Shown here: one piece after another, positions 1 to 53,671 of the stretch
Position numbering within the stretch: the first letter of the stretch is position 1
Layout of the letters: every line of letters starts with the position of its first letter
Assembly (NCBI GenBank): GCA_012523135.1
Contig: JAAYJD010000214.1
Location: 1 to 53,671 of the forward strand
Source of the DNA: Clostridiaceae bacterium
Lineage (GTDB): Bacteria; Bacillota; Clostridia; Saccharofermentanales; UBA5734
Direction: 5' to 3'
Length of the DNA: 53,671 nt
Translations under genes and position numbers: made by a program
Notes under the pieces: generated by a model
What the model saw: the letters and a program-made list of their open reading frames with translations, nothing else
Told to the model about the DNA's origin: nothing
The model's database searches: none

Positions 1-37
1 GTGAACACCCTCTCCTGTTGTCCGATCGGATCGGAAG

Positions 38-280
<243 letters not shown>

Positions 281-284
281 TCAG

Positions 285-1412
285 TCAGTCCGCGCCGCTG
301 CCAGATGCCTGGGGGCCGCTGCCCTCCGCCCCTTGCGGCCGGTTGGTGCGGCTCCGCCTCCGGCTGCCGGAACCCCGGCGCCCGGAGCGCTTCTTTTTGG
401 GCCGGTCTGATTCGCTTTTTGTATCCTCGGCCGTCTCCGGCTTGCTCTCACGCCGCTCCGGCCGGTTGTCACGAACAGGCCGCCTGCGCGGCGAGGCGGC
501 CCGATCGCCCTGCTCAGGCGCCTGCTGGCTTTCGCTTGCCGCCGGGCGTTCGGAAACCGATGCGGGCGCGCCGCTGCCGGGCGGGTAGCGCCTGCTGACA
601 CGGCCGCCGACCAAGGTCAGTTCCTCGTAGGGTACCGTCAGCAAATCGGCTTCGCCGCCGCGGTCAAGCCGGACCGTGACCGTTTCCTTGAGCAGGTTGA
701 CATGCTCGATATAGCCCTGGCCTTCACTGGTCATGACGATCGCACCTTGCTTGGGCATGCGTGCGGTCGCGTCCTCATAGGCGGCCTGCTCGTATTTCAG
801 GCAACACATCAGGCGGCCGCACATGCCGGATATCTTGACCGGATTCATGGACAGGTTTTGTACTTTGGCCATCTTGATCGAGACCGGAACAAAGTCGTTC
901 AAATAGGAACAGCAACACAGTTCACGGCCGCAGATGCCCAGGCCGCAGACCATGCGGGCCTGATCGCGGACGCCGATCTGGCGCAGTTCGATCCGGGTGT
1001 GAAACACAGACGCCAAATCCTTGACCAGTTCGCGGAAATCGACCCGGCCGTCGGCCGTAAAATAAAACACGATCTTGCGGCTGTCGAACGACACATTCAC
1101 ATCAACCAGGTGCATATCGAGGCCGCGGCTGACGATTTTATCCTGGCCGACATGGAAGGCTTCCTTTTCCTTTTGCGTGTTCTCGTCGTAACGCATCAGG
1201 TCTTCTGTCGATGCGATCCGCTGCACGTGCTTGAGCGGGGCGATCAGCTTCTCCTCCGGGATCTCGATCACATCCTCGGCGACGATGCCGAGTTCGATTC
1301 CCTGGGTTGTTTCGACGATCACGGCGTCCCCCATGTGCAAATCCAAATCTCCGGGGGCGAAGTGATAGGCTTTTCCGGTTCCGCGGAAGCGGATACCGAT
1401 AACTTTAGGCAT
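285..1412 (-). CDS. yaaT: PSP1-domain stage 0 sporulation protein YaaT/RicT with long Arg/Ser-rich C-terminal tail
   Basis: YFTADGRVDFRELVKDLA, RIELRQIGVRD, GICGRELCC and GMCGRLMCCLKYE motifs. Conserved position downstream of holB. Confidence 0.93.
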   Translation of the reverse strand: MPKVIGIRFRGTGKAYHFAPGDLDLHMGDAVIVETTQGIELGIVAEDVIEIPEEKLIAPLKHVQRIASTEDLMRYDENTQKEKEAFHVGQDKIVSRGLDMHLVDVNVSFDSRKIVFYFTADGRVDFRELVKDLASVFHTRIELRQIGVRDQARMVCGLGICGRELCCCSYLNDFVPVSIKMAKVQNLSMNPVKISGMCGRLMCCLKYEQAAYEDATARMPKQGAIVMTSEGQGYIEHVNLLKETVTVRLDRGGEADLLTVPYEELTLVGGRVSRRYPPGSGAPASVSERPAASESQQAPEQGDRAASPRRRPVRDNRPERRESKPETAEDTKSESDRPKKKRSGRRGSGSRRRSRTNRPQGAEGSGPQASGSGAD

Positions 1413-2421
1413 AGGTTAGCTCCTTTCGCAGGACGAGCATCAAATGGCAGGCCAGCCCTTCAAAGCTGGCATTGAGCGCCAGACCGCGCCGCGCGGCCAG
1501 GACAGCCCGGTAAGCTTGGGTCAGATGGTTCCGGAGCGTGGCCGGTTGCTTTCCGGCCGGCAATAACCGCTCCAGGGCGAGCCGCTGGTCGTTGTTGATC
1601 AGCAAGTCGCCCACCGAACGTTCGGACAAGACGATAAGGTCGCGCACCAGGCTGCCGAGAACATCCAGAATCTCGCCGGTGTGGACACGGTTGGCTTCAA
1701 AAAAGGCAAACCCGTCCGTCAGCAGATTGGACCGGCCGGACTCGGGCAGTTTCATGAAAAAGCGGATGGTTTCCTGGCGCAGGTCATGGAACCAGCTGCT
1801 TTGAGCCAGTTCGAGTGCCACGCCGGGGACTCCGCCGCTGACACGGGCGAAAAAGGCGGCCGCTTCATGCTGGTGCAGGTCCTTTGCCGCCATGACCGCC
1901 ATAACCTCATCGGCACGGAGCCGGCTGAGCATCAGGACCACCGCGCGGGACACGATCGTCGCCAGCAGGTGCCTGGCGCTCAGGGCCGTCAGCAGGAAGA
2001 TCGCGTAGGGCGGCGGTTCTTCAAGCGATTTGAGCAAGGCGTTTTGGCCTTGCTCGTTGAGGGCATCGGCGTCGATCAGATAGACTTTGCGCGGACCGAG
2101 CTGCGGCTGGTGGTACAAATCGGTGCCGATTTTCTGGCGCACCGCGTCCACCGGGATGACTTTTTCTTTTTCCTGCAGCTCCAGTTCGCGGAAATCAGGA
2201 TGAACGCCGCCGGCCAGGTAGCGGCAGGACGGACAGCTGCCGCAGGCGCCGTCACGGCCCGGCTGACTGCAGAGCAGCGCGGCGGCGAATTCGCGGGCCA
2301 GGCTGGTTCTGCCGATCCCTTTGGGTCCGGTGAAAATATAAGCATGCCCCGGGCTGCCCGCAAGGGCATGACCGAGGCGCTCTTTGACTTCAGCCTGGCC
2401 GACAATGGACGAAAACGACAT
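1405..2421 (-). CDS. holB: DNA polymerase III delta' subunit
   Basis: HAYIFTGPKGIGRT, four-Cys zinc module (C..CGSCPSC), HPDF, QNALLKSLEEPP, ATIVSR. Lies in the tmk-darA-holB-yaaT synteny. Start set at MSFSSIVGQ. Confidence 0.93.
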   Translation of the reverse strand: MSFSSIVGQAEVKERLGHALAGSPGHAYIFTGPKGIGRTSLAREFAAALLCSQPGRDGACGSCPSCRYLAGGVHPDFRELELQEKEKVIPVDAVRQKIGTDLYHQPQLGPRKVYLIDADALNEQGQNALLKSLEEPPPYAIFLLTALSARHLLATIVSRAVVLMLSRLRADEVMAVMAAKDLHQHEAAAFFARVSGGVPGVALELAQSSWFHDLRQETIRFFMKLPESGRSNLLTDGFAFFEANRVHTGEILDVLGSLVRDLIVLSERSVGDLLINNDQRLALERLLPAGKQPATLRNHLTQAYRAVLAARRGLALNASFEGLACHLMLVLRKELTYA

Positions 2422-2422
2422 G

Positions 2423-2752
2423 CTACATTTTCTCAAAATGCTCGACATTCAAGACAAATACGGTCGCACCGCCCACCATGACTTCAACCGGATACGGAAT
2501 ATACGAGCCGCCCATCGACGAGGGGGTGACATTGGTGTTGATCGCGGCTTGCCTGGAACTGGAATACTTGCGGATGATGCTGAGCACGTCGTCGAGCTGG
2601 TCATCGTCAACCACAATCATCAAGGTCGTGTTGCCGGACCGGAGAAAACCACCGGTTGAATTGAGCTTGGTTACCCGGTATCCGGCACGGTTCAATTCAG
2701 CCATCAGGCGCGGGCTGTCTTCATCGTGTACGATCGCAAATATAAGCTTCAT
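2423..2752 (-). CDS. darA: Cyclic-di-AMP receptor DarA/PstA (YaaQ, PII-like)
   Basis: MKLIFAIV, TKLNSTGGFLRSGNTT and VGGATVFVL signatures. Located between tmk and holB. Confidence 0.92.
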   Translation of the reverse strand: MKLIFAIVHDEDSPRLMAELNRAGYRVTKLNSTGGFLRSGNTTLMIVVDDDQLDDVLSIIRKYSSSRQAAINTNVTPSSMGGSYIPYPVEVMVGGATVFVLNVEHFEKM

Positions 2753-3426
2753 GTGCCAAGGCCCTCCCTAATAATGTGGTAGATCTGCTCTGCAAGTTCC
2801 GTTTCCTGCTGGGCGGCATCCATAACGATGATCCGGTCGGGATCCGCCTGCGCGAGCTGCCTGTACCCCTGACGTGTCCGCTCCATGAACGCGACACTTT
2901 CGTGATCCAGGCGGTCCTGTTTGTCCTGTCGTCCCAGCAGGCGAGCCAGTGCGGCTTGCACGGGCAAATCCAAAAGGATGGTGACATCGGGCCAGCACCC
3001 GCCGACCGCCAGCTGGTTCAGCGATCGGATCATATCCGGATCCAGCTGCCGGCCGTAGCCCTGATAAGCGGCAGTCGAATCGAGGAAGCGATCACAGATC
3101 ACCCATTTTCCGTTCTCGAGATCCGGCAGAATCACCTCGCGCACCAGCTGAGCTCTTGCCGCGGCAAAAAGCAGCAGCTCCGTCTCCATACACATGCCGG
3201 TGTGCGCTTTATCCAGCAAGATACGGCGAATCGCCTCGCCAATCGCGGTTCCGCCGGGTTCGCGCAGGACACGCACCGGGATGCCGGATTGAACTAACCT
3301 TGCAGACAGCTTCTCGATCTGTGTCGTTTTCCCCGACCCGTCGATGCCCTCAAAGGTGATCAACCGGCCTCTCGGGGAAGCTGAGACGCGCTGGATATCT
3401 GTCGGCTCGTTTTCATTATACATCAT
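2749..3426 (-). CDS. tmk: Thymidylate kinase
   Basis: ITFEGIDGSGKTT P-loop, REPGGT, CDRFLDSTAAYQG. ATG at 3426 with AGGAG RBS. Confidence 0.95.
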   Translation of the reverse strand: MMYNENEPTDIQRVSASPRGRLITFEGIDGSGKTTQIEKLSARLVQSGIPVRVLREPGGTAIGEAIRRILLDKAHTGMCMETELLLFAAARAQLVREVILPDLENGKWVICDRFLDSTAAYQGYGRQLDPDMIRSLNQLAVGGCWPDVTILLDLPVQAALARLLGRQDKQDRLDHESVAFMERTRQGYRQLAQADPDRIIVMDAAQQETELAEQIYHIIREGLGT

Positions 3427-3448
3427 ATCGGCTCCTGATGGAATCGAC

Positions 3449-4963
3449 TCAGGCCAGGACCTGGACATTTCCTGCATCGATCCCGTTTATGCTGATGTTA
3501 TTGTCCAATAAGCGCCGCAGGAAATCAACTCTGTCCGGGGTCAGCACTTCACCCGGCCAGACCAGCGGGATACCAGGGGGATAGGGGACCAGGGCCTGGG
3601 CCGCAGCGCGGCCGGCCGCTGTTTCGAGGCGGCATGACGCTCGGACACCCGGCGCCAGGAGCGCGTCGCCCGGCGATACCCGAAACGACAGGCCGGTTTT
3701 GTCCAGTTGCCTGAGCCAGCGCGTCTCCAGTTCCTGCAGCTGGCTGCTGGCATCGGCCAGACCGCCGGCGCTGGGTACCGGGAAACGGTGCAGGCTGTCG
3801 GACAGAAGCTGCCAGTTGGCGGATGACTGCCACAGCGAAGGGATCAGGACCAGGCGGGTCAAGTCGGCAAACTCGATGTCGATGCCATCCGCGGACAGGT
3901 GGCGGGCCAGCGCCGGCATGGCGGCTACCTGGCGGCTGTCCCGGGCTGTCAAAACCAGGCGAAGCGGATCGCGCGCCAGGGGTTCGGCGCCGCGGCGGGA
4001 CGGAAGACACGCCAGCCAGTCCGGCAGCGACTGGCGCAACCATTCCAGGTGTTCGAGCTGCAGACGGATCTGGCGGCTGCCGGTCAGCGCCATGAGCTGC
4101 CGGGCCAGATCGAGGCTGGCAGCGATCGGAAAAGAGGGACTGGAGGTCTGGAAGACCGGAATCAGCCGCGTCAGGGCAGCGGCGTCCAGCCGGCCCGATG
4201 CCAAAGCTTCACGGCCAAGATGCAGCCAGGCGCCGCCTGTCAGGACAGGCAAGGTCTTATGCCCGCTTTGCACGCAGGCGTCGGCACCGGCGGCCAGTGC
4301 CGCTGCCGGCAGAACGCCCGGAGCGAAAGCCAGGTGCGCGCCGTGCGCCTCGTCGACAAGCAGGCAGGCGCCGCGCGCGTGAACCGCCTCGGCAATCGCC
4401 GCCAGCTCGGCACAGCTGCCGTAATAGTCCGGAGAGGTCAGCAGCACAGTCCGGCAGCGGGGATGCCGCTCCAGGTCGCGGATCACGTCAGCGGCCGTGG
4501 CCTGGGGAAACAGTGAAAATCGGGACAGGTCGGGCGGCAGCTCGCCGGTCTGCGTCAGGAGACACAGCTGGATGTCCAGCAGGGCAGCGGCATGGACGAC
4601 CGCCTGATGGCAGGTCCGCGAGACCAGCAGGCTGCCGCCCCGGCCGACCGCCAGCGCCAGCAGGACCTGCAGGCCCAGCGTCGATCCGCCGGTGAGCAGC
4701 CGCGAGTGGCCGGCGCCGAAAGCAGCGGCCGCCAGTTCCATCGCCTGCTGTGCGACGCCGGCCGGGTGATTGAGGTCATCGGTGCCGGGCAGTTCCGTCA
4801 CATCGATAGCAGCCAGGTTCTCTGCCAGGCCCGCCGGCCAGGCCAGGCCGCCCAGATGCCCCGGCATATGCCAGCGTTGGCGGCCGGACCGGGCGTGCTT
4901 CAGCAAGGCGCTGAGCAGCGGGGTCGGTAATTGTTCAGCCGGTTCCGGCAGATTCGTGTCCAT
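3449..4963 (-). CDS. yaaO: PLP-dependent Orn/Lys/Arg decarboxylase family protein (YaaO-like)
   Basis: HMPGH, DVTELPGTDDL, LLVDEAHGAH, QSGHKTLP (PLP lysine), C-terminal PYPPGIP. Located upstream of tmk. Confidence 0.85.
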   Translation of the reverse strand: MDTNLPEPAEQLPTPLLSALLKHARSGRQRWHMPGHLGGLAWPAGLAENLAAIDVTELPGTDDLNHPAGVAQQAMELAAAAFGAGHSRLLTGGSTLGLQVLLALAVGRGGSLLVSRTCHQAVVHAAALLDIQLCLLTQTGELPPDLSRFSLFPQATAADVIRDLERHPRCRTVLLTSPDYYGSCAELAAIAEAVHARGACLLVDEAHGAHLAFAPGVLPAAALAAGADACVQSGHKTLPVLTGGAWLHLGREALASGRLDAAALTRLIPVFQTSSPSFPIAASLDLARQLMALTGSRQIRLQLEHLEWLRQSLPDWLACLPSRRGAEPLARDPLRLVLTARDSRQVAAMPALARHLSADGIDIEFADLTRLVLIPSLWQSSANWQLLSDSLHRFPVPSAGGLADASSQLQELETRWLRQLDKTGLSFRVSPGDALLAPGVRASCRLETAAGRAAAQALVPYPPGIPLVWPGEVLTPDRVDFLRRLLDNNISINGIDAGNVQVLA

Positions 4964-4982
4964 AGCGGCCCTCTGTTGAGAC

Positions 4983-5006
4983 AAAGCCGGCTGTCAGGCC
5001 GGCTTT
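4983..5006 (-). terminator. Hairpin, possible weak intrinsic terminator between the hypothetical gene and yaaO
   Basis: 9-bp inverted repeat AAAGCCGGC-N6-GCCGGCTTT with only a short U-tract on the minus strand. Confidence 0.45.
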
Positions 5007-5042
5007 GGGGATGGATTGTGGCAGCAAAACAGGCCGGTCCGG

Positions 5043-5606
5043 TCAATAGTCCAGCTTGATCGTGTGGATACCGGCAATTTCCAGCCAGATCTCCTTCTCG
5101 ATGCGGTCAATATCGCGCCGAATTTCTTCGACGGACTCCTCCGACTTGATCTTCTTCTCCCAGCGGGCCGGGCGGTTCCGGGCGGCGCGCGGTTCGCTCC
5201 GGCTGACCCGGGCCTCCTGGGCCGGCGGATTCTGGCGGGGCGAGGCGGACTCAGGCGTGCTTGGCGTTCCTGGCGTGTCCGTGCTTGCCGGTTCCGGCTT
5301 GCTGCGGGCCTGCTGGGGACGGTTCTGGTTCGGGCGGCTGCGCCGGTTGCGGTTCGACCGGTTGGCGGAAGAGCCGCCGGACGAGGCCGGCTTGTTCCGG
5401 TCTCCCGCCGGACGGCTGCCGGCATCTCGGGGGGCTGCTGACCTGGCCTGTTCGACAGGGCCATTGCGCGCGGCAGGGGCAGAGCCCGGAGACGCTTGAT
5501 CCGAAGGGCCGAAATGGCGGTAGTTGCGCTTGCGGCGGTTCGATCCGCCGCCGGAATTCGCGGCGCCGCTGTTGGCTGGTCCGTTGTTGTTTTCTGGTAC
5601 GCTCAT
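5043..5606 (-). CDS. Hypothetical protein: long disordered Arg/Asn/Pro-rich region plus short C-terminal helical motif (187 aa)
   Basis: ATG at 5606 with GGGAGG RBS and a promoter upstream. C-terminus reads ESVEEIRRDIDRIEKEIWLEIAGIHTIKLDY. Confidence 0.75.
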   Translation of the reverse strand: MSVPENNNGPANSGAANSGGGSNRRKRNYRHFGPSDQASPGSAPAARNGPVEQARSAAPRDAGSRPAGDRNKPASSGGSSANRSNRNRRSRPNQNRPQQARSKPEPASTDTPGTPSTPESASPRQNPPAQEARVSRSEPRAARNRPARWEKKIKSEESVEEIRRDIDRIEKEIWLEIAGIHTIKLDY

Positions 5607-5662
5607 GGTTACCTCCCAGGGTTCATGGCCGGATATGCCCGAAAAAGCGGGGGCATACACGT

Positions 5663-6175
5663 TTATTCTAGCTGGTTTTCCTTTTGCTGACAAGGCGCCG
5701 GCGAAAACCAGCCGCTCATCATCAGCCGGACACCCGGTTCCTCCTCCACCCGGCCGGTCAGGATTTCCCGCAGCGGAACCATGACAAAGGCCCGCTCGCG
5801 CATCCTGGGGTGGGGCAAGGTCAAGCGGTCGTCGCAGCGCCGGCAGCCCGCATAGGTCAGAATATCGATGTCGATGGTGCGCGCGCCCCAGCGGATCTTC
5901 CGTTCACGACCCAGGTTCTTTTCCGCCGCCTGGCAGACCGCCAGCAAGTCCTCCGGCGCCAGCGTGGTCCGGATGCGAACGACGATGTTCAGAAAGGGCG
6001 GCTGCTCGGTCAGGCCCACCGGATCGGTCTCATAAACGGATGAAACCTGCTCCAGGCAGATGCCGTCTGTGGCGGCCAGCAGCCAAAGCGCCTGGCGCAG
6101 CCAGTCAAGACGCTCGCCGAGATTGGAGCCCAGCGACAGGTAAGCCCGTTTTTCCGTTTGGGTCGGAGCGGCCAT
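5663..6175 (-). CDS. folK: 2-amino-4-hydroxy-6-hydroxymethyldihydropteridine diphosphokinase
   Basis: AYLSLGSNLG, SSVYETDP, RWGARTIDIDIL, LPHPRMRERAFV. Confidence 0.96.
   Translation of the reverse strand: MAAPTQTEKRAYLSLGSNLGERLDWLRQALWLLAATDGICLEQVSSVYETDPVGLTEQPPFLNIVVRIRTTLAPEDLLAVCQAAEKNLGRERKIRWGARTIDIDILTYAGCRRCDDRLTLPHPRMRERAFVMVPLREILTGRVEEEPGVRLMMSGWFSPAPCQQKENQLE
5665..5693 (-). promoter_or_regulatory. Putative sigma-A promoter inside the 3' end of folK, driving hyp-yaaO-tmk-darA-holB-yaaT
   Basis: TTGTCA (5693-5688), 17-bp spacer, TAGAAT (5670-5665). Confidence 0.6.
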
Positions 6176-6552
6176 CAGGATCGTTCCCGGCGGATCTGGA
6201 CGGCCATGGCGGCAAAGCGGCCCGGTACAGGCGCGTGCGGCTTGCGTACGGTCACGTCGACGGCCATAGCCAGGCGATAGGTCTGGAGCAGCGTGTCGGC
6301 GATGGCGCCGGCCAGCCGTTCGATCAGGTCAAACCGGGCGGTCTCGACGATCTGCCGGATCGCCTGATACGCCTGGGCGTAATCGATCGTCTGGGCCAGC
6401 AAGTCTGTGGCGGTTGCGGCCAGACGGCGGCAGTGGAAGGTGACATCGATCTCGAACTCCTGGCCGTTTTGCTTCTCTTCGGCCAGCACGCCGACATATC
6501 CGAAAAAGACCAGGCCTTCGAGCCTTATCTGGTCGGTCCAGGCAGGTTTCAT
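6175..6552 (-). CDS. folB: Dihydroneopterin aldolase
   Basis: FGYVGVLAEEK, TIDYAQAY, LIERLA, VRKPHAP. Confidence 0.95.
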   Translation of the reverse strand: MKPAWTDQIRLEGLVFFGYVGVLAEEKQNGQEFEIDVTFHCRRLAATATDLLAQTIDYAQAYQAIRQIVETARFDLIERLAGAIADTLLQTYRLAMAVDVTVRKPHAPVPGRFAAMAVQIRRERS

Positions 6553-7418
6553 CTTGTTTCCTCCCCGGCAGCCGGCCTGCAGATGGCGTCGGCCAGCGCG
6601 ATTGCATCAGATAATCCGGCCACATCGTGAACGCGGACCAGATCCGCCCCGCGGGCAATGGCCACCGCTACGGCAGCCGCCGTGCCCATCAGGCGGTCTT
6701 CGACAGGCTTTTGCAGGATATCGCCGATGAAGCGCTTGCGGGACGGCCCGACCAGGATGGGCAGGTTAAACACCTCAAGTTCGGCCAGGCGGTCGATCAT
6801 GGCCAGTGACTCGCGCGTCGACACGCCAAACCCGATGCCCGGATCGAGCACCAGCTGTTCGGGCGTCAGATCGGCCTGCAGGGCAATCCCGAGGCTGCGC
6901 TCAAAAAAAGGCCGCATGGCGGATACAATGTCGGCCGCAGGCACGTCCGCGGTTCGGTAAAGCCGGGCGTTGTGCATAACGACGACACCGGCACCCGCGC
7001 GGGCGGCTACGCCGGCCATGGCCGGGTCGCCCTGCAGGCCCAGGACGTCGTTGACAATCGCGGCGCCCGCGTCCAGGGCCGCGCGGGCAACCTCCGGCTT
7101 GCTGGTGTCGACAGACAGCGGACAGGCAAAACGGGCAGCCAGCGCTTCCAGGACCGGCACGACGCGCCGGATTTCCTCAGCCGCGCCGACCGGGCTGGAA
7201 CCAGGCCGTGTCGACTCGCCGCCGATGTCCAGGATATCCGCTCCTGAAGCCAGCAGGCTGTCCGCCTGGCGCAGCGCAGCGTCAACAGTCACGAAAGCGC
7301 CGCCGTCCGAAAACGAATCCGGCGTCACGTTGATGATCCCCATAACGAGGGTGCGCCGGCCGAGCGGCAGGCAGAAGGCCCCGGCTCGGAACACATCAGG
7401 TTTGGCCGCCCCGTTCAT
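6549..7418 (-). CDS. folP: Dihydropteroate synthase
   Basis: [48 protein letters not shown] overlap with the folE stop. Confidence 0.96.
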
Positions 7419-8092
7419 CCGCGGCGCCTGTTCAGCAGGGACATCGCCTCGGAGCGCGACCGGGCGTCCCGCTTGCACAGGCCGCGCAAGGCAGATGTGA
7501 CCGTCAGCGAGCCTGGTTTGCGGATGCCGCGCATGGTCATGCACAGGTGCTCGGCCTCGACGATCACCGCGACGCCCATCGGCCGGACCGCCTCGACCAT
7601 CGTGTCCGCGATCTGCGAGGTCAGCCGTTCCTGAAGCTGCGGTTTACGCGACATCACATCGACGATGCGGGCGATCTTGCTCAGGCCGAGGATGCGGCCG
7701 CCATCCGGGATGTAAACCACATGCGCGCGCCCGATAAACGGCAGCAGGTGGTGCTCGCACATCGAATAGAACGGGATATCGCCCACCATGATCATTTCAT
7801 CGTGATCCTTCTCGTGGAACACCTTGATCACATCGCGGACATCGACATGCAGGCCGGCGAACAGCTCGTCATACATGCGGGCGACGCGCGACGGGGTGTC
7901 GAGCAAGCCTTCGCGCTCCGGGTCCTCCCCGATCGCCAGCAGGATTTCCCGCACGGCTTTCTCGATGCGGGGCAGATCAACATAGGGCGCACGCCCCTGG
8001 CTGGCGCAGGAAAACGACTCCAGGTCATCGGTATCGACGGCGTCGTACATGATCGGGTCGCGGTTTGTTGTTTCAGGTTCGTTCACGTTCAT
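7415..8092 (-). CDS. folE: GTP cyclohydrolase I
   Basis: [42 protein letters not shown]. Confidence 0.97.
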
Positions 8093-9056
8093 GTCCTTTC
8101 TGGCCGCCCTGGATTTGGCGGCGGTACTGCATGGGGGTCATGCCGATGTGCTTGCGGAAAGCCGCGTTGAAACGCTGCGGGCTGGAAAAGCCGACCTGGG
8201 TAGCGATGCCGCTGACCTTGATGTCTTTTTGTTCCAGCAGTTTGCAGGCGTGGTCGACCCGGATCTGCATCAGGAACGTCATCGGGCTCATGCCGGTTTC
8301 GTCGCGGAAAGCGCGGGTGAAGTAGCCCTGGCTGAGGAACACGTAAGCCGCGACATCGGAAATCGACAAATCACGGTCGTGATTCTCCACGATGTAGTCG
8401 CGGGCGATCTTGACCAGTTCGCGTGCTTTGCCGCTCCGGACACGCAGGCTTTCCTCCCATTCCTCACGCAGGCCCCGGGCCAGCACAACCAGGAGCTCCA
8501 TGGCCAGCAGCTGCATCACCAGCTCGCGTCCGTAAGCTTCCTTCCTGTTTTCCCGCAGGATACGCTCGACCAGCGCGGCAATATCCTGCCGGCTGCGGCC
8601 GCGCAGCAGCAGGTAAGGCTCGGCGGGCTTTCCCCCTTCGGGCGCTTCGTTTCCTGAGGCAAAATGGATGAACTGCTCCAGCGTCTGGGGCGCGATGTCG
8701 GTCGAGCGCAGGGGCGTATCCTGCGCCTGACCCGGCACCAAGCCGTGGCGGGAAAAGCCGAAATAGAGCACCATCATGTCGGCGGAGCCGTCCAGGACAC
8801 GGATGCTGTGCGCGCTGCGCGGCCGAATCACCAGCGTGGCGCCTTTTTCGATCAGGACGCGCTTGCCTTCGATCAGAAATTCAGCTTTGCCGCTGCGCAT
8901 GTAGGTCAGTTCGTGGTGGTCGTGGCGGCTGGGGTGCGTCATGGTCGCAGAACGTTCAAAGGACCTTTCGATCCCTTTGAAAACAACCGGTATGGAGCCG
9001 GCGGCATCCATGATGCCTTTTTCGACAGCCGGCAAGAGATCTTCAAACATGCGCAT
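8073..9056 (-). CDS. AraC-family regulator with N-terminal cupin domain
   Basis: Cupin HDHHELTYM and PRSAH. C-terminal double HTH ([36 protein letters not shown]). Overlaps the folE start by 20 nt. Confidence 0.92.
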
Positions 9057-9068
9057 TCACCCGCCCCC

Positions 9069-9097
9069 ATCATAGCAGAAAGCAGGTGGGTTGTAAA
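9069..9097 (-). promoter_or_regulatory. Putative sigma-A promoter of the araC-folEPBK unit
   Basis: TTTACA (9097-9092), 17-bp spacer, TATGAT (9074-9069), with an extended -10 TG. Confidence 0.6.
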
Positions 9098-9131
9098 AAT
9101 GCCAGATTGCCGCGTTGCGGCGACTTCCGGC

Positions 9132-9770
9132 TTATTCGTTGACGACCGCCAGCCGGATGCTGTAATGGATATCTGCATAGGCCAGCAGCGCCGCCTCCGC
9201 CGCCGACAAGTCCAGGCAGAGCAGCAGGTCGCCGCCCTGCGGGCTGGCCAGGACCGCCGAACTGCCTTGCGCCGAGCCGTCGAGCACCCGCAGCACAGCG
9301 ATGTTTTTCAACACCTGCACCGGTTCATTGACCGCACCACGCGGAACCAGATGCAGATCGACCCGGCAGCCGGCGGCTAGCCAGTAGCCGTTGGCCGAAG
9401 CACGGTCAAGGCGCAGCGTCATCAGCCGCCGTCCCGGACCCGGACCGGGATATTGGATGCCTTCCGGCTGGTCGTTTAAACGGCGGGTATGCAATATCTC
9501 GCCTTCAGCCAGTCCGGTCGGTGTCCACAGCCCGACCGCGGCCTCCGGATCCATAAGCCATTCGGAATGGACGCTCTCCGCCGGGATCCGGACCGTTGTG
9601 ACATCCTCCGCTGCCAGCGAAGCGCCGGCGGGGATGTCACGTCGCGCGACGGCGACCGATGTCCATTCAACCTGCGGCCGGGACGCGCCAGCCAGCCAGG
9701 ACAGGCCCGCCAGGATAACCGTCGCAGCCAGCGTCAGCAAGATTTGCTTTGTGCGTTGCATCGCGCTCAC
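9132..9770 (-). CDS. cpaB: Flp pilus assembly protein CpaB/RcpC (SAF domain)
   Basis: N-terminal TM, VAVARRDIPAG SAF motif, GEIL, GCRVDLHL, VLKNIAVL. Last gene of the tad cluster. Confidence 0.85.
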   Translation of the reverse strand: MSAMQRTKQILLTLAATVILAGLSWLAGASRPQVEWTSVAVARRDIPAGASLAAEDVTTVRIPAESVHSEWLMDPEAAVGLWTPTGLAEGEILHTRRLNDQPEGIQYPGPGPGRRLMTLRLDRASANGYWLAAGCRVDLHLVPRGAVNEPVQVLKNIAVLRVLDGSAQGSSAVLASPQGGDLLLCLDLSAAEAALLAYADIHYSIRLAVVNE

Positions 9771-9792
9771 CTCATCGTATGTGATGAATCAT

Positions 9793-10284
9793 CTAGTCAA
9801 TCAGGATCTCCAGGGCTTGGCGGATCAGGACCGTCTGACCGTCCGGCAGCGTCAGGATCGCGTTGATCTGGACGATCGGCTGGCTGTCCGGCTGTCGTTC
9901 CTGCATCCAGTGGTCGGGTTCGTAATCCAGGTAATGCGTGTAAAAACGGATACTGTTCAGTTCCAGGCGATCGGCCAACAGGGTTGGCATCCGTGCCGAG
10001 AAGGTTTCATCCAGCAAAGCGCGGCCGCTGACCGACAGGATTTTGGCCTGCCCTTCCGACAGGCTGGCCGGGTCCAGGCACAGGCAGGCGGCCGGCAGGA
10101 TCTGCTCGACGTGCTGATGGGATCTGACCACCAGCACATGGCTGTAGGCCTTCTGCACCGCCTGGACCCCGAGCGGGATCAAAAGCAGCAGGCAGAACCC
10201 GGCCACGAGCAAAACGGATCCTACGGAACCGTTTCTGTTGTGTAGACGCGGCAGTCCAGTTGAATCGCGCAGGTAAATTGCCAT
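9793..10284 (-). CDS. Putative Tad minor pilin/pseudopilin (TadE/TadG-like); start uncertain
   Basis: Basic leader RLHNRNG|S followed by a hydrophobic helix. Position within the tad cluster. Confidence 0.6.
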   Translation of the reverse strand: MAIYLRDSTGLPRLHNRNGSVGSVLLVAGFCLLLLIPLGVQAVQKAYSHVLVVRSHQHVEQILPAACLCLDPASLSEGQAKILSVSGRALLDETFSARMPTLLADRLELNSIRFYTHYLDYEPDHWMQERQPDSQPIVQINAILTLPDGQTVLIRQALEILID

Positions 10285-10610
10285 GTGGCCTCCTCCATGC
10301 CTAAATCCGCGCGGATGCGCTGTCCGGGACAGGCGGCCTTTACCGTGAGCAGCATGGTCTGGCCAAAGGACGCCCGCTCAGGCGCCTGCACCTGGAGCAC
10401 CGTAAAATGACGGGTTTCCAGTTCGGCGACCAGAGCCGCGGCGGCCGTCTGGGACAAGCCACCGGACTGGTCCATGACGCGCGCGTAGTGGTGGCACACG
10501 GCGTCAAACTCGATGCGCTTGAACAGGGGCAGGCTGCACAGCAGCAGCGCCAGCACCAAAGCTGTCATGATAAACAACCCGAACACCGCAGCCAGCAGCC
10601 GTCCGATCAT
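10221..10610 (-). CDS. Putative Tad-associated membrane protein / minor pilin
   Basis: N-terminal hydrophobic helix, then a small soluble domain (MDQSGGLS). Follows the pilin gene. Confidence 0.6.
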   Translation of the reverse strand: MIGRLLAAVFGLFIMTALVLALLLCSLPLFKRIEFDAVCHHYARVMDQSGGLSQTAAAALVAELETRHFTVLQVQAPERASFGQTMLLTVKAACPGQRIRADLGMEEATWQFTCAIQLDCRVYTTETVP

Positions 10611-10709
10611 GTTGCACCTCCTGTCCGCCCCTGCCAGGCATCCGCCTACCCGGCGGCCAGGCGGGCCGCTTGCCCGGGCTCTTTGCCCGCCGCCGGGCAG
10701 TGCTCGTGA

Positions 10710-10958
10710 TTACGTGCCGGTTGTAAAGATGGTCGTCGCCATGTCGTTCCACCAGGTCGTCAGATTGCCCATCAGACTGGTGGCAAAGGTCTTAAGCCCC
10801 GGAATGACGATGACAGCCGCGATGATGATGCCGGCCGCGATGCCGATCACCTCGTTGAGGCCGAATCCGTTGCGTTTGCGGATGCGCATCAGCTTGAATG
10901 CGCGCTTCCTCGTCAGGTCGTGCAGGCGGCTGCGCCCGCGGGGGTTGCGTTGTCTCAT
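10710..10958 (-). CDS. Flp-type major prepilin (82 aa; 31-aa basic leader, 51-aa mature)
   Basis: GGAGG RBS before ATG at 10958. Class III signal KRNG|FGLNE with Glu at +5, followed by a hydrophobic helix. Confidence 0.85.
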   Translation of the reverse strand: MRQRNPRGRSRLHDLTRKRAFKLMRIRKRNGFGLNEVIGIAAGIIIAAVIVIPGLKTFATSLMGNLTTWWNDMATTIFTTGT

Positions 10959-11003
10959 GTCCAAACCTCCCATTAGTTATTGCCGGCAGTCCCGGGACTG
11001 CAT

Positions 11004-11873
11004 TCAGCCGAAAATCATGTCCAGCGCGCTCAGCGCCCCCTGGACAAGCGGATAGAGAAACAGGACGGCCACCGGAACCAGCCCGGCCGCGGCCGTCCAT
11101 ACCAGGCGATGGCGTACGCGGTTTGTTTCAACCTGCATCTGGCTGAAAAAACGGGCAAACAGCAGGTCTTCCATGCGCTGCATGCTCTTGCCCGCGACAC
11201 CGGTCTGCAGGCACTGCCGGATGTTGGCCTGAAGCAGATCGACATCCTGACCCGAAAAGGATTGCCGAATCACGGTGAAAGCCTGCTCCATGTCACAGGT
11301 CACTTCGAAGATCGCGGTAAATCGGATCAGCACCGGTTGGACAACGCGGTCGCGGACGGCCTCCGGCAAGCCACGCAGCGCGTCGGTTACCGCAACGCCG
11401 GATAGGATCTGGCTTTCGAGAAAGCGGTACACTTTGTAGAGGCTGCGCGAGAATGCCTGCTGCCGTTTGCGCACCCGGATTTGAACGGTATTGTTGACCC
11501 ATGCGGCAAGCCCGGCAGCGGATGCGACGGGGATCCAAGGCGATGGATGGGTCAGCAGCCCATAGGCAAGCAGGAAGACCGGAATCCCCAGCTGCGCCAG
11601 AAGGTACAGTTCCAGTGCCAGGGGGTGATGGTAACCTGCCTTTTGCAGGAACAGACGGATCCGGGCGGCAAATCTGCGCGCTTGCAGCGCGGACAGCCAG
11701 CCCGGCTGAAAAGCGGCTGTTCGGCCAGGCTGGTTGTCCAGTGCGGCCTGGGCCAGGCGCGGATCCAGGCTGCGAAGCCAGGCGGGCAGCAGATGATACA
11801 GGCAAACAAACAGCGCCAGGCCTGCCGGAAGCAGGATGAGCATGACCTGCATCGCACCGCGATCCATCTTCAT
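11004..11873 (-). CDS. tadC: TadC-like T2SS-F platform protein
   Basis: N-terminal TM, central TM pair, T2SSF-like soluble domain, C-terminal TM (LFLYPLV). Follows tadB. Confidence 0.75.
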   Translation of the reverse strand: MKMDRGAMQVMLILLPAGLALFVCLYHLLPAWLRSLDPRLAQAALDNQPGRTAAFQPGWLSALQARRFAARIRLFLQKAGYHHPLALELYLLAQLGIPVFLLAYGLLTHPSPWIPVASAAGLAAWVNNTVQIRVRKRQQAFSRSLYKVYRFLESQILSGVAVTDALRGLPEAVRDRVVQPVLIRFTAIFEVTCDMEQAFTVIRQSFSGQDVDLLQANIRQCLQTGVAGKSMQRMEDLLFARFFSQMQVETNRVRHRLVWTAAAGLVPVAVLFLYPLVQGALSALDMIFG

Positions 11874-12439
11874 TGTCCGATCCTGTGCTGGATCAGGCAG
11901 AACGCGGCGACCGCCGCCAGATAGCTGAGGATACCGAACGCTGACAGCATCCGGCCGGCCGGGCTGACCGTAAACAGCTGCAGCAGGCCAGGACTCGTCC
12001 CCAGGCGCAGCAGGCAGCTGGCCGGGACTGCCAGCAGGACCAGCCCGGTCAGCTGGCGATCGTGCGCGTTGGACAGCTTGCGACGGGTATACTCCTCTTC
12101 GATCCGGTTCAGCTGCCAGGCCAGGTGCTCAAGCAGCATGGGCAGATCACCGCGGTAACGCAGATTGAATCGAAGGGCCACCAACAGGTCCTGGAAATGC
12201 TCGTGGCTGATGTTTTGGCGCATCAGGTCCAGGGCCTGTTCGACGGCCATCCCCCCGCGCACACGGGTGACAAAAGCAGAGACCGCCGCGCGCATCGGCT
12301 GGTCCAGGCCGCCGTCCAGGCATTTCTGGCAGGCATAAAGCAGGTCTTCACGAACCTGGCACCACCTGCTCAGCGAGTTGGTCAGCTGGAGCGTCTGCTG
12401 ACGAATCCGGACCGTCTGGCCAGGCCACGTCCATTTCAT
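11870..12439 (-). CDS. tadB: TadB-like T2SS-F platform protein (short, 189 aa)
   Basis: T2SSF-like helical domain (VEQALDLM, RGDLPMLL) followed by two TMs. GGGAGGAG RBS. Follows tadA. Confidence 0.7.
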   Translation of the reverse strand: MKWTWPGQTVRIRQQTLQLTNSLSRWCQVREDLLYACQKCLDGGLDQPMRAAVSAFVTRVRGGMAVEQALDLMRQNISHEHFQDLLVALRFNLRYRGDLPMLLEHLAWQLNRIEEEYTRRKLSNAHDRQLTGLVLLAVPASCLLRLGTSPGLLQLFTVSPAGRMLSAFGILSYLAAVAAFCLIQHRIGQ

Positions 12440-13649
12440 AGTGATCAGTCTCCTCCCGATATCCGTGAATCACAACGATTCTGGCGACTTTGAACTGTTT
12501 GAGGCAAACGACAATGTCCAGGCTGCTGCCGATCATGCGGCGCAAGGTCCTGTCGCTTTCTCCGCGCGAAGCCGGCCGGGCAAGGGCCAGCAGGCGGTCC
12601 GGCACCTCTTCCGGCCGGTCCGCATGTATCGTACCCAGGCAGCGGTGACCCGAGAAGGCAGCATGGATAAAAGCCAGCGCCTCATCACCGACGATTTCGC
12701 CGATGCAGTAGGCATCCAGCGACATGGTCAGTCCGTCGCGGACCAGATCGTACAGGCTGACCGGACGGCCGCCCTCGTGCGGCTTCTTGATGCGCTGCAG
12801 CAGGCAGCAGGGTTTTTCCGGGTACAGTTCGCTGTCGCTTTCGGCGACCAGCACGCGCTCCAGACGCGGCAACGCTTCCAGAAAGGCCCGCAGCAACGTT
12901 GTCTTGCCAGCCGCGCCCTTGCCGCAGAAAAGGACGGAGCGTCCTTCTTCGGCCCAGTGCCGCAGCCGATCCGCAACCGCCTGATCGAACATGCCGCTGG
13001 CTTGCAGATCCGGCAGGTGCAGCGATTTTTGTCGGTGCTTGCGGATGCTGAGCGTCGGATAACGGACACTGCGCGGCGGAATGGTCACATTGATGCGCAG
13101 GCGGTTCTGTTCGTCTGTCACGCGGCAGTGGCTGTCATTCTCGTTGATTTGACCGCCGTTGCGGATGACCAGGAGGCGGCAGAACGTGTCATAGGTTTGA
13201 GCGTCCGGAAACCGTAATGGCAGCAACTGGCGGACCCCGTCCCTCTTGATCGTGAAGGCATCCGGAGCCGTGGCGTCCACATCGGTGACCGCTTCATCCA
13301 GGATGCAGGCCTGCAGCGGACCGTAGCCGAACAGGAAATCCATCACCTGCTGCTGCAGGTCCCTGCGGAAAAACCCGGCCCGGACACTGACCTGGTCGGC
13401 GGTGCGGGCGATGATGTCCCACAGCGCCTGGCGGGGAACCTTGTGGGCGGCGACGGCGGCGACCGTGGCGGCATCTGACTGCAGGATCTGGCTGCACACG
13501 GTCGCGACCAGCGCCTGCAGATCTGGCTGCACTGGTTCCGGACCGTCGGAGCTGGCCTGGTCCATCAGGAGCAGCGGCCGGCCGGCTGCATTTGACTGGA
13601 CTTCCTGCAGCTTGCGGGCCAGCCAGGCGTGGGATGAAACGACAGGCAT
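12348..13649 (-). CDS. tadA: Tad secretion ATPase TadA/CpaF
   Basis: YGPLQ, VTDVD, LSIRKHR, Walker A GKGAAGKTT, Walker B CIGEI, GH..LGTIHA His box. Confidence 0.92.
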   Translation of the reverse strand: MPVVSSHAWLARKLQEVQSNAAGRPLLLMDQASSDGPEPVQPDLQALVATVCSQILQSDAATVAAVAAHKVPRQALWDIIARTADQVSVRAGFFRRDLQQQVMDFLFGYGPLQACILDEAVTDVDATAPDAFTIKRDGVRQLLPLRFPDAQTYDTFCRLLVIRNGGQINENDSHCRVTDEQNRLRINVTIPPRSVRYPTLSIRKHRQKSLHLPDLQASGMFDQAVADRLRHWAEEGRSVLFCGKGAAGKTTLLRAFLEALPRLERVLVAESDSELYPEKPCCLLQRIKKPHEGGRPVSLYDLVRDGLTMSLDAYCIGEIVGDEALAFIHAAFSGHRCLGTIHADRPEEVPDRLLALARPASRGESDRTLRRMIGSSLDIVVCLKQFKVARIVVIHGYREETDHYEMDVAWPDGPDSSADAPADQLAEQVVPGS

Positions 13650-13650
13650 G

Positions 13651-15246
13651 TCACGTGTCTCCTTTCCTGGGTAAGCGCGGCAAATCGAGCTGTTCGACCA
13701 GGCGGCCGTATTCGGCTTTGTTCTTGTCGCTGAGCGCAGCCGCGTAAGGCCGCGTGCGGCGGCCGGCTGCCCGTTTCACGCTCGCCGAAATCCGCCCAGC
13801 CAGGCGATTGTCGCAAAGTTCAGCCATGGTGCTGCCGCTCAAGTCGTGCTGACGGTCACTGGGGAAAGCGACATAGTGCAAACGGTCAAGCGGCAGGTGA
13901 TGGCGGCTGATCAAAAAATCGACCATCCGGTTGACTTCCCGGAACGTACCCAGTTCCGCCTTGAGCGGCACAACAATCCGGTCGGCCGTCAGCAGGGCCA
14001 GGCAGGTGAAGGCGTCGAAGATAGTCCGGTTGACCAGCACCAGGACCAGATCCGCCAGCAGCTGCGCGGTCTGAATAACCTGGTGCAGCGAATCCAGGTG
14101 CACATATTCGTAATCTTCCAGCTTGACCGTGCCGGCGAGCAGACGCACTCGGGAGATCGCGGTGTCCTGCGCCAGGGTGCGCAGGAGCTGCGGCGTCAGG
14201 CGCCCTTGCTGCTGGGCCTGCAGCGCGGCTTCCAACCCGCAGGATTGTCCGGGCGGCCGGTTGCGGTACAGGTGACCTGGTACGCCAAGCAGCAGGTCAG
14301 CCCGCGGGTTGAGCAGGTTGGCGTCGATGACGAGAACATCGCAGCTGCCGGCCAGGCACGCGGCCAGCTCGCAACCGCAGGCGGGACCATCCCAGACACA
14401 CAGCAGGGGTGCGGCCAGGCGGACGGGTTCCGGCTGCGCTTCCTCCCGGGTCACTGCCGTCTCCCCGGTGTGTTCCGGTGACTGCCGGCCGATGCGCTCC
14501 AGCGCAAAGGCCAATTCATCAGCCTGGTCCAGGCGCTGGCCGGGATCCGCGTGCAGGCAGCGGCTGAGCAGGCTTTGCAGAGCATCTGGCACATGGGCTG
14601 CCGCCTGGCTGACCGGCAGGGACCGGCAGCGCTCAGGCGATCTGCCGGTCAGCAAGACCAACGCGGTCAGGCCAAGCGCATAGAGATCGCTGCCCGCCCC
14701 GCAGCCTCTGCCAGCTTGTTCCGGCGCGGCATACTGGGGCGTCAAGGCCTGCGGGGTATCCGCGGCGTAGGCCACCGGTGGCCTTTCTTCGTCAGACTGC
14801 AGGAACCGCGCCGCGCCGAAATCGATCAGTCCGGCACGGTTACGCTCGTCGATGACCAGGTTGTCCGGCTTGATGTCGAGATGCGCCAGGGGCTGTTCAT
14901 TTTGCTGATGCAGATAAACCAGGGCCCGGGCCCATTGCAGCAGCCAGGGCAGTACCTGCTGCCAGGGCAGACCGCCGGGCTCGCCGGCCAGGATCTCCTG
15001 GGCGGTCCGGCCAGGCAGGAAGGAAAAAACAGCATACCAGGTGCCCGTATCGTCACAGGTCTGGCCCAGGCAGCGGGGAACACCGGGGTGCCAGGCCTCC
15101 GCCAGCCATTCTGGAACCCTGGGATCGACAAACGAGTCCAACCGCTTGAGCACGACGGGGCGCCCATCGCCATCGCGGGCCAGAAACCCGGCAGATAGCG
15201 TTTTTTCCTGCCGATATCCGTTCCATGCCAGCTTCTCCAGTGCCAT
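13651..15246 (-). CDS. Hanks-type Ser/Thr kinase fused to a degenerate ParA/MinD-like (CpaE/TadZ-type) domain (531 aa)
   Basis: VVLK, HLDIKPDN, DFG, TPQYAAPEQ, SDLYALG. C-terminal VLVIDANLLNPRADLLLG, LLAGT, LLTADRIVVPL. ATG at 15246 with AGGAGG RBS. Confidence 0.85.
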   Translation of the reverse strand: MALEKLAWNGYRQEKTLSAGFLARDGDGRPVVLKRLDSFVDPRVPEWLAEAWHPGVPRCLGQTCDDTGTWYAVFSFLPGRTAQEILAGEPGGLPWQQVLPWLLQWARALVYLHQQNEQPLAHLDIKPDNLVIDERNRAGLIDFGAARFLQSDEERPPVAYAADTPQALTPQYAAPEQAGRGCGAGSDLYALGLTALVLLTGRSPERCRSLPVSQAAAHVPDALQSLLSRCLHADPGQRLDQADELAFALERIGRQSPEHTGETAVTREEAQPEPVRLAAPLLCVWDGPACGCELAACLAGSCDVLVIDANLLNPRADLLLGVPGHLYRNRPPGQSCGLEAALQAQQQGRLTPQLLRTLAQDTAISRVRLLAGTVKLEDYEYVHLDSLHQVIQTAQLLADLVLVLVNRTIFDAFTCLALLTADRIVVPLKAELGTFREVNRMVDFLISRHHLPLDRLHYVAFPSDRQHDLSGSTMAELCDNRLAGRISASVKRAAGRRTRPYAAALSDKNKAEYGRLVEQLDLPRLPRKGDT

Positions 15247-15308
15247 GCGGTTCCTCCTGTGATCCCGGTCTCCGGCCGCTCCAGTTTGTCTTAGGGTTGA
15301 GCATAACG

Positions 15309-15335
15309 AAAAAGAGCACCCTTGCGGATGCTCTT
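15309..15335 (-). terminator. Intrinsic terminator after clpX
   Basis: AAGAGCATCC-GCAA-GGGTGCTCTT followed by a T-run on the minus strand. Confidence 0.8.
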
Positions 15336-15369
15336 GATGCGACAAATGGGGACAACAGCCGTTAATCGG

Positions 15370-16725
15370 TCAGGCGGACTTGTCGGTCTTCAAGATGACC
15401 TCGGGCGGTTTCTCGCCAGTTACGCTCTCCCGGGTGATGATACAACGGGCCACGTCGCTGCGCGAGGGCAGTTCAAACATGATGTCCATCATGATCTCTT
15501 CCAGGATGGCGCGCAGCCCGCGGGCGCCCGTGTTGCGCTCCAGGGCCTGGCGGGCGATTTCCTGGACGGCGTCCGGTTCAAAGGACAGCGCGACGCCGTC
15601 GTAGTCGAACAGCTTCTTGTACTGCTTGACCAGGGCGTTGCGCGGTTCCTGCAGGATGCGGATCAGCATGGCCTCAGACAGGCCTTCCAGCGGCACGATC
15701 ACCGGCAGGCGGCCGATGAACTCGGGGATCAGGCCGAATTTCAACAGGTCCTGCGGCATGATGTCCGCCAGGATCTGGCCGACATCTTTCTCCTTGCGGC
15801 TCTCGATGATGGCACCGAAGCCGATCGACTTCTTGCCGGTGCGGTTCTGGATGATCTTCTCCAGGCCGTCAAAGGCGCCGCCGCAGATAAAGAGGATGTT
15901 GGTCGTATCGATCTGGATGAACTCCTGGTGCGGATGCTTGCGGCCGCCCTGCGGCGGCACGTTGGCAATCGAGCTTTCCAGGATCTTCAGCAAGGCCTGC
16001 TGTACGCCTTCACCGCTGACATCGCGGGTGATCGACGGATTGTCGGATTTCCGGGTGATCTTATCGATCTCATCGATGTAGATGATGCCCCGCTGAGCTC
16101 GCTCGATATCGAAATCGGCGTTCTGGATCAGCTTGAGCAGGATGTTCTCGACGTCCTCGCCGACATAGCCGGCTTCGGTCAGCGCGGTCGCGTCCGCGAT
16201 GGCAAACGGCACATCGAGGATGCGCGCCAGCGTCTGGGCCATCAGGGTCTTGCCGCAGCCGGTCGGTCCGATCAGGAGGATGTTGCTTTTTGTCAGCTCG
16301 ACCTCTTCCTCCGCGTCCTTGGCTGCCTTGCCCTTTTTGGTGGTTACTTTGGCGTCGCGCGAGCTGTTCTCGGCGAAAACGCGCTTATAATGATTGTACA
16401 CGGCGACGGCCAAAGCTTTCTTGGCCCGGTCCTGCCCGATGATGTACTGGTCGAGCGCTTCCTTGATTTTGGCCGGCGACATCAGCTCGGCAGGCGCCTT
16501 GGCAGCGTCGCCCAGGTTCTGCTCATTCTGGCCGTCCTGGAGGATGTCGTCGCACAGGGCGACGCACTCGTTGCAGATAAAAACACCCGGACCGGCGATC
16601 AGGCGGGCAACCTGGCGCTCCGTCTTGCCGCAGAACGAACAGCTGACCGGATTGTAGCGATCGTCCTGTCCGCCGCTTTTGCCGGTGCGGCCCGGGTTCT
16701 TGCCCTTGTTGTTACCATCTGCCAT
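15370..16725 (-). CDS. clpX: ATP-dependent Clp protease ATP-binding subunit ClpX
   Basis: CSFCGK...CNECVALC zinc domain, [25 protein letters not shown] loop, GARGLR. Confidence 0.98.
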
Positions 16726-16727
16726 GA

Positions 16728-17312
16728 TCAGGCCCTCTTGTCCATGATCTGGTCGATAATCCCGTAATTCACGGCTTCTTCCGCTGTCATCCAGTTGTCG
16801 CGCTCGGTGTCGATCGCGATTTTATCCAGGGGCTGGTTGCAACGTTCGGCCAGAATCCTGTTCAGCCGCTCACGCATCCGGATGATGTGTTCGGCGGCGA
16901 TACGGATATCGGACGCCTGACCCTGGGCACCGCCGGATGGCTGGTGGATCATGATTTCGGCGTTGGGCAGGGCATAGCGCTTGCCCGGTGTGCCGGCCGC
17001 TAGGAGGAATGCGCCCATGCTGGCCGCCATGCCCATGCAGATGGTCTGGACATCGGCCTTGATGTACTGCATGGTGTCGAAAATCATCAGGCCCGAGGAA
17101 ACCTCTCCGCCGGGGCTGTTGATATAGAACTGGATGTCCTTGTCCGGATCCTCCGCCTCCAGGAACAGCAGTTGGGCTGTGATCAGGCTGGCGGTTACCG
17201 AATTGACTTCATCGCTGAGGATGATGATGCGCTCCTTCAGCAGGCGGGAAAAAATGTCATAGGACCGCTCACCGCGGTTGGTTTGTTCGACGACGATGGG
17301 GACGAGACTCAT
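16728..17312 (-). CDS. clpP: Clp protease proteolytic subunit (194 aa)
   Basis: [10 protein letters not shown] start with GAAAGGAG RBS, YINSPGG, GMAASMG, MIHQP. Confidence 0.98.
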
Positions 17313-17327
17313 ATCGATCGCTCCTTT

Positions 17328-17361
17328 CAAAAGAGCAGGGCTGCCCGGCGGCAAGCCCTGC
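17328..17361 (-). terminator. Hairpin plus short U-tract between tig and clpP
   Basis: GCAGGGCT...AGCCCTGC stem followed by TCTTTTG on the minus strand. Confidence 0.55.
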
Positions 17362-17373
17362 CTGTTATAACGT

Positions 17374-18747
17374 TCAGGTTGTGCTTTCCGCTTCGGCTGG
17401 GTTGTCTTCGCCAGCGTCAGGGGCTGTTTCTTCCGATTTTTCCGGTTCCGGCGGCGGGGCGACCGGAACAGCTTTTTCGACCAGCATGGCCACCGTCTTG
17501 CGATGCACGACGGCATCGGCGACAAAATTGTCCTCGCCGTCAACCGGCAAACGTGCCTTGAGGTCCTCGGCGCTCATGCCGTACTGCGTGGCCATCGTCT
17601 CGATCTCGGCGGCAATCTCCTCTTCGGTCGCTGTCACGTTCTCGGCCTTGGCGATTGCCTCGAGCACCAGCCGGGTCCGGATACGCTGCTCGGCAGGCTC
17701 ATGAAGCTGCGCTTTAAACCCATCGGCTGTCTGGCCCATGTAGCTGAGGTACTGCTCCATCTCGAAACCCTGATAGCGCATCTGGTTGCTCTGCTCGTCG
17801 TACATGCGATCCATTTCCTGGTGGATCATGACATGCGGGACGTCCACTTCCGCGTTTGCTGTGACGGCCTGGATTACGTTCTCTTCAAACATGCCGTTCG
17901 CCCGCTGGGCGGCGTTTTCCTCCTGCTTCTTGCGCAGGCTCTCCTTGTATTCGGCGAGGGTGTCGAACTCGCTGACATCTTTGGCAAATTCGTCATCCAG
18001 CTCGGGCAGCTCGTTCATCTTGACCGAATTGACCGTGACGGCGAAAACAGCCTGTTTGCCAGCCAGATCCTCGTTGTTGTAATCATCGGGGAACTGGACG
18101 TCGATGTCGAACGACTCGCCGTTGTTGTGACCGATCAGCTGCTCTTCAAAACCCGGGATAAAGGTTTTGGAGCCGATCTTCAGATCGTAGGACGCACCCT
18201 TGCCGCCATCGAACGGCACACCATCCACGGAGCCCTCGTAATCGATGTTGGCGGTGTCGCCGTCCTGGATCGGGCGGTCTTCGACCGGGATCAGGCGGCT
18301 GTTGCGTTCCTGCATGCGCTTGAGTTCCTGCTCGACGGACGCGTCGTCAACCGGGAATTCCGGCTTGACAGCCTCAACCCCCTGGTACTGGCCCAAGGTT
18401 ACCTCCGGCTTGACCGTGACGGTTACCGTGAACTTCAGGCCTTTGTCGCGGCCGATATCCAGAACATCCAACTCGGGCTGTGAAACCGGTTCGATGCCGT
18501 GCTCTTTGATCGCCTCGGCATAGGCTGGATTGACAGCCATGTCGAGCGCATCTTCATAAAGGACGCCTTCGCCGTAGTATTTGGTGACCAGCGCCATCGG
18601 CGCTTTACCCTTGCGAAAGCCCGGAATCATGAATTGGTTGGCGTTTTTCTTGAATGAACGCTGCAGCGCCTCGTTAAAGACCTCAGCTGATAAATCAATG
18701 GTCAATACGACCTTGTGTTCTTCCTTTTTCTCCAGCACAGATGCCAT
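17374..18747 (-). CDS. tig: Trigger factor
   Basis: [10 protein letters not shown] ribosome-binding motif and FKBP domain ([15 protein letters not shown]). tig-clpP-clpX synteny. Confidence 0.97.
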
Positions 18748-18800
18748 TGCATTAATCCTCCCACACGGCACAAATAGGCCAATCTTGCAAATGCTCCAAG

Positions 18801-18829
18801 ATTCTAACATAGCCGCCCGTGCTTGTAAA
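18801..18829 (-). promoter_or_regulatory. Putative sigma-A promoter of tig
   Basis: TTTACA (18829-18824), 17-bp spacer, TAGAAT (18806-18801), with an extended -10 TG. Confidence 0.6.
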
Positions 18830-18976
18830 GGAACAAACGGTACTGGAACAGCCATTTTTGAGATATTGTTTGACTTTTTTTGACGTTAACATGGCCTTGC
18901 CTGCCGGACCGGACACGTGGCGTCGCGGTAACAGGCGTGCTACAATAACGGCAGCAGCAGATAGGGAGGTATCGCC

Positions 18977-20449
18977 ATGAGTTTCAAACTGGCCGTCATC
19001 GGGGCAGGCAGCCTGGTGTTTACCCGCAACCTGTTCACAGATATCCTGTCGGTTCCGGAATTTCACAACATAGACATCGCCTTCACAGACATCAACCCGG
19101 ACAACCTGGAAAAGGTGACTCGCCTTTGCCAGCGGGACCTTGACGCCAATGGCGTGGCGATCCGGATCCAGGCCACCACCGACCGGCGCGAGGCGTTCGC
19201 CAATGCCCGCTACATCATCAATTTGGTGCGCGTCGGCGGGCTGCCGGCTTTCGAGACAGACATCGATATCCCGCTGAAATACGGCGTCGACCAGTGTGTG
19301 GGCGATACCTTGTGCATCGGCGGCATCATGTACGGCCAGCGCGTCATCGCCGCGCTGCTCGATTTTTGCAAAGACATCCGCGAGGTGGCCGAACCGGATG
19401 CGCTGCTGCTCAACTACTCGAACCCCAACGCCATGGCCACCTGGGCCTGCAACCAGTACGGCAATGTGCGCACCATCGGGCTTTGCCACGGGGAGATCCA
19501 CGGCGAGCACCAGATCGCCGCGGCACTGGGCATCCCGCACGATGAACTGGACTTCATCTGCGCCGGGCTGAACCACCAGACCTGGTACATCAGCGTCAAG
19601 CACCACGGCCGGGAGATGCGCGACAAGCTGCTGGACGGATTTCTGAATCATCCGGTCCTCAGGGATCAGGAAAAAGTACGCATCGATATCCTGCGCCGTT
19701 TCGGCTACTATTCCACCGAAAGTAACGGGCACCTCTCGGAATACGTCGCCTGGTATCGCAAACGTCCGGAAGAGATCAAGGACTGGATCAGCCTGGACAG
19801 CTGGATCCATGGCGAAACCGGCGGTTATTTGCGTGTCACCCGCGAGGAGCGCAACTGGTTCGAGACCGAATACCCAAAGATCCTCGCCCAGCCACCCAAG
19901 CAATACGACGGCAGCAACCGCGGCCGGGAACATTGCTCCTACATCCTGGAAGGCCTGGAAACCCGCCGCCCCTACCGGGGCCACTTCAATGTCGTCAACA
20001 ACGGCTGCATCACCAACCTGCCCGATGACTGTATCGTCGAGGTTCCCTGCCATGTGGACGGCAACGGCATCGCCGTGCCGCAGGTCGGCGACCTGCCCGG
20101 CGGCTGCGCGGCCGTTTGCAGCCAGAGCGTCTGGGTGCAGCGCCTGGCCGTAGAGGCAGCTGTTTACGGGGATGTCAACCGGCTCAAACAGGCGGCGCTG
20201 CTCGATCCGCTTACCGGCGCCGTTTGCAATCCGCCCGAAGTCTGGCAGATGGTGGACGAGATGCTGATCGCCCAGGAAGCCTGGCTGCCCCAGTACGGCC
20301 AGGCCATCGCGGCTGCCCAAACCGCTTTCGCCCAAGGGAATTTGATTCCCACCAACAGCGGCTACCGCGGCGCGGCCCGGCTGCGCGAAAAAAGCGCGGC
20401 TGAAGTCGCCGCCGAGCATGACAAGCGCAGCATAACCGCTGACGCGTAA
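18977..20449 (+). CDS. melA: GH4 NAD+/Mn2+-dependent alpha-galactosidase/alpha-glucosidase
   Basis: IGAGS, IPLKYGVDQCVGDT, LNYSNP, GLCHG, GLNH, TESNGHLSEY. GGGAGG RBS. Confidence 0.9.
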   Translation: MSFKLAVIGAGSLVFTRNLFTDILSVPEFHNIDIAFTDINPDNLEKVTRLCQRDLDANGVAIRIQATTDRREAFANARYIINLVRVGGLPAFETDIDIPLKYGVDQCVGDTLCIGGIMYGQRVIAALLDFCKDIREVAEPDALLLNYSNPNAMATWACNQYGNVRTIGLCHGEIHGEHQIAAALGIPHDELDFICAGLNHQTWYISVKHHGREMRDKLLDGFLNHPVLRDQEKVRIDILRRFGYYSTESNGHLSEYVAWYRKRPEEIKDWISLDSWIHGETGGYLRVTREERNWFETEYPKILAQPPKQYDGSNRGREHCSYILEGLETRRPYRGHFNVVNNGCITNLPDDCIVEVPCHVDGNGIAVPQVGDLPGGCAAVCSQSVWVQRLAVEAAVYGDVNRLKQAALLDPLTGAVCNPPEVWQMVDEMLIAQEAWLPQYGQAIAAAQTAFAQGNLIPTNSGYRGAARLREKSAAEVAAEHDKRSITADA

Positions 20450-20463
20450 GCGGAGCGTAAAAG

Positions 20464-21270
20464 ATGTCCGATTTGTTCTGGATCCTCTACCGAATCGTTT
20501 TCGGCGCCTTGTTTGGCCTGCTCATCGGCAGCTTCCTCAATGTTTGCATCTACCGTCTGCCGCGCCATGAGACCATCGTCCGGGGACACTCGTATTGCCC
20601 CGGCTGCCATCATGAGCTGACCGGCGCCGACCTGGTTCCCATCTTCAGCTACCTGTTCCTGCGCGGGCGCTGCCGCTATTGCGCACAGCCCATCTCACCG
20701 CGCTATGCCCGGATCGAATCGGTAACGGGCGTTATCTTCGCCCTGCCCGCCGGCTTTTGGGGCGGCGGACCGTTCGCCCCCGCCGCCGACAAGCCGGCCT
20801 GGCTGGCCATCCTGCCGGATCCGGGGTATAACGCATTGGTCATCGTCGGCGTGCTGGCAGCTTTCTGTGCCCTTCTGGTCTGGGCAATGATCCTCTTCGA
20901 TGAGCAGCTGCCGCCGCGGGCCCTGTACGGTTTCATCCTGGTTCCGGCGCTGCTGCGCCTGGCGCTCCAGCCTGACCGGATCTTGCTGCACCTGGCCGGC
21001 GCGGCGTTTGCCGCTGCCGTCTGGTGGCTTCTGGAGACACTGCGTTTGCTGCCCGAAATCGATCGATCCAGGCGCCGTCACGTGTTTTTCGGACTGGCCC
21101 TGCTCGGTCTGACCGGCGGCCTGATCGCCCTGCAGCCGGTCATGGCCGCGATGCTGGTCGCGTCCGTCCTGGCTTTGCTGGCCAAGAAGCCAGAACACGC
21201 CAGCCGGCTGGTGCATCTGCTCCTGCCGGCAGCGGTTCTGGCTTCAGCTGTCCTGTGGCTGTTTCTCTAA
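20464..21270 (+). CDS. PilD/A24-like prepilin peptidase homologue with intact Zn-binding N-domain and degenerate catalytic motifs
   Basis: IGSFLNVCIYRLP, SYCPGC, LVPIFSY, GRCRYC, ISPRY. No recognisable xID or GxGD motif in the membrane domain. Confidence 0.8.
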   Translation: MSDLFWILYRIVFGALFGLLIGSFLNVCIYRLPRHETIVRGHSYCPGCHHELTGADLVPIFSYLFLRGRCRYCAQPISPRYARIESVTGVIFALPAGFWGGGPFAPAADKPAWLAILPDPGYNALVIVGVLAAFCALLVWAMILFDEQLPPRALYGFILVPALLRLALQPDRILLHLAGAAFAAAVWWLLETLRLLPEIDRSRRRHVFFGLALLGLTGGLIALQPVMAAMLVASVLALLAKKPEHASRLVHLLLPAAVLASAVLWLFL

Positions 21271-21278
21271 GGGACTGT

Positions 21279-22055
21279 TCAGGCGTTCTGCGCCAGGCGG
21301 CGCATGCCCAGTCCCGTCAGGATAATCAGTAAGGCGGAGACAACCAGCAAATGCCAGCCGATGCTGAGCAGCGGGTCTCGTCCCCCCTCGCCCAAAAACC
21401 ACATCGCGAAGCGTTGGAAGGCTGCGCTCTTGCCGGTCAGGATCGGCAGGATGATGTAGGACGTGCCGAACAAGATCCAGAAGGTCACGGTGAAACGGGC
21501 ACCCCAGCGGTACGAGAAGACAGCCGCCGTCTGGCCTAACAGGAACACCGTCAGGAAGGCGGCGAAAACGAACAGGATCTCACCGGCCAAAGCGGAAGGC
21601 TGACGGACGTTCACCCTAAAGACATAGGTGCTGATGACCCCAGGATCATTGATCTGGCTCAGACCGACGACCTGGTTAAACAGGCGTTCGAACCAGCCCA
21701 TCAGGAAACTGACTGCGGTAAATCCGGCCGCGACCGCCGCGGTGCGCAGCAGGGCCGCGCCATACTGGTTGAGCCAGGTGTTGCTCATAGCCAGCAGGAA
21801 GTTGTAGTCCTCCCGAAACCCGGCGTAGCCGCCGACAAAGAGGAAGATGGCGCCGGCGATCAGGAACACGAAGCTGCTGATCAGGATGTCCGGACCAAAC
21901 GGCGTGTACGTGATGCTGCCGGTTGTGGTCACCCGGAGCAGCAGGGGCAGGCCGAAGGCGGCCAGCAGGTAGATGCCCAGGAAAACCAGGCATGGTTTAT
22001 AGATGCTGGACAAAAGATAGCGCGTGCAGCGCAGCAGACGATGGTTGGCGGTCAT
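21279..22055 (-). CDS. ABC-2-type permease-like membrane protein
   Basis: About six hydrophobic segments. Directly downstream of the ABC ATPase. Confidence 0.75.
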   Translation of the reverse strand: MTANHRLLRCTRYLLSSIYKPCLVFLGIYLLAAFGLPLLLRVTTTGSITYTPFGPDILISSFVFLIAGAIFLFVGGYAGFREDYNFLLAMSNTWLNQYGAALLRTAAVAAGFTAVSFLMGWFERLFNQVVGLSQINDPGVISTYVFRVNVRQPSALAGEILFVFAAFLTVFLLGQTAAVFSYRWGARFTVTFWILFGTSYIILPILTGKSAAFQRFAMWFLGEGGRDPLLSIGWHLLVVSALLIILTGLGMRRLAQNA

Positions 22056-22056
22056 G

Positions 22057-22968
22057 TCAGGACACCTGCCTTTCCAAAGACGCGACCGGCGGTTCGGTCA
22101 GGTGAATAAAGAGCTTTTGCAGCGATACCGGCGCCAGGTCGATTTCCTTTGCGCGCAGCTCGTCCAGGCAGCCGGCCGGCAGCGGCGCCGCGACCGTCAT
22201 GGCGCTGAGCCGGCCGATGTCTTCGCGGCTGAGCACCACCAGGCGATACCGGCTGACCAGCTCTTCAAGCCGGTCCTTCCTTCCCGACAGGACGGTCGAT
22301 TTCTTTCTGAGGTTTTCGACGCTGTCCATGGCAACCAGGCTGCCTTCCTTGAGGATGATCGCGTCTTCGAAAATGTCCGCGCTTTCGTCGATCAGGTGCG
22401 TGGAGATGATGAACGTGCGCGGATGCTCGCCGTAGTCCTGGATCAGGGTCCGGTAGAACAAGTCGCGGCCCGCCGCGTCCAGTCCCAGGACAGGCTCGTC
22501 GAAGATCGTCAGGTCGCTGCGCGAGGCCAGGCCGATCACGACGCGCAGAATCGACTCGTAGCCGCGCGACAGCGCCTTGTACTTAAGCTGCGGGTTCAGT
22601 GCGAACCGCTGGCAGAGCGCATCCGCGTACGTACGGTCGAAAGAGGGATAGAACGACGCGGCCTGGCGGATGATGTCCCGGATGCGCATCGCCGGCGGAA
22701 ACAGGTTCTTTTCCGGCATGCAGCAGATGCGTTCCAGAGCCTGCTGGTTGTCAACGCCCGGCTGGCCGAACAGGCGGATCTCGCCGCTTTGAGCATACAG
22801 CCGCGATGTGATCAGGTTGAGCAAAGTGGTCTTGCCGGCACCGTTGCGTCCGAGCAGGCCATAGATTTTGCCGGTTTCCAGCTTCAGCGACAAGGACTTG
22901 ATCGCCTCAATGGATCCGTACGTTTTGGACAGGGATTCAATTTCCAGGATCGTGTTCATGTTCAGCAC
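22057..22968 (-). CDS. ABC transporter ATP-binding protein (YtrB-like)
   Basis: GRNGAGKTT, degenerate signature LSRGY, TIFDEP, ISTH. Confidence 0.92.
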   Translation of the reverse strand: MLNMNTILEIESLSKTYGSIEAIKSLSLKLETGKIYGLLGRNGAGKTTLLNLITSRLYAQSGEIRLFGQPGVDNQQALERICCMPEKNLFPPAMRIRDIIRQAASFYPSFDRTYADALCQRFALNPQLKYKALSRGYESILRVVIGLASRSDLTIFDEPVLGLDAAGRDLFYRTLIQDYGEHPRTFIISTHLIDESADIFEDAIILKEGSLVAMDSVENLRKKSTVLSGRKDRLEELVSRYRLVVLSREDIGRLSAMTVAAPLPAGCLDELRAKEIDLAPVSLQKLFIHLTEPPVASLERQVS

Positions 22969-22975
22969 CTCGGTT

Positions 22976-23362
22976 TCACGCGTGACCGGTCTTGTTCCGG
23001 CCCAGGATATAGGCGTTGATCTCTTCTGGCTCGATGTTCAGGTGTTCGGCTTCAAGCAGCATCGGTTCAACATAGCGGGCAAAGAAATCACGCTGTCGTT
23101 TGGCCAGGATCTGCTTCCGCGCCCCCGCCGCGACAAACATGCCGATGCCGCGCTGTTTGTACAAAATGCCCTCGTCGGCCAGCAGGGCGATGCCCTTGGC
23201 CGCGGTCGCGGGGTTGATCCGGTAAAGCGCAGCCAGCTGGTTAGTCGACGGCACTTGCTCGTCTTCCCGCAAGCCCTGCTGCAGGATCTGGTCTTCGATC
23301 TGTTCGGCGATCTGCAGGTAGATCGAGCGGTCAGCGTCAAGCTGCAGCTGCATCGTCATCAT
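22976..23362 (-). CDS. ytrA: GntR-family, YtrA-subfamily regulator
   Basis: IYLQIAEQI, PSTNQLA, INPATAAK, KQRGIGMFV, short C-terminal domain. Heads an ABC operon. Confidence 0.88.
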   Translation of the reverse strand: MMTMQLQLDADRSIYLQIAEQIEDQILQQGLREDEQVPSTNQLAALYRINPATAAKGIALLADEGILYKQRGIGMFVAAGARKQILAKRQRDFFARYVEPMLLEAEHLNIEPEEINAYILGRNKTGHA

Positions 23363-23392
23363 CTCCTTCGCCTTAGGTTTACTACCTTGTTG

Positions 23393-23440
23393 GTTAATTA
23401 CTTATGTAACTAACTATAGCACATAAGCCACACGTGTCAA
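23393..23440 (-). promoter_or_regulatory. Sigma-A promoter plus YtrA-type operator
   Basis: TTGACA (23440-23435), 16-bp spacer, TATAGT (23418-23413). Inverted repeat GTTAATTAC-TTAT-GTAACTAAC (23393-23414, one mismatch) overlaps the -10/+1 region. Confidence 0.7.
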
Positions 23441-23543
23441 GTCTTTTTTTGAAATATTAACGCGCTGGGGTTCCGCTTTCCCTATACAGCCGCCGGCTAC
23501 ATCCCGTATAATGGGAGCCATTCTGCAAGGCGGGGGAAACAAG

Positions 23544-24809
23544 ATGAAAACAGTGCACGCTGATCGTTACCAGCGAGCCCTATGGGTCTATATGGCGGTG
23601 CTGGCGCTGGCCGCCCTGGGCGCCGGGCTGTCGGATTCGGTCTTATCGAACTACTTCAAGGACGCGTACCAGGTGACCGCCCTGCAGCGGGGTCTGATCG
23701 AGATTCCCAGGGAGATGCCCGGCTTTATCGGGGTGTTCATCGTTTCGTGGCTGGCCTTTCTTGGCGATTTGCGCATAGCGATCCTGGCTCAGGCCCTGAT
23801 GGTCGTCGGACTCGTGTTCCTGGGTTTACTGACGCCGCCGTTCGCGGTCATGCTGGTCTTCATTTTCATCCACTCGCTGGGCGGCCACCTCTGGTACCCG
23901 CTCCAGGATTCGCTCGGCCTGCACCTGATCCGCGACAACGGCAGTGCCGGCAAGCTGATCGGCCGTTTCAAAGGCGTCAGCACCGCGTTTGGCATGCTGG
24001 CCGGCCTGATCGTCTTCATCGGGTTCCGCACCGGTTTCTTCAGCTTCACGGCTCCAGTTAAAACCATCTTCATCTTCGCCTGCGTCCTCTTCCTGGCGGT
24101 GCTGGCCCTGCTGATCATCCTGATGCGCCTGATGCCGGACAAGAACGGCGAACCGCTGGCGACCGGCCGCCGGTTTTCGCTCAAGGGTCGCCGCATCAAG
24201 CTCGTCTTCAACCGCGCCTACCGCTACTATTATGCCCTGGCCGTCGTCTTCGGGGTGCAAAAGCAGATCATGATGGTCTTCGCCCCCTGGGTCCTGATCG
24301 ACCTGCTCGGCAAAAAAGCCGACACCCTGGCCCTGCTGACCATGGTCGGCTCCTTTATCGGCATCTTCTTTATTCCGGCCCTGGGCCGCTGGGTTGACCG
24401 CTTCGGCATCCGCAAGATGCTCTATGTCGATGCTTTTTCCTTTATCACCGTCTATGTGCTTTACGGAATTCTGAGCGCAGGCTTCAATTTGGGCTTTCTG
24501 GCCCGGTCCGGGCTGCCAGTCCTGCTTGTTTTCGCCCTGTTCGTGATCGACCGCATGTCGATGCAGATGGGCCTGATCCGCTCCCTGTACCTGCGCAACA
24601 TCGCCCTGAAGCCGGAAGACATCGGGCCGACCCTGACCCTGGGGCAGAGCATGGACCACATCGTTTCCATCACCTGCGCCTCATTGGGCGGGCTGGTCTG
24701 GAGCGTCTGGGGGCCGCAATACGTCTTTTTCCTGGCCGCGCTGATGTCCTTGATCAACTATTTTGTCGCGCGCAAGGCCGTTATCCGGGATGAACCGGTC
24801 GCCTCATGA
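23544..24809 (+). CDS. MFS transporter
   Basis: About 12 TMs and MFS motif A GRWVDRFGIRK. The TATAAT at 23507-23512 overlaps the upstream ATG, which favours the start at 23544. Confidence 0.88.
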   Translation: MKTVHADRYQRALWVYMAVLALAALGAGLSDSVLSNYFKDAYQVTALQRGLIEIPREMPGFIGVFIVSWLAFLGDLRIAILAQALMVVGLVFLGLLTPPFAVMLVFIFIHSLGGHLWYPLQDSLGLHLIRDNGSAGKLIGRFKGVSTAFGMLAGLIVFIGFRTGFFSFTAPVKTIFIFACVLFLAVLALLIILMRLMPDKNGEPLATGRRFSLKGRRIKLVFNRAYRYYYALAVVFGVQKQIMMVFAPWVLIDLLGKKADTLALLTMVGSFIGIFFIPALGRWVDRFGIRKMLYVDAFSFITVYVLYGILSAGFNLGFLARSGLPVLLVFALFVIDRMSMQMGLIRSLYLRNIALKPEDIGPTLTLGQSMDHIVSITCASLGGLVWSVWGPQYVFFLAALMSLINYFVARKAVIRDEPVAS

Positions 24810-25046
24810 CCGTTTTTTCTCGAAGAACGACAGCAGCAGCGACAAGGCGCTGAAGCCCAGCGCCAGGTAGATCAGCGGCCGGTTGGTATCGAGCGGACAC
24901 GTTCCGGCCGGCGCCCGGTTCAGCCAAAACAGGTCGAGCAGCACATAGAGCCCGATTGCCAGGGCCGCGCCCAGCAGGAGGTTGCCGATTAGCCTGACCG
25001 TCTTGTTCGCTGGTTCTTCTTGCCGCTTGCCGGGTGCGTCTGCCAT
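24804..25046 (-). CDS. Small two-TM membrane protein (80 aa)
   Basis: AAGGGGAA RBS. Two hydrophobic helices flank a loop with GTCP. Follows the fucosidase gene. Confidence 0.65.
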   Translation of the reverse strand: MADAPGKRQEEPANKTVRLIGNLLLGAALAIGLYVLLDLFWLNRAPAGTCPLDTNRPLIYLALGFSALSLLLSFFEKKRS

Positions 25047-25057
25047 GTCTTTCCCCT

Positions 25058-26293
25058 TCAATAAACGCTGACGCGCTTGAGGTAGCGCGGTTTGGGCTGG
25101 CTGACCGTCAGGCGGATGTCCAGCCGGCGGGCATACAGGTTTGGCAGCTCGATGATCCGCTTGTGCCCGATGCTGCGTTCCCGGCAGACGGAAATGGCCA
25201 GGTCGCCGTTCACGTGGCCGGGATAGAACAGGACCTCGAAGTCCGTTACGGCCTGCCCCTGCGCCAGATCTTCCTCCAGCACCAAGGTCTTCAAATGGGC
25301 CGGAATTCGCAGCGTCAGGCGCACCGTCTGCTCCGCCTCGCTCCAGTCGGCGCCAAGCGGCGCGGCGAAGCGGCGGCGCAGGGCCTGGCCAAACTCAGCC
25401 AGACGCAATCTGTCCGTCTCCGGCAGGCGGCCTCGGCGGTCCGGCGCGATGTTCATCAGGAAATTGCAGCCCCGGCCGACCGAGCAGTCGTAGATACCCA
25501 TCAGCTCTGGGACGCTCTTGATCGTGTGCGCATCGCAGTCGGAATAGAACCAGTTGCGCTCGCGCAGCCGGAAATCGCATTCGGCGGGCAAGAAACGCGT
25601 CACCGGCCCAGCCAGATGGGGAAAATGGCTGTCACCAGCCGGATAGGTGATGGTGTAGCGAAAATCAGGCGGCGCAAAGCCTTCCTCGTTGCCGACCCAG
25701 CGTACATCGTGGTCCCACATGCCGAAGATCAGCAGCTCAGGCTGCAGATCGCGCATCACCTGTACGATGCGTGCGGTATCGTAGACATGTCCTTCCGAGC
25801 CGCAGCCGTCAAACCAGAGGTAGTCGATCTTGCCGTACTGCGTGAGCAGCTCCGTGATCTGGCCGATAAAGAAATCATCGTGCTCCCGCGCGCTCCGCCG
25901 GCCGGCTTTCATCGCCGCGTCAGCCGGGGAATAATACAGGCCGGTCTTGATGCCGTAGGCCCGGCAGGCGTCGGTAAACGCCCGCACCACGTCCCCCTGG
26001 CCGTTTTGCCAGGGGCTGGCCGCGACCGAATAGTCGGAAAAGCGGGTCGGCCAGTTGGCGTACCCGTCGTGATGCTTGCAGGTCAGAATGGCGTAGGTCA
26101 TGCCGGCGGCCTTGATCGCGCGCATCCACTGGCCGCAATTCAGCTGTTCAGGCCAAAACCCTTCGGCCGGCATCGGGCGCCCGTCCCAGTCGCGATGGCC
26201 TTCGTAGAAGGTGCGGATGCCGAAATGGAAAAAAGCGCCCAGTTCCCAGTCCATAAAGGCCAGCTGCCGCGGGGTTGGTGTGTCACGGTCCAT
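25058..26293 (-). CDS. GH29 alpha-L-fucosidase
   Basis: FFHFG, LTCKHHDGY, GLYYS, YLWFDG (nucleophile Asp), VRWVGNE, FLPAECD, SVGRG.N. Confidence 0.92.
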   Translation of the reverse strand: MDRDTPTPRQLAFMDWELGAFFHFGIRTFYEGHRDWDGRPMPAEGFWPEQLNCGQWMRAIKAAGMTYAILTCKHHDGYANWPTRFSDYSVAASPWQNGQGDVVRAFTDACRAYGIKTGLYYSPADAAMKAGRRSAREHDDFFIGQITELLTQYGKIDYLWFDGCGSEGHVYDTARIVQVMRDLQPELLIFGMWDHDVRWVGNEEGFAPPDFRYTITYPAGDSHFPHLAGPVTRFLPAECDFRLRERNWFYSDCDAHTIKSVPELMGIYDCSVGRGCNFLMNIAPDRRGRLPETDRLRLAEFGQALRRRFAAPLGADWSEAEQTVRLTLRIPAHLKTLVLEEDLAQGQAVTDFEVLFYPGHVNGDLAISVCRERSIGHKRIIELPNLYARRLDIRLTVSQPKPRYLKRVSVY

Positions 26294-26306
26294 GGGATGC
26301 CCTCCG

Positions 26307-26858
26307 CTAATCGGATGCGCCGCCCAGATCGATCCAGGTCGGCGCATGGCCGGTCAGGCGCAGAAAGGGACCGAGGAAATCCCGGCTGGCCATGACCAGG
26401 CTGGTTGTGTTGCTGCACGGGTGAAAACAAAACGATTCCTGCCCGGCCAGGTCGCGGTCGATCAGCAAGCGCACCTGGTGGCGCCGGTCAAACAAAAGGC
26501 CCAGCGGCGACACCGCGCCCGGCGGCGTGCCCAGCAGGGACTCGAGCGGGCCGGGTCCGGCAAAAGACAGCCGGGCAATGCCCAGCTGGCGCGACAGGAC
26601 CGAAGTGCGAAAGTTCTTGTCGCCCGGCAGCAGGAGCAAGTAGAACGACGTCTGCTGCCGGTTGCATAAAAACAGGTTTTTGGCATGCGAAACGCCGATC
26701 TGGCGGTCGATGTCCGCCAGGTCATCCATGGTCATGGCCGGTGCGTGGGCAACCAGCCGATACGCAAGGCCGAGCCCGTCCAGAGCGGTCAGAACGGCGC
26801 GCTCCGCTTCGGGCGCGTCCCTGTTTTTGTCTGTCAGATTGTCATGAGCCATGGTCAA
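26307..26858 (-). CDS. proX: Prolyl-tRNA editing protein ProX/PrdX (YbaK family)
   Basis: HAKNLFLCN, RLSFA, GAVSPLGL, FHPCSNT. Confidence 0.9.
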   Translation of the reverse strand: MTMAHDNLTDKNRDAPEAERAVLTALDGLGLAYRLVAHAPAMTMDDLADIDRQIGVSHAKNLFLCNRQQTSFYLLLLPGDKNFRTSVLSRQLGIARLSFAGPGPLESLLGTPPGAVSPLGLLFDRRHQVRLLIDRDLAGQESFCFHPCSNTTSLVMASRDFLGPFLRLTGHAPTWIDLGGASD

Positions 26859-27263
26859 TCAGTATTGCATGACGCGCGGCAAATCCTTGGCCTGACCGAT
26901 CCATTCGATCAGCTGATTGATTGTCGGCAGGCGGCGGACCAGCTTTTTCTCTTTATTGATCTCTGCCATTTTGACGAACAGGTTGTCCGGCCGGCGCCCG
27001 GCAAGCTCTGGGACCGTATCGACGCCCACCATCTCGAGCAGTTCCGCATATTCTCCGCCGATGCCCTTGATACGAAACAGATCGGCATGGTTGGCCCAGG
27101 TCAGGATCATCTGATCCGCTATGCCCGTCTTTTCGGCAAGCTCGGCCCTGCCCTGTTTTGTGGCGGTCTTTTTCAAATACTCGTCCACCGTTGTGATGCT
27201 TTGCGCCCTCAACTTAAACGCATAGGCCTCGCTAACCCCAACGATCGCTGTTACTTTGGTCAT
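26859..27263 (-). CDS. DUF4332-like helix-hairpin-helix protein (134 aa)
   Basis: IVGVSE, ADLFRIKGIGGEYAELLE, GVDTVPELA, VRRLP, WIGQAK. Start reset to MTKV. Confidence 0.8.
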   Translation of the reverse strand: MTKVTAIVGVSEAYAFKLRAQSITTVDEYLKKTATKQGRAELAEKTGIADQMILTWANHADLFRIKGIGGEYAELLEMVGVDTVPELAGRRPDNLFVKMAEINKEKKLVRRLPTINQLIEWIGQAKDLPRVMQY

Positions 27264-27396
27264 GCTCCTCATCCCTCCAAACGTGTCGTGTATAGTACTC
27301 GAGTCAAGTATATCAGGATCACGGTGCGGGTTATGTGCGCATGTTACATAAATCACCATACGCCACGGTGCGTCGGAAGCAACGAATCCGATCGGG

Positions 27397-28083
27397 TCAG
27401 GACAAGATCTTTTCCAGGTCCTCCAGGCTGAAGATCTCGTAGGTGGTCGGAACTGCGGGGTTGGCCGTCTTCCGGCCCGGGTTGTACCAGCATGTATCCA
27501 AGCCGGCATTCTGTCCGCCCAGCATGTCGGCCGACAGGGAGTCGCCGACCACCAGGGCGGTTCGTTTGTCATCGATCGCAAGCGCTTCCAGCACATAATC
27601 GAAGAAACCGGCCTGCGGCTTCTGGCAGCCGATCTCTTCTGAGATGAAAATGCCGCTCATGAGTCCGGCCAGCGGCGATGACCCGATGCGCGCATGCTGC
27701 ACCGCAGCGATGCCGTTGGTGATCAGGGACAACTGGTAACGCGGCGCCAGGCGGCGGCAGACCGCTTCCGCCCCATCGATCAGGAAGGCACAGCGGCCAA
27801 GCTCGCTCATGTAGACCCGGTTGACGGCTTCCGGGTCGTCCGGGGCCGCCAACGCACCGAGCAGCCGGCTGAAGCGCTCGACCTTGAGCGCGTCTTTGTC
27901 AATCTGTCCTTTTTCGAACGCTTCCCACAGTTCCTGGTTGATCGCCTGGTAGCGCAGCCGGATGGCGCGGCTGAACGGCAACTGCAGCCGCCGCAGCGTC
28001 TGGCGCAGCGCTTCCTCTTCCGCGCGTTCGAAATCGAACAGTGTGCCGTCAGCATCCAGCAGGATATGGCGATAAATATTCAT
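27397..28083 (-). CDS. yjjG: HAD-family pyrimidine 5'-nucleotidase, YjjG-like
   Basis: LLDADGTLFDF, ITNG, QKP, VGDSLSADMLGG. Confidence 0.88.
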   Translation of the reverse strand: MNIYRHILLDADGTLFDFERAEEEALRQTLRRLQLPFSRAIRLRYQAINQELWEAFEKGQIDKDALKVERFSRLLGALAAPDDPEAVNRVYMSELGRCAFLIDGAEAVCRRLAPRYQLSLITNGIAAVQHARIGSSPLAGLMSGIFISEEIGCQKPQAGFFDYVLEALAIDDKRTALVVGDSLSADMLGGQNAGLDTCWYNPGRKTANPAVPTTYEIFSLEDLEKILS

Positions 28084-28148
28084 AGTGTCCCCCTGTTGTT
28101 ACCCTCATTGTGACAAAATGCGCCCAGCCCTGTCAACCGGCTGGCTGA

Positions 28149-29091
28149 TCATCCCGGCAATTTTAGCACCGCCAGCAGCAGCGCGATCATCAGGGGCAGG
28201 CTGATCAGGCTGTAGAGGTGGGAGACGAAGCAGATCTGGGCGCCTTCCGTGCTGTCCTTGCCGTGGGCCTGGGGAAAGATGACACCGTTGAGGCCAAACG
28301 GCATGGCCAGCAGGAGCACCGCCAGCAGGGTCGTTTCCGGATCGGCACCGACCAGGCGAAGCACAGCCAGCGCCGCCAGGGGGATGACGGCCAGCCGGAT
28401 CCAGGCCGCGATATGGCTCCTCAGGCCGGACAGCAGCTTGCAGGGCGTAAACGCGCCCAGGACGAACCCGGTCAGCAGCATGGCGACCGGCGCCATGCAC
28501 TGCGCGGCCAGGTTGAGGGTGTCCGTCACAACGGCCGGCAGCGGAACCCGCAGCAGGCCGACGACGATCCCGGCAAAGAGCGCGACCATCGACGGATTGA
28601 GGATGGACTTGAAGGTGAAGGTGCGAGCCGGGTTGAGGATGTAGATGCCGACCGTATAGATAAACAGCTGGTACGGGATGGCGTAGACCATGTAGCGGAA
28701 CAGCGTGGTTTCACCGAACAGCGCCAGCACCAGCGGATAGCCCAGGTAACCCAGGTTGGGCACCGTGAAGGAGTAGACATAGACATCGCGGCTGACCGGA
28801 TCGTGCGCAAAGCGGCCGGCCAGCAGGCGGGCCAGCCCATAGGTGACGGCTACGACCAGGAAACCGGTCAGGATCATGGGCCCCTGGTCGCGGAACACCT
28901 GGACGCGAAAATTCTTGGCCATGGTATTGAAGCACAACGCGGGCAGAAACAGCAAAACCTCAAGCCGGGACAGCACCAGGCCGGTCTGGTCCGGCAGACG
29001 GGCGCTGCGCCGCAGCAAATAGCCGGCGGCGAACAGGGAGAAAAATGTGACCAGTTGCAGGGCGGTGACACTCAGCGGCTCGATTTGGCAT
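28149..29091 (-). CDS. AEC (auxin efflux carrier)-family transporter; apparent +1 base immediately after the start codon
   Basis: FLPALCF, PNLGYLGYPL, LNPSMVALFAG, MPFG motifs. The reading frame continues upstream as QIEPLSVTALQLVTFF, but the RBS-linked ATG (29091) is one base out of frame. Confidence 0.8.
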
Positions 29092-29105
29092 GCCCCCTTC
29101 TGTCT

Positions 29106-30413
29106 TCAGCGGAACGACTGGCTGGCCAGGCGGGCAAAGCGGTGGCAGAGGTCGTCGATCGCCAGCTCCGGATAGCCGTTCAGATAGGTTAAAACCTTGT
29201 TGTTAAAGGGACGATACCAGCTTTCGGGGATCTTGTCCAGGCCGTAGGCCGCGCCGAACAGGCTGCCGACCGTCGCGGCCGTACAGTCGTTGTCATAGCC
29301 CATGGCCACCGTTTCCCCGATGCAGCGCGTGAAGTCATCGCCCCCGATGATCAGGCCGAAGATGGTCAGGCAGGCGTTCAGGTTGGTGTGGACCCCGCTC
29401 ATGTCACCGAAGCGTTCCCGGACGGCCTCCCGGGCGCCGGCATAGCCGTTCAGCGACGGGCCGGTGGCCAGGGCCCAGCGGATGTCGCGGGCCAACAGGC
29501 AGTCCTGCGGGATCTCCCCCAGACCGATGCGCAGCGCCTCGAGCGGCGAAGCGCAGGCGAACGCGGCGGCAATCGCGGCGCTGAAGAACATGGCGCCATA
29601 CACGCCGTTGCGCCGGTGGCTGAGCCGTGCGTCCTGCCAGGCCATGGCCGCCGCCTTTTCCGGCAGGCCCGGCGCCAGGTAGCCCCAGGGGTCGGAGCGG
29701 ATGTCCGCCCCGATCCACTGGACAAACGGATTATCCTTTTCGGCCGCCCGCTCGGCCGGTATACCGGCCCTCAGGTTCTGCAGCGCGACATCCTCGGCGG
29801 TGCAGGCGTAGGGCAGCCACCGCAGCCAGCAAGCGCCGACGTCCGCGGTCGTGAAATCCAGGCCGCAGCTTTCGGCGATCAGCAACCCGAGAATCGTGTA
29901 GGTCACGTCGTCGTCGACCGGAACCGAGTCTAAACCGGTCCGAGTGTAGGCCTGGCAGGGGCTGACCTGGTAGCGCTTGACATACGGCTTGGGAACGGCC
30001 GACCAGTAGTCCCGCGGCGGGAAAGCGTCGCCGATCCAGCCGGCCCAGTCCCGCATCTCCTCGACCGGCCAGAATTCGACCGGCGCGCCCAGCGTGCAAC
30101 CGGCCATACGGCCCAGGAACGCGCCGGCCAGGCGCTCGTCGTAGCGGCTGCGGTCGAAATGCTGCCATAAGGCGCGTTCCGCCTGCGGGCGCAGGCGTCG
30201 AATGCCCTCCAGGTCATCTGGCTCCAAACGCTTGAGTTCCGGATCCTCCTGGAGCGCTTCGACCTGGCGAAGTGTTTGCCAGACCTGCTCGCGGCAGGCT
30301 TTAAGCGCAGCGGCCAGCGCGGCAGGCGAGCTGCCGTACTCGACTTTGAGCCGGACAAATTCGCGTAAACCGGCAACGCCGCGTTCCAGGTCGGGAAATT
30401 CGGGATATTTCAT
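29106..30413 (-). CDS. ADP-ribosylglycohydrolase family protein (435 aa)
   Basis: GRMAGCTLGAPVE, VDDDVTYT, GADIRSD, DNDCTAATVGSLFGA metal-binding motifs. GGAGGT RBS before MKYPEF. Confidence 0.88.
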   Translation of the reverse strand: MKYPEFPDLERGVAGLREFVRLKVEYGSSPAALAAALKACREQVWQTLRQVEALQEDPELKRLEPDDLEGIRRLRPQAERALWQHFDRSRYDERLAGAFLGRMAGCTLGAPVEFWPVEEMRDWAGWIGDAFPPRDYWSAVPKPYVKRYQVSPCQAYTRTGLDSVPVDDDVTYTILGLLIAESCGLDFTTADVGACWLRWLPYACTAEDVALQNLRAGIPAERAAEKDNPFVQWIGADIRSDPWGYLAPGLPEKAAAMAWQDARLSHRRNGVYGAMFFSAAIAAAFACASPLEALRIGLGEIPQDCLLARDIRWALATGPSLNGYAGAREAVRERFGDMSGVHTNLNACLTIFGLIIGGDDFTRCIGETVAMGYDNDCTAATVGSLFGAAYGLDKIPESWYRPFNNKVLTYLNGYPELAIDDLCHRFARLASQSFR

Positions 30414-30459
30414 AGACACCTCCAACAAACGTCCGGTCATGTCCCGGCAGAACGGTCTC

Positions 30460-31218
30460 TCAAAAAAACTCGAAGTGGTCCCTGACAGCCTTGATGTGCG
30501 ACAGCACCGGCTGCGCGGACGTCGAGAGCGCGTCGTGTTCGTAGACACACAGGTACATGGAACAGCCCAGCAGCGGTCCGATTCGCCGGTGCAGCTTGCA
30601 GCGTCCCGACGACAGGAACAGGAACGGAACGGCCAGGTGTTCATGGAGCAGGTGGGTGATCCGAAGGTTTTCCACCTCTTCCTCGACCGTTTGCGCCCCC
30701 GTGACGATTTTGACGTAATCTGCCCCCCGGCTTTGCTGCGCCAGGGCCATCGCCAGCACCCGCTCCGCCGGCAAGAAACGGCAGGCATGGGAGGACATGA
30801 GCACTTTGGCGCCGCAGGCATGGACCTTCCCGATCAGATCCTTTTGCCTTTGAATCGCCCCGGGGTCCATGGACAGCTCATCGGGAGAAGGATCGAAATA
30901 GTCTGCCATCACATCGACCAGGCTGGCGCCGCTGCGCGCCAGATCAATCAGCCCCGACGCCAGTTCTTCGTCCGTTTTTCCCGTGTTTTCCCCGTTCCTG
31001 TAATAAGTCGCGTAGATGGAAAAGCCCTGCATCGCCTGGAAAATCCGTTTGTAGGCCTCGGGGGTCTGGTGTTCCCGCTTGAGCTTGTCCGCCTGAATCG
31101 CAAAGGCTTCCGCGCCCGCGGGAATCGCCTTCCGGACCGTTGCAATAGCGCGATCCGGATCCGGAGATTGGATCATGACGGTCAGCAGGGGGTTCCCGGC
31201 ACAAAAAAAGTCCGCCAT
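30460..31218 (-). CDS. Type I 3-dehydroquinate dehydratase-like TIM-barrel protein
   Basis: IYATYYR, VDVM, LMSSH (catalytic His), ADYVKIV (Schiff-base Lys), HRRIGPLLG. TGATG coupling with the SDR gene. Confidence 0.7.
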   Translation of the reverse strand: MADFFCAGNPLLTVMIQSPDPDRAIATVRKAIPAGAEAFAIQADKLKREHQTPEAYKRIFQAMQGFSIYATYYRNGENTGKTDEELASGLIDLARSGASLVDVMADYFDPSPDELSMDPGAIQRQKDLIGKVHACGAKVLMSSHACRFLPAERVLAMALAQQSRGADYVKIVTGAQTVEEEVENLRITHLLHEHLAVPFLFLSSGRCKLHRRIGPLLGCSMYLCVYEHDALSTSAQPVLSHIKAVRDHFEFF

Positions 31219-31976
31219 CAACGGGCCCTCCCCAAGGCGTTGCGACCGCCATCGATCAGGATGTTCGCGCCGTTGATGAACGTGCCCTTGTCGGACGCGA
31301 TAAAGAGGATCAAATCGACAATTTCCTGCGGTTCTCCAGCCCGGCCGATGGCCGTTTTCATGGAAGCCATGGCGGCGCGGGTCAGGACGGGGCCGGGGGA
31401 TACGCAGACACAACGGACCCCGTACTTCCCGCCGTAATGGGCCATGGACTTGGTCAAGCCGTACATAACACCGCTTTTTGCCGTAGCATAGTCGGCACCG
31501 CGCGGATCGCCTTCTTCACCGGTGATCGAGCCGATGTTGACCAGCAGGCCGCTTTGCTGTTCCCGCATGAACTTCATCGCGGCATGGCAAAAATAAAACG
31601 GCCCCTTCAAGTTCACATCGAGGCCCCAATCAAACACGTCGATCGGGATATCCGGAAATTCCAGCTCGCCGGGAACGTTCTGGATGCGCACGGACGAACC
31701 GCCGGCAAAGTTGACGACGACGTCGATGCTCCCGAATACATCCGTAGCCTGCCGGCAGACAGCCTGGACCTGGTCGTAAGCGCGGACATCGCAGACAAGG
31801 CCCAGGGCCTTGCCCGTATGTCCGGCATTGATGCCGGCGACACAAGCCTCCAGGGCCTGGCCGTTGACATCGGCCATGACGACGTTGCCGCCAAGATCCG
31901 CGAAGTTCTGGCTGAACAGCAGTCCCATCCCCGACGCTGCGCCGGATACAATCGCTGTTTTTCCTGCGAAGTCCAT
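31218..31976 (-). CDS. SDR family oxidoreductase
   Basis: SGAASGMG, DVVVNFAG, NIGS, YATAK, VSPG, IDGG. Confidence 0.93.
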   Translation of the reverse strand: MDFAGKTAIVSGAASGMGLLFSQNFADLGGNVVMADVNGQALEACVAGINAGHTGKALGLVCDVRAYDQVQAVCRQATDVFGSIDVVVNFAGGSSVRIQNVPGELEFPDIPIDVFDWGLDVNLKGPFYFCHAAMKFMREQQSGLLVNIGSITGEEGDPRGADYATAKSGVMYGLTKSMAHYGGKYGVRCVCVSPGPVLTRAAMASMKTAIGRAGEPQEIVDLILFIASDKGTFINGANILIDGGRNALGRAR

Positions 31977-32017
31977 AACACGCACCTCCTAGCCTGAGAT
32001 CATGCGCGAGGTTTCGC

Positions 32018-32935
32018 TCACGCGGTGATCCTCCTGACCAGTATATCCTGAAAGGCCGCAAAATCCAGCCACGATGTGGCGCACCGGATTGGCTTCGCGC
32101 CCGGGTCGATGACCGTATCGCCGTGTTCCGAGACCGTAACACCCAGCGTCTCGATCTGGACGAGTTCTTCCGAAAAAGCGAGGTAGACAGCTTCCGTGTC
32201 ACAGAGCAGGGTGCTGCGCTCGAAAAGCATGCCTGGCTGCACGTCCTTCATGCCCTTCCTGGCCTGCAGCCAGACCCGGTAGTTCTCGATCAGCGCCCGC
32301 GCGAGCGGCCTGTCGCTGTGCAAGACCTCCTGGTATTTTTCGCCGGTTAAGACGATCGTGCCGCAGGTGTCGAGCGGGGCGATCGTCATCTCCCAGTCAG
32401 CCGCGAAAACTTGCCTGCCGGCGTCCGGCTGCGCGGCCACGTTGTATTCCCGGCTTGGCCGGTCGGCTCCGAAGTAGCCTTTGCGGATACTGCCATGCAT
32501 CCCGATAACCCTGGCTTTGGACGCTATCTCCGGCTGCATGCGCAGCGCGGCGGCAAGATTGCCGAGCGGACCGATGGCGATGACGGTCACGACTTCAGGC
32601 GATCCCATGACGCATTGGGCCAGCTTGGTCACGCCGTCGCGATAGACATCACCTGCATAACGGTTCATGTCAAATGAATCGAGCCAGGCCGCCTGGAAAC
32701 CTGCCGTGTCTGATGTTGCCTCGCCCAGACCGATCGGGATATCCGTGCGGCCGGCAATTTCCAGCATCCGGGCGACGATTTGGGCCTTGTAATACGTGTT
32801 GTGGCCTGTTGTCAGGATCAGCCGGATATCGAGTTCAGGCGAATTGAGCAGCATGACCAGGGCCCAGGTATCATCGATATCGCCCCCGATATCGGTATCC
32901 AAAATGACGGGGATTCTTTTTGCCGGCGCCAACAC
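32018..32935 (-). CDS. Nucleoside hydrolase (IU-NH family)
   Basis: ILDTDIGGDIDD Ca2+-binding motif, IGPLGNLA, EYNV. The C-terminal HD motif reads CD. Confidence 0.88.
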   Translation of the reverse strand: MLAPAKRIPVILDTDIGGDIDDTWALVMLLNSPELDIRLILTTGHNTYYKAQIVARMLEIAGRTDIPIGLGEATSDTAGFQAAWLDSFDMNRYAGDVYRDGVTKLAQCVMGSPEVVTVIAIGPLGNLAAALRMQPEIASKARVIGMHGSIRKGYFGADRPSREYNVAAQPDAGRQVFAADWEMTIAPLDTCGTIVLTGEKYQEVLHSDRPLARALIENYRVWLQARKGMKDVQPGMLFERSTLLCDTEAVYLAFSEELVQIETLGVTVSEHGDTVIDPGAKPIRCATSWLDFAAFQDILVRRITA

Positions 32936-32952
32936 GCGCGCTTCCTTTCGTG

Positions 32953-34047
32953 CTAGCGCCAGGAGGCGGGATCGATGTCGATGAGACGCCCCGCCTGCAG
33001 GCTGTCATGAATGGCCTCGCAGGTCCGGGTGGCGATCATCGCTTCGCTACCGTCCGGATAGCTGCCGGCCAGATCCGCAAGGACTGCGCCGCGCTTAAGG
33101 TGGCCGGCCAGCTGGACGAAGTGGCGGATGGAGTCGCAGGTGTAGCCGCTCAGGGGCAGGTCGAAGCGGCTGTCCGGGATCAGGGGTTCGGACTTGGCGA
33201 ACGGATTGCTCACCTGGCAGCCGGGCTGGTCGGCGAAGCAGGACAGAAAACCCCGGTCCTGGGAATCGATTTCGCCGATGCCCTCGGTGCCGATCAGGCG
33301 GATCTGCTGGTTGACGATGCTGGGAAAGCCGTCCGGCAGGATCCAGGACGCGTGAAAGGTGATCACCGCGCCGTTGTCGTACACGACCGCCGCCGAAACA
33401 TGGTCGTAGCTGTCGATGCCCATGGACAGGAGCTTGCGCTTGTTGCCGTGGGCAAAGACCCGGACGGGGCGGGCCTCGAGCAGCCAGCTGACCAGGTCGT
33501 AGAAATGGGTGCCCAAAAACCAGGCGGGCGAACTGCGGTCCGCCCAGCTCTTGAACCAGACGGCCGGCACTTCGATCCGGTCTTCCATATAGACATCGCC
33601 ATAGAGGATCTGTCCGAGGCGGCCCTGCCGGATGCTGCGCTTCAGTTCCCGGTGTGCCGGGTCATAGCGCTTGTGGAAATCGACCGCCAGCAGGACGCCG
33701 GCGTCCTGCGCCGCCGCGATCATCTCATAGCCTTCTTCGGTCCGCGTCGCGATCGGCTTCTGGCAGAGGATATGGAGGCGGTGGGCCGCCGCGTCCAGGA
33801 CAGCCTGGCGGTGCAGGTGGTCGGGCGTCACCACCACGACGGCGTCCAGGCTTTCCCGCTCCAGCATCTCATGGTAGTTCGCATAGCCCCGGATTTGAAA
33901 GCGCTGCACGGCGCGCTCCAGCGTCTGCGGGGCGATGTCGGCGACAGCCACCAGGTCGGCTTCGCCTGATCGGACGGCGGCGGACAGGACATTGAGGACG
34001 TGGGTGCCATAGACACCGGCCCCGATAACGGCGATTCGAACGGGCAT
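32953..34047 (-). CDS. Gfo/Idh/MocA family NAD(P)-dependent oxidoreductase
   Basis: IAVIGAG, VVTPDHLH, HILCQKP, DFHKRYDP, GTHFYD. Confidence 0.92.
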   Translation of the reverse strand: MPVRIAVIGAGVYGTHVLNVLSAAVRSGEADLVAVADIAPQTLERAVQRFQIRGYANYHEMLERESLDAVVVVTPDHLHRQAVLDAAAHRLHILCQKPIATRTEEGYEMIAAAQDAGVLLAVDFHKRYDPAHRELKRSIRQGRLGQILYGDVYMEDRIEVPAVWFKSWADRSSPAWFLGTHFYDLVSWLLEARPVRVFAHGNKRKLLSMGIDSYDHVSAAVVYDNGAVITFHASWILPDGFPSIVNQQIRLIGTEGIGEIDSQDRGFLSCFADQPGCQVSNPFAKSEPLIPDSRFDLPLSGYTCDSIRHFVQLAGHLKRGAVLADLAGSYPDGSEAMIATRTCEAIHDSLQAGRLIDIDPASWR

Positions 34048-34075
34048 GGGGATCTCCTTTCAGCGCTGCGGCCGG

Positions 34076-34156
34076 TTGTCCGGCGCGTCTGTCTGGGGTA
34101 TAATGGCTGACTATGAGTCCATGTAACGTTACAGTTGCCTTTGTGCCATTATACCA
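34076..34156. promoter_or_regulatory. Face-to-face promoters with a central perfect palindrome (LacI-type operator candidate)
   Basis: Plus strand: TTGTCC (34076-34081), 17-bp spacer, TATAAT (34099-34104). Minus strand: TGG-TATAAT (34156-34148). Palindrome TGTAACGTTACA at 34122-34133. Confidence 0.7.
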
Positions 34157-34186
34157 CGCCAGGATCGGGCCGGAGCGGAGTGCGCC

Positions 34187-35599
34187 ATGACTGAGCTTTC
34201 AACCCAGTCAGAACCGCGCCAGATGCGCCGCAACATCCTGCGCCTGAGCTGGCCGGCGATCCTGCGCCAGTTTTTGCAGAGCATCGTCGGGGTCGTCGAT
34301 GTCATGATGATCGGGCGCTTGGGCGCCGCGGCCATCGCGGCGGTCGACATGGCCAACCGGCTCGTGTTTGTCCTGATCGGAACGTTGATGGCCATGACCA
34401 TCGCGACCACCGCCCTGGTCGCCCACAACATCGGGGCGGGCAACCGCAAGATGGCCAACCACATCATGTGGCAGTCGCTGCTGGGCGGCCTGCTGCTGGC
34501 CGTCATCCTGGCCGTCGGCGGCATGCTGGGCGCCCGCAGGATGCTCGAGCTGATGATGATCCTGATGGACGAGGTGGATCCCTTCGTCCTGGCGGAGGGC
34601 ACGCAGTACCTGCGCATCGTGCTGGCCTCGATGGTGGTCGCCCTGCCCATGATGGTGATCAACGCCGTGCTGCAGGGGCTGGGCGACATGAAGACGCCGC
34701 TCTACATCATGATCATTTCCAACATCGTCAACGTGCTGCTCAATTACCTCTTGATCTTCGGTATCTGGATCTTCCCTGAAATGGGCGTGCGCGGCGCCGC
34801 CTGGGGAACCGCCCTGGCCCGTCTGGCCGGCGCAGTCATCGGGCTGTTTGTGCTCTTGCGCGGCACGGCCGATATCCAGCTGCACCTGGTCCATGTTTCC
34901 TGGAAACTGGATTTTTCGGTTTTGCGCGGTGTTTTGAAAATTGGGATCCCGGCGGCGTTCGAGCAGCTGATCCGCCAGAGCAGCATGATTCTCTACACGG
35001 CACTGGTCGCCAGCCTGGGCACGGTGACCCTGGCGGCCAACGCCATCACGATGAACATCAACTCGCTGTCCTTCATGCCGGGCTTCGGCTTCGGTATGGC
35101 CGCGACAACCCTGGTCGGACAGTCGCTGGGTGCGGGACGCAAAGACCTGGCCCGCGCCTATGCCCGGCAGACCACCCTGATCACCTTTGTTTTGCTGGCG
35201 GCCGCCTCGGTCGTGATGTATTTCTTTATCACGCCGATTGCCAGGCTGTACAACGACAACCCCCTGGTTGTTTCGCTGGCCGCTTCGGCGCTCCGGATCT
35301 TCGTCATCTTTCAGCCGCTGTTCGGCATCTTCATGGTCCTGGCCGGGGCCTTGCGCGGCGCCGGTGACACCAAATGGGTCATGTACATCACGGCGATCGG
35401 CAACTGGGGCGTCCGATTGCTGTTCAGCCTGCTGTTCGTCTTCTATTTCGATCTGGGCCTGAATGGTTTCTGGCTGGCCATGGGCGTGGACATCGTGATC
35501 CGCACCGCCCTGATCAGCTGGCGCTTTGCCTCCGGCAAGTGGCAGCACCACAAGGTGCTCGGCGCGAGCCGGGTGAAAACTCAGAACAAGTCCGCGTAG
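34187..35599 (+). CDS. MATE family efflux transporter
   Basis: DVMMIGRLG, QGLGDMKTP, LLIFG...MGVRGAAWGT, GQSLGAG, LRGAGDT. Confidence 0.94.
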   Translation: MTELSTQSEPRQMRRNILRLSWPAILRQFLQSIVGVVDVMMIGRLGAAAIAAVDMANRLVFVLIGTLMAMTIATTALVAHNIGAGNRKMANHIMWQSLLGGLLLAVILAVGGMLGARRMLELMMILMDEVDPFVLAEGTQYLRIVLASMVVALPMMVINAVLQGLGDMKTPLYIMIISNIVNVLLNYLLIFGIWIFPEMGVRGAAWGTALARLAGAVIGLFVLLRGTADIQLHLVHVSWKLDFSVLRGVLKIGIPAAFEQLIRQSSMILYTALVASLGTVTLAANAITMNINSLSFMPGFGFGMAATTLVGQSLGAGRKDLARAYARQTTLITFVLLAAASVVMYFFITPIARLYNDNPLVVSLAASALRIFVIFQPLFGIFMVLAGALRGAGDTKWVMYITAIGNWGVRLLFSLLFVFYFDLGLNGFWLAMGVDIVIRTALISWRFASGKWQHHKVLGASRVKTQNKSA

Positions 35600-36810
35600 A
35601 TATCGTCCAGTGCGTAGCGGCAGACCGGATCCGCCTGGCGGTCGATCCACTGGCCGTTGGTGAAATCCGGGACCGCCACCGGGTGCCCGCCCAGCGCGAC
35701 CGATTCCTCGGACAGGCAGGTGATGCTCATCCAGGCCGCCGCGTCATAGGCGTCGATCGGGGTGTCACGCCCGTCGCGGATGCTCTCCACGAAGGAGCGC
35801 AGGACCAGGTAGTCCATGCCGCCGTGACCGCCGCGTACGCCCGCCGCCTGGAACCATTTCCAGAGCGGATGCTCGTAGCGCTCCAGGTAGGGCGCGAAAG
35901 GCTCCCAGGTGTCATACTGGGGGCTGACGTTTTCCAGGTAGATCTGGTTGCCGTCTTCCATGTACAGTCCGTGAACGCCCTGCACGTAAAGCTGGCGGGA
36001 ATAGGGCCGCGGCAGGCAGGTGTCCAGCGTCAGGCAGATCGTTTCGCCGTGGGCGCACGTGATCGTGGTGCTGACCACATCGCCGTTGTTCCAGGTCCAG
36101 GCGGCCTCAGGGGATTGTTCGCCTTTGTTGATCACCGCCCGGTTGTGCAGGCCGCGGGCTTTCGATGCGACCGATGTCAAGGTCAGCAGGCGGTTGCCGC
36201 GGTTGATGCCAAGCATGTTGCAGATCGGGCCCAGGGCATGGGTCGGGTAGTTGTCGCCGTTGCGGTGGTGGTAGTGGTGATGGCGGTAATGGTTGACTTC
36301 GATGCGGTTGACCAGGCTTTCGCTGAGGTTGTGGCCATACGCGCCGCGCATGTGGACCAGTTCGCCGAACACGTCCTGCTTGATCATGTTCAAGAGCGCC
36401 AGCTCGGTGCGCCCATAGCAGCAGTTCTCGAGCATCATGCAGGGCACGCCGGTCTCCTCGCGGGTCCGGACCAGCCGCCAGCATTCCTCGAGCGAGGTCG
36501 CGCCGCCGACCTCGAAAGCGGCGTATTTGCCCGCCTTCATGGCGGCGATCGCCAGCTTGACATGGCTGACCCAGGAGGTGGCGATCACCACGCCCTGGAT
36601 GTCTGCTTTGTCCAGCATCTCGTCAAAGTCGGTGTAACGGTCAACCGTCTGCCCGGCCTTCTCCTGGACGATGGCAGCCCCCTGCTCGAGCAAGTCGGCG
36701 CGCAGGTCGCAGATGCCGTTGATCTGCACATTCTCCATCTCGCACAACAAGCCCAGCAAACCGCGGCCGCGGCCGCCCAGTCCGACAAATCCCAGTTTCG
36801 TCTTATCCAT
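35581..36810 (-). CDS. Gfo/Idh/MocA protein of GH109 (NAD+-dependent alpha-N-acetylgalactosaminidase-like) type
   Basis: GFVGLGGRG, MMLENCCY, GDNYPTHALGP, LPRPYSR, GGHGGMDY, DAYDAAAW. Confidence 0.85.
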   Translation of the reverse strand: MDKTKLGFVGLGGRGRGLLGLLCEMENVQINGICDLRADLLEQGAAIVQEKAGQTVDRYTDFDEMLDKADIQGVVIATSWVSHVKLAIAAMKAGKYAAFEVGGATSLEECWRLVRTREETGVPCMMLENCCYGRTELALLNMIKQDVFGELVHMRGAYGHNLSESLVNRIEVNHYRHHHYHHRNGDNYPTHALGPICNMLGINRGNRLLTLTSVASKARGLHNRAVINKGEQSPEAAWTWNNGDVVSTTITCAHGETICLTLDTCLPRPYSRQLYVQGVHGLYMEDGNQIYLENVSPQYDTWEPFAPYLERYEHPLWKWFQAAGVRGGHGGMDYLVLRSFVESIRDGRDTPIDAYDAAAWMSITCLSEESVALGGHPVAVPDFTNGQWIDRQADPVCRYALDDIYADLF

Positions 36811-38365
36811 CTTCGTGTCTCCCCAGAATGATGCCTGTCGACATCGGCGGAAGCGTCAGGACAGACCCCTTGAGGCGGGGCTTACCCTTCTGGGTAACAA
36901 GATAGTCTGCCAGATCGAGGCTGTCAAGCACCGCCGGGGAAAGGCCGCTGCCGGCCAGGTCGACGGTGCAGCTCTCTTCGAGCAGGTTGTGCACGACAAG
37001 CACGGTCCGTTCTGTTCCGCTCATGGCCAATGCCGCTACACCCCGGTTCTGGACATCCAGCGCACGCAGGTCGCCGCGGGCGATCTCCGGGTAGCGGGCC
37101 TTGATCGCCAGGATCCGGCGATAGGTGGCCAGCAGCGAATCCTGGTCCTTCAGCTGCCGATCGACCGCAGCGACCCCCTCGATTGCCTGGGTTGCGCCGG
37201 GCGGCAGATACGGGCTGCCGGCGCCGTCCGCCGACCAGAGCATGGGCAGGCGCTTGTTCTGATCGATGCCGGACCCGGTCAGGCCCAGTTCCTCGCCGTA
37301 ATAGATGAACGGGTTGCCCGGCGCGAGCAGGTAGAGCGCTGCCGCCAACTTCTGTTTGGGCAGGCTGCGCATCAGGAACCCCGCCGAGCGGGCATGGTCG
37401 TGGTTGGAGAGAAACAAGGCGTCCTTGGCTTCAGGATTGGCGGCCGCGATCTGCCGGTTCCAATCGGCGAGCCGCTGGGCAAAAGACAGGCCGTCCTTTT
37501 TGTTGATCGCCGCTGTGATCTGACCGTTGGCCTGGGCATAAGGGAAATTGAAAAAGCTGTCCAGCCCGCTGGCATAATAATTCGCGATCGCGCTGCTCTC
37601 GCTCCAGGCTTCCCCGACCAGGTAGGCCTTGGGGTAATCGGCCTTGATGCTGTCGTTCAGCCATTGAAGAAAGGCGATGTTGGCCTCCGGCTTGCCGGTG
37701 TAGAACGAGGTGACGGCATCGAGGCGGAAACCGGCGACGCCGCGTTCCAGCCAGAAGCGGGAGATCGCCAGCAGTTCGTCCCGGACCGCCGGGTTGTCCA
37801 GGTTCAGGTCCGGCATGCCCGAGACGAAGCGGCATTCATAATAGTATTTGTCGGTTATCTTGCTGTAGCCCTCGCCCTTGTTCTCCGGGGTAAAGTTGTA
37901 GTAGTCGATGTGGGGGCTCTGCTCGTCTTTCCACAAGGCGCTGACCGCCTGGCTGAACCAGGGGTGCAGGTTCGAGGTGTGGTTGACAACCAGGTCGATG
38001 ATCACCAGGATGTCGCGCTCGGCCGCGGCGGCGATCAGGGCATCGAAATCCTCCAGGCTGCCGTAGGCCGGATCGATGGCAACATAATCCGTGACATCGT
38101 ACTTGTGGTAGGTGGGCGACGGCATGATAGGCATCAGCCAGATGCCGTCCGCGCCGAGCGTACCGGATATGTAGTCCAGCTTGGCGGTTACCCCGGCCAG
38201 GTCTCCGGTCCCGTCGCCGTCCGCATCGTAAAAGCTGTGCACGAAGATCTCGTAGTAGTTGCGGTAGCCGTCGGAAACCCGCACCGGCTCCGGCTCGCGG
38301 GCACAGCCGGACGCCAGGCCAAGCAGCAGGGCCAGGAGAGCCGCCAGGGCCAGCTGCCGCTTCAT
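36803..38365 (-). CDS. GH13 alpha-amylase, predicted lipoprotein
   Basis: Lipobox LASGC, YEIFVHSFYD, DLVVNH, GFRLDA, VGEAW, FLSNHD (catalytic D/E/D). ATGA overlap with the permease stop. Confidence 0.92.
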   Translation of the reverse strand: MKRQLALAALLALLLGLASGCAREPEPVRVSDGYRNYYEIFVHSFYDADGDGTGDLAGVTAKLDYISGTLGADGIWLMPIMPSPTYHKYDVTDYVAIDPAYGSLEDFDALIAAAAERDILVIIDLVVNHTSNLHPWFSQAVSALWKDEQSPHIDYYNFTPENKGEGYSKITDKYYYECRFVSGMPDLNLDNPAVRDELLAISRFWLERGVAGFRLDAVTSFYTGKPEANIAFLQWLNDSIKADYPKAYLVGEAWSESSAIANYYASGLDSFFNFPYAQANGQITAAINKKDGLSFAQRLADWNRQIAAANPEAKDALFLSNHDHARSAGFLMRSLPKQKLAAALYLLAPGNPFIYYGEELGLTGSGIDQNKRLPMLWSADGAGSPYLPPGATQAIEGVAAVDRQLKDQDSLLATYRRILAIKARYPEIARGDLRALDVQNRGVAALAMSGTERTVLVVHNLLEESCTVDLAGSGLSPAVLDSLDLADYLVTQKGKPRLKGSVLTLPPMSTGIILGRHEDG

Positions 38366-39213
38366 CCCTTGACCGCGCCGCCGGTCACGCCCGATACATA
38401 GTACTTTTGCATGATGACAAACAAGATGGTGATCGGGATGGCGATCAGGACCGCGCCGGCGCAAAACTGGGTGAAATAGCGGTAGATGTTTTCCCGGGTC
38501 AGCATCTGGTACTAGCCCAGGGCAATGGTGTAGTTGTTGTAGTTGTCTTTCATGATCACGGAGACAAAGATAAAGTCGACCCAGGGCGCCATGAAAGAGG
38601 TCAGCACGGTGTAGATCACGATCGGCTTGGACAGCGGCAAGATGATGCGCCAGAAAATCGTGTTCTGGTTGGCCCCGTCGACGATGGCTGCCTCATCGAG
38701 CGCCCGGGGAATCGTGTCGAAGAAGCCCTTGGCGATGAAGTAGCCCAGGCCGGAGGCGCCGGAGTAGACCATGATCAGGGCCAGCAGTGATTGGGACAGG
38801 CCCATCGCCTTGAGGATGTAATAGATGGCGATCATCGACATGAAGCCGGGGAACATGCCCAGGATCAGGCCCAGGTTGAGCAACCCCTTCCTGGACTTGA
38901 AGCGCAGCCGGCTCAGGGTGTAGCTGGTCATCAGGACCATGACGGTCGAGATCAGGCAGGTGAAAATGGCTACGATCAGGGTGTTCATGAACCAGCGCGG
39001 GTAGTTGAAAAGGTGTGTTTCGGTAAAGAGCTTGGTGTAGTTGTCGAGCGTGTAGCTTTGCGGCAGGATGTAGGGCGTCCAGGCGCCCGGTTCGGCCCGG
39101 AACGAGATCAGGACCAGCCAGGCGATCGGGATCAGCCACAAGATACCCATCACGCTCAGGATGACATAGATGGTTGAATTGGCCGCGATGGAGCGGGCAC
39201 GGCTGCTTTTCAT
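38362..39213 (-). pseudogene. MalG-type sugar ABC permease interrupted by an in-frame TAG at 38512-38514
   Basis: EAA motif LDEAAIVDGA. The frame continues TIALG*YQML...QKYYVSGVTGGAVKG to TGA at 38362. AGGAGGAG RBS before ATG at 39213. Confidence 0.85.
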
Positions 39214-40706
39214 TGGAAGCTCTCCTCCTTCCTGGACGAACCGGACAGGTTGTAGACCAGAAGCGACAGGCTGGCTGTGATCAGGAAGATGATGATGCCG
39301 ATCGCCGAAGCCAAATTGTAGTCCTGGTTGTTGACCGTCAGCTTGTACAGCCAGGTGACCAGCAAATCCGTTTTGCCGGCCTGGTAGTAGTCGAGCGAGA
39401 GCGGCCCGCCGCCGGTCAGCAGGTAGATGACGTTGAAGTTGTTGATGTTGCCGACAAACTGGGTGATCAGGTACGGGGTCGTGACAAAGATCATGTAGGG
39501 CATCGTAATCCGGGTAAAGGTCTTGACCACGCCGGCGCCGTCGATGCGGGCGCTTTCGTAGAGGTCGGCCGGGATGTTCATCAGGATGCCGCTGGTGATC
39601 AGCATCGTGTAGGGGATGCCAACCCAGATGTTGATCACAATAACCGTGATGCGGGCAAAGAGGGCTGTCGTCAAGAACTGGACCGGCCCGATGCCCAGGT
39701 AGCCCAGAAAGACGTTCATCGCGCCCTGGTCGGCCAGCATGCGCGACATCAGGAGCAGGCTGACAAACTGGGGCACCGCGATGGTGACGATGAAGACTGT
39801 GCGCCAGAACTTCTTGAAGCGGATGCCCTTCTTGTTGATCATCAGGGCCAGGATCATGCCCAGGATGTAGTTGCTGAAGGTGGCAAAGAACGCCCAGACC
39901 AAGGTCCATTGAAAAATGCCGACAAAGGTCCGTGACTGGGTCGGATTGCTGAAGAAGATGTTGCGGAAGTTTTCCAGGCCGACCCAGGTGAACAGGTTGC
40001 CGGGCGGCTGGTGGCTCTTGTCGTAGTTGGTGAAGGCGATCAGGATCATGAAAATCAGGGGCAGGATCGTGAATACGATCACACCCACGGTCGGCAGCGA
40101 CAGGAAGGTGACATGCAGGTTTTTATCAAACAGGTTCTTGACATCCCGGACGATGCCCGGCAGCCGTTCGCCATGGGCGGCGGCCTGCTGGTTGCGGTAG
40201 GCCAGGCGGATATTGGCCAGGTAGATGCCCAGAAACGCGAACAGGATGAAGAGGGTGACAACGCTAAAGAGCAGGATCAGCATCGAATTGTCGCCCTGGA
40301 CATATTCGTAGATCTGCAGTTTCTCGTTCCAGATTTCCTTCTTGGTCGCGACACCCAGCGTCGGCAGCAAGGCCAGCTGGCCGATGCCGAATGTCACCAT
40401 GTAGACGATGAAGGCGGCCTGCAGGAAAAGGAAGATCAGGCCCTTGGCGATCTGGCCGCGCAGAAAGCTGCCGGAACCCATGACGAAAAAGGACAGGCGT
40501 GTCTTGATATCCCCCTGGCGGAAGATGGTGCCGTAATTCCTGACAGCCCGGCCGAAAGACAGGGCGCGTTTGCGGATCCGGCCGCCGGTCCGCTGGGCCA
40601 GCTCGGCCGTGCGGCGGGGCAGGTGCCGGATCCCCTGGGACAGGCGATAGAACAGCCGCCGCAGCGGCGAGAGGGTTACATAGTCGATGTATTCCAACCC
40701 GATCAC
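39210..40706 (-). CDS. MalF/MalC-type sugar ABC permease (start may be TTG at 40697)
   Basis: AFTNYD, FTWVGLENF, LYESARIDGA, FNVIYLLTGGGP, TDLLVTWLYKL. Confidence 0.92.
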   Translation of the reverse strand: MIGLEYIDYVTLSPLRRLFYRLSQGIRHLPRRTAELAQRTGGRIRKRALSFGRAVRNYGTIFRQGDIKTRLSFFVMGSGSFLRGQIAKGLIFLFLQAAFIVYMVTFGIGQLALLPTLGVATKKEIWNEKLQIYEYVQGDNSMLILLFSVVTLFILFAFLGIYLANIRLAYRNQQAAAHGERLPGIVRDVKNLFDKNLHVTFLSLPTVGVIVFTILPLIFMILIAFTNYDKSHQPPGNLFTWVGLENFRNIFFSNPTQSRTFVGIFQWTLVWAFFATFSNYILGMILALMINKKGIRFKKFWRTVFIVTIAVPQFVSLLLMSRMLADQGAMNVFLGYLGIGPVQFLTTALFARITVIVINIWVGIPYTMLITSGILMNIPADLYESARIDGAGVVKTFTRITMPYMIFVTTPYLITQFVGNINNFNVIYLLTGGGPLSLDYYQAGKTDLLVTWLYKLTVNNQDYNLASAIGIIIFLITASLSLLVYNLSGSSRKEESFQ

Positions 40707-40722
40707 CTCTTTTTAACCTGCC

Positions 40723-40753
40723 GCGGCGCAGGGATAGGCTACCCCTGCGCCGC
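40723..40753. other. Strong GC-rich hairpin between the binding-protein gene and the permease gene
   Basis: 11-bp perfect stem GCGGCGCAGGG / CCCTGCGCCGC with a 9-nt loop and no U-tract in the transcribed direction. Confidence 0.7.
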
Positions 40754-40791
40754 AGCGATTGTTACGGTCTCATCAACAAACACAGGCGGTT

Positions 40792-41973
40792 TTACTGTTG
40801 AATCTGGCTGACCATCTCGTCGAGCATTTCCTTGACGGTCTTGGCGTAGTTCTTGGCTTCCATCTCGGTGCCGAAGGCTTCTGCCGGGCCCCAGTAGGAT
40901 CCGAGCACTTCCTTTTGTGAAACGGCGTACTGATTCTGCATGGCCAGGGCTGACAGGGCGATGTTGGCCTTAACCGCGGCGCTTTCAGCGGCCTTGATGT
41001 TGGCCGGGCCCATCTGGCGGGTTTCAAAGCGGGTGATCTGGTTCTTTTCGTTGGTCAGCCATTCGGCCAGGGTCATGGCGGCAACCGGGTTCTTGGTCTG
41101 GCTGTTGACACCGACCAGCTTGAAGCCGGCAAAACTGCTCATCTGGGTCTGTGTGCCGCCCAGGTTGAAGGTCGGCAGCTTGGTGGCTGCATAGTTGCTG
41201 CCCAGTTTCGCGGAGATTGCCTCGGCGTTCCAGGTGCCGCTGACGCCCGCCGCGATCGCGTCGCCGATGCCGCCGGTCAGAACCGCATCTTCACCGGTCA
41301 GGAACGCCGCGTGGGCGGTGAAGGCCTTGATGGCCTCGCCAGCCATGACGCCCTTTTCGTTGTTGAAATCACTTACTTGCTTGCCGTCCTGGATGGTCAG
41401 CGTGCCGCCGGCTCCCAGGAAGAAGGACGCGATATACCAGCCGTTGGAGACATCCATGAACACTTTCTTGTTCTTGGCGGCGGCTACTTCGAGCATTTTG
41501 TCCAGGCTCTTGACATCTTCCTCTGAAAAGACGCTCTTGTCATAATAGAGAAAATAGCCGTTGTCAGCCGTCGACGGATAGGCGTACAGCTTGTCGTTGA
41601 CGGTTGCCGCCTCGATCGAGCTGGCCATGTTGGCCGCTACGATGGCGTTCTTGTTGCGGGTCACTTCGTAGAGCGCGCCGGCGTCCACCATATCCAGGAT
41701 TTGGTCGTTGGCGAACTGGAAAACATCCGCGGCCGCAGCCGGGTCCTCTAGAAAGCGCGCTTTGGCGTCGCCTTCACCGACCACACCCAGCGTGATGTTG
41801 TAGATGGCGTCGGTGTTGGCCAGTTTGAATTCATCGATCATCTTCTGCAGCATGGCCTGGTCTTCCTGGGAACCCCACACTTTCAGGTCCACCGTTTCTT
41901 TTGGTTTTGCGCAACTGGCCAGAATTGTGCTCAGCATGGCCAGGATTATGACAAGAATCATCAGTCTTTTCAT
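40792..41973 (-). CDS. Maltose/maltodextrin-type ABC substrate-binding lipoprotein
   Basis: Lipobox LASC, LKVWG, ADVFQFANDQ, YAYP, LYYDK, GFKLVGVN. AGGAG RBS. Confidence 0.9.
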   Translation of the reverse strand: MKRLMILVIILAMLSTILASCAKPKETVDLKVWGSQEDQAMLQKMIDEFKLANTDAIYNITLGVVGEGDAKARFLEDPAAAADVFQFANDQILDMVDAGALYEVTRNKNAIVAANMASSIEAATVNDKLYAYPSTADNGYFLYYDKSVFSEEDVKSLDKMLEVAAAKNKKVFMDVSNGWYIASFFLGAGGTLTIQDGKQVSDFNNEKGVMAGEAIKAFTAHAAFLTGEDAVLTGGIGDAIAAGVSGTWNAEAISAKLGSNYAATKLPTFNLGGTQTQMSSFAGFKLVGVNSQTKNPVAAMTLAEWLTNEKNQITRFETRQMGPANIKAAESAAVKANIALSALAMQNQYAVSQKEVLGSYWGPAEAFGTEMEAKNYAKTVKEMLDEMVSQIQQ

Positions 41974-42031
41974 CTTTTTTCTCCTTTTTCTTATTATTTT
42001 CCAGCAGCCGTCCCGGTTGGATCCGGCTGCA

Positions 42032-43042
42032 TCAGAAACAGGGTCTGACTGAATCACCGATGACAATTTCGGTGTCCAGCACAATGTTGTGCCCGATGTT
42101 GATGCCCTTGATGTTCTGGATGATCAGGCTGGCGCTGCGCCGGGCAATCTCGTCCTGGGGCTGGCGCACCGATGTCAGGGTCGGGTTGTAGTAGCGGCCG
42201 ATCTGGATGCCGTCAAAACCGATCACGGACACGTCGTCCGGCACCTTGAGGCCATGGTCGAAGATCGCCCGGCAGGCCCCGATGGCCATGATGTCCGACA
42301 TGGCGAACAGGGCGGTGAAAGGCTTGTTGTTCCGGCTGAGTGCGGCGGCGATGGACCGGTAGGCGTCCTCAAAAGAAAACTTGGATTCGATGTAGCGGCT
42401 GTCGTCGAAAGCGAGGTCGTGCTCAGCCAGGCACTGGCGGGCTCCTTCAAAGCGGTTCCAGACCAGGTCGCGGTCCAGGCGCCGGCCTCCCAGGATGGCG
42501 ATGTCCCGGTGTCCCTGGCCGACCAGGTGCTCGATCGCCTTGCCGGCCGCGGCAAAGTCGTCGACACAAACACTGGAGGTGTTCGTCGAAGCCAAATCGC
42601 GGGCCGACATCGTGGCCAGGACGCAGGGCACTTTGATCCGGGCGATCGACTGGGCCTTGGACGAGGGACTGCCGCCCAGAAAGATGACCCCGAGGGCTTT
42701 TTTCTCGGCCACCAGGGCTTCAGCAGCGGTGACTTCGTCGGCAGACTCGTCGATGTAATGAATCAGGGGGATGTAATCGGTCTTGTCGATAAAAAACTGG
42801 ATGCCCTCGACAATGGGAGCGAAAAATTGATTCTGGAATCCTTTGACAATCACGCAGATGATGTTGGTACTGGTCTGCTTGAGGGTTCGGGCGGTCGCGT
42901 TTGGAACATACCCGGTTGCGGCTATGACGCCGCGAACGGCCTCGCGCGTCTGCGGGTTGACATCTGGCAGGTTATTTAAAACACGGGATACTGTGCTCAC
43001 TGAAACACCTGCCAGTTTTGCGACTTCCTTGATTGTAATCAT
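42032..43042 (-). CDS. LacI-family transcriptional regulator
   Basis: TIKEVAKLAGVSVSTVSRVLN, YVPNATAR, VPDDVSVIGFDG, PTLTSVRQP. Confidence 0.95.
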   Translation of the reverse strand: MITIKEVAKLAGVSVSTVSRVLNNLPDVNPQTREAVRGVIAATGYVPNATARTLKQTSTNIICVIVKGFQNQFFAPIVEGIQFFIDKTDYIPLIHYIDESADEVTAAEALVAEKKALGVIFLGGSPSSKAQSIARIKVPCVLATMSARDLASTNTSSVCVDDFAAAGKAIEHLVGQGHRDIAILGGRRLDRDLVWNRFEGARQCLAEHDLAFDDSRYIESKFSFEDAYRSIAAALSRNNKPFTALFAMSDIMAIGACRAIFDHGLKVPDDVSVIGFDGIQIGRYYNPTLTSVRQPQDEIARRSASLIIQNIKGINIGHNIVLDTEIVIGDSVRPCF

Positions 43043-43076
43043 CAAATAACGCCTTTCATGCCCAGATGGTTCTGTT

Positions 43077-43142
43077 TGTATCGTTCCCGGTATCGTTACC
43101 ATCCCGATAATTCCATTCTACCTTGATTATATGAAAAGTCAA
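43077..43142 (-). promoter_or_regulatory. LacI-gene promoter with two tandem operator-like sites
   Basis: TTGACT (43142-43137), 16-bp spacer, TAGAAT (43120-43115). Back-to-back 12-mers TGTATCGTTCCC (43077-43088) and GGTATCGTTACC (43089-43100) lie downstream of the -10. Confidence 0.65.
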
Positions 43143-43308
43143 CTGTTTTTTTGTATCCGGCGTGACATTTTCACAATATATTTAAACCGATCGCGTTTTC
43201 ATGAAACGTCTCCGGCCGCCAGGCGCACCGCATGATGCACACCAGCCAATCTGTGCTAAGATGGTTTAGAACCGTTCCGGCGGTTATCTTTCAATCAGGC
43301 AGGTGCGT

Positions 43309-45981
43309 ATGATCAAAAACGATCGCTCTGAAAAGCAAACAGACAGGGCTGTCATGTTCATCCTGGGACCGGATGGGGTCGGCATCGACTGGCAGGAAAG
43401 CCTCGGCCCGCTCGACGAGCGCCAGGGCCGCTGGCAGCAAAGCTGCTATGACGCGTTCATGGCCGATGCAAAGCAGGCGCTTTACGACCTGGCCTTTGCC
43501 GGTCCGGACCTGCTGCAGACTCCCTCCTGCCGCTACCTGGGCGCATTGGGCCGCCGGTTTGTGCAGCAGCTCGCCCAGATGCCCGAACGCGAGTTTCTGC
43601 GTGAGAACCTGGCACTCGGCTTGTCCCCTGATCAGGCTGAGGAACTGACCGGCCAGGCGCCGTTCATGATCGGGCTGGAGCACCTGTCCGCCGCCTGGCT
43701 GAAACGCCACTGGGCCAGTCTGCGCACCGTTTATGTCCGGGAAATCAGCGGCTACGCCGGTACGGTGGCGGACTACCTGGCCGTTCGCCACGCCGCGGTC
43801 CTGCCGGCGGGGCGCGTCTTCTTCCACCTGGTTGAAAACAAGCGCGGCGAAGCGCCATTTGCCTTTCTGGCCACCTATGCGGTCGTTGACGATCTGGGCC
43901 ATGTTCGCCATGTGCCGCTGAAAAATGCCCTGGTCCGCTACAAGGACCAGCCTGCCAAAATGCTGGAGCTGCTCGCGACGGTCAACAAGGCGGCTGAGCA
44001 AAGCGACTTTGTCCGGGAGATCGTCGCCTCCGGCGAGCTGTTTCACCCGCTGGGACTGGAAGCGGACGAAGCGTATCGCTTCCTCAAGGAAATCCCCCTC
44101 TACGAGGGCTGCGGGATCCTGTGCCGCATTCCGGCCTGGTGGCGCCAGCAGACCGGCCGGGCGCGCGTATCCGTCACCTTGGGCAGCCAAGAGCCGGCGC
44201 GGTTCGGCTTCGATACCCTGGTGGATTTCAAGGTGCGCCTGGTCCTGGGCGATCTTGAGCTGAACGAAGCGGACGTGGCGCAGCTGCTGGCCGAGACGGA
44301 TGGACTCGCCCTGATCAAGGGCCGCTGGGTCGAGGTCGATCACGCGCGCTTGAACGAGGTTCTGCAGGCCTATGAAAAGGCCCGCAAGCTTTCCGGTCCG
44401 GACGGTATCGACCTGGTTGAGGCGTTCCGGCTGCAGGTGCGGGGAACCGGCCTGAACCTTGCCGACGCGGATGAGCTGGTCGAGGTCAGCCAGGGAACCT
44501 GGTTCAGCCATTTTTTCGGCCGGACCGGCGGCGCCCGGGCCTTGCCGCCCTGCCAGCCCGGGCCGCAGTTTACGGCCAACCTGCGGCCCTACCAGTCGGC
44601 AGGCCTGGACTGGCTCTGGCAGATGAAGCAGCTGCGGCTGGGCGCTTGCCTGGCCGACGACATGGGCCTTGGCAAAACGGTCCAGATCATCGCGCTCCTC
44701 GACGCGGTCCGCCAGCAGAAAGCGGAGAAAACGCTGCTGGTTCTGCCCGCCTCCCTGATCGGCAACTGGAAGCAGGAGCTGGACCGCTTCGCCCCGGCGC
44801 TGTGCTACCGCGTCCTGCACCCGTCGGAGCAGTCCGAACCGGTCCGGGCCGCGGCCGACCTTGACGGCTGCGACCTGCTCCTGACGACCTACGGGATGAT
44901 CAGCCGGACGGACTGGCTCAAGGATATGCACTGGGACAACCTGGTGCTGGATGAGGCCCAGGCGATCAAGAACCCGGGGACACGCCAGACACGGGCGGTC
45001 AAAAAGCTGAATGCCGACTGGCGGGCGGTCCTGACCGGCACGCCGATCGAGAACCGCCTGGCCGACCTGTGGTCGATCTTCGATTTCCTCAACGCCGGCC
45101 TGCTCGGCACCTCCCGCGAGTTCGGCACTTTTACCCAGACTCTGCAGACCCAAAATGCCGGCTACGGCCGGCTGCGCCAGATGCTCAGCCCGCTGATCCT
45201 GCGCCGCCTGAAGACCGACCGGGCCGTGATCGACGATCTGCCTGAGAAAATCGAGATGAAGACCTACGCCGGGCTGAGCAAAAAGCAGGCAGTCCTCTAC
45301 CAGCAGAAGGTCAGCGCGCTGCGGGAAGCCCTGGACCAGCCGGTCTCCCAGATGGAGCGCCGCGGCCTGATCCTGTCCTCGATCGTCACCTTCAAGCAGA
45401 TCTGCAACCATCCGGACCAGTACACCGGGCAGACCGGTTATGACGAAAAGGAAAGCGGCAAGTTCGCCCGTCTGCGCGAGATCTGTGAAACCATCTACGA
45501 AAAGCGTGAGCGCGTGCTGGTTTTCACCCAGTTCCGTGAGCTGACCGAACCCCTGGCCGCCTACCTCGAGCAGATTTTCGGACACCGCGGCCTGGTTCTG
45601 CACGGCGGAACGCCGGTCGCCCGCAGACGCCAGCTGGTGGCAGATTTCCAGGGGCAGGCGTATATTCCCTACATGGTGCTGTCAGTCAAGGCCGGCGGCG
45701 TCGGCCTCAACCTGACCGCAGCCAACCATGTCATCCATTTCGACCGCTGGTGGAACCCGGCCGTTGAAAACCAGGCGACCGACCGGGCCTTCCGGATCGG
45801 GCAAAAGAAAAACGTTCTGGTGCACAAGCTGATCACAACTGGTACAATAGAGGAGAAAATCGATCAGATGATCGAGGATAAAACCGGCCTGGCCCGGGAT
45901 ATTATCCCGGAAAAGCAAGAGACCTGGATCACCGAAATGAGCAACCAGCAGCTGATGCAGCTGTTCAGCCTGACCGATTGA
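43309..45981 (+). CDS. SWI2/SNF2-family ATPase/helicase (890 aa)
   Basis: LRPYQ, LADDMGLGKT, LDEAQAIKN, LTGTPIEN, ILRRLK, GGVGLNLT, HFDRWWNP, QATDRAFRIGQ. Confidence 0.95.
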   Translation: MIKNDRSEKQTDRAVMFILGPDGVGIDWQESLGPLDERQGRWQQSCYDAFMADAKQALYDLAFAGPDLLQTPSCRYLGALGRRFVQQLAQMPEREFLRENLALGLSPDQAEELTGQAPFMIGLEHLSAAWLKRHWASLRTVYVREISGYAGTVADYLAVRHAAVLPAGRVFFHLVENKRGEAPFAFLATYAVVDDLGHVRHVPLKNALVRYKDQPAKMLELLATVNKAAEQSDFVREIVASGELFHPLGLEADEAYRFLKEIPLYEGCGILCRIPAWWRQQTGRARVSVTLGSQEPARFGFDTLVDFKVRLVLGDLELNEADVAQLLAETDGLALIKGRWVEVDHARLNEVLQAYEKARKLSGPDGIDLVEAFRLQVRGTGLNLADADELVEVSQGTWFSHFFGRTGGARALPPCQPGPQFTANLRPYQSAGLDWLWQMKQLRLGACLADDMGLGKTVQIIALLDAVRQQKAEKTLLVLPASLIGNWKQELDRFAPALCYRVLHPSEQSEPVRAAADLDGCDLLLTTYGMISRTDWLKDMHWDNLVLDEAQAIKNPGTRQTRAVKKLNADWRAVLTGTPIENRLADLWSIFDFLNAGLLGTSREFGTFTQTLQTQNAGYGRLRQMLSPLILRRLKTDRAVIDDLPEKIEMKTYAGLSKKQAVLYQQKVSALREALDQPVSQMERRGLILSSIVTFKQICNHPDQYTGQTGYDEKESGKFARLREICETIYEKRERVLVFTQFRELTEPLAAYLEQIFGHRGLVLHGGTPVARRRQLVADFQGQAYIPYMVLSVKAGGVGLNLTAANHVIHFDRWWNPAVENQATDRAFRIGQKKNVLVHKLITTGTIEEKIDQMIEDKTGLARDIIPEKQETWITEMSNQQLMQLFSLTD

Positions 45982-46006
45982 GTCCCGAAACCAACGAGGT
46001 GCCCCG

Positions 46007-46807
46007 ATGGCCTACCATTCGTTTTACCGCCAGCCCCCTTCCGCCGCGGTCCAGCGCGCCAAAGCTGCCCGCAGCCTGGAAAAGCTGCAAAAGAAGCATC
46101 CGGACCTGGCTCCGATCCAGGTCAGCGGCCGCAAGCTGACCCAGACCTGGTGGGGCCAGGCCTGGACCGACAACCTGTCTCGCTACGCCGACTACAGCAA
46201 CCGGATCGGGCGCGGGCGCAGCTATGTGCGCAATGGCGCCATCCTGGATCTGCGCATCGGTCCAGGCGAGGTCAACGCGCTGGTCCAGGGCAGCCGGGTG
46301 AAGCCTTACGATGTGACCGTCAGCATCAAGCCGCTGCGGGCCGAAGCATGGACATCGCTCAAGTCAGCGTGTTCCGGGCAGGTGGAGTCGCTGCGCGATT
46401 TGCTGGAGGGCAAGTTTCCGGCCAGCCTGGCGCGCCTGTTCACGGAGCCTGGCAAAGGGCTTTTTCCGACGCCGACGGAAATCCGTTTTCACTGCAGCTG
46501 CCCGGACTGGGCCAGCATGTGCAAGCACGTCTGCGCCGTTTTGTATGGGGTTGGCGTCCGGCTGGACGAAGACCCGACGCTCTTTTTCGTCCTGCGTCAG
46601 GTTTCGGTCGACGAGCTGGTCAGCCAGGCCGTCCAGCAAGCCTCCGACCAGCTGGTCGGCCGCTCAGCAAGCCAAAGCCGCCGCATCCTGGACAGCGACG
46701 ACCTGTCCGGCCTGTTCGGGCTCGATCTGACCGAGCCGGAAGCGACCGCCCCCGCACCGGCTGTGAAGCGGAAAAGGAAATCCGCCAAATCAGATCCGCC
46801 ATCTTGA
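46007..46807 (+). CDS. SWIM zinc-finger protein, partner of the SNF2 ATPase
   Basis: TWWGQAW, RGRSYVRNG, VQGSR, FHCSCPDWASMCKHV (CxC...CxH), LFFVLR. Confidence 0.9.
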   Translation: MAYHSFYRQPPSAAVQRAKAARSLEKLQKKHPDLAPIQVSGRKLTQTWWGQAWTDNLSRYADYSNRIGRGRSYVRNGAILDLRIGPGEVNALVQGSRVKPYDVTVSIKPLRAEAWTSLKSACSGQVESLRDLLEGKFPASLARLFTEPGKGLFPTPTEIRFHCSCPDWASMCKHVCAVLYGVGVRLDEDPTLFFVLRQVSVDELVSQAVQQASDQLVGRSASQSRRILDSDDLSGLFGLDLTEPEATAPAPAVKRKRKSAKSDPPS

Positions 46808-46831
46808 CAATGAAACAATAGCCAGTATGAT
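46804..46831 (+). promoter_or_regulatory. Putative sigma-A promoter overlapping the SWIM stop codon
   Basis: TTGACA (46804-46809), 16-bp spacer, TATGAT (46826-46831). Confidence 0.55.
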
Positions 46832-46896
46832 GATATTAACCTGCTCCCGTAGTGAAAATATAAACCAGAATCTGTAACACGCAGGCGACAGGACTT

Positions 46897-47433
46897 ATGC
46901 GCAAACAAACGAGACTGACTTGCTTGATGATCGCCCTGGCTGTCGGGCTTTGTGTCGCCCTTTTCAGCGGATGCGGCACGGACCCCGACCCCCTGCTGGA
47001 CAACCAGGCCATGGCCCGCGAACTGGAGCGTCTAATGGACCCGGCCAGCGCATCGGGTGCCGGCGATGAATTTTACACATCATCGCCGAACGAACTGGTC
47101 GAGGCGATCCTGCGGCACAACGAAATCCAGGTCAGCTCCGTTGAAAAAACGCAAGCGACGTACGAAGTGAAATGCGTGATCACGGCCCCTGATGTGGCAG
47201 CCGCGTTGAAAAGCGTTTCCAGGCAATTACAGCAGCAGGACGAAGTCACGATGGATGATATCCAGAATCTGGTCCTGACCGAAATCGAACAGGCAGGGAC
47301 AATATCGCTGTCGGCCGATATCTCAGTTGCACATGCGGACGGCGAACTGGTGCCCGCTTTGAGCGATGACATCATCGATGCCTATTTGGGCGGACTGTTG
47401 AGGTATATCGACGATTATGATTTCGGCCAATAG
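46897..47433 (+). CDS. Hypothetical acidic lipoprotein (178 aa)
   Basis: Basic N-terminus, hydrophobic stretch and lipobox FSGC. Confidence 0.8.
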   Translation: MRKQTRLTCLMIALAVGLCVALFSGCGTDPDPLLDNQAMARELERLMDPASASGAGDEFYTSSPNELVEAILRHNEIQVSSVEKTQATYEVKCVITAPDVAAALKSVSRQLQQQDEVTMDDIQNLVLTEIEQAGTISLSADISVAHADGELVPALSDDIIDAYLGGLLRYIDDYDFGQ

Positions 47434-49948
47434 AAATAGGAACGATAGAGCTTTCAAGGTTCCATCTGCGTGGTCCAAGACGGCACTGGTCCTGCTGCTC
47501 ACAATCAGCCTGTTGCTGGTGTCAGTCGACATGCCCCGGGCAACCAGTCCAGTCGTGTTGCCGATCGCAATCAAGAAAGGCCACGCAGAACCAGTTGAAG
47601 CCATCTCTGTGCTGCTGCAGGATGGCAAGCCCTATATTAACGCGTTTGACTTCCTGGGATTGACCCGTTACACGACAAGCCATGAAGGCACCATGCTTAA
47701 GATGGTTATGGGCGCGAAAACCGTGGTCTACGAGATGGTCAGCGGATCAGTCACGGTATTTGGAAAAGCGTTTCCGGCTGCGCCGGCAATCGAGTACAAC
47801 AACATGACCTGGCTGCCAGCCGATGACCTGCTCCCCTGGTTGAACGTGCAGGTTTTGGTCGAAAACGGCACTTTGCTGATCATCCCGGACGCGCTCTCTT
47901 TCTGGGAGTTCTACCCGGATTTTGCACCCATGAGCTATTATTTCGATATTGCCGACGAGTTCGGCAGCAAAGCGGGGGCCTCCACCGTCATGTACTCGAT
48001 GTTCCTGCTCGACACCTTGTTCAAAACCAGGGTGGACCGTTTTATCCCCGTGACCGGCATCAACAAGCCCGATGGTCTGTTTTCATGGCGTGATTATGAC
48101 ATTTATTTGGAATTGTTCCAGGAATTGGCCTATGACAAATACATGTCTGATGAGCTGCTCAACGATTTAGACGACTACACAACCGATTTGGCCGACTCGC
48201 TTGCGCTCTTCAAGGGACTGGCAACAGCGGGCACGACAGCAGAAAAATTTTATGCCAGCCTCAGCCTTGACGAACGTCTTCTGATCCAGCACATTGAGAC
48301 GATGAAAGAAGTAAAAGACGCCCTGAAGGTCAAGCAGGTGGTCGACGCGATCTCGCTGGGCCTGAGCATCGTGGGGGCCAGCGAGGAATATGACGATGCG
48401 ATCGCGGCCGTTTACGATGTCAAGAAAGCGAAAGCAACCTCCTTGGCCGAACAGGCTGCAGCGCACGCTTATATCCTTTATCGGCAGAATAAGGCATCCA
48501 TAGCCGCAGTTGGGGGCACATTCGTTGCCGACATCATTCAGGATGCCGCGGAAGACATGGTGCTTGATGCCATCGGGGGCAGTTGGAAAGTCTATCTGGG
48601 CGGCATTGACGCTGTATTGTCCGGAATCTGGCCGATCAACGAGGCCGCCGAGGGCATCACCAAACTGCCCCAGATCGCGGTTATTCAGCAGGACGCGCTC
48701 GACGCGTACATCGAGCATACCGACTTGGCTAACCTGTCCTATAACCAGGTCCAGGCGGCCAGGCTGTCCGCGACAATGTTCCTGAGGGCCGCCAAGAAAG
48801 GAATTGAGGTCACCCAGACCCTGATTGACCGCTTTGGAGGCGAACAGATCAACGACGAGCGGATCGCCGAGTATGACAGCCGCCTGATGCAACTGGCCTT
48901 TTGCATGCCTGCGACCCTGAACGATTCGCAGGACGGCAAAACAGAGGCCGGTGCCAATATCCGCAATCTGCTGGCAGGACTGGTCAAGCACGAGCCGGTG
49001 TCCACGACAACAACCACAGCGGCACCGACAACACAAACCACGTCCACAACAGCGTTGGTCAAGGACGATCTGACCTTCATAACAGGTTTGCTGCATGCGA
49101 CCCGTCCCGAGGTCATCGCGGCGATCGGCGCCGATTATACCGTGGTTGAGGCAGGCCCCGAAAGCACATATGAAGGCCTTTACGATCCCAAGCGCGACTT
49201 AACCTTTGTCTTTTACCCGGAAGGTACCCCGGCAGATCCGGAATACGGCATCGATGAGGAAGACCTGGACCGGGTCGTCGAGGTCGAGTGCGGCCCGGAT
49301 GCTAGAATCGGGCAGACGCATGTCGGCATGTCTGTCGATGACATCATCGCCAGCCTGGGTGCGCCGAATGATATTTTCTCTCTCAACGAGGCAGGCGAGG
49401 TCTGGTTCTACCTGTTCCGGATGGACGAGCTTGCGGTTCTTTTTGGTGGCTACGGACCGGGCGACCCGACATTCAGCTGCACCATCTATGCCGACACCGC
49501 GCCGGATCAGGATACCGTAAACATCAGTTACAGCTGGCTGCTGCATCGCACGCTGGCCGATATTGAAAAATGGTACGGTCCGGCGGATAATCCCTACAGC
49601 CCGCGAGGAGCAGACGAGTACCTGAACCAGATTTGGGAAGGCTACCAATACGAGCAGGACGACCTGGTCTTCTTTACGAACGATCGCGCCGAGATCGTCT
49701 CCGTCGGCACAGGCACCCTCAACGCCGCCTGGCTGGGCACCGCAGAGGATGTCAAAACTGGCATGTCGTTCACGAAAATCCAACAACTGCTTGGGGACGC
49801 TCTGACCAAGGAAGCCTGGTATGGTGACGAGGAGGGAGCTTTCCTGCTGCCCGCACTGCAGTACCGTGTCGACGGATGCCTGATCGTGATCTTTTCCCGG
49901 AACAAAGACGAACCGCAAGCCGACGAGCTATTTGTCTACCGCGATTAA
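47417..49948 (+). CDS. Large hypothetical surface/secreted protein: stalk-like N-domain, helical core, Thr-rich linker, two tandem ~140-aa repeats
   Basis: 843-aa open frame, N-terminal hydrophobic helix, STTTTTAAPTTQTTSTT linker, internal repeats LLHAT/LLHRT and GMS...LG. Confidence 0.8.
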   Translation: MISANRNRNDRAFKVPSAWSKTALVLLLTISLLLVSVDMPRATSPVVLPIAIKKGHAEPVEAISVLLQDGKPYINAFDFLGLTRYTTSHEGTMLKMVMGAKTVVYEMVSGSVTVFGKAFPAAPAIEYNNMTWLPADDLLPWLNVQVLVENGTLLIIPDALSFWEFYPDFAPMSYYFDIADEFGSKAGASTVMYSMFLLDTLFKTRVDRFIPVTGINKPDGLFSWRDYDIYLELFQELAYDKYMSDELLNDLDDYTTDLADSLALFKGLATAGTTAEKFYASLSLDERLLIQHIETMKEVKDALKVKQVVDAISLGLSIVGASEEYDDAIAAVYDVKKAKATSLAEQAAAHAYILYRQNKASIAAVGGTFVADIIQDAAEDMVLDAIGGSWKVYLGGIDAVLSGIWPINEAAEGITKLPQIAVIQQDALDAYIEHTDLANLSYNQVQAARLSATMFLRAAKKGIEVTQTLIDRFGGEQINDERIAEYDSRLMQLAFCMPATLNDSQDGKTEAGANIRNLLAGLVKHEPVSTTTTTAAPTTQTTSTTALVKDDLTFITGLLHATRPEVIAAIGADYTVVEAGPESTYEGLYDPKRDLTFVFYPEGTPADPEYGIDEEDLDRVVEVECGPDARIGQTHVGMSVDDIIASLGAPNDIFSLNEAGEVWFYLFRMDELAVLFGGYGPGDPTFSCTIYADTAPDQDTVNISYSWLLHRTLADIEKWYGPADNPYSPRGADEYLNQIWEGYQYEQDDLVFFTNDRAEIVSVGTGTLNAAWLGTAEDVKTGMSFTKIQQLLGDALTKEAWYGDEEGAFLLPALQYRVDGCLIVIFSRNKDEPQADELFVYRD

Positions 49949-49969
49949 GTGCTCAAAGTCAGCCCTCCT

Positions 49970-50773
49970 TCAGCTCTCTCTGGCCCAGTACTCGCCGCCC
50001 AGGTAATCGAGCGAGGCCAGGCGCTTTTGCATCGCCTTTAAATCGAAGGGTTCCCAAAGTACGATCTGGGACCATTCGAGCATCTCACGGCCGGACTTGC
50101 TTTTCGGATTGGCGATGGCCGCCAGGAACCTTGCCCACCCGGACAGGCCGCCGACATCCACCGGCGGCGGATCGCCCTGGCCTTCTGCCAGCTCGCAGTA
50201 AAATCCGGCCAGCTCAACCGGGTCGCCCAAATGGACGGCATAGGTCCAGTCGTCGCCGAAATCGTAGTCATAATAGAGGAAATCGGTCTTGGCCCGCACA
50301 TCGCGAAGCGTCACGGCCAGGTCCGACACCTGGGGCACAGGGGCTCCTCCCGGCTCGCCGTGCTCGTCGAAGAATAGATAGCGTTCTTCGGGCGGATAAT
50401 CCCAGCAGTATATTTCCATGAACGGACACTCGGCGTCGGGTCCTGCCGCCGGGAAGAAACGGTAGTGGTGGTAGGCGAACAGGCCGAGCGAAGCCTGGAT
50501 CGCCTGGTTCAGCTGATACAGGCTGGAATCGAGCGGAACATGCAGGACCCGGCGGACAGCCGGTAAGGCGCTGCCGCTGTCTTGACTGGCGATCGGCATG
50601 CCGAAGCGGGATCCGAAACGGCAGAGCTCGACGGTGACCTCGATGCCGGGCACCAGCAAGGCCGGGCGGCCATCGGTAAAACGCAGCGACCGGACGCCGT
50701 GCCATTTCGATGTGTTTTTTACGATGTCGATTGTTTCACCGGGCAGGAATGTGGCCAGAACCCGGGGCAGCAC
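49970..50773 (-). CDS. Plasmid pRiA4b ORF-3-like protein, probably 5'-truncated
   Basis: RRVLHVP..SLYQLNQAIQ, YHHYRF, YDYDFGDDW, PPPVDVGG..GW. No RBS before the GTG, and the frame is open upstream into the junction. Confidence 0.7.
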   Translation of the reverse strand: MLPRVLATFLPGETIDIVKNTSKWHGVRSLRFTDGRPALLVPGIEVTVELCRFGSRFGMPIASQDSGSALPAVRRVLHVPLDSSLYQLNQAIQASLGLFAYHHYRFFPAAGPDAECPFMEIYCWDYPPEERYLFFDEHGEPGGAPVPQVSDLAVTLRDVRAKTDFLYYDYDFGDDWTYAVHLGDPVELAGFYCELAEGQGDPPPVDVGGLSGWARFLAAIANPKSKSGREMLEWSQIVLWEPFDLKAMQKRLASLDYLGGEYWARES

Positions 50774-50814
50774 GTGTGAGTAATGGCCGTCGATCTGGAT
50801 GTATCCGAAATATA

Positions 50815-51435
50815 GGATGTAGGCGATCCCGGTGTAAAAAGCCGCCTTGAGCGCCTTTTTGTGTCTGGCCGCTTTCCTGCCGGGTCGAGAGGTTATTCGC
50901 TGGCCGACATGGAAAAAGAGGCAGATATTCCCATGATCAGAGCCGTGACTGCGATCAGGCGGGTGTTCTGGAACGCGAAGGTGAAACCGGCCAGGGCACC
51001 GGTCAGTTCAACCAGGGCGTCGTTGAGTCCGAGCACGACCAATCCCATGTAATCCAGTTTCTCCTCGTCGATCATGCCGATGAGCTGTTCCTCGTGACTG
51101 GCTTCGTCCTTGACCAGCGCATTCAGCTGCGGATACTGCCCGGACAGTTTCCGGTAGGTCTCGACAGCCTTGTCCTCGCTCCGCTCGAGCATTTTCATGC
51201 CGAAGGGCAGGCCCAGAACCCGAGTCAGCAGCGTGAAGAAAAAGACCTGGAACCGGTGCGGCGACACATCCTTTTGCGTCATTTTTTTCAGCACCTGGTA
51301 GTGCCGGTACTCCTCCTGGCTCATCTTGAGCAGGACCTGGGCGTTGGCCGGGTCCTTGAGCGTTTCGCTGAGCCGCTTGTAGATGGTGCAGGCGGTTATC
51401 TCGTTTCTTTGTTCCGTGAGCAAATCCTGGATCAT
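50815..51435 (-). pseudogene. Rubrerythrin/VIT1(CCC1) iron transporter-like gene, frameshifted and 3'-truncated
   Basis: Ferritin-like EEYRH and DEASH, VLGLNDALVELTGALAG, SMSASE then TAA. The shifted frames give YLSTRQE and KALKAAFYTGIAYIL, after which the sequence is unrelated. Confidence 0.8.
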
Positions 51436-51505
51436 GGGCAGCCTCACAGGATACGTATTCCGACAGCCTGATTGTAACAGAACCAGAAATGCCAGGCCAG
51501 TTGCC

Positions 51506-51534
51506 TTGTTGTTCCCGGAGCGGTTTTCTATAAT
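51506..51534 (+). promoter_or_regulatory. Putative sigma-A promoter of the URO-D-like gene
   Basis: TTGTTG (51506-51511), 17-bp spacer, TATAAT (51529-51534). Confidence 0.55.
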
Positions 51535-51577
51535 GGAACGAAAATGCATCCTGGTTCAGGATGACCTGGGAGGTCCC

Positions 51578-52618
51578 ATGATCGACCGCTATCTGAACGA
51601 TCTCGAGAACCGGCTGGATCCGGTGCAGGAAGAGGCATTGTACCGGGCATGGACTGGCTTTGCCGACGGGCAGGCAGGCACCGGGCCGTTTTGCCCAAAG
51701 CGGCGCACCCCGCTGCCGCCAGGCCTGGACTGGCCGGACATTCCGCTCAATGACGCCCTGGCGGACGAGGAAAAGATGTTGCTCAGCCAGTTCAAACTGT
51801 GCTCCGACCAGCTGGCTGCCAGCTCTGACTTGCTGCTGTCCGTGCGGGCCAATTATGGCGTCGGCATCATCCCCAGTTTTTTTGGCGCCGAGCCTTTCAT
51901 CATGCCGGCCACCATGAACTGCTTGCCCAATGTCAGACCGCTGCCAGGCGGCAGTCAGGCCATCGGGCACCTGGTCGGCGCGCCGCTGCCGGATCTGAAC
52001 CAGGGCTACGGACCTCAGGTTTTCCGCATGGCCGCGTTGTACCAGCAGGTCCGCGCCCGGTACCCGCGCATCGCCCGCTATATTCGCGTCGATCACCCGG
52101 ATTGCCAGGGGCCTTTCGACATCGTCGAGCTGCTGTGGGGCAGCGACGTCTTCCTGGCCTTGTTTGACGAACCTGATCGGGTCCACGCCCTGCTCGACTA
52201 CCTTTGCCGCTTTTACAGCTATTTCATGGACGCCTGGTTTGCCGCGATGCCGCCAACTGACGATTACCATGCCTATTTCGGGCGATTGCACCGGGGGCTG
52301 ATCACCATCCGCGACGACTCCGCCATGAATCTGTCACCGGATTTGTGCCGCACATTCGTTCATCCTTATGATGCCCGCCTGCTTGACCGCTACGGCGGAG
52401 CGATCCATTTCTGCGGCCGCGGCGACCATTACCTGACCGATATGGTCCGGTCCAAGGGATTGTCGGCCATCGACATGTCCCAGCCGCATCTCAACGACAT
52501 GAAGCAGATCCTGCGCGTGACGATCGACCAGGGCATCAACCTGCACACGGTGCACGACCCGTCCATCGACGCGCTGCTGGGTTCGAACCATGCCTGGCCG
52601 CGCTTGTCGCTGCGTTAG
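51578..52618 (+). CDS. Uroporphyrinogen decarboxylase (URO-D/MtaA)-like fold protein
   Basis: GGAGG RBS, DCQGPFDIVELLWG, RDDSAMNLSP, IHFCGRG. Confidence 0.72.
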   Translation: MIDRYLNDLENRLDPVQEEALYRAWTGFADGQAGTGPFCPKRRTPLPPGLDWPDIPLNDALADEEKMLLSQFKLCSDQLAASSDLLLSVRANYGVGIIPSFFGAEPFIMPATMNCLPNVRPLPGGSQAIGHLVGAPLPDLNQGYGPQVFRMAALYQQVRARYPRIARYIRVDHPDCQGPFDIVELLWGSDVFLALFDEPDRVHALLDYLCRFYSYFMDAWFAAMPPTDDYHAYFGRLHRGLITIRDDSAMNLSPDLCRTFVHPYDARLLDRYGGAIHFCGRGDHYLTDMVRSKGLSAIDMSQPHLNDMKQILRVTIDQGINLHTVHDPSIDALLGSNHAWPRLSLR

Positions 52619-52638
52619 GGAAAGGAGCTGTCTTTGCG

Positions 52639-53178
52639 ATGCCAACACCTTGCCTGATCCTGGTGACCGGTCGCCCGGGAGCAGGAAAATCGACTCTGGC
52701 CGAACAGCTTGGCCGCCAGTTGCATCTGCCGGTTGTCAGCCGCGACGCGCTCAAGGAAGGTTTTGTGCACACCTGCGGCAAACCGCATGACGAACTGCCG
52801 GCTGAAACCAACCGCCTTGTCACGGAGCTGTTCTTCAGAACCATCAAGGATTTGGTTGCGGCCGGTGTATCCCTGATCGCCGAGGCGGCGTTCCAGCATC
52901 CCGTCTGGGCGTCACATGTAACGCCTCTGAAAGCTCTGGCGCGCGTTGTCATCCTGGTCTGCCGGGTCGATGCCGGCACGGCGGCCGCCCGCATGCTGCG
53001 CCGAAGTCAGGAGGACCCGCTGCGCGGTTACTTCCATGGCAGCTTGAAAGAGGCGCAAACAGATCAGGAATACGAAGAACCCTGCCTTGACGTCCCGACC
53101 ATCTATGTGGATACAACCGGTGTCATGACACCTTCCGCCGAAGTTCTTGCGGCCCAGCTGTTGGATGACTGGCTGTAA
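52639..53178 (+). CDS. P-loop kinase-like protein (AAA_33 type)
   Basis: ILVTGRPGAGKST, VSRDALKE, ARMLRR lid. Confidence 0.8.
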   Translation: MPTPCLILVTGRPGAGKSTLAEQLGRQLHLPVVSRDALKEGFVHTCGKPHDELPAETNRLVTELFFRTIKDLVAAGVSLIAEAAFQHPVWASHVTPLKALARVVILVCRVDAGTAAARMLRRSQEDPLRGYFHGSLKEAQTDQEYEEPCLDVPTIYVDTTGVMTPSAEVLAAQLLDDWL

Positions 53179-53282
53179 AATGTATGCCGATCCTTTGAGC
53201 GTTGCGCCGGCTGTCTGAAAACGGTAGGATAAGAGCAAGAGCAGTACCGATGGGCTGCCACCTGGCTGGGAGGGATGGACTC

Positions 53283-53671
53283 ATGTACCAAGCAGACGAT
53301 CAGCGCTATGCCAAGATGACTTATAACCGCTGTGGCCGCAGCGGTCTCAAGCTGCCCGCGGTGTCGCTGGGACTGTGGCACAACTTCGGCAGCTGCGACC
53401 GCTTCGACCAGATGCAGCAATTGTGCTACACAGCTTTTGACGCCGGCATCACGCATTTTGACCTGGCCAACAACTACGGTCCGACAGCCGGCAGCGCAGA
53501 AAGCAATTTTGGCCGCATCCTGCAAGATGGCCTGGGGCACTATCGCGACGAACTGGTCATCTCGACCAAGGCCGGCTTTGGCATGTGGCCCGGTCCTTAC
53601 GGCGACTGGGGTTCGCGCAAGTACCTGATCGCCAGCCTCGACCAGAGTCTCAAGCGACTGGGCCTCGACTA
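53283..53671 (+). CDS. Aldo/keto reductase, L-glyceraldehyde-3-phosphate reductase (YghZ/MgrA) type; runs off the window end
   Basis: Read directly because it is missing from the ORF track: MYQADDQRY..GRSGLKLPAVSLGLWHNFG, HFDLANNYGP, ISTKAG, GSRKYLIASLDQSLKRLGLD. GGAGGG RBS. Confidence 0.92.
   Translation, partial: MYQADDQRYAKMTYNRCGRSGLKLPAVSLGLWHNFGSCDRFDQMQQLCYTAFDAGITHFDLANNYGPTAGSAESNFGRILQDGLGHYRDELVISTKAGFGMWPGPYGDWGSRKYLIASLDQSLKRLGLD

Follow-up and report, generated by a model that had tools for sequence, protein, structure and literature searches.

A kinase-fold domain joined to a ParA/MinD-like domain directly upstream of tadA: a probable TadZ/CpaE equivalent in an uncultured Clostridia bacterium

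Introduction

Among the core components of Tad pili, TadZ/CpaE is the least understood; current views have it positioning the machine and forming a ring around the CpaF motor, by way of ATP-dependent dimers and a pseudo-receiver domain. The locus described here raises the question of what a gene is doing at the TadZ position when its product carries a kinase fold in the receiver's place and a ParA/MinD-like domain whose nucleotide loop has been replaced. It lies in a 53,671-nucleotide stretch of DNA (the window) from an uncultured Clostridia bacterium of an anaerobic digester, the genome being a 366-contig metagenome-assembled genome (MAG). A first-pass annotation, made from the sequence, had described the gene as a kinase fused to a TadZ/CpaE-like domain at the head of a complete Tad operon. 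Here, we put the probability at roughly 60% that its product is a TadZ-equivalent hub in which a probably impaired kinase serves as a regulatory or scaffold module.

Results

The fusion gene spans 13651..15246 on the minus strand and encodes 531 amino acids, as read from the open reading frame and its translation (stop codon at 13651-13653). We took the ATG at 15246 (minus strand) as the start because a Shine-Dalgarno sequence, AGGAGG, read directly in the sequence at 15253..15258 (minus strand), lies 6 nt upstream of it and homologues share the same starting residue. A longer frame opening with TTG at 15345 was rejected as an alternative, as it would cross the clpX intrinsic terminator (15312..15335, minus strand; a 10-bp stem with a T-tract), which lies 5' of the fusion gene. 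As first annotated, the gene is the first one past this terminator and abuts tadA, whose ATG (13649) is separated from the fusion-gene stop by a single nucleotide. All of the motifs quoted at that stage are present in the translation: VVLK (31-34), HLDIKPDN (122-129), DFG (142-144), APE (174-176) and SDLYALG (186-192) in the first half, and WDGPACGCELAA (285-296), VLVIDANLLNP (304-314), LLAGT (369-373) and ADRIVVPL (421-428) in the second. An AlphaFold2 (AF2) model of the full-length protein had a mean pLDDT of 88 and a pTM of 0.54, the latter meaning that no packing of the kinase against the C-domain can be assigned with confidence. The two halves are joined by a linker (aa 256-279; 14410..14481, minus strand) that is predicted to be disordered, with pLDDT below 50 at residues 259-275. 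The protein has no transmembrane (TM) segment; its hydrophobicity peaks fall on buried ParA-fold strands.

The N-terminal Hanks-kinase-fold domain (aa 1-255; 14482..15246, minus strand) was assigned from Pfam, Foldseek and a table of motifs. It matches Pfam Pkinase (PF00069) at 74.8 bits (cut-off 31.7; E 9.7e-21), over profile positions 65-253 only, and the best Foldseek match of the full-length model is PknB 5u94 (E 3e-15; TM 0.73 normalised to the target), so that the profile and fold searches that had been suggested as a check both returned a protein kinase. The modelled N-lobe comprises five strands and a short alphaC (pLDDT >90). The window protein retains K34, D124, K126, N129, D142 and APE, is non-RD (HLD), and has a shortened alphaC with Val44 at the position of the alphaC Glu. 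The motif table, alignment with canonical relatives and hydrophobicity windows bear out the earlier description of this half as non-RD, without a Gly-rich loop and without a TM segment.

These departures are shared by the whole clade to which the window protein belongs. Alignment with canonical relatives shows that the Gly-rich loop (GxGxxG) is deleted, with gaps or non-Gly residues in 30/30 clade members; the alphaC Glu column holds Val, Ala or Ile in all 30, leaving no Lys-Glu salt bridge, and the RD Arg is likewise gone throughout (HLD in each). The beta3 Lys position (Lys34 in the window protein) is always basic, being Lys in 21/30 members and Arg, a classical kinase-dead substitution, in the other 9. 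Invariant in 30/30 are the catalytic Asp, the catalytic-loop Lys, the DFG-Asp, the P+1 Thr and APE, with D124, K126, D142 and T169 (window numbering) unchanged even as identity within the clade falls to about 30%. Within the catalytic loop HLDIKPDN (aa 122-129; 14860..14883, minus strand), all 30 members share H, D and K, and at the N129 position 24 of them have Asn and the other 6 His. The activation-loop Thr is not conserved in this clade. Members of a sister clade, in contrast, carry canonical Hanks motifs at every site: a Gly-rich loop (GxGGMG in 28/30, GxGGMS in 2/30), AIK, the alphaC Glu, YRD, DFG and the activation-loop Thr.

The C-terminal half (aa 280-520; 13687..14409, minus strand) could be recognized as a ParA/MinD-fold, TadZ-like domain after it was modelled and searched separately, since kinases were the only matches when the full-length model was used in the fold search. 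Modelled alone with AF2 (pLDDT 89, pTM 0.89), it matched the ParA-family ATPase 3ea0 (E 1.4e-9, TM 0.76/0.80) in Foldseek, with TM scores of 0.70-0.80 to 3ea0 and MinD and of 0.62-0.70 to FlhG, FleN and Soj. A phmmer search of PDB sequences with this half alone returned only MinD at E 1.5, making a family profile necessary; the PDB matches of that profile, all of them weak, are exclusively ParA, MinD and BY-kinase proteins. At the sequence level the half has no Pfam or NCBIfam match of its own, and the AAA_31, CbiA and TadZ_N models do not match the window protein, although Pfam AAA_31 does match 14/47 non-kinase relatives. Pfam TadZ_N (PF16968), run against whole genomes, matched none of them, control genomes included, and is uninformative for that reason; the TadZ structure 3fkq was absent from every sequence search and from among the 50 fold matches listed.

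In the beta1-alpha1 loop of this fold, the P-loop position is occupied by WDGPACGCELAA (14359..14394, minus strand), which contains no Lys, Ser or Thr. The loop, WDGPACGCELA in the window protein, sits where ParA, MinD and TadZ have their deviant Walker A motif (KGGxGK[ST]), and the replacement is nearly invariant in the family as WDGxxFGCELA. The first-pass view of this half as a ParA/MinD fold with a destroyed P-loop thus stands on the model of the domain alone and its Foldseek scores. We also considered whether C292 (GCELA) and C415 (DAFTC), both nearly invariant, might form a metal or redox site replacing the P-loop, and rejected this as a family feature because the sister clade has no C415 and both Cys vary across the wider family. 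The window protein ends in LDLPRLPRKGDT, with no basic amphipathic helix; tails of that kind, 24-63 residues long and in most cases 35-50, are found in the sister clade, in receiver-type forms and in a Mageeibacillus sub-clade.

The genes that follow on the minus strand make up a Tad locus. The tadA/cpaF-type secretion ATPase gene (12348..13649) matches Pfam T2SSE (E 5e-20) and TIGR03819 (TadA family; E 1e-41, below the model cut-off). It is followed by a gene for a tadB-like platform protein (11870..12439), with a weak T2SSF match (E 8e-5) and a position kept across loci, and by one for a tadC-like platform protein (11004..11873), which overlaps tadB by 4 nt, has no Pfam match and is assigned from its position and from tblastn matches in more than 50 loci. 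A candidate Flp-type pilin gene (10710..10973) was read from its translation, with a leader ending ...KRNG/FGLNEVIGIAAG... and Glu at +5; it has no Pfam match, and the candidate, bearing G/FGLNE, is conserved 3' of tadC across loci. Two small membrane proteins come next, one in the TadE/minor-pilin position (10221..10610), conserved in position with no family match above threshold, and one in the TadE/TadF position (9793..10284), kept in closer loci and with no family match. The last gene of the operon, cpaB/rcpC-like (9132..9770), matches Pfam SAF (E 2e-8) and RcpC (E 2e-4) as well as TIGR03177 CpaB (E 1e-16, below the model cut-off). The Tad operon first annotated as complete is thus largely borne out: TadA, TadB (weakly) and CpaB were identified by profiles, and TadC, the pilin and the two membrane proteins were placed by position and conservation. 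No other ParA-like gene was found near this tad locus in the genome.

The arrangement recurs widely. About 60 species (about 30 from the window clade and about 30 from the sister clade) carry the fusion directly 5' of tadA with the same open frame and architecture, and about 55 homologues are full length. Every locus with enough downstream DNA continues from the homologue into tadA-tadB-tadC-pilin. Of 41 related genomes, 24 encode both tadA and the C-domain, in adjacent positions, and no genome encodes one without the other, so a survey of gene neighbourhoods, another check put forward at the outset, links the homologues to tad genes in about 60 loci and in all 24 genomes with tadA. In one metatranscriptome RNA run, none of the sampled sequence words was found.

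A tree of the C-domain separates a degenerate-kinase clade (29 rows, the window protein included) from a canonical-kinase clade (31 rows), and four receiver-type forms and one domain-alone form nest within the canonical clade. The same C-domain is thus found behind a canonical Hanks kinase, behind an atypical receiver, or by itself. Since phmmer of a receiver-type relative against PDB gave nothing meaningful, a profile of the N-domain only was needed; built from the non-kinase relatives, it matched response-regulator receivers in PDB (3a0u, E 4e-4), which account for nearly all of its 40 matches. The acceptor Asp is not conserved in these receiver-like domains. Because relatives carry a receiver or a canonical kinase on the same C-domain, we regard kinase and receiver as interchangeable N-terminal modules. 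The proposal that the kinase stands in the receiver's place is upheld by the close relatives in which the C-domain follows an atypical receiver, as in the classical TadZ layout.

As judged from dN/dS, both the kinase domain (0.10-0.21) and the C-domain (0.04-0.18) are under purifying selection; the value for the linker is 0.44-0.83. Contigs from separate studies, X4 (1259 nt) and X7 (991 nt), cross the domain junction without indels. Together with the dozens of species that share the architecture, they dispel the concern, raised with the first description, that the fusion might be an assembly artefact.

Discussion

These results place the fusion protein closest to TadZ/CpaE, as represented by Eubacterium rectale TadZ (PDB 3fkq) and Caulobacter CpaE. 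Like these, it is encoded directly 5' of tadA/cpaF, has a C-terminal ParA/MinD fold with a non-standard nucleotide site, and consists of two domains of which the first is a regulatory or interaction module, and there are relatives of the window protein that carry the atypical receiver typical of TadZ. CpaE/TadZ forms a ring of dimers around CpaF in which the receiver domains make the dimer-dimer contacts, and CpaE carries a C-terminal basic amphipathic tail (PMC13170226). The window protein differs in having a protein-kinase fold rather than a receiver at its N-terminus, in having no such tail, in having no sequence-level match to TadZ/CpaE models, and in its loop free of Lys, Ser and Thr, whereas the deviant Walker A of TadZ binds ATP for dimerisation (Xu et al. 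2012, as cited in PMC13170226). We draw the link to TadZ from synteny, from the fold at superfamily level and from how relatives are built.

The sister-clade fusions (loci L058, L062 and L051; Acetivibrionales and Hungateiclostridiaceae MAGs) share the C-domain (WDNAEFGCELA), the place before tadA and the operon order, but theirs is an RD kinase with all Hanks motifs, a conserved activation-loop Thr and a basic amphipathic C-tail; of these features, the window clade no longer has the Gly-loop, alphaC Glu or RD Arg, and the window's own sub-clade has also lost the tail. PknB-type Hanks kinases share the kinase fold and give the best structural match, yet the window protein has no TM segment, PASTA or sensor domain, Gly-rich loop or Lys-Glu bridge, and is non-RD. 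In terms of the bSTK atlas (bioRxiv 10.1101/2025.01.12.632604), the VAIK-Lys, HRD-Asp and DFG-Asp are all in the window protein, which would therefore count as a kinase under the atlas's triad criterion; the beta3 Arg of 30% of the window clade is found also in the atlas's ActPs2 pseudokinases, and no architecture linked to ParA, MinD or pili came up in a term search of the atlas's main text. In Bdellovibrio, TadZA is a TadZ-TadA fusion without a receiver domain, and RomR provides the receiver-like function in trans; it shows that TadZ can do without its receiver module or have it replaced, and that partners can share out TadZ functions differently, though no kinase domain is involved there (bioRxiv 10.64898/2026.07.08.737194). 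We found no description of a kinase–TadZ-like fusion of either the window or the sister-clade type in the searchable literature, in line with the original remark that no Tad system of this architecture had been characterized.

We propose that, in a Gram-positive pilus machine of the Tad type (type IVc), the fusion protein would act as the cytoplasmic hub equivalent to TadZ/CpaE and is probably co-translated with the TadA motor. Its C-domain would no longer be capable of ATP-dependent dimerisation and may instead serve, free of nucleotide, as an adaptor docked on or around the TadA hexamer in the manner of the CpaE dimers of Caulobacter, and the kinase-fold domain would take over the job of the TadZ receiver, providing contacts between hub subunits and regulatory input. 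Could the protein instead be engaged in signalling or positioning outside the pilus, for example in the control of transcription, cell division or exopolysaccharide in the manner of BcsQ or BY-kinases, and merely share the tad operon? One homologue is annotated as 'cellulose biosynthesis protein BcsQ' (JGI), the BY-kinases Etk and Wzc are among the weak profile matches, and there is no direct match to TadZ models. Against this stand the perfect co-occurrence and adjacency with tadA, the single nucleotide between the two genes, a locus with no other TadZ candidate and the Walker A that BY-kinase and BcsQ function need and that is absent here, and we judge a non-pilus role quite improbable. The Etk match (E 0.004) is weak, local and begins after the Walker A position, and a BY-kinase (Wzc/Etk/CapB) or BcsQ identity was rejected for want of a Walker A; the tail has no Tyr cluster either. 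Even fainter is the chance, close to nil as far as sequence data can show, that the fusion arose by chimeric assembly or is a pseudogene in decay: the fragmented MAG and the degenerate N-lobe motifs might suggest it, but the same architecture in some 60 species, the junction-spanning contigs, dN/dS far below 1 in both domains and the pLDDT of 88 all speak against it.

The state of the kinase within such a TadZ-equivalent hub is more finely balanced. The clade-wide loss of the Gly-rich loop, alphaC Glu and RD Arg, together with the beta3 Arg in 9/30 members, makes catalysis no more likely than a scaffold or pseudokinase role, and from these motifs we lean slightly toward a catalytically impaired pseudokinase or ligand-sensing scaffold, one that either descends from an active kinase-TadZ fusion or is its sister. 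The invariance of D124, K126, D142 and T169 over deep divergence is not what one would usually expect of a dead kinase, and it speaks for chemistry that has been retained; we give a weak or atypical, yet real, phosphotransferase a chance somewhat short of even. A narrower version, along the lines of the switch inferred in the first-pass annotation, has an active, if atypical, Ser/Thr kinase held at the motor by the ParA-like domain, with pilus assembly or retraction switched by phosphorylation of TadA, TadB/C, the pilin or the protein itself; for the window protein the case is weaker than that annotation took it to be. The intact catalytic residues with an always basic beta3 position and the low dN/dS of the kinase domain favor it, as does the sister clade, whose fully canonical motifs on the same C-domain before tadA make phospho-control plausible for the family as a whole. 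The deleted Gly-rich loop and hydrophobic alphaC position in every clade member, Arg at the beta3 Lys (9/30) and His at the metal-binding Asn (6/30) weigh against it, as does the lack of any FHA or PP2C partner gene in ORF listings of the window operon and of the operon strand of two sister-clade loci, and we consider this particular switch possible but doubtful. On a more speculative reading, in our estimation unlikely, a Hanks kinase module has replaced both the receiver and the ATP switch of TadZ in the Tad-type pili of many uncultured Clostridia. Because the window kinase keeps an invariant catalytic C-lobe despite its deleted ATP clamp, it could then be an unconventional active enzyme or a nucleotide/phosphate sensor that gates the TadA motor directly. 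Such a pilus machine would carry its own Ser/Thr phospho-switch and work without a ParA cycle that depends on nucleotide.

In conclusion, both distinguishing features of TadZ appear replaceable in this family, with the nucleotide loop gone and the receiver slot filled by a eukaryote-like kinase. That kinase is intact in one large clade and stripped of its ATP clamp in another, with a receiver instead in a few lineages, offering a natural series for probing the role of the TadZ N-terminal module and the possible Ser/Thr phospho-control of Tad pili. The window clade, with its N-lobe ATP elements lost and its catalytic-loop residues invariant over deep divergence, also provides a clean case for bacterial pseudokinase biology. 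The organisms themselves occur in large numbers in anaerobic digesters and wastewater reactors, settings in which attachment to particles is important.

Results

The proposed hub gene (13651-15246, -) encodes 531 aa, with an ATG at 15246 and a stop codon at 13651-13653. We place the start at 15246 because homologues begin at that ATG, and a Shine-Dalgarno sequence, AGGAGG, is read 6 nt ahead of it; a longer TTG frame from 15345 was rejected, as it would cross the clpX terminator. This good intrinsic terminator (15335-15312, -) sets the gene apart from clpX (15370-16725, -), itself preceded by tig and clpP (15370-18855, - for all three). The ATG of tadA (12348-13649, -), encoding a TadA/CpaF-type ATPase, lies 1 nt past the hub-gene stop and is followed by a TadB-like gene (11870-12439, -), a TadC-like gene (11004-11873, -) with a 4-nt overlap with tadB, a small pilin-like gene (10710-10973, -) with processing site G/FGLNE, two small membrane-protein genes (10221-10610 and 9793-10284, both -) and a CpaB/RcpC-like gene (9132-9770, -). 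As listed, the tadB frame shares 92 nt (12348-12439, -) with the end of tadA, and tblastn matches show the same apparent overlap in other loci; translation of tadB probably begins further downstream. Some 5 kb away, past clpX-clpP-tig and a GH4 glycosidase gene, 20464-21270 (+) encodes a 268-aa membrane protein whose N-terminal domain matches that of bacterial prepilin peptidases (A24_N_bact, E 2e-32) and whose C-terminal 170 residues have no match to the catalytic Peptidase_A24 domain. It may be the Tad pilin peptidase, in which case its catalytic half would be divergent or degenerate.

All nine motifs quoted in the first-pass annotation lie in the hub protein where it had placed them, and its reading of a protein lacking a transmembrane segment holds, the most hydrophobic windows being buried C-domain strands. 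A Pkinase match (Pfam, E 1e-20) covers profile positions 65-253 only, and the N-lobe is therefore divergent. AF2, run on 51 homologues, gave a confident model (mean pLDDT 88) in which the inter-domain linker is disordered (residues 259-275); in a fold search this model matched PknB and other protein kinases best. The C-terminal half has no Pfam or NCBIfam match; modelled by itself (pLDDT 89, pTM 0.89), it best matches the ParA-family ATPase 3ea0 (E 1.4e-9, TM 0.76/0.80), followed by MinD (five organisms), FlhG, FleN, Soj, McdA and NifH. At the sequence level, the C-domain profile reaches only ParA/MinD/BY-kinase chains, with weak matches. A profile built from more remote non-kinase relatives, 14 of 47 of which reach Pfam AAA_31, finds MinD at 7e-7 and 3ea0 at 1e-5. 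The beta1-alpha1 loop, KGGxGK[ST] in ParA/MinD/TadZ, reads WDGPACGCELA here and is kept across the family as WDGxxFGCELA, so canonical nucleotide binding is not expected. Fold search and loop sequence together bear out the earlier proposal of a ParA/MinD fold with its P-loop replaced.

This C-domain turns up in four arrangements: behind a degenerate kinase, behind a canonical Hanks kinase (GxGGMG, AIK, alphaC Glu, YRDxKPSN, DFG, GTRGYAAPE; Pfam E 1e-49), behind a ~150-aa domain, and alone. A C-domain profile search of 1.8 billion representatives found 337 relatives; among the best 150 of these, the 136 newly found ones divide into kinase fusions (40), proteins whose N-domain is of another kind (58, of which 9 match a receiver-like profile) and proteins without an N-domain (38, some of which are fragments). 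The top match of the non-kinase N-domain profile is the response-regulator receiver 3a0u (E 4e-4), followed by NtrC1, EvgA, VraR, Spo0F and CheY, with receivers making up nearly all 40 matches; Ser or Asn occupies the column of the acceptor Asp. These non-kinase forms have the TadZ layout, an atypical receiver and then a degenerate ParA-like domain. The C-domain tree, which lacks an outgroup and gives no direction for the kinase/receiver swap, separates a degenerate-kinase clade (29 rows, the window's) from a canonical-kinase clade (31 rows), within which four receiver-type forms and the domain-alone form are nested. This nesting, and the existence of receiver-type relatives of the same C-domain, support the first-pass proposal that the kinase takes over the receiver's position.

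A protein search returned ~55 full-length homologues, and scanning a single genome for each species gave 70 loci, nearly all in Clostridia MAGs (Saccharofermentans, Mageeibacillus, Oscillospiraceae, Hungateiclostridiaceae, Acetivibrionales). The anticipated linkage to tad genes was confirmed by this neighborhood survey: wherever a locus extends far enough downstream, tadA, tadB, tadC and a pilin gene come immediately after the homologue, and in the closer clade clpX immediately precedes it. Across 41 related genomes, a TadA orthologue and the C-domain share an identical set of 24, adjoining each other (24/25 genomes of the window's own family, 0/16 from the order's other families), and of 399 genomes sampled evenly across the class, 29 carry the C-domain. 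No second ParA-like gene was found near a tad gene in the window's genome. Two contigs from other studies, X4 (1259 nt) and X7 (991 nt), cover the kinase/C-domain junction without indels, and dN/dS, a rough estimate with high dS, is 0.10-0.21 for the kinase domain, 0.04-0.18 for the C-domain and 0.44-0.83 for the linker. The conserved fusion, junction-covering contigs and low domain dN/dS exclude an assembly artefact or pseudogene.

In the degenerate-kinase clade the operon always stands directly after clpX (L001-L031, L046, L047, L053, L056, L066); in two sister-clade loci the genes preceding it are of flagellar type, judged from translations alone. This pattern fits long vertical inheritance inside each clade. 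Clostridia-type operons also occur in MAGs labelled Kiritimatiellae (L003, 74-88% identity to the window's proteins) and Calditrichales (L059, 7605-8927, with a receiver-type form); these contigs are most likely mis-binned, with horizontal transfer a possible alternative.

Discussion

Whether the window-clade kinase is active was judged by aligning motifs with those of the canonical sister clade (n=30 each). In the window clade, the Gly-rich loop is deleted (30/30; GxGGMG in 28 and GxGGMS in 2 of the sister clade), the alphaC Glu is V, A or I on a shortened alphaC (30/30; Glu 30/30), the RD Arg is Leu, giving HLD (30/30; Arg 30/30), and the activation-loop Thr, present in 30/30 of the sister clade, is not conserved. 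The beta3 Lys (K 21, R 9) and metal-binding Asn (N 24, H 6) vary in the window clade and are invariant in its sister (30/30 each), while the catalytic Asp, catalytic-loop Lys, DFG-Asp, P+1 Thr, APE, alphaF Asp and subdomain XI Arg are kept in 30/30 of both. By these alignments, N-lobe ATP-clamping elements are lost and C-lobe phosphotransfer and substrate elements are frozen. The VAIK/HRD/DFG triad, the kinase criterion of the bacterial kinase atlas (bioRxiv 10.1101/2025.01.12.632604), classes the window protein as a kinase and a third of its clade as pseudokinases; against Hanks-kinase criteria, the protein has the kinase fold and fails on Gly-loop and Lys-Glu. We favor, at a probability of roughly 55%, an impaired, scaffold-like or ligand-sensing module; a real phosphotransferase would be a somewhat less probable reading. 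Elsewhere the genome encodes three more Hanks-type kinases (contig C93 24513-25121; contig C75 3971-4561 and 1406-1822); should the hub protein's own kinase be inactive, these could act on that protein in trans.

Two cysteines are nearly invariant in the window clade, Cys292 (14371-14373, -) in GCELA at the former Walker A position and Cys415 (14002-14004, -) in DAFTC just past the former Walker B strand, and would lie near each other in a ParA fold. Neither cysteine is retained across the wider family, and a redox or metal role, if there is one, would thus be confined to this clade. A basic amphipathic tail is present in the sister clade, receiver-type forms and the Mageeibacillus sub-clade, and absent from the window's sub-clade. 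The Mageeibacillus-type tail, RPVRRTIRFLSRQ (C-terminal 35-37 residues, hydrophobic moment ~0.9), found in degenerate-kinase proteins of L018-L022, L026, L047 and L056, is a candidate for membrane targeting, acquired or lost inside the window clade.

Position and fold both mark the window protein as the CpaE/TadZ counterpart. In Caulobacter, the CpaF hexamer is ringed by six CpaE dimers, neighboring dimers apparently being joined by receiver domains (PMC13170226), and TadZ is reported there to dimerize by ATP binding through a deviant Walker A. The window protein, however, lacks this Walker A, has a kinase fold where the receiver would be, and matches no TadZ/CpaE sequence model; failing these three of the tested defining features, it is a TadZ-like variant and not a member. 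We infer that the P-loop-less C-domain would dock on TadA without a nucleotide cycle and that the kinase-fold domain would provide hub-subunit contacts and regulatory input; since the tail is absent from the window's sub-clade, membrane association would run via TadA/TadB/TadC and not via a membrane-targeting helix. TadZ modularity as such is already known, as a Bdellovibrio preprint describes a receiver module that can be lost and supplied in trans (bioRxiv 10.64898/2026.07.08.737194).

Source annotations of homologues read only 'protein kinase', 'hypothetical protein' or 'BcsQ', and a term search of the kinase atlas's main text gave no ParA, MinD or pilus-linked architecture. Full-text literature searches turned up no account of a kinase-TadZ/CpaE fusion, in agreement with the first-pass annotation, which knew of no characterized Tad system so built. 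The kinase-TadZ-like fusion is a real and conserved Tad hub variant, undescribed in the literature searched, of which the window has the degenerate-kinase form.

Follow-up and report, generated by a model that had tools for sequence, protein, structure and literature searches.

A conserved PilD relative of anaerobic Clostridia keeps the A24_N zinc domain beside a degenerate peptidase domain and may be a stand-alone pilin N-methyltransferase

Background

Prepilin peptidases have been described either as bi-modular enzymes, with a methylase and a peptidase module, or as peptidase-only enzymes, and the peptidase domain is present in every case (PMC10191384, PMC4471445). The bifunctional type (MEROPS A24A) is represented by PilD/XcpA of Pseudomonas aeruginosa and likewise by ComC of Bacillus subtilis. 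In P. aeruginosa PilD, the CxxC-X21-CxxC motif and a Gly-basic pair before its third cysteine are needed for methylation, not for cleavage (PMC3584216), and A24 enzymes require both of their Asp residues (LaPointe and Taylor 2000, as cited in PMC10191384). The assignment of methylation to the A24_N domain "remains to be formally demonstrated" (PMC4471445), and the purpose of pilin N-methylation is an open question (PMC10191384, PMC4471445). The peptidase-only A24 enzymes of Tad pili (TadV, CpaA, FppA), members of the same superfamily, are the known precedent for PilD activities that occur apart. The full-text literature that we searched, which has most subscription journals outside it, holds no description of PilD relatives with the methylase module alone, and an earlier description is possible.

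Here we analyse such a relative, encoded on a 53,671-nucleotide stretch of DNA (contig JAAYJD010000214.1, positions 1 to 53,671), which we refer to in its entirety as the window. The focal protein shares with PilD/XcpA the N-terminal transmembrane helix, the cytoplasmic Zn(Cys4) domain of the form CxxC-X21-CxxC, all invariant residues of the N-domain, the polytopic layout and, in its C-terminal half, homology through TM3-TM5. It differs in that its catalytic columns are non-acidic, PF01478 is undetected and an invariant Asp stands at +2; moreover, the gene lies outside a pilus operon, with the peptidase function in a separate gene. Whereas TadV is a peptidase without a methylase domain, the focal protein is a methylase domain without a peptidase, the mirror image.

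Results and discussion

The zinc domain is canonical

The open reading frame at the focal locus (Table 1) is confirmed as real and its product has 268 residues. PF06750 matches residues 16-94 with 111 bits in the Pfam search (cut-off 23) and with 113.6 bits in the genome search, and the motifs GSFLNVCIYRLP, CPGC, CRYC and ISPRY are all found in the protein, which bears out the original prediction of a canonical N-terminal domain. Sixteen N-domain residues are invariant in 64 canonical PilDs (G18, G22, S23, F24, N26, V27, R31, P33, S43, C45, C48, P59, C70, C73, Y81 and E85), and all 16 are also invariant both in the family of the focal protein and in a sister family. In P. aeruginosa PilD, methylation has been tied to a Zn site with the same spacing and flanking residues. 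The Gly that precedes the third Cys (Gly68) is invariant in the sister family but varies in the focal family, 70% of which has Arg there.

Within residues 41-80 (window 20584-20703), six further residues, G41, H50, L52, D56, Y72 and R80, are invariant in both families that lack the GxGD motif. Their conservation in canonical PilDs is only 42-86%, and position 41 is Pro in 67% of these. The six residues may be marks of a Zn domain adapting to work on its own.

The AlphaFold2 (AF2) model of the focal protein (pLDDT 89.8, pTM 0.87) has seven long helices and the Zn loop. A Foldseek search of the PDB with this model gave no match at E<=0.001, FlaK included; a phmmer search of PDB sequences with the focal protein as query gave chance matches only, and NCBIfam holds no family for it.

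Table 1. Coordinates of the focal gene, its diagnostic residues and neighbouring features in the window
Feature	Coordinates	Strand	Evidence
Focal CDS, PilD-derived, A24_N plus degenerate peptidase domain	20464..21270	+	Sequence, ORF list, Pfam (PF06750 only)
A24_N_bact domain, residues 16-94; part tied to pilin N-methylation in PilD	20509..20745	+	PF06750
Zn site C45-x-x-C48 ... X21 ... C70-x-x-C73; G68-R69 precede the third Cys	20596..20682	+	Sequence read
L144, column of the first catalytic A24 Asp	20893..20895	+	hhalign, MAFFT, hmmsearch, helix register in two AF2 models
D146, invariant Asp of M-I-x-x-D, +2 from the catalytic column, cytoplasmic end of TM3	20899..20901	+	Alignments
V207-F-F-G-L211, GxGD remnant without Asp	21082..21096	+	hmmsearch against canonical peptidase HMM
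Tad-type pilus operon, no prepilin peptidase gene within it	9132..15345	-	Pfam: SAF/RcpC, T2SSF, T2SSE, kinase
Tad pilin, type IVa-style site ...NG↓FGLNEVIGIAAG (Gly-1, Phe+1, Glu+5), candidate substrate	10710..10973	-	Translation
clpX-clpP-tig block, divergent from the A24_N-only gene and conserved beside it in relatives	15370..18855	-	Pfam, tblastn synteny
GH4 glycosidase gene, directly upstream	18977..20449	+	PF02056, PF11975

The peptidase half has lost both catalytic columns

PF01478 (Peptidase_A24) gave no match to the focal protein in the Pfam search even at E<=1, and a custom HMM of canonical peptidase domains scored it at 10.3 bits versus 108-158 bits for fused relatives. Weak homology to the A24 peptidase domain remains in the C-terminal half, where it can be detected through TM3-TM5: the hhalign comparison with 25 canonical PilDs has a probability of 100, reaches residue 191 and places P151 on the conserved proline of the 'IP' motif. 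The register is the same in hhalign, in the MAFFT alignment of all family relatives and in hmmsearch, with the catalytic Asp column falling on L144 and D146 standing at +2. In the hmmsearch alignment 'fiDldhriiPd' lies over 'MILFDEQLPPR', and 'lGgGDvkLmaaiG' lies over 'VFFG-LALLGLTG' (residues 207-213 for 'VFFG-LAL'); the VFFG remnant comes right after an RSRRRH stretch, the place where GxGD had originally been predicted to be replaced.

Across the focal family, column 144 is L, I, R, F, S or A and never acidic, while column 211, the position of the GxGD Asp, is L, F, M, S, A, V, I or T, i.e. hydrophobic or small, in 32 of the 33 members of the family alignment (A1). The pattern G.GD is absent from all 46 relatives classed as GxGD-less. 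Given that both columns are non-acidic, both catalytic positions have been lost, as the original prediction held; what it overlooked is the invariant neighbour D146, present in 33/33 members of A1 and aligned with the invariant D140 of the sister family (alignment A4). In canonical PilDs the position of D146 is often acidic and is non-catalytic. Besides D146, the residues of the C-terminal half that are invariant in A1 are I143, P151 and P170; a second conserved acidic residue was not found in this half of the alignment.

The structural models give the same register. In the AF2 model of a canonical PilD (P0069, pLDDT 94.7) and in the focal model, the helix past the loop begins at Pro+1; the catalytic D116 of P0069 is Pro-7 and its non-invariant acidic D118 is Pro-5, and the focal counterparts are L144 and D146. 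We considered whether D146 could be the catalytic Asp displaced by an indel, and disfavour this since +2 is the position given by all three alignments and, through the helix start at Pro+1, by both models. An alignment that put the Asp of LFDEQ and a second Asp on the catalytic positions had been named as a way to overturn the Asp-less reading; D146 instead falls at +2, and the second Asp column is hydrophobic or small. In one genus (g9) the loop is two residues longer and the spacing from Asp to Pro equals the canonical one. Together, the absence of PF01478, the non-acidic catalytic columns and the weak A24 homology of the C-terminal half support the earlier reading of this domain as a pseudo-peptidase, that is, a putatively dead protease.

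The gene is old, intact and under purifying selection

In a maximum likelihood tree of the N-domain, both long and short GxGD-less proteins of the family group in one clade (support 99/98) with no fused PilDs inside it; in the same tree the short forms of one genus are a separate clade whose placement is not settled. We calculated dN/dS by the Nei-Gojobori method, using unsaturated pairs only. Between the window and its nearest relative (G007) the values are 0.12 for the N-domain and 0.18 for the C-terminal half, and for three further pairs of genomes they are 0.035 and 0.20 (G031 and G032), 0.04 and 0.27 (G048 and G049) and 0.04 and 0.25 (G026 and G029), respectively. The C-terminal half is constrained, less strongly than the Zn domain. 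With both halves far short of a dN/dS of 1, neutral decay is excluded, and the conservation of the Asp-less form among relatives, which had been proposed as a check, takes the form of purifying selection in both halves. All 46 GxGD-less copies have intact open frames free of internal stops, and the sequence has been recovered in at least nine independent metagenome studies. The earlier suggestion of a decaying gene is contradicted by its presence as one old clade, intact in 46 of the 52 family genomes that carry A24_N, with a dN/dS of ~0.18-0.27 in the C-terminal half.

A separate peptidase and classical pilins are encoded elsewhere in the genome

In the host assembly, which is 97% complete, the focal gene is the single match to PF06750, and PF01478 likewise has a single match, a gene on a different contig (C27). 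The latter encodes P0121, a PilD-type peptidase of 246 residues that has both catalytic Asp residues and no Cys-rich Zn loop; its motifs are MVADLKTRIIPD, GMGMGDVKLL and FGPY. It aligns with canonical PilD from the helix past the Zn loop to the C-terminus (probability 99.1). P0121 itself derives from PilD: it has kept TM1, the FGP motif and the entire peptidase domain, both Asp residues included, but, unlike the focal protein, it is without the Zn loop. Its locus (L001:330-2094) adjoins a gene for an Rce1-like CAAX intramembrane protease, faces a glycogen phosphorylase gene and lies outside a pilus operon.

Three pilin genes adjoin T2SSF and T2SSE genes in this genome; their products have the N_methyl motif and processing sites that read G↓F or G↓Y (arrow, cleavage site). 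Contig C325 (L011:7771-11767) carries a ComG-like or type IV pilus cluster, made up of T2SSF, a DUF4860 pilin-like protein, N_methyl pilins (G↓Y, G↓F) and a PilT-like T2SSE ATPase, and genes for aromatic amino-acid biosynthesis follow directly downstream of it. In the window, the site of the Tad pilin reads NG↓FGLNEV, and the G↓FGLNEVIGIAAG site is conserved in 12 genomes. The orthologue of this Tad pilin at G026:C4:19032-19193 has an in-frame TGA in the genome search output.

Genomic neighbourhood

The focal gene is not embedded in any pilus operon. As had been predicted, it lies about 5 kb (5.1 kb, measured from 15345) from the end of a Tad operon that has no peptidase; there is no A24 peptidase anywhere in the window, and the sole PF01478 gene of the genome is the one on contig C27. 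In all genomes tested (12/12), the Tad operon and the araC-fol genes keep their place beyond clpX, in synteny with the focal gene. The Tad pilin is confined to family f1, where it also occurs with fused PilDs (genera g4, g8 and g11), and it is absent from genus g6 and family f4, both of which have A24_N-only genes. A specific tie between the Tad pilin and the focal gene was rejected on these grounds: the proximity is real, and there is no specific evidence of a functional connection. In seven genera (g1, g3, g5, g9, g12, g13 and g14), tblastn places the A24_N-only gene divergent from tig-clpP-clpX. Among the genes so placed are those for the 160-residue forms of g13, which are therefore positional orthologues of the long form.

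The placement directly behind a GH4 gene was also predicted correctly. Only 14 bp separate the GH4 stop from the focal start codon, no terminator-like site was found on the + strand between them, and in this genome the two genes are probably co-transcribed. The GH4 gene seems to have been inserted between tig and the focal gene, a position that it has only in the present genome (G000) and in G007, the closest relative; elsewhere the focal gene is divergent from tig, and we rejected a functional link with GH4 for this reason. Of the neighbour links that the original prediction implied, the Tad synteny thus holds, whereas neither GH4 nor the Tad pilin is specific to the gene. On the other side, a convergent operon (window 21279-23362, - strand) encoding GntR, an ABC ATPase and an unannotated membrane protein ends 8 bp past the focal stop, and the same trio trails the focal gene in G007 and some g14 genomes.

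Proposed function and alternatives

The Zn domain of PilD has been kept in the focal protein, its Asp residues have been lost there, and a separate PilD carries the protease function alone; from these observations, the two jobs of PilD seem to be split over two genes. P0121 has lost exactly what the focal protein keeps, and together the two proteins hold the full set of PilD features, which suggests that they arose by duplication followed by complementary loss. We consider it moderately likely, judging from sequence comparison, that the focal protein is a PilD paralogue which has dropped proteolysis and serves as a stand-alone pilin N-methyltransferase, or at least as a prepilin-binding pseudo-peptidase. 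Among the roles originally suggested for it, the methyltransferase thus has the best support, ahead of a chaperone or decoy. What leads us to a stand-alone methyltransferase is that genomes hold one A24_N domain, fused or free, that the Zn domain is fully constrained, that a seemingly dead protease domain is nevertheless conserved beside a separate PilD-type peptidase lacking exactly the Zn loop, and that pilins with G↓F sites exist in the genome.

As a working model, the focal protein would be a polytopic membrane protein with a cytoplasmic Zn(Cys4) A24_N domain, which would most likely use S-adenosylmethionine to N-methylate the Phe or Tyr newly exposed at the N-terminus of type IV pilins. 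P0121, the sole A24 peptidase of the genome, would cut the leader first and the focal protein would methylate afterwards. The degenerate peptidase domain would then act as a membrane-embedded docking groove for the N-terminal helix of the pilin, and Asp146, which lies next to the Zn domain where TM3 reaches the cytoplasm, would be a candidate residue for holding the alpha-amino group or taking a proton from it. It is from the comparisons above that we infer the methyltransferase activity as well as its substrates, the sequence of the two steps and the part played by D146. We know of no SAM-binding motif that could be looked for.

Four other explanations have to be weighed against this one. Pseudo-enzymes have a precedent in other families of intramembrane proteases, such as the inactive rhomboids, and the focal protein could likewise be non-catalytic, its PilD-like groove binding prepilins, mature pilins or P0121 as a chaperone, assembly adaptor or processing regulator, with no methylation involved. 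The loss of the protease Asp columns from a TM3-TM5 region that is strongly conserved (I143, D146, P151, Q169-P170), and the purifying selection on the C-terminal half, are what this explanation would lead one to expect. However, the Zn domain is more constrained than the groove (dN/dS of 0.04-0.12 versus ~0.2) and retains every residue that is invariant in active bifunctional PilDs, and where lineages have shortened the protein, the groove is gone and the Zn domain stays, the opposite of what a pure scaffold predicts; we therefore regard this alternative as unlikely. Still less probable, in our judgement, is recruitment to a job other than pilins, such as methylating or binding another membrane protein or taking part in the quality control of tig-clpP-clpX. 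The gene does lie outside pilus operons, its best-conserved neighbour is tig-clpP-clpX, and g6 has a short form without the Tad pilin; but the tig adjacency belongs to a long syntenic block that also holds the fol and Tad genes, classical N_methyl pilins are encoded in the genome, and the rule of one A24_N per genome, fused or free, which has a single exception, fits a substitution of PilD function. In addition, the A24_N domain is known from prepilin peptidases only (PMC10191384, PMC4471445).

An unconventional prepilin peptidase, in which D146 acts from a position shifted by two and the second carboxylate comes from another residue or from a partner protein, would account for an invariant Asp at the membrane-cytoplasm interface, where the catalytic Asp of A24 enzymes usually lies, for the canonical Asp-to-Pro spacing in g9 and for a neighbouring Tad operon with no peptidase of its own. 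We hold it to be very unlikely all the same, given that A24 enzymes need both Asp residues whereas the C-terminal half has no second conserved acidic residue, that the GxGD Asp is deleted or hydrophobic in 32/33 members and that another locus of the genome encodes a complete PilD-type peptidase. As for a former PilD decaying towards loss, the faster evolution of the C-terminal half relative to the N-domain and the truncation in some lineages are what might be expected of it, but a single old clade, 46/46 GxGD-less copies that are intact and free of internal stops, dN/dS far under 1 in both halves and recovery in at least nine independent metagenome studies leave this reading with hardly any credibility.

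If the focal protein is indeed a stand-alone pilin N-methyltransferase, it would provide the first proof that A24_N alone is a methyltransferase, and a knockout that spares cleavage would offer a clean genetic way into a question that has stood for 40 years, the purpose of pilin N-methylation. A conserved and widespread lineage with only the methylase module, occurring beside a separate peptidase, would be the missing counterpart of TadV and a natural separation-of-function system, in which the activity of the domain could be tested alone and methylation removed genetically with cleavage untouched. The pair would also be a clear example of duplication with complementary loss in an intramembrane enzyme, with a pseudo-protease kept under selection.

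Distribution in the family, the order and the databases

A search of 5.8 billion proteins gave a sharp break: 37 clusters match the focal protein over its full length at 42-99% identity, all of them with PF06750 only, and below these come canonical two-domain PilDs that match the N-terminal third only. A phmmer search of 1.84 billion representatives with the C-terminal half alone as query yielded only 13 clusters, none of which is a canonical peptidase. A scan of GTDB for the pattern using A1 returned 80 loci, 74 of which are canonical PilDs caught via the N-domain.

Our survey of the GTDB family to which this genome belongs covered 54 species genomes from 14 genera. PF06750 is present in 52 of them, in single copy except for one genome with a second copy; the A24_N domain is fused to a peptidase in five genomes and stand-alone in the remainder of the 52. 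PF01478 is found in 50/54, and all 38 high-quality genomes of the family (38/38) encode peptidase-only A24 proteins. Among the 52 loci that were fetched, six A24_N proteins are fused to a GxGD peptidase domain and the other 46 are without GxGD; the latter comprise long forms of 250-290 residues, two of 223 and short forms of 151-191. The GxGD-less form is found in at least nine genera of this family as well as in the sister family, and the focal type of C-terminal half in 22/54 genomes of five genera, its frame always intact. The focal protein itself shows the full combination of features that marks the GxGD-less clade, namely an A24_N domain, no GxGD, M/A-M-I-x-x-D and the invariant G41, H50, D56, Y72 and R80. 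Proteins of g2, g6 and g13 are cut to ~160 residues, and those of g13 are without the Asp of M-I-x-x-D; hence the C-terminal half and D146 are not universally required. These short A24_N-only forms (151-191 residues; L048-L051 in g2, L054-L058 in g6, L069-L077 in g13) consist of TM1, the Zn domain and one or two more helices.

At the level of the order, one family has fused PilDs only, another is without any A24_N, and the large sister family has mostly separate genes. The sister-family proteins have PF06750 only, are 275-295 residues long and make up more than 110 protein clusters, from sources such as Saccharofermentans and Oscillospiraceae MAGs, where they are named 'prepilin peptidase' or 'Peptidase A24 N-terminal domain-containing protein'. 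The first of these names, a widespread annotation for such proteins, is probably wrong. They share with the focal protein the architecture and the same invariant M-I-x-x-D (hhalign probability 100 over residues 1-184), which falls exactly on M142-I143-x-x-D146; they differ from it in a C-terminal third too diverged for single-sequence detection and in the absence of the 'PP' and 'LQP' motifs. Tentatively, and with somewhat less confidence than for the focal protein, we hypothesize an arrangement that extends across this order of anaerobic Clostridia: a peptidase-only PilD would work with a dedicated pilin N-methyltransferase, whose dead protease domain would serve in docking and whose M-I-x-x-D Asp would act on the alpha-amino group.

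A second series of degenerate PilDs occurs in genus g45 of the sister family f4 (L176 in G193, L177 in G189, L178 in G136 and L179 in G156). In this series the first Asp motif is retained (LADWDSGVIPD), and GxGD has become DYGPAKL in three genomes and GGADLKL in one. G193 and G189 each encode a TadV-like peptidase of 201-207 residues about 5 kb away, on the same contig as the degenerate PilD.

Follow-up and report, generated by a model that had tools for sequence, protein, structure and literature searches.

ADP-ribosylglycohydrolase (ARH) family and nucleoside hydrolase (IU-NH) family enzymes are encoded together in the rus loci of Bacteroidetes (Glowacki et al., bioRxiv 10.1101/574913). The same two hydrolase families are combined in one nutrient-type locus in E. 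coli yegTUV and also in the window analysed here, the 53,671-nt stretch from position 1 to 53,671 of contig JAAYJD010000214.1 of a Clostridiaceae bacterium. However, the array in the window lacks the ribokinase, SusC/D, RusT-type permease and RusR of the rus loci, its ARH and IU-NH-like (NH-like) genes are not co-conserved, and its NH-like protein lacks the catalytic His. The array also resembles the levoglucosan (LgdA/B1/B2/C), B. thetaiotaomicron glycoside 3-dehydrogenase and myo-inositol (IolG/IolE) systems, in which an NAD-dependent Gfo/Idh/MocA enzyme produces a ketone and beta-elimination and reduction follow, with the same regiochemistry as in dehydroquinase (DHQase; C3 ketone, C2-H, C1 leaving group). 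The eliminase of those pathways is a metal-dependent xylose-isomerase-like TIM barrel, whereas the candidate here has the Schiff-base DHQase fold. Hydratase and iolD-type genes are absent from the array, and its Gfo protein scores far below the NCBIfam equivalog cut-offs of LgdA, IolG, BT_2158 and BT_2159, the last two belonging to the B. thetaiotaomicron glycoside 3-dehydrogenase locus. Our search brought up no described pathway matching the array, which a preliminary description had treated as uncharacterised. Our analysis indicates that it is probably a composite operon arisen within one lineage, in which an inducible oxidise-and-dehydrate cassette is combined with housekeeping genes.

The array consists of seven co-oriented, tightly packed genes on the minus strand (34047-27397), in the order Gfo/Idh/MocA, IU-NH-like, SDR (SDR1), type-I-DHQase-like (DHQL), ARH, AEC transporter and YjjG-type nucleotidase, each start being preceded by a GGAG-type ribosome-binding site. 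The stop TGA of SDR1 and the ATG of DHQL have their A in common (TGATG at 31218), and the remaining intergenic gaps are 17, 41, 46, ~22 and 65 nt. The preliminary description had correctly called the first six genes with their families (Pfam E 1e-12 to 1e-48), the short gaps and the TGATG coupling, but it overlooked the seventh gene, YjjG, at 28083-27397. None of the six proteins attains an NCBIfam equivalog cut-off. The single promoter/operator region and the lack of a ribokinase or ABC transporter within the unit were likewise borne out, a ribokinase-like gene being located on a different contig of the same genome. The extended -10 promoter element of the operon, TGGTATAAT, read directly from the sequence at 34148..34156 (minus strand), is also present 5' of the Gfo gene in the relative L018. 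It faces the promoter (TTGTCC-17-TATAAT, 34076-34104) of a divergent MATE efflux gene (34187..35599, plus strand; TIGR00797, 317 bits). A perfect 12-bp palindrome, TGTAACGTTACA, at 34122..34133, approximately +9 to +20 of the predicted operon transcript, is a candidate operator common to the operon and the MATE gene; the MATE promoter overlaps both this palindrome and the 5' leader of the operon. The window and the 3.4-Mb assembly each contain a single copy of the palindrome, against 0.065 expected in the assembly. No riboswitch or convincing internal terminator was found across the seven-gene array, and terminator-like matches across the region (11 versus 7.0 +/- 2.5 in shuffled sequence) are not commoner than in shuffled sequence. 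We infer co-transcription, and a single regulated promoter may serve the whole array; a promoter-like TTGACA-18-CACAAT with TG is present in the 65 nt before the YjjG gene, which may have a promoter of its own. A gene with a YbaK-type tRNA-editing domain lies just downstream of the array.

The complete array is present solely in close relatives (L018, L019, L023 and L103; 81-95% protein identity), and no fewer than four independent assemblies (L018/L019, L103, G006 and the window) share its unchanged seven-gene order. In three other species of the genus (G002, G003 and G007), and likewise on contigs L014 and L104, ARH lies directly beside MATE/GH109 without the Gfo-NH-SDR-DHQ block. MATE/GH109 next to ARH is a conserved ancestral arrangement, and its occurrence in the three other species shows that the block was inserted 5' of a pre-existing ARH...AEC-YjjG backbone. 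In L014, L015 and L206 (the last representing G002), AEC forms a pair with a HAD (YjjG) gene, ~6 kb away from ARH; in L104 AEC is about 3 kb from ARH and a HAD/YjjG match was not found. ARH and AEC-YjjG are older than the block at this site. The palindrome accompanies the inserted block, being kept in L018 and L019, where the block is present, and missing from the intergenic region of L014, where it is not. The older backbone, MATE with ARH...AEC-YjjG, would comprise genes of housekeeping or damage-control type (an orphan ribosyl hydrolase of ARH fold, an AEC transporter and a nucleotidase with a house-cleaning role). Between MATE and ARH a four-gene cassette would then have been inserted with its own extended -10 promoter and unique palindromic candidate operator. 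Its products are a Gfo dehydrogenase resembling WlbA and IolG, an IU-NH-like glycosidase without the catalytic His, SDR1 and a Schiff-base enzyme of DHQase fold.

SDR1 and DHQL are the cassette's only evolutionarily stable unit. SDR1 (31218..31976, minus strand; 252 aa from ATG, with a GTG alternative at 31985) is a classical short-chain dehydrogenase (adh_short_C2, E 3e-43; PF13561/PF00106) carrying the Asp typical of NAD+-dependent (oxidative) SDRs. The translationally coupled DHQL (30460..31218, minus strand; 252 aa; PF01487 DHquinase_I, E 1e-12) has an AF2 model (pLDDT 93.9) with the TIM-barrel fold of E. coli and Salmonella AroD (PDB 1QFE, 3M7W; TM ~0.8), and the top-50 PDB fold matches of this model are all AroD or AroD domains of larger enzymes (TM mostly 0.74-0.82). 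When aligned to E. coli AroD by hhalign, DHQL retains the Schiff-base Lys170 (K170) and equivalents of His143 (H144), Arg213 (R211) and Arg82 (R74). The lid residues S232/Q236 are retained as well. It differs from AroD in its overall identity of ~17%, its score of only 33.8 bits against TIGR01093 (equivalog cut-off 139.3), the replacement of Glu86 by Asn78, and a substrate-binding N-terminal half, including E46/R48, that does not align. The last two differences suggest that its substrate is probably not 3-dehydroquinate itself. No aro genes are located nearby; DHQL is the sole PF01487 gene of the genome, where biosynthesis is served by a type II aroQ at another site. DHQL is consistently partnered by an SDR and not by a dehydrogenase of AroE/YdiB type.

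A DHQL-anchored genome scan covered the best 80 of 304 confirmed DHQL loci (79 species loci), a sample in which rarer co-occurrences could be missed. SDR1 orthologs (56-71% identity) lie directly upstream of DHQL in 60 of the 76 loci with sufficient upstream sequence, and ARH, NH, AEC, YjjG and Gfo at >=40% identity were absent near DHQL in the 79 species loci. Conserved neighbours in these loci are AraC (51), a PIG3-family MDR (49; TIGR02824, 341.7 bits, cut-off 296.8), a paralogue of Gfo (22), a further MDR (16), MBL (14) and, by tblastn, a second SDR (~24). In rumen and gut Clostridia, SDR1-DHQL is part of an AraC-controlled oxidoreductase set (PIG3-type enone/quinone reductase, second SDR, second MDR, another Gfo and sometimes a lactonase-like MBL). 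The rest of this partner set is retained on another contig of the window's own genome (C118: AraC beside Gfo2-SDR2-MDR1-MDR2-DMT).

By analogy of fold and residues, we infer a substrate class and an order of reactions. SDR1 would oxidise, in NAD+-dependent fashion, one ring hydroxyl of a carboxylate whose six-membered ring bears several hydroxyls, a compound of quinate/cyclitol-like or keto-sugar-acid-like type. Lys170 of DHQL would form an imine with the new ketone, and the beta-hydroxyl (or a beta-substituent) would be eliminated to give an enone, which the PIG3-type and SDR2 enzymes encoded elsewhere would reduce. In this lineage, the NH-like protein and Gfo may supply a glycosylated or ribosylated precursor to that chemistry, and the four inserted genes could conceivably act as a single oxidise/hydrolyse/dehydrate cassette.

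Gfo (32953..34047, minus strand; 364 aa), encoded by the first gene of the block, is an NAD-dependent dehydrogenase (Pfam GFO_IDH_MocA, E 2e-24; PF01408/PF22725/PF02894) whose best NCBIfam matches, IolG (117.5 bits, cut-off 355) and UDP-GlcNAc 3-dehydrogenase (117 bits, cut-off 450), are far under both cut-offs. Its top ortholog among 399 Clostridia genomes shows 49% identity, and its closest solved structures are 3q2i and 3q2k, which we take to be WlbA UDP-sugar 3-dehydrogenases. This likeness, together with exporter-type carriers and a terminal phosphatase typical of biosynthetic clusters, would fit a small cluster that makes and exports a modified nucleoside or cyclitol metabolite, composed of a Gfo resembling sugar-nucleotide 3-dehydrogenases, an SDR, a dehydratase resembling DHQase, an HAD phosphatase for the last step and exporters. 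We regard such a cluster as very improbable: aminotransferase, glycosyltransferase, synthase and cyclase are all absent, the Asp of SDR1 points to oxidation, two hydrolases make little sense in it, and the mosaic origin counts against it. The NH-like hydrolase (32018..32935, minus strand; 305 aa; PF01156 IU_nuc_hydro, E 7e-37) retains the Asp cluster, the EYN motif and the Asp following the catalytic His position when aligned to E. coli RihC by hhalign, whereas Cys takes the place of the His here, as Phe does in most relatives. Its subfamily is rare (2 of 399 Clostridia genomes) and elsewhere lies among glycoside hydrolases, its neighbours being GH3, GH130, PfkB, GH88 or LacI.

ARH (29106..30413, minus strand; 435 aa; PF03747 ADP_ribosyl_GH, E 1e-48) has an AF2 model (pLDDT 93.8) with MJ1187, DraG and ARH3 as top fold matches. 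It retains their acidic binuclear-metal motifs, VPVDDD and GxDNDCT being invariant, but differs from them by its 15-20% identity, an extra ~95-aa N-terminal helical bundle, the change of 'GDALG' to 'GCTLG' and of Thr to Cys in the last metal motif; here it has no ADP-ribosyltransferase partner. In an ARH-anchored scan of 80 metagenome loci the block adjoins ARH in a single case (L103), and the neighbours of ARH are otherwise highly variable; many contigs are short (48 of 80 with >=1 kb upstream) and rarer co-occurrences could be missed. These data bear on an extended form of the preliminary reading, in which a single dedicated catabolic pathway would draw on all six (or seven) genes to break down an uncommon conjugate of N-riboside, ADP-ribosyl or cyclitol type. 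AEC uptake would be followed by cleavage by the NH-like protein and ARH, phosphate trimming by YjjG, ring oxidation by Gfo and SDR1, and dehydration by DHQL. The common promoter/operator, the short gaps, the SDR1-DHQL coupling, the ARH-AEC spacing, the gene order retained in four assemblies, the joint occurrence of ARH and nucleoside hydrolases in the Bacteroidetes ribose-utilisation loci and a ribokinase ahead of ARH homologues in 4 loci are all in its favour. We nevertheless consider this pathway unlikely. The preliminary description had itself named missing co-conservation as grounds for rejection, and this is what we observed. The full array is lineage-limited, ARH lies beside MATE/GH109 without the block in three other species of the genus, SDR1 is the only array gene that accompanies DHQL elsewhere (0 of 79 species with the remaining genes) and ARH adjoins the block in 1 of 80 loci, so a single pathway is unsupported, and the preliminary interpretation is only partly supported overall. 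Further, ARH and AEC-YjjG were at the site before the block, the unit has neither a kinase nor a dedicated importer of known specificity, the YjjG gene's possible own promoter argues the same way, and the SDR1-DHQL partners kept in 60 other species sit on another contig here. The gene row is real, yet as a recent patchwork of separately inherited gene pairs, limited to the closest relatives, it argues only weakly for a single new pathway; SDR1-DHQL is the array's one widely conserved, unexplained part. Some points count against the composite operon that we prefer: the seven-gene order is stable, ARH and AEC are close together, and the NH-like protein, ARH and YjjG have a riboside/nucleotide theme in common. 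A mosaic origin may also be compatible with a newly assembled coherent pathway.

The seventh protein (27397..28083, minus strand; 228 aa) is a HAD nucleotidase of the YjjG/YfnB family (TIGR02254, 217 bits, cut-off 159.9). This membership, the two efflux-type carriers flanking the array and the tRNA-editing domain gene downstream could instead indicate a damage-control and efflux island. ARH would strip stray ribosyl/ADP-ribosyl adducts, YjjG would dephosphorylate non-canonical nucleotides, the NH-like protein would split the resulting nucleosides, AEC and MATE would export the products, and the dehydrogenases and DHQL would render a reactive compound of carbonyl or quinone type harmless. ARH is conserved while its neighbours vary, a pattern typical of housekeeping genes, and it has only one paralogue in the genome (28% identity, on C288). 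Both points would suit such an island, as would the PIG3-type quinone reductases that usually accompany SDR1-DHQL. The repressor-type candidate operator suggests substrate induction, the other settings of the NH-like subfamily are glycan-degrading operons, and AEC may transport in either direction, all of which make the island improbable in our assessment. The AEC transporter itself (28149..29084, minus strand; Mem_trans, PF03547, E 1e-31) has a probable near-cognate ATC start at 29084, ~22 nt past the ARH stop. The N-terminal helix present in relatives falls 5' of the first canonical start, and the ATC with its ribosome-binding site is conserved in L018 and L103; the true start is almost certainly this ATC, upstream of the TTG at 29018.

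Pfam and NCBIfam searches of the window revealed seven tightly packed genes, all on the minus strand. They code for a Gfo/Idh/MocA protein (Gfo, 34047-32953, 364 aa), a nucleoside-hydrolase-like protein of the IU-NH type (NH-like, 32935-32018, 305 aa), an SDR (SDR1, 31976-31218, 252 aa), a type-I-dehydroquinase-like protein (DHQL, 31218-30460, 252 aa), an ADP-ribosylglycohydrolase (ARH, 30413-29106, 435 aa), an AEC/Mem_trans transporter (29084 to 28149, about 311 aa counted from an ATC codon) and a YjjG/YfnB-family nucleotidase (28083-27397, 228 aa). The preliminary description had presented the first six as a co-oriented row with short gaps; its family names all agree with both databases, and the row is now extended by the seventh gene. 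None of the first six proteins reaches an NCBIfam equivalog cut-off. The YjjG-type protein exceeds that of TIGR02254, the family of non-canonical pyrimidine nucleotidases (217 bits vs a cut-off of 159.9), over residues 4-227 of 228. The successive junctions measure 17, 41, -1, 46, about 22 and 65 nt, the -1 junction being the TGATG already noted as coupling SDR1 to DHQL, and a GGAG-type ribosome-binding site is present at every one. With these short gaps and no strong terminator (terminator-like matches stay at background level in the region), the sequence is compatible with a single transcript across the row. In the AEC frame no ATG, GTG or TTG precedes the first transmembrane helix, which is conserved, and the likely start of the gene is a near-cognate ATC at 29084 (minus strand), 9 nt after the ribosome-binding site GAAGGGGG; an out-of-frame ATG lies between the two, and the ATC is kept in the related loci L018 and L103.

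The promoter/operator region proposed earlier could be located upstream of the Gfo gene, as an extended -10 element, TGGTATAAT, at 34156-34148 and a palindrome, TGTAACGTTACA, at 34133-34122. A promoter of the divergent MATE gene (TTGTCC-17-TATAAT) faces the extended -10 across the palindrome (34076-34156), so that one protein bound there could block both transcripts. LacI and cre operators usually follow a 7+7 half-site pattern; the 6+6 spacing of the palindrome is unlike it. The 3.4-Mb assembly contains one exact copy (0.065 expected), and our regulon search found no second exact copy in this genome. The only copy with one mismatch lies inside a coding region on contig C251, which carries a ParA/ParB-like pair (9786-13866) and seems to have a lower G+C content; this contig may represent a plasmid or have been binned in error. 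Scanning 26.5-36 kb with Rfam produced chance-level matches only, with no riboswitch or leader RNA. Within the 65-nt gap before the YjjG-type gene there is a promoter-like TTGACA-18-(TG)CACAAT (28107-28136, minus strand), and this gene may therefore also be transcribed on its own.

Comparison with related loci indicates that the row was assembled in parts. The identical seven-gene order was found in L018/L019, L023 (genome G006) and L103, whose proteins are 81-95% identical to those of the window; L103 additionally carries MATE and GH109. More distant relatives, L014/L015 (ARH 71% identical) and L104 (68%), have GH109 and MATE followed directly by ARH, with AEC 3-6 kb beyond ARH behind unrelated genes; YjjG is beside AEC in L014/L015 and was not found in L104. 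Three further species assigned to the same genus show this backbone pattern: MATE next to ARH with AEC-YjjG about 6 kb off (G002), GH109-MATE next to ARH (G003), and GH109 next to ARH (G007). By parsimony, the adjacency of MATE/GH109 and ARH is ancestral, and the Gfo-NH-SDR-DHQL block entered the space separating MATE from ARH in the lineage of this genome and G006. Every locus with the block also has the palindrome, whereas the intergenic region of L014 lacks it, so the promoter/operator arrived together with the block. Base composition does not indicate a foreign origin, G+C being 0.61-0.64 throughout block and flanks.

These patterns bear directly on the earlier proposal that the genes form one catabolic pathway. 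Co-conservation had been set beforehand as the point that could refute it, and gene order is not conserved beyond the relatives of 81-95% protein identity; the single-pathway reading is thus not supported. Other genes of the row are likewise missing elsewhere: in the best 79 DHQL loci of 304 relatives, no ortholog of ARH, NH-like, AEC, YjjG or Gfo occurs at or above 40% identity, and one of 80 metagenome ARH loci has the block. Judged from gene order, the array is a mosaic specific to one lineage, and it is best read as a composite operon: an inducible four-gene cassette was placed in front of an older backbone, ARH...AEC-YjjG. ARH and YjjG resemble conserved housekeeping enzymes, and read-through from the new promoter may now reach them. 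That all seven genes form one coherent pathway is less likely but conceivable, as new pathways get built from modules. Taken as a six-gene pathway, the row is of little consequence, since the array is a young patchwork, unfit for inferring one substrate. The locus is also a clean example of an inserted cassette that can bring the housekeeping genes downstream of it under the control of a new operator.

Within the cassette, a signature of functional coupling, as judged from gene neighbourhoods, is confined to SDR1-DHQL. A pattern scan for DHQL over one genome per species returned 304 relatives, of which the best 79 non-self loci (L024-L102) were examined. These best loci are 49-57% identical and come from rumen, gut and digester members of Oscillospiraceae, Acutalibacteraceae, Faecousia and Lachnospiraceae. 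An SDR1 ortholog (56-71% identity) lies directly upstream of DHQL in 60 of the 76 loci with enough upstream sequence. Recurrent neighbours among the 79 are a divergent AraC regulator (51 loci), a PIG3-family NAD(P)H quinone/enone oxidoreductase scoring above the TIGR02824 cut-off (49), a different Gfo/Idh/MocA protein (22), a Tdh/IolM-like Zn-ADH (16), a lactonase-like MBL protein (14) and a second SDR. No transporter was found in the AraC/SDR/DHQL/PIG3 module of these 79 species loci. The window's own genome holds a matching set on another contig (C118, 1-5415), where an AraC gene stands beside Gfo2, SDR2, a PIG3-type MDR, MDR2 (a Zn-ADH) and a DMT transporter; these are the usual DHQL partners minus SDR1-DHQL, which sit on the window contig. 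A DHQL homologue in genome G032 was rejected as an ortholog (36% identity, differing context). The SDR + DHQase-fold pair thus occurs in at least 60 rumen/gut Clostridia species with a fixed reductase set and AraC. Our literature searches gave no description of an SDR-DHQase-like module or of the seven-gene array, and the widely conserved module is the lasting lead from this locus.

The AlphaFold2 model of DHQL (pLDDT 93.9) has the TIM-barrel fold of type I dehydroquinases; all of its top 50 PDB fold matches are such enzymes or AroD domains of larger enzymes (TM mostly 0.74-0.82, about 17% identity). In an hhalign alignment with E. coli AroD, H144, K170, R211 and R74 correspond to His143, the Schiff-base Lys170, the carboxylate-binding Arg213 and Arg82, and the first three are invariant in 19 homologues. 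At the position of AroD Glu86, the partner of His143, DHQL has an invariant Asn78, and its first 60 residues could not be aligned. Given the loss of Glu86 and the divergence of the N-terminal binding half, 3-dehydroquinate itself is probably not the substrate. A role as the biosynthetic dehydroquinase was considered, DHQL being the sole PF01487 gene in the genome, and was rejected: a type II aroQ on contig C325 serves biosynthesis, the TIGR01093 score of DHQL is 33.8 bits vs a cut-off of 139.3, and no aro genes lie beside DHQL in the window or in the 79 related loci. The sequence of SDR1 shows the catalytic Ser, Tyr and Lys, and strand 2 is followed by an Asp; in SDRs this Asp is typical of NAD+ users.

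From the DHQL fold, the kept imine machinery and the constant reductase/ketoreductase companions, we infer an oxidise-eliminate-reduce sequence, which by analogy would act on a quinate-, cyclitol- or keto-sugar-acid-like compound. A ring hydroxyl would be oxidised, a Lys170-imine-assisted beta-elimination would then give an enone, and the enone would be reduced; in the lineage with the block, the NH-like enzyme and Gfo may supply a glycosylated precursor. The fullest version, which we regard as improbable when taken as a whole, is that an undescribed anaerobic pathway of rumen and gut Clostridia, running by oxidation, Schiff-base dehydration and reduction, would be built around SDR1 and DHQL and completed by AraC, the PIG3-type reductase, a second SDR, a second MDR and Gfo. 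It would strip hydroxyls from carboxylates of the hydroaromatic or cyclitol kind, quinate and shikimate for example. In the digester lineage the pair would have been rewired behind a His-less NH-like glycosidase and a WlbA/IolG-like dehydrogenase for a glycosylated or ribosylated substrate. This conversion is known to occur in the gut, but no genes are known for it. SDR1-DHQL retains the imine machinery of AroD while lying outside the shikimate pathway, and is a concrete candidate for so far unassigned ring-polyol or hydroaromatic metabolism in anaerobes.

The proteins of the row, DHQL included, look active from their sequences and models, yet differ from their namesakes. In the NH-like protein, DTDIGGDIDD (with a 2-residue insert), EYN and the Ca2+-binding D246 are invariant. 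It has the Asp cluster, EXN motif and Ca2+ Asp in common with RihA/B/C and IU-NH enzymes, but lacks their activating His: the leaving-group His of RihC (LHD/MHD motif) is Cys245 here and Phe in most relatives. Its best NCBIfam match is RihC, at 87.9 bits vs a cut-off of 382. Homologues at 50-67% identity are patchily distributed over Clostridia (2 of 399 sampled genomes), Anaerolineae/Chloroflexi, Sumerlaeia and Planctomycetes, some with N-terminal extensions resembling signal peptides, and their neighbours include GH3, LacI, GH130-PfkB-GH88 and another Gfo subfamily. The IU-NH subfamily to which they belong thus lacks the catalytic His, is patchy across several phyla and is placed in glycan-degrading operons. 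URO-D/MtaA-like genes lie near two of three examined homologues (4193-5287 in L021 and 11825-12955 in L022). The Gfo beside the NH-like gene in L022 belongs to a different subfamily from the Gfo of the window. For the latter, the best ortholog among the 399 Clostridia genomes shows 49% identity and is located where its contig ends (G085). Its closest solved structures are 3q2i and 3q2k, WlbA UDP-sugar 3-dehydrogenases.

ARH is modelled by AlphaFold2 with a pLDDT of 93.8, and the model matches the folds of MJ1187, DraG and ARH3 best. The fold and acidic binuclear metal site of the ARH/DraG family are retained, with E113, D167-169 (DDD motif), D374 and D376 invariant. It has a Cys at the position of DraG Thr246, another at the Asp of DraG GDALG, and an N-terminal helical extension of roughly 95 residues; equivalog scores for DraG and Tri1 are far below cut-off. 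The 80 metagenome ARH loci (53-91% identity) offer at least 1 kb of sequence upstream in 48 and downstream in 56. Among them the block occurs in L103 only and AEC in L103 and L104 only. Neighbours are highly variable, the commonest (ribokinase-like PfkB, MATE and SBP) reaching 4 of 80 loci each; an Opp-type ABC system with an HTH-cupin regulator is a further context. This highly conserved 435-aa protein is therefore an ARH-fold orphan without fixed neighbours.

None of the known systems compared (AroD, rus/yegTUV, Lgd/BT_2158/Iol) is matched at membership level. AroD is the closest parallel for the fold and mechanism of DHQL. The row is paralleled by the Bacteroidetes rus loci and by E. coli yegTUV, nutrient loci that contain hydrolases of the ARH and NH families, but rus has ribokinase(s), a ribose permease and SusC/D beside its hydrolases, and none of these was found within 27.4-34.2 kb. 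The earlier remark that the unit holds no ribokinase thus stands; a ribokinase-like gene of the genome lies on contig C324. Lgd, the BT_2158/BT_2159-type locus and IolG/IolE parallel the proposed redox logic as oxidise-eliminate-reduce sugar pathways. Equivalog scores of Gfo are 117.5 bits for IolG (cut-off 355), 71.1 for LgdA (650) and 44.9 for BT_2158 (750), and Pfam detected no xylose-isomerase-like barrel of the IolE/LgdB eliminase type in the unit. The label "uncharacterised" also holds: literature searches on ARH + nucleoside hydrolase clusters and on quinate/dehydroquinase in gut anaerobes yielded no described pathway matching the array, rus being the only precedent.

The row is flanked upstream by a sugar operon on the minus strand (43102-35581; LacI, SBP, two permeases, GH13 and GH109-like), followed by the divergent MATE gene on the plus strand; the LacI-family gene itself spans 43102-42032. 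On the other side, YjjG is followed downstream by DUF4332, a protein with a YbaK-type tRNA-editing domain and a GH29 fucosidase. The sugar operon is syntenic with L014 and L103, and a paralogue of its GH109-like gene, 53% identical, lies on contig C65 of the same genome.
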